Shown here piece by piece: positions 1-6,715 of a stretch of 6,715 bases of DNA. Under the pieces are notes generated by a model that saw nothing but the letters and a program-made list of their open reading frames with translations, ran no database searches and was not told the origin of the DNA. The stretch is from contig NW_021828996.1 in NCBI RefSeq assembly GCF_006345805.1, forward strand, positions 1-6,715, read 5' to 3'. Source of the DNA: Octopus sinensis (Eukaryota). The number at the start of each line of letters is the position of its first letter. Positions within the stretch are counted from its first letter, which is position 1. A program made the translations under genes and the position numbers.

Positions 1-37
1 ATACATGCATAGGTCACATGGAGTCTTTTTATTAAGG

Positions 38-125
38 TAGATTTTCTGTGGCCGGATGCCTTTCCTGTCTCCAACTCTCGCCTGTTTCCAAGCAAGCGTA
101 CTATTTTCCCATGGCCAAAAATGCT
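38..125. mobile_element. Fragment of a dispersed repeat (SINE/LINE-tail-like)
   Basis: Contains GGCCGGATGCCTTTCCTGTCTCCAAC...CCTGTTTCCAAGCAAG...TTTTCCCATGGCCA, which I recall as resembling an abundant octopus interspersed repeat. Recognition is from memory only and the boundaries are approximate. Confidence 0.35.
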
Positions 126-504
126 CACGCAGTATATATATTTCAAGTTCCTGCTCTTAAATCACTGCAGATTATAAGAGATTCCAGATAATCAGTGTCC
201 AGAAAATCATGTGTGCGTGTGTGTATTCAGATTTGAATAAGAAGCAGCCCGAAGGATATAAACAATATCGAACACGCATACACACGGTATGTGTTTTGCC
301 AGTTCGTGGGCAGGCTGCGATTATAGGCGATAATGTCTAAAGATAATAGAAATCGCTCACGCACTCTGGAGAGAGATACTTCTTCCAAGAAGATTAGTGA
401 CATTTTGATAAAGAATTTGCTAATTTTCATAAAGTAATTTTTCTTAAAGAAATTTTTTATACTTGGTAAAACTGTATCAAATAATTTTCACAATGACTTT
501 TAAA

Positions 505-850
505 TATACATACATGTGTGTGTGTGTGTGTGTGTGTGTAAATAATGCACACACACGCGCACACACCCACTACAGACACACAGCTACACATACACACCAC
601 CCACACATACCATACACACTCACACACACACACATATATATATACACACAGACATATACACGAAGACAACGCCCACGCATAGTCACACGACACAACACAT
701 AAACTCACGTGTATACATACATGCGAACATATAATCATACAGCATACACAGAGCAACAGACACATACATACACACACCAACACTCACACACGCACATACA
801 TACACACTTACAAACCACACAAACTCCTACACACGCCTACATCAATATAT

Positions 851-892
<42 letters not shown>

Positions 893-1437
893 ATATAATA
901 TATACATGCATATATATAATATTATATTACACACACAACACATGCACACACAAAATCAGGAACGTAACAACGCACCATACAACACACACTAATATACGGT
1001 TACATACACATAGTAACGTGCGCATTTATACACACCCACTTGTACTTACGTATAGATCCACAAATAAACACGCATACTCACACAGACACACATATATATA
1101 CACACTCTAGAAGCCAGAAAACTTTTAATACTGTTAATACTGACATTAAGCAAAGTCTTTCGAGAGATAACGAAGCAGACGTCTGTACACTCATCATGTG
1201 TGTGTGTGTATATGTATGTATGTATGTATTTTATTGTACTACACAAGATCCACACACCACAAGTGCGCGCACTCACACACCCACGCACTATACATACGCG
1301 CGGCACGTCACATCACCCACGTGCACCCACATCCACCCACACACGCCGCTCACACAAATACAGGACCACCCACACCATATCACACACATACTCACACATG
1401 TGCGTACATAATATATATGCACTCACACATGCATATG
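505..1437. repeat. Degenerate compound microsatellite block: (TG)n, CA-rich and (TA)n
   Basis: (TG)n at 515-539, long imperfect CA/CAC/CAT tracts, and a (TA)n run from ~854 that degenerates to ~925. This block produces the H/T/Y/I and C/V/M-rich ORFs. Confidence 0.95.
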
Positions 1438-1440
1438 TCT

Positions 1441-1464
1441 TGAGGGTTGCGGGTTCGACTCCCA
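1441..1464 (+). other. tRNA-like T-arm / Pol III B-box remnant (truncated SINE head or tRNA fragment)
   Basis: TGAGGGTTGCGGGTTCGACTCCC matches the variable-loop/T-arm pattern (GGTTCGANTCC). No A box or 5' half is visible upstream, where there is microsatellite. A T7 run follows at 1482-1488. Confidence 0.35.
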
Positions 1465-1651
1465 TGGCTGTTTGCTGACAATTTTTTTCCGCCTTGTAAA
1501 GTTAATAAACCCCTTTATTTCTGCAGTTTTAACGGCGATGCTGCGTTCGAAAATATCACCTTCCTGTCTGTATCGTACAATACATATTTGACGCTTCTAA
1601 AAAAAAAAAAACCAAAAGAAATGTAAGTTTGTTTATATACACGTGTTTGTT

Positions 1652-1688
1652 ACACACACACACATACATACATACATACATACATACA

Positions 1689-1718
<30 letters not shown>
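1652..1718. repeat. (CA)n(CATA)n microsatellite
   Basis: Directly visible tandem repeat. Confidence 0.97.
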
Positions 1719-1720
<2 letters not shown>

Positions 1721-1849
1721 GTGACGTATTTGCCATTTAAATATGGCTAACCCCTAAGGGTGGATGCTACTGTAGTTTGTAGCCACAGGAGGACACCTCC
1801 TCCAGCTGGCTTAGGGGTTAGCCATATTTAAATGGCAAATATACGTCAC
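1721..1849. repeat. Small inverted-repeat (fold-back/MITE-like) element
   Basis: Left arm 1721-1758 (GTGACGTATTTGCCATTTAAATATGGCTAACCCCTAAG) is the reverse complement of 1810-1849 apart from a 2-nt TA indel. Spacer is 51 nt. No clear TSD. Confidence 0.9.
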
Positions 1850-1901
1850 GATGTGTTGCAGCTACTGTTTATAACTTGCTCTAAGATTTATTATATATAT
1901 A

Positions 1902-2235
1902 TATCTGTAAAAGTAATATGTGACAATTATTCGGTAGCCATGATAAAACTCCGAGTTTCGGATGCCGAGGTGGAAATCTTACGCGAATACTATGAACATT
2001 TTTACCCCCTTACTTTTACTCCCTCCCCTCACCTAGCAGTCATTCAAATAACTCTTTTGTCTTAATAACGGTCAATCACACAGTAATTTCCCTTTGTATA
2101 ACAGTCATTTTTCATAGCATTTTTCCGATGGTCAGATAACTGAAGAGATGGCGGCGTGGGTTTCCACCTCAACATCCGAAACTCGGAGTTTTATCATGGC
2201 TACCGAATAATCATCACATATTACTTTTGCAGATA
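1902..2235. mobile_element. Inverted-repeat element with 75-bp arms carrying a hammerhead motif (Penelope-like/retrozyme-like non-autonomous element)
   Basis: 1902-1976 and 2161-2235 are reverse complements at 70/75 positions. The right arm overlaps the 3' half of the hammerhead motif. The inverted repeat is seen directly; the element class is inferred. Confidence 0.7.
2129..2202 (+). ncRNA. Type-I hammerhead ribozyme-like motif
   Basis: Stem I GATAA(2135-2139)/TTATC(2191-2195), extended by TGGTCA/TGGCTA with one bulged A. Core CTGAAGA at 2140-2146. Stem II GATG..GTGG-GTTT-CCAC..CATC with one extra C. GAAA at 2178-2181. Near-palindromic stem III ACTC-G-GAGT. Cleavage triplet GUU, cut after 2190. 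Confidence 0.7.
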
Positions 2236-2340
2236 AATTCCTCTATTTACATAATAGAGGTCATATTGAAGAGGGAAACAAGACTGTGGAGAGGAATTCC
2301 AAAATTTAGAGGAGCGAAGTAAGAAACTGGTACTGTAAAG

Positions 2341-2369
2341 TGCTTTACGATACTAAGTATCGTAAAGCA
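2341..2369. repeat. Perfect 29-bp palindrome (14-bp arms, 1-nt spacer)
   Basis: TGCTTTACGATACT-A-AGTATCGTAAAGCA; the arms are exact reverse complements. Confidence 0.95.
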
Positions 2370-2371
2370 GA

Positions 2372-2538
2372 ATAGGATTCTCTGAAAAAAATACAATTAC
2401 TGACTGGATTTCATGCCCCAAACTACAGGGTTAGGAGGCGTAAAATTTCGCGATATAATACTCTGTTCAGATTAAGTCTAAAAACAAAGCTAGGGCTTCC
2501 TTAATTTAATCTTCCATCATTTTCAAACGAACCAACAA
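2372..2538 (+). repeat. Direct repeat copy A (167 bp) of 3544-3713
   Basis: ATAGGATTCTCTGAAAA...TTTTCAAACGAACCAACAA. Differs from copy B by 3 substitutions, a 1-nt poly-A length change and a 4-nt (CAAA) indel. Confidence 0.95.
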
Positions 2539-2539
2539 T

Positions 2540-3165
2540 AATGAGAACTGGATGCAAGTCTAGTTGGTCGCTAATAAGTTCTTAAAGGGGAGAACCAGAG
2601 AAGAGAGCTCAGCTGAAAAATTTCCATGGAAATACTTATAGAAAAGAGACAAGGAAGCCACACGATGACGATGAGAGAGTGAATCCAATTTAGAAGATAG
2701 ATGAAGACGTTTGAAATATAGGTACAACTCATTTTTGCCAGCTGAATGGACTGGAGCAACGAGAAATAAAGTGTCTTGCTCAAGATCACAACACGACGCC
2801 AGTTATCGAACTCGCGACCTAATGGTTTTGAGCCGGCTACCCAAACCACTTAGCCATTAAATTTTACAAGCATACAGCAACGAAGACAAAACAGAGAATT
2901 GCAGACCTCCAATTTTGTCTCAATTGAGATTCTATGCTGAGACCATAGACATCTGTTCAATTGCTCCGAATGCATCACTGGCTTGCTTCATTCCGAGGGG
3001 GATTTCATCTTCAAAAGTATTTGTCGAAAAGAAAATAGCAAAATTGGTTTGATGAAAATGGTGAGGAAGTTTAAATACTATTAAACAAAGAGAATGTAGT
3101 GCTTAGTAGAGTCCTTAGGGGCAGGACCAGAAATGCTTAAGAAAGAAACCTTGTACAGGACAAAT
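2540..3165 (+). pseudogene. Highly decayed RTE-clade non-LTR retrotransposon ORF remnant (endonuclease-RT linker region), interrupted by a SINE
   Basis: Frame starting at 2976 reads HWLASFRGGFHLQKYLSKRK*QNWFDENGEEV*ILLNKE, resembling the RTE/BovB-type 'W..FR...RKHQDWFDEN.EI..LL.KK' motif. 2541-2585 reads MRTGCKSSWSLISS*, weakly like 'MRGADCWTDHRLI.SK'. Contains in-frame stops; boundaries are uncertain. Confidence 0.5.
2721..2857 (-). mobile_element. tRNA-derived SINE, 5' head plus conserved central domain (3'-truncated)
   Basis: Minus strand has A box TGGCTAAGTGG (2856-2846) and B box GAGTTCGATAAC (2813-2802). These are followed by ATCTTGAGCAAGACACTTTAT...TGCTCCAGTCCATTCAGCTGGCAAAAATGAGTTGTACC, which is CORE-like SINE body sequence. 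Confidence 0.8.
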
Positions 3166-3166
3166 A

Positions 3167-3168
<2 letters not shown>

Positions 3169-3222
<54 letters not shown>
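3169..3222. repeat. (GT)27 microsatellite
   Basis: Perfect dinucleotide run. Confidence 0.98.
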
Positions 3223-3224
<2 letters not shown>

Positions 3225-3241
3225 ATTAATGAGTACAGTAT

Positions 3242-3366
3242 CATATTTCCATTACGACCGATCTTAAAAGTTGGTTTCGCACTGGAGGGTTGAACATGAT
3301 GTTAGATAGCATCCTGATTATGCAACCCTGCGCTCTTCAGAGTTGGCAGTTACGGGAGAAAATATG
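3242..3366 (-). ncRNA. Type-I hammerhead ribozyme-like motif with long stem II
   Basis: On the minus strand: CTGAAGA (3340-3334); stem II GCGC/GTGC + AGGGTTG/CAACCCT + CAT/ATG + GATGCTA/TAACATC; GAAA (3278-3275); stem III ACC..CTT-TT-AAG..GGT; canonical GUC triplet (3258-3256). Proximal stem I pairs poorly, but distal CATATTTT/GAAATATG pairs. Confidence 0.65.
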
Positions 3367-3390
3367 GCGACTACTCTCTGTTATAAGGGA

Positions 3391-3515
3391 TGACTTTATG
3401 TTTCATTCTTTCGGAGTCGATGAAATTTGTACCAGTAAAAACCTGTGGTTGGTGTAATTGAATTAGGCCCTTTCTCACGATTTGCAAACCTTTTGTTAGT
3501 AATAGAAAGAATTAT
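3391..3515 (+). mobile_element. Diverged SINE body/3' fragment
   Basis: GACTTTATGTTTCATTCTTTCGGAGTCGATGAAATTTGTACCAGT resembles the 'GCCTTTCATCCTTTCGGGGTCGATAAA..AAGTACCAGT' conserved SINE domain I recall from octopus and other metazoan SINEs. It ends in an AT-rich tail and the head is missing. Confidence 0.6.
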
Positions 3516-3543
3516 AACACAGAACACACCTCAGGAACAGAGG

Positions 3544-3713
3544 ATAGGATTCTCTGAAAAAATACAATTACTGACTGGATTTCATGCCTCAAACTACAGG
3601 GTTAGGAGGCGTAAAATTTCGCGATATAATACTCTGTTCAGATTAAGTCTGAAAACAAACAAAGCTAGGGTTTCCTTAATTTAATCTTCCATCATTTTCA
3701 AACGAACCAACAA
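3544..3713 (+). repeat. Direct repeat copy B (170 bp) of 2372-2538
   Basis: Near-identical to copy A, 1172 bp downstream. Confidence 0.95.
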
Positions 3714-3989
3714 AAACCATAAAATCTTCAATCGAAATCGTGCATGTGTAGAGAGGAGAAGCCATGAATGTTATTAATAATATCGAATTAAGTATGCATG
3801 CGATTAAATTGTAAACACGATTTATTAAAAATGTATATTCGTGAAATGGCGATAAATGTTTATACACACACACGCGCACATATATATATATATATTCGTG
3901 CAAAGGAGATTTTCAGGCGAAAATGTGTGGAAGAATTGGTGGTGGGATGGGGGAAGCACCGTATATATTAAATTATAAATTAAATTAAA

Positions 3990-4005
3990 TGTGTGTGCAT
4001 GCGAT

Positions 4006-4085
<80 letters not shown>

Positions 4086-4466
4086 CATATATGTATATGT
4101 ATATATATTATGTATGCATATATGTATATGTATATATATATATGTATGCATATATATATATATATATTATATATATATATATGTACATACATACATACAT
4201 GAATGTTGTGGGTGTAGGTGTTTGTGTGTATGTGTGTCTATGATTCTGTATGTGGAGCTGTGTGCATGTGTCCGTGAGTGGATGTGTGTGTGTGTGTGAT
4301 TACGGTTCTCTGTGTGTGTGTTTGTGTATGTAATTGCGTGAGTGTATATGTGTGTATGCTTTTGCGTGTGCGATCCTGAGTGTGCGTTTGTGTCGTGTGT
4401 GTGTATGTGTGTATGTGTGTGTGTGTGTGTGCAATTCTATGCCTGTGTGTTTGCGATTCCGTGTGC

Positions 4467-4497
<31 letters not shown>

Positions 4498-5102
4498 TGT
4501 ATGTATGTATCTTTGTATGTGTGTATGTATGTATGTATGTATGTATGTATGTATGTATATGTATGTGTGTGTATGTATGTATGTATGTATGTATCTTTGT
4601 ATGTGTGTATGTATGTATGTATGTATGTATGTATATGTATGTGTATGTATGTATGTATGTATGTATGTATCTTTGTATGTGTGTATGTATGTATGTATGT
4701 ATGTATGTATGTATGTATGAATGTATGTATGAATGTATGTATGTATGTATGTATGTGTGTATGTATGTATGTATGAATGTATGTGTGTATGTATGTATGT
4801 ATGTATGTATGTATGAATGTATGTGTGTATGTATGTATGTATGTATGTATGTATGTATGTCTGTATGTATGTTGTGTGTATGTATGTATGTATGTATGTA
4901 TGTATGTATGTATGAATGTATGTGTGTATGTATGTTGTATGTATGTAGTATGTGGTGTATGTATGTATGTATGTATGTAGTAGTATGTATGTATGTGTAT
5001 GTATGTATGTATGTTATGTATGTATGTGTGTGTGTATGTGTATGTATGAATGTATGTGTGTGTATGTATGTATGAATGTATGTATGTATGTATGTATGTG
5101 TG
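3990..5102. repeat. Compound microsatellite: (AT)36, degenerate TG-rich tract, long (TATG)n array
   Basis: (AT)n at 4009-4080, imperfect TG-rich sequence at 4200-4468, and (TATG)n with variants at 4469-5102. Confidence 0.97.
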
Positions 5103-5273
5103 TATCAGCGTGGTTCACCCGACCACCTTCCATGCTAAACTCATTATTGTATATTAATTTATCCTCAATAAACATAATCAAGGGTCATAATGGAGAAACG
5201 GATTGTCACTTTTTGGTTTTGGTCTCCTATTGTAGAATTTTGTGGCAATTCTTCCGCTACAACAATGCACCCT

Positions 5274-5274
<1 letters not shown>

Positions 5275-5320
<46 letters not shown>
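5275..5320. repeat. (CA)23 microsatellite
   Basis: Perfect dinucleotide run. Confidence 0.98.
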
Positions 5321-5321
<1 letters not shown>

Positions 5322-5395
5322 CTGAGTTGGTGATGAGGAAATAATGTGTGAGTAGCAAACGTAAGGAATGAAAAGTGAGCGAAGCTGAACCTTTT

Positions 5396-5637
5396 TGTGT
5401 GTGTGTGTGTGTGTGTGTGAGTGTGTGTGTGTGTGTGCGTGTGTGTGCGTGGTGTGTGTGTGTGTGCTTGTGTGTGTGCATGCGTGTGTGTGCGTGTGCG
5501 TGCGTGTGTGTGTGTGTGCGTGTGTGTGTGTGTGTGTGTGCGTGCGTGTGTGTGTGTGTGTGCGTGCGTGTGTGTGAGTGTGTGTGTGTGCGTGTGTGTG
5601 CGCGTGCGTGTGTGTGTGTGCGTGCGTGTGCGTGTGC

Positions 5638-5673
<36 letters not shown>
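5396..5673. repeat. (TG)n/(TGCG)n compound microsatellite
   Basis: About 280 bp of almost uninterrupted alternating purine-pyrimidine repeat. Confidence 0.97.
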
Positions 5674-5674
<1 letters not shown>

Positions 5675-5676
<2 letters not shown>

Positions 5677-6087
5677 GGCTTTGCAGATAAATTGAGAGAC
5701 TAATTCTACGATGCATAAAACTGGTTATGAATTCTAAAATAATGGTGGTAGACATGTCCTGTAATATTTAGTACAACATTTATTATCACCCAATTTGGCC
5801 GCCCTTTCGGGCAATTACTGCCTCCATACGAGAACGGAAATTTTTTTTTTTTCAGTTGCTGCAACCTCCACCATTTTGTGTTGCACGGACGATGCAAATC
5901 TTCACACTGTTGGTACACGAGTGTAGTGAAGCATTGGTCCTTACTTGAAGTATACCCCATAAAAACTAATCGAGAAGGTTTAAGATCTGGGTTACTGCTG
6001 GGCCAGGTGTTGGCTCTCACAAAAATCAGCGCCTTCTCACCAAAGAAGGCTTGTGTTGCTTTTGACCTCAAGGCACGGTGCAGAAAC
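5675..6087 (-). mobile_element. 3' portion of a decayed Tc1/mariner DNA transposon (probably DD37D/maT family)
   Basis: Transposase remnant at 6087-5786 with AATAAA just after the stop. The putative terminus is TA|CGGGCTTTGCAGATAAATTGAG at 5673-5696 (TA target plus TIR-like end; partner TIR not seen). Truncated at a SINE junction. Confidence 0.8.
5786..6087 (-). pseudogene. Tc1/mariner transposase C-terminal pseudogene fragment
   Basis: Joining frames across frameshifts gives (V)SAPC(L)/RSKATQAFFGEKALIFVRANTWPSSNPDLKP/LD*FLWGILQVRTNASLHSCTNSVKICIVRA.../FRSRMEAVIARKGGQIG*. This matches the DxAPxH, WPxxSPDLNPLDY.LWG and terminal R..AVI..KGG motifs. Confidence 0.88.
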
Positions 6088-6275
6088 GCTTGACAATTGA
6101 TGTTGGTGTGTTTACGTCCCCGTAACTTAGCTGTTCGGTGAAAGACACCGATAAGATAAGCACTAGACATACAACAAATAAGTCCTGGGATCGATTTGTT
6201 CGACTAAAAAGCGGTGCCACAGCATGGCCGCAGTCAAATGGCTGAAACAAGTAAAAGAATAAAAGAAAAGAAAAA
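6087..6275 (+). mobile_element. 3' half of an octopus-type SINE with A-rich (TAAAAGAA) tail
   Basis: CGCTTGACAA..GTTTACGTCCCCGTAACTTAGC..GTCCTGGGATCGATTTGTTCGACTAA..CAGCATGGCCGCAGTCAAATGGCTGAAACAAGTAAAAGAATAAAAGA closely resembles a very abundant octopus SINE 3' region (from memory). The tandem A-rich tail is seen directly. Confidence 0.75.
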
Positions 6276-6294
6276 TAACATATATATAGGTATG

Positions 6295-6300
<6 letters not shown>

Positions 6301-6330
<30 letters not shown>
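6301..6330. repeat. (TAA)10 microsatellite
   Basis: Directly visible. Confidence 0.95.
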
Positions 6331-6331
<1 letters not shown>

Positions 6332-6434
6332 GGGTTAAATTAATTAATCAATTAATAATTAATAATTTTACCAAGTAGTTCGGTGTGTTAAAAGAACCAT
6401 TATCGGTAAACTTATACAAAAATTTTATAATTAT

Positions 6435-6586
6435 GAGCATAATTATAATTAGGGTTCAGTAGAATTTGCTTCACCACATACGGAAATTTAGAAATAGCAC
6501 TTAAAATACTACTACTATAATATATCTCCCAGACAGCAATACTCTACAACTCTAATTATTGCTGAACCCTAATTATAATTATGCTC
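6435..6586. repeat. Inverted repeat, perfect 25-bp arms, 102-nt spacer
   Basis: GAGCATAATTATAATTAGGGTTCAG (6435-6459) is the exact reverse complement of CTGAACCCTAATTATAATTATGCTC (6562-6586). Confidence 0.9.
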
Positions 6587-6655
6587 GACCTCGTGTGTAC
6601 CGTTGGCGATTTTTTTTCCTCTATCTTCCCTTCTCTGGATCTTTCCTTCTCCTAT

Positions 6656-6690
6656 GTTTCCGACGAAGAGCTCCGCTCGAAACGTTAAAC
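6656..6690 (+). ncRNA. Minimal (Penelope-type) hammerhead-like motif, core variant
   Basis: GTTT-CCGACGA-A-GAGC-TCC-GCTC-GAAA-CGTT-AAAC. Stem I is GTTT/AAAC, stem II is GAGC/GCTC, and palindromic AACGTT replaces stem III (dimer type). The core is CCGACGA instead of CUGANGA, with one extra A. Confidence 0.55.
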
Positions 6691-6715
6691 CCTCCTTCTT
6701 TCCTGAGTGTCCAAT

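Follow-up and report, generated by a model that had tools for sequence, protein, structure and literature searches.

The closest described relatives of the ribozyme motif considered here belong to the Hydra clade of Penelope-like elements (PLEs), defined by RWK and DKT motifs, a CxCx5C linker, a C-terminal endonuclease with a CxxC motif, a length under 3 kb and (TA)n, which is listed as the Hydra insertion target (PMC8557442). In File S2 of that study, the hammerheads of 25 Hydra families from cnidarians, echinoderms and crustaceans are of type I, like our motif, and the 9-nt stem III of 19 of the 25 agrees with an initial annotation of the present DNA that had called a palindromic stem III typical of PLE hammerheads. 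The site is GUU (U17) in 10/25, and stem III is identical to ours, ACTCGGAGT, in 2/25; Hydra-2_aMil and Penelope-16_HM carry this 9-mer. These hammerheads differ from the family described below in carrying U4 in 25/25 cases and stems II of 3-7 bp with short loops, none of those given in File S2 having a 31-nt stem II region; extra or mismatched bases are common at their stem II junctions, and none is drawn there as a lone 3' base.

One published member comes from an octopus. Hydra-1_Obim of Octopus bimaculoides shares with our family the C-terminal endonuclease, RWK, DKT, CxCx5C, the (TA)n target, a unit of about 2.5 kb and a hammerhead near the 3' end, which begins CUGAAGAGAUG and has a 9-nt palindromic stem III and a GUU site (PMC8557442). 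It is nevertheless a separate family: of 244 RT residues compared without gaps at one of our loci (L041), 148 are identical (61%, hand count), which therefore makes the two sister families, and its motif occurs apart in the genome, with 17 exact matches. Its stem II region has 23 nt as against 31 nt in our family, where the extra base is 3' and C4 cores are frequent. Hydra-clade hammerheads, one from octopus included, have thus already been published, and ours is an additional family of a described kind.

Two other systems are comparable. The minimal PLE hammerheads of Cervera and de la Pena (2014, PMC4209133) share the location in pseudo-LTRs, the palindromic stem III, the dimer model, and the many dispersed truncated copies with close opposite-strand pairs; they differ in that their stem III is vestigial and their extra base precedes stem II on its 5' side, and a second motif of our DNA (6656-6690) is of that type. 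On the basis of that work and a review (PMC6765202), we propose for our family slow dimeric cleavage of tandem transcripts to unit length, perhaps followed by circularisation. The metazoan non-LTR retrozymes (PMC7229834; bioRxiv 10.64898/2026.07.22.740005) also carry a type-I hammerhead and have been proposed to derive from PLE terminal repeats, but they are non-coding tandem repeats of 150-450 bp, whereas our motif belongs to a coding element.

The motif and the copy that carries it

Our window, the whole stretch of DNA analysed, is an entire 6.7-kb contig of the 2.72-Gb Octopus sinensis genome, rich in microsatellites and with no convincing gene. We hold it highly probable (roughly 0.85) that the motif at 2129-2202 is a type-I hammerhead of a Hydra-clade PLE family, that it lies in a 5'-truncated, partly inverted and likely inactive copy, and that in the parent element it likely acts as a dimer, held together by the palindromic stem III, that slowly cleaves tandem transcripts after U17.

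Inspection of the sequence located every hammerhead element, with core, stems and junctions lying where the initial annotation had placed its type-I hammerhead with an intact core. On the forward strand, the 5' strand of stem I (2129-2139) consists of a distal part (2129-2134) and a proximal GATAA (2135-2139), and its 3' strand (2191-2202) begins with the proximal TTATC (2191-2195); the fold pairs 2135-2139 with 2191-2195 and 2129-2134 with 2197-2202 around a bulged A2196, so that stem I does close at the core and continue past a bulge, as had been claimed. The core segment CUGAAGA (C3 to A9, 2140-2146) has U4 in this copy and C4 in sister subfamilies. Stem II (2147-2176) is long and imperfect, with a 4-bp base (GAUG, 2147-2150, with CAUC, 2173-2176), G.G and C.C mismatches and a 4-nt loop; 31 nt in all separate the two core halves, and two G-to-A changes at 2171-2172 weaken the distal stem in the window copy. 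The extra nucleotide before G12 (2177) is C in subfamilies A and B and U in C, and pairing of G2147 with C2177 would, equivalently, leave C2176 bulged instead. It is followed by G12-A13-A14 (GAA, 2178-2180), as placed by the sequence and the family alignment, by stem III (2181-2189, ACTCGGAGT, a 4+1+4 palindrome ACUC-G-GAGU running from A15.1 to U16.1, placed by alignment and folding), and by U17 of the GUU site at 2190, 3' of which cleavage is presumed to occur according to hammerhead numbering. The motif has the CUGANGA / GAAA / UH core, the three helices and the open stem I of type I, with a single additional base where stem II meets the core. A canonical short loop is absent from stem II, and the stem I bulge could replace the loop 1-loop 2 contact.

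A relaxed type-I descriptor matched twice in the window (this motif and one other); in 500 dinucleotide shuffles of its 3,392 non-microsatellite bases the descriptor matched once, and a match of equal quality was never obtained (0/500). Rfam returned no hammerhead at E<=10 for the whole window or for 1850-2350, and its sensitivity here is evidently low, because the textbook minimal second motif was likewise missed. As a single strand the motif folds no better than shuffles (z -1.5) and is predicted to favour a competing hairpin, the ribozyme fold lying 6.0 kcal/mol above the predicted minimum in the window copy and 3.3-6.0 kcal/mol above it across three copies. One candidate for an inhibitory hairpin is UCCGA-AAC-UCGGA, in which the extra base pairs with the palindrome centre; this pair is C-G in subfamily A and U-A in C, both changes being CpG-type transitions, and the hairpin is broken in most B copies. 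The palindrome had been read either as a tight hairpin or as an intermolecular stem III, and prediction favours the second form: alone, the 9-mer does not fold (0 kcal/mol), whereas with a second copy it would form an 8-bp duplex with a central G.G at -9.7 kcal/mol.

The copy itself is a 286-bp stub of subfamily A, the 5'-truncated 3' end (pseudo-LTR) of a Hydra-clade PLE (1977-2262, forward strand; delimited by repeat matches and alignment, the 3' end being approximate at 2255-2262). It stands behind an inverted piece of the element's 3' repeat (1899-1976, reverse strand, 92% complementary to 2161-2238), the outer end of which is a (TA)n microsatellite (1891-1902); family copies end in (TA)n, and this run is the likely insertion target. 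Such inverted and truncated insertions are usual among PLEs, according to PMC8557442. The inverted piece holds the stem II loop, GAAA, stem III, the cut site and the tail and, having no CUGANGA in its sequence, is not itself a ribozyme. The genome yielded 3,593 first-look candidates for the repeat 1977-2262, the full-length matches among 40 scored being 90-94% identical. Every core position is kept in the window copy, an intact-core pattern found in 36/51 subfamily-A copies. Even so, the copy is likely an inactive relic, inert in place, because it has no partner motif, its distal stem II is weakened and folding predicts pairing of its inverted arm with 2178-2195, from G12 through stem I (p about 1.0), an arrangement that would sequester the 3' half of the ribozyme in any read-through transcript.

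The same contig holds a MITE-like sequence at 1722-1849, whose long ends are inverted repeats enclosing a short core and which is inserted behind an (ACAT)n run, and two copies of a 155-160 bp sequence (2386-2541 and 3557-3716), 97-98% identical and 1,171-1,175 bp apart.

The parent element and its placement

In longer copies, the sequence upstream of the motif leads into an endonuclease region and then into the RT. The ORF was surveyed at 21 loci, 20 of which were fetched for its 5' part, and is marked by the RT motifs DFY, DVSMGSYD and YKDD, by a CxCx5C linker and by the endonuclease region. Two loci, L109 and L110, have an open frame of 717 codons with RWK and DKT (as KRMRWK and SDKT), the linker CSCRNKELC and the endonuclease CxxC as CGLC, the CxH motif reading CPH; the L109 frame corresponds to a 708-aa RT-GIY-YIG protein. 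A head-to-tail tandem at L091 has hammerheads at 2359, 4928 and 7491, one per unit of about 2.57 kb, and pseudo-LTRs, partial tandems, an inverted 5'-truncated piece and a tail at one end are all present among family copies. Judged by its coding sequence, the parent is an EN+ PLE with a single ORF for RT and GIY-YIG endonuclease. The initial annotation had left a choice between a PLE and a retrozyme; the former is borne out by a 3' repeat lying downstream of an RT and GIY-YIG frame, and the coding unit of about 2.57 kb speaks against the latter.

Within the PLEs, the parent is assigned to the Hydra clade because RWK, DKT, CxCx5C, the C-terminal endonuclease, the unit of under 3 kb and the (TA)n ends all match, the domain names resting on motifs and a published alignment and the placement on these marks and the hand-counted RT identity to Hydra-1_Obim. 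Neptune, the first guess, and Nematis were rejected, as they need a CX2-5CxxC linker where the parent has CxCx5Cx5C; so was Naiad, which needs an N-terminal endonuclease where that of the parent is C-terminal. Pfam gave no family at useful E-values for five ORF fragments and none for the whole ORF, and a PDB sequence search gave nothing useful; a homologue search scored 7,999 proteins, 979 of them at E<=1e-20.

A young subfamily is represented by loci L091, L092, L098, L102, L106, L108, L109 and L110, which are 95-99% identical and have a C4 core. This young element is covered by contigs, one of them over 2,472 nt, from four runs that we guess to be RNA; strand, ends and transcription are not readable from such contigs. 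In one run (X8), a single 160-nt contig differs at 15 sites from L109:3583-3742, and the listed differences, read on the element's antisense strand, are A>G; they could reflect A-to-I editing. A metagenome scan matched four loci, and one metagenome contig (L137) holds a complete Hydra-like element of 45% protein identity, with both terminal repeats and canonical U4 hammerheads at 265 and 3024.

Subfamilies and core position 4

The alignment comprises 95 distinct copies (112 matches before deduplication), namely 51 of subfamily A, the window copy included, 31 of B, 9 of C and 4 of D; subfamily C is the youngest, at 98.6% identity to its own consensus versus about 95% for A and B. The extra C is present in 45/51 A and 29/31 B copies, with T in its place in 9/9 C copies, and U17 in 48/51 A copies. 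The two deviations noted in the initial annotation, the extra C and the GUU triplet, are therefore real, yet they are traits of the family and not decay of one copy. The unpaired centre of the palindrome varies freely across subfamilies, being G in A, and A in 17/31 B copies and throughout D and C. Fixed among subfamilies, on the other hand, are G5, A6, G8, A9, G12, A13, A14, A15.1, U16.1 and a permitted H17, and the proximal 10 nt of stem I show no change among the subfamily consensuses.

According to the initial annotation, core nucleotides no more conserved than the flanks would, together with a lack of cleavage, count against a ribozyme, and the answer on conservation depends on the level of comparison. 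Within subfamilies, counted outside CpG sites, 24 B copies picked by flank only have core changes at 8/239 positions and flank changes at 62/2191 (p=0.68), formally the pattern named there as unfavourable, and the result is similar for 30 of the 31 B copies, one truncated copy being left out (p=0.74). In subfamily A, where many copies were picked by a query including the motif, the core has changed less (8/503 vs 183/4764, p=0.008). Equal decay of core and flanks is expected for copies that are dead on arrival. Between subfamilies, core and proximal-stem positions differ less than flanks in A vs C (1/35 vs 26/89, p=0.0007) and in A vs D (1/35 vs 17/100, p=0.04), with no such excess in A vs B (0/35 vs 4/102, p=0.57). 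This pattern supports the view that core and proximal stems have been under selection between subfamily masters. A covariation check on 9 hand-picked copies found 0/25 pairs changed on both sides and 15 pairs invariant, and no measure beat shuffles.

The sole core change between subfamilies is U4C. Position 4 is C in 9/9 copies of subfamily C, the youngest and ORF-intact one, and exact core 17-mers genome-wide number 2,930 with C4 vs 2,284 with U4, against one control match each; some of the U4 counts may reflect CpG decay of C4. The variant is already known, since it is built into a published search descriptor (PMC13481778), and it has been reported to lower in vitro activity considerably while still supporting viroid infectivity (PMC3088659). 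We found no published report of this Hydra family or of U4C in PLE hammerheads, although Lunse et al. on variants, supplement file 1 of PMC4209133, and Repbase/Dfam may cover either. In a tree of 33 copies and 3 outgroups, the root of which is unstable, the seven typed U4 copies form one clade (99%) and C4 copies fall on both sides of it, so that a recent gain of U4C in the youngest lineage is unsupported; C4 may be ancestral in the parent Hydra family and U4 a reversion. Antisense ADAR editing as a source of U4C likewise found no support, there being no T>C excess on the young-subfamily branch (A>G 12, G>A 7, T>C 6, C>T 6).

The second motif of the window (6656-6690, forward strand) is a minimal PLE-type one, made up of GTTT, CCGACGA, an extra A, a GAGC/GCTC stem II, GAA, an ACGT palindrome, U17 and AAAC, and its core carries U4C. 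Just upstream, short inverted repeat arms (about 6420-6460 and 6555-6586, by eye) enclose about 100 bp, and one locus of this second family (L131) has RT-thumb and endonuclease-like pieces upstream of the motif. Exact 18-mers of the second family number 8,374 with C4 vs 4,165 with U4. A third family, CTGT-CYGATGA...GAAACTCWGAGTA-ACAG, has both U4 and C4 (L048:1952/1976, L096:406, L102:8794 and L059:9232, strand-oriented). That octopus PLEs have repeatedly amplified with a U4C core, in the Hydra family (down to its youngest ORF-intact lineage), in the unrelated minimal-hammerhead family and probably in the third, is a tentative proposal to which we give less than an even chance.

Flanking DNA of the loci also holds thirteen further hammerhead-like motifs, which represent some ten other families (L025:207, L127:461, L027:2840, L048:8038, L051:8699, L055:2318, L057:1443, L086:2693, L059:7775, L102:1736, L060:9444, L106:7149 and L126:1311), with folded stems II of 46-70 nt, too long for standard descriptors, and mostly perfect palindromic stems III of 8-12 nt. 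The 'half-core' cases of Naiad may be related to them; six long-stem-II motifs were not found in the PMC8557442 supplement, in which line breaks could conceal matches.

Proposed dimeric cleavage and its alternatives

We suggest that a pair of motifs on the same tandem transcript would exchange their ACUC-N-GAGU strands and so complete stem III, and that cleavage of this dimer after U17 would be slow, releasing RNA of unit length, which might then be closed into a circle by ligation. A nicked (TA)n target, 45-115 nt past the cut site, would be the starting point of reverse transcription, and the template would be uncut or religated at the cut site, because copy ends and the RT start do not sit there: judged by eye, 28 of 30 flank-picked copies continue beyond this point and the other 2 end short of it, and of 22 longer copies none begins there, the nearest starts being at -12 and +32.

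The same copy ends could be taken to mean that the fold is kept as a structure for dimerisation, packaging or RT binding, with catalysis weak or dispensable in octopus elements. The excess of C4 over U4 in both the Hydra and the second family, the uniform C4 of the aligned young copies and the poor in vitro cutting reported for animal PLE hammerheads (PMC4209133) would all suit such a role. Even so, it is improbable, given that the other catalytic positions, from G5 through the permitted H17, are fixed between subfamilies and that a natural U4C variant remains infectious in a viroid and is accepted by a published descriptor (PMC3088659 and PMC13481778). Much less credible is a non-autonomous retrozyme, with cleavage and circularisation of short tandem repeats. 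Although the type-I hammerhead with its palindromic stem III would fit, and the 3' end is present as a short direct duplication at a few loci (500 bp apart at L010; about 1 kb at L035), this reading is largely refuted by the upstream sequence, which enters the RT-endonuclease ORF, by full tandem units of about 2.57 kb and by the absence of any 150-450 bp tandem array around the motif within the window. Recruitment by the host, the ribozyme regulating a transcript at the window locus, is the least plausible of all, since the intact core that invites it sits in an unremarkable copy from a large family, with 90-94% identity to the nearest relatives, on a microsatellite contig with no convincing gene, and the copy has changes of its own that weaken stem II and an inverted arm predicted to block the motif.

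The window copy itself carries little weight, being one among thousands. At the level of the genome, Rfam and short-stem descriptors overlook abundant ribozyme motifs in Octopus sinensis. What hammerheads do for PLEs is regarded as an open question (PMC8557442), and the present family is useful for addressing it, as it offers ORF-intact tandem copies together with sister subfamilies carrying different bases at core position 4, in which cleavage rate could be set against amplification history. Should the repeated amplification of U4C cores prove true, it would suggest, together with the long stems II that evade descriptors, ribozymes that have been attenuated to a slow cleavage gated by dimer formation or that are retained for a role other than catalysis, and the natural U4/C4 sister pairs would provide a direct test of the purpose of PLE hammerheads.

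What the first reader, a model, noticed from the sequence alone, without database searches (positions are those of the whole stretch)
2129..6690. Three to four unrelated hammerhead-bearing mini-elements in 6.7 kb suggest a very large, diverse ribozyme-retroelement population in this genome
Seen: the motifs at 2129-2202(+), 3242-3366(-), 6656-6690(+) and degenerate 6363-6412(-) share only the CYGANRA...GAA(A)...GUH layout. Stem II ranges from 11 to about 55 nt and the flanks differ. None has an ORF, most lie close to microsatellites, and two are linked to inverted duplications. Established: hammerheads occur in Penelope-like pseudo-LTRs and non-autonomous retrozymes. Inference: this density implies multiple high-copy, non-coding, ribozyme-terminated families, mobilised in trans by PLE RT/GIY-YIG proteins and perhaps targeting simple repeats. 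I cannot tell whether these particular families have been described.
Basis: partly seen in the sequence, partly recalled or inferred. Interest (0 to 1): 0.8.

Follow-up and report, generated by a model that had tools for sequence, protein, structure and literature searches.

The report
Penelope retroelement tails carrying hammerhead ribozymes
Three of the four motifs are the cut-off tail ends of three abundant protein-coding Penelope-type jumping genes, each with a small predicted self-cutting RNA (a hammerhead), and the fourth is no hammerhead but lies in a non-coding hammerhead-bearing repeat that likely borrows Penelope enzymes; both arrangements are already described in many animals.

Summary
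Mostly real, already a known kind. All four motifs sit in unrelated high-copy families. Motifs 1 and 3 are minimal type I hammerheads (motif 3 has the U4C variant). Motif 4 is not a hammerhead: 0 of 30 copies have the core. Motifs 1-3 are not non-coding mini-elements. Longer copies run upstream into Penelope-like (PLE) reading frames: two Hydra-clade families and one Neptune-type family. The window holds only their 5'-truncated ends. Motif 4 lies in the tail of a ~570-nt non-coding unit whose true hammerhead, about 200 nt upstream, is missing from this copy; that family is retrozyme-like. A 1.0-Mb genome sample gave 23 descriptor hits in 14 families against 1.15 in shuffles, roughly 27,000-74,000 insertions genome-wide, so the population is large and diverse. 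The window is a microsatellite-rich hot spot (2 intact hits, 0.15 expected). Massive PLE hammerhead populations (Cervera and de la Pena 2014) and an octopus Hydra PLE with a hammerhead (Craig et al. 2021) are published. The scan noted the same pattern in three other genomes. Best lead: a probably related 535-nt family with identical copies on ten chromosomes.

The parts
1978..2262 (+). Family H1: 5'-truncated 3' end (3' UTR/pLTR) of a Hydra-clade Penelope-like element
   Evidence: 93% identical over 287 nt to copy L028 and 88% to L233, which carries RT and endonuclease remnants upstream
2129..2202 (+). Minimal type I hammerhead of H1; core 2140-2146, GAAA 2178-2181, predicted cut after 2190 (GUU); palindromic helix III with 1-nt loop
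   Evidence: descriptor hit; core+III+GUH in 24 of 30 copies; 95.5% of stem cells paired, no covariation above shuffles
1899..1978 (-). Inverted 5'-truncated piece of the same H1 insertion (3' half of the hammerhead only)
   Evidence: such a piece in 12 of 30 H1 loci
3225..3393 (-). Family H2: old, 5'-truncated 3' end of a second Hydra-clade PLE, running into the (CA)n tract at 3222-3169
   Evidence: 77-81% identity to other copies; endonuclease followed by H2 end in 21 of 30 loci
3242..3366 (-). Decayed hammerhead of H2; core 3340-3334, GAAA 3278-3275; family GUA site mutated to UUA at 3267-3265
   Evidence: alignment, counts, pairs
6587..6715 (+). Family H3: 5'-truncated 3' end of a young Neptune-type PLE, cut off by the contig end
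   Evidence: 93-99% identity to the 39 other best copies; endonuclease end 1.3-2.0 kb upstream in L304, L320/L327, L329
6656..6690 (+). Minimal type I hammerhead of H3 (U4C core variant, extra base between 9 and 10.1), predicted cut after 6686
   Evidence: CYGANGA in 26 of 30 copies, CC form 23, CT form 3
6316..6552 (-). Family H4: 3' 40% of a ~570-nt non-coding unit; its true hammerhead lies about 60 nt beyond the truncation point and is absent here
   Evidence: 90% identity to L121 over 243 nt; unit and tandem period 555-596 nt
6363..6412 (-).
   Evidence: 0 of 30 copies with CYGANGA or GAAAC; folds as a plain hairpin, z -2.84
6554..6585 (+). Inverted 5' piece of the H4 insertion, abutting the H3 copy
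   Evidence: inverted piece in 13 of 30 H4 loci

Best explanation
The window is a microsatellite-rich spot holding the 5'-truncated 3' ends of three protein-coding Penelope-like retroelement families and of one non-coding ~570-nt family that is likely copied by Penelope enzymes; their minimal hammerheads are predicted to cut the precursor RNA, likely as dimers and only in long tandem transcripts. Shown: H1 and H2 are ends of Hydra-clade elements, H3 of a Neptune-type element; most copies are short, end in (TA)n and often (H1, H4) carry an inverted 5' piece. Inferred from established PLE biology: the GIY-YIG endonuclease nicks at simple repeats, the telomerase-like RT copies from the 3' end and usually stops early, so solitary hammerhead-bearing ends pile up by the ten thousand. 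Inferred: the solitary copies in this window are dead by-products (one decayed, one lacking its ribozyme, two single motifs with no partner in tandem). Inferred: H4 units longer than one monomer were copied from a tandem or circular RNA. Not shown: self-cleavage, circular RNA, or which PLE moves H4.
For: H1: endonuclease followed on the same strand by an H1-type end in 10 of 11 fetched loci of the 39-42% identity group (one match only 38 nt) and in the randomly sampled L233. L281 has a 698-residue open frame (P0002) with RWK, DKT, YKDD, CxCX5C, CxxC and CxH, the Hydra signature in PMC8557442 section 11; its model (pLDDT 92) has telomerase RT as best fold match (E 6.6e-10). H2: 21 of 30 endonuclease loci have the H2 end within 1.1 kb; its frame is 41% identical to P0002 over 256 residues. 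H3: L327 has DKG, YIDD, CX4CxxC and a GIY-YIG-type domain about 1.4 kb upstream of the end. H4: period 555-596 nt in 6 of 30 loci; at least 20 of 76 loci have the same tail-to-start junction, 34 of 76 reach the unit start; its hammerhead shows two-sided changes (17 cells against 7.8, 0 of 500 shuffles). Literature: most min-HHRs are solitary and probably truncated PLEs, pairs occur on opposite strands 100-700 bp apart, an unpaired base follows position 9, helix III is palindromic (PMC4209133).
Against: No covariation above shuffles in H1 or H2. Pfam gave no significant family for any of the frames (RVT_1 only E 0.19), so clade calls rest on motifs, a fold match and reading the paper's alignments by eye, not on a tree. 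Two of five extended H3 loci (L328, L330) showed no ORF. No H4 locus had two hammerheads head-to-tail in the 76 examined, which a monomer-release model wants. PLE minimal hammerheads cleave poorly in vitro, 8 of 9 Xenopus retrozyme dimers did not cleave, and U4C lowers activity.
Confidence: 0.88

Rival explanations
1. All four are independent non-coding, ribozyme-terminated families moved in trans.
For: No ORF in any window copy; H4 is such a family; the window H1 copy is only 77-80% identical to the end of the open-frame copy L281 but 92-93% to many short copies, so a short subfamily could exist; only best-scoring copies were seen.
Against: 5' ends of H1-H3 copies are ragged, and the longest copies run into RT/endonuclease frames; coding copies with ends 88-89% identical to the window H1 exist (L283, L290, L294). 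The two exact tandems seen (L014, L079) duplicate a truncated copy together with its (TA)n and look like local duplications.
Confidence: 0.08
2. The hammerheads are no longer functional in these families and ride along as neutral sequence.
For: No covariation excess in H1 and H2; U4C in 23 of 30 H3 copies and in the open-frame H1 subfamily; Naiad PLEs thrive without canonical hammerheads (PMC8557442).
Against: 14 sequence families keep core plus three stems; H4 and its 66%-identical sister family keep the core with different, complementary helix I sequences; H4 covaries. This argues for selection on master copies, not on each insertion.
Confidence: 0.25
3. The motifs are chance matches to a loose descriptor.
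For: True for motif 4; the loose layout gives 0.92 hits per shuffle; no Rfam hit.
Against: 23 hits against 1.15 in shuffled 1.0 Mb; cores conserved in 26-29 of 30 copies of H1-H3; position just 3' of PLE frames as published.
Confidence: 0.02

Closest known systems
Minimal type I hammerheads (min-HHR) in the pLTRs of metazoan Penelope-like elements (Cervera and de la Pena 2014, PMC4209133)
   Same: Thousands of mostly solitary motifs in many sequence families per genome; short or palindromic helix III; unpaired base after position 9 (H3, H4); opposite-strand pairs; place at the PLE 3' end.
   Different: Estimated number here (27,000-74,000 insertions) exceeds the 2,000-9,000 that paper gives for Schistosoma, coelacanth and Xenopus, with a different descriptor and a larger genome; helix II reaches about 55 nt in H2 and H4.
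Hydra-clade PLEs, including Hydra-1_Obim from Octopus bimaculoides (Craig et al. 2021, PMC8557442)
   Same: RWK, DKT, CxCX5C, CxxC/CxH, no CCHH, C-terminal endonuclease, (TA)n targets; Hydra-1_Obim has an annotated hammerhead with 1-nt loop III and GUU site like H1; its protein resembles P0002 and the H2 frame by eye.
   Different: The hammerhead sequences of H1 and H2 differ from that of Hydra-1_Obim; six short words from H1-H4 found no octopus entry in the supplement. They are sister families, not that family.
Neptune/Nematis-type PLEs
   Same: [quoted passage not shown]
   Different: A 1.3-2.0-kb CA-rich 3' region separates frame and hammerhead; Neptune versus Nematis not resolved without a tree.
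Animal non-LTR retrozymes (Cervera and de la Pena 2020, PMC7229834; bioRxiv 10.64898/2026.07.22.740005)
   Same: H4 is a non-coding, AT-rich, type I hammerhead unit found in more-than-unit tandems; the probably related L213 family forms arrays of up to four 535-nt units.
   Different: Longer than the 150-450-nt units of the 2020 paper (inside the 51-972 nt range of the 2026 preprint); minimal rather than canonical hammerhead; H4 itself never showed two hammerheads head-to-tail; circular RNA untested.

Membership tests
Type I (minimal) hammerhead, motifs 1 and 3 | CUGANGA and GAAA boxes, NUH site, helices I and II, helix III or palindrome | tested here: met
   deviations: bulged C in helix II of H1, U4C in H3
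Type I (minimal) hammerhead, motif 2 | same | tested here: inconclusive
   met by family copies such as L047; window copy has UUA and a broken helix III
Type I (minimal) hammerhead, motif 4 | C3-G8 pair and GAAA box | tested here: not met
   0 of 30 copies with CYGANGA, 0 of 30 with GAAAC
Type I (minimal) hammerhead, all | self-cleavage 3' of H17 | not testable with these tools
   needs in vitro transcription or RNA end mapping
EN+ Penelope-like element (H1, H2, H3) | telomerase-like RT followed by C-terminal GIY-YIG endonuclease in the same element as the end | tested here: met
   H1; H3; H2 endonuclease and RT C-terminal part only
EN+ Penelope-like element (H1, H2, H3) | 5' truncation, inverted 5' piece or partial tandem, hammerhead near the 3' end | tested here: met
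   inverted piece in 12, 2 and 0 of 30 loci of H1, H2, H3; ragged 5' ends
Hydra clade (H1, H2) | RWK, DKT, CxCX5C linker, CxxC and CxH, no CCHH, (TA)n targets | tested here: met
   P0002 has all; H2 frame has CxCX5C and CxH, N-terminal motifs not recovered
Hydra / Neptune clade assignment | placement in an RT tree with reference elements | not tested
   no reference PLE sequences were held as data; compared by motif and by eye only
Non-LTR retrozyme (H4) | non-coding unit with type I hammerhead | tested here: met
   longest stop-free frame 82 codons; hammerhead; no PLE frame continuous with the unit in 76 loci
Non-LTR retrozyme (H4) | [quoted passage not shown] | tested here: inconclusive
   0 of 76 H4 loci head-to-tail with two hammerheads, but only 3-kb loci of best-scoring copies were seen; met by the L213 family
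Non-LTR retrozyme (H4) | monomeric linear and circular RNA | not testable with these tools
   only assembled contigs were available

The most novel reading that the evidence does not exclude
This genome carries a whole lineage of 535-570-nt non-coding retrozymes (H4, a 66%-identical sister family, and the L213 family) that use minimal, PLE-type hammerheads and insert with PLE signatures at (TA)n, and one of them is moving right now: identical copies on ten chromosomes, as arrays of up to four units with an inverted partial array. With a near-intact Hydra PLE frame in the same genome, it would be a living system to test whether PLE enzymes copy circular retrozyme RNA in trans and what PLE hammerheads do in vivo.
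Probability: 0.5. Interest if true: 0.55.

Novelty: new member of a known kind. Interest (0 to 1): 0.3.

Why it matters
As a discovery it adds little: PLE ends with minimal hammerheads in large numbers are published for many animals, and one octopus family is already described. It matters modestly for annotation, because tens of thousands of such motifs in this genome escape Rfam. It matters more as a pointer to a very young retrozyme-like family, which could help with the open question of what PLE hammerheads do and whether PLEs mobilise retrozymes.

Tried and rejected
Rfam: no hammerhead in the window or in 8 loci at gathering score. Pfam and PDB sequence searches did not name the PLE frames. 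Expression: no RNA holder listed; four runs guessed to be RNA, contigs only, cover the H3 end deeply and the H4 unit thinly and patchily, with no pile-up of ends; contigs cannot show ends, strand or level, so this is no evidence either way. Parent of H4: none found; the PLE remnant beside H4 in L347 is an older element that H4 inserted into, joined through an inverted H4 piece. Tandems L014 (H1) and L079 (H3) rejected as retrozyme arrays. The 170-nt direct repeat around H2 is unique to this contig, so not a mobile family. Covariation tests on H1 and H2 were negative. A first two-sequence alignment was mis-anchored and unused. Flanks of the L219 and L213 family hits were not examined beyond those two loci, so their target sites and possible coding partners remain open. 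Dfam and Repbase were not available. Supplements of the 2026 preprint and of PMC13282606 were not seen and may list these families.
Full report
Setting. The window is the whole contig G000:C5467 of a 2.72-Gb genome. It is probably an octopus: this is my inference from genome size and from the closeness, read by eye, of the PLE proteins found here to Hydra-1_Obim. Perfect short repeats cover 15.9% of the window against a mean of 5.6% in 100 sampled stretches; 4 of 100 are as rich. No ORF in the window belongs to any of the four elements.

Observation. A descriptor that needs the CYGANGA and GAAA boxes, an NUH site and three stems finds motif 1 (cut after 2190) and motif 3 (cut after 6686); 0 of 500 block shuffles give two hits. 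Motif 2 has true boxes, but the alignment of 34 copies shows the family fold: palindromic helix III, GUA site, then helix I with a long extension. The window copy has UUA and a broken helix III, so it is a decayed copy, 77-81% identical to its relatives. Motif 4 lacks G8 and one A of the GAAA box in all 30 copies counted and folds as a hairpin. The four elements are unrelated.

Each motif is in a high-copy family. Searches gave 2251, 336, 1212 and 2000 first-look candidates, 40 scored each; these are lower bounds and favour copies like the query. 3' ends are sharp and run into (TA)n in 23, 16, 25 and 18 of 30 copies, against 12% of 2000 random 150-mers. 5' ends are ragged, and an inverted 5' piece occurs in 12, 2, 0 and 13 of 30 loci, as described for PLE insertions (PMC8557442 section 6).

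H1, H2 and H3 are ends of coding PLEs. For H2, four of 30 copies extended 640-1150 nt upstream into an endonuclease-like frame. Searching with that peptide, 21 of the 30 best loci had the H2 end on the same strand within 1.1 kb. For H1, the randomly sampled L233 has RT and endonuclease remnants upstream of the end. Of 15 further loci fetched, 11 were of the 39-42% identity group, and 10 of these 11 had an H1-type end downstream. L281 holds a 698-residue open frame, P0002, with RWK at 27, DKT at 104, YKDD at 336, CxCX5C at 547, CxxC at 650 and CxH at 681; these define the Hydra clade. Its 120 listed homologues share them (97, 112 and 120 of 120 for RWK, DKT, CxCX5C). The predicted structure (119 sequences, pLDDT 92) matches telomerase RT best. 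For H3, copies extend over a long CA-rich region to an endonuclease end (L304, L320), and L327 holds a frameshifted RT-endonuclease gene with DKG, YIDD and CX4CxxC, a Neptune/Nematis-type linker. Two of the five H3 loci extended showed no frame. Pfam named none of these frames.

H4 is different. It covaries (17 cells with two-sided change against 7.8, 0 of 500 shuffles; related sequences can inflate this). The window copy starts about 60 nt downstream of it. Further upstream the sequence returns to the family's own tail: period 555-596 nt in 6 of 30 loci. Among 76 distinct loci (of 90 fetched), 34 reach the unit start and at least 20 show the same tail-to-start junction; none had two hammerheads head-to-tail and none continued into a PLE frame. 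This is a non-coding unit copied as more than one unit, which fits a tandem or circular RNA template (inference; model in PMC4209133).

Population size. In 100 evenly spaced 10-kb stretches of chromosome-scale contigs (999,800 bases), the descriptor gave 23 hits in 16 stretches against a mean of 1.15 in 20 shuffles, in 14 sequence families. Merging one array and one inverted pair leaves 17 insertions, about 46,000 genome-wide (Poisson interval 27,000-74,000; background not subtracted, decayed copies not counted). The window's two intact hits compare with 0.15 expected (P about 0.01), so it is a hot spot, in line with simple-repeat targeting and with its having been picked for this. Published counts: about 2,000 min-HHRs in Schistosoma, 4,000 in coelacanth, 9,000 in Xenopus tropicalis, over 6,000 in 16 families in a coral and 126,247 in axolotl, 235 Rfam hits in giant squid.

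Mechanism. Shown: anatomy, linkage to frames, copy structure. From established PLE biology: endonuclease nick, reverse transcription from the 3' end, frequent 5' truncation and inversion. Inferred: the hammerhead trims tandem precursor RNA, as a dimer through its palindromic helix III; single truncated copies like these are inert. Against strong activity: low in vitro cleavage of min-HHRs, 8 of 9 inactive Xenopus dimers, U4C in H3, no covariation in H1 and H2.

Comparison with print. Cervera and de la Pena 2014 (PMC4209133; parts 1-2 of 4 of the text read) describe this phenomenon. Craig et al. 2021 (PMC8557442; passages, sections 6 and 11, three supplement searches) list Hydra-1_Obim with (TA)n preference and an annotated hammerhead of H1-like layout; the H1-H4 words were not found in an octopus entry. 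PMC13282606 (passages, section 6) counts 31 recently active Penelope-like families in O. vulgaris and does not mention ribozymes. PMC7229834 (passages) and bioRxiv 10.64898/2026.07.22.740005 (parts 1-3 of 5) cover animal retrozymes as PLE derivatives. PMC3088659, PMC6962438 and PMC8967140 were seen as passages. Searches for hammerhead with octopus or cephalopod found no study of this population; Dfam and Repbase could not be checked. Hammerhead position numbering (C3-G8, H17) is the standard one, partly recalled.

A lead outside the window. The random sample hit a 535-nt hammerhead unit in L213: 3.8 identical units head-to-tail plus an inverted 1.8 units, between (TA)n tracts. A 231-nt piece matched 33 of 40 scored places with full identity, on ten chromosome-scale and two small contigs, with arrays of up to four units (931 candidates). 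It aligns colinearly with H4 at 55% (score 84, shuffle maximum 69 of 200), a modest signal in AT-rich DNA; a second family (L219, 1896 candidates) is 66% identical to H4 over 526 nt. These look like one lineage of retrozyme-like units, one of them very young.

Verdict. Real for three of four motifs, correct about a large and diverse population, wrong that these are non-coding families in three of four cases. New members of a known kind; interest 0.3.

Noticed in passing
L213:2615-5580 (G000:C1:135002615-135005580): 535-nt non-coding hammerhead unit in a 3.8-unit array with an inverted 1.8-unit arm, flanked by (TA)n; identical copies on ten chromosome-scale contigs. Looks like a currently active retrozyme-like family.
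   Followed up: partly
L219:9190-9700: Sister family of H4 (66% over 526 nt) with the same core but different complementary helix I; 1896 candidates, many inverted pairs.
   Followed up: partly
L281:3054-6788 (G000:C3:18423054-18426788): Head-to-head pair of young Hydra-clade PLE copies; one has a 698-residue open frame; both hammerheads carry U4C.
   Followed up: partly
L304, L306, L312, L320 upstream of the H3 end: The H3 element carries a 1.3-2.0-kb internally repetitive CA-rich 3' region, so this PLE spreads microsatellite-like DNA itself.
   Followed up: partly
window 2372-2541 and 3544-3716: 170-nt direct repeat, 95% identical, 1.17 kb apart, found nowhere else in the genome search; it encloses H2 and other repeat fragments.
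   Followed up: partly
window 1725-1843: Short element with long terminal inverted repeats, MITE-like, next to a (TACA)n tract; about 5 matches in the 1-Mb sample.
   Followed up: no
window 6050-6270: Very abundant short repeat, about 100 matches in the 1-Mb sample, probably a SINE (label recalled).
   Followed up: no
window 6586/6587 and L099: H3 and H4 copies are joined head-to-head at their 5' ends here and again in an unrelated locus; probably shared target preference.
   Followed up: no
window 2560-2802 (-): 80-codon frame that reads like the C-terminal end of a LINE RT protein (resemblance recalled, not tested).
   Followed up: no
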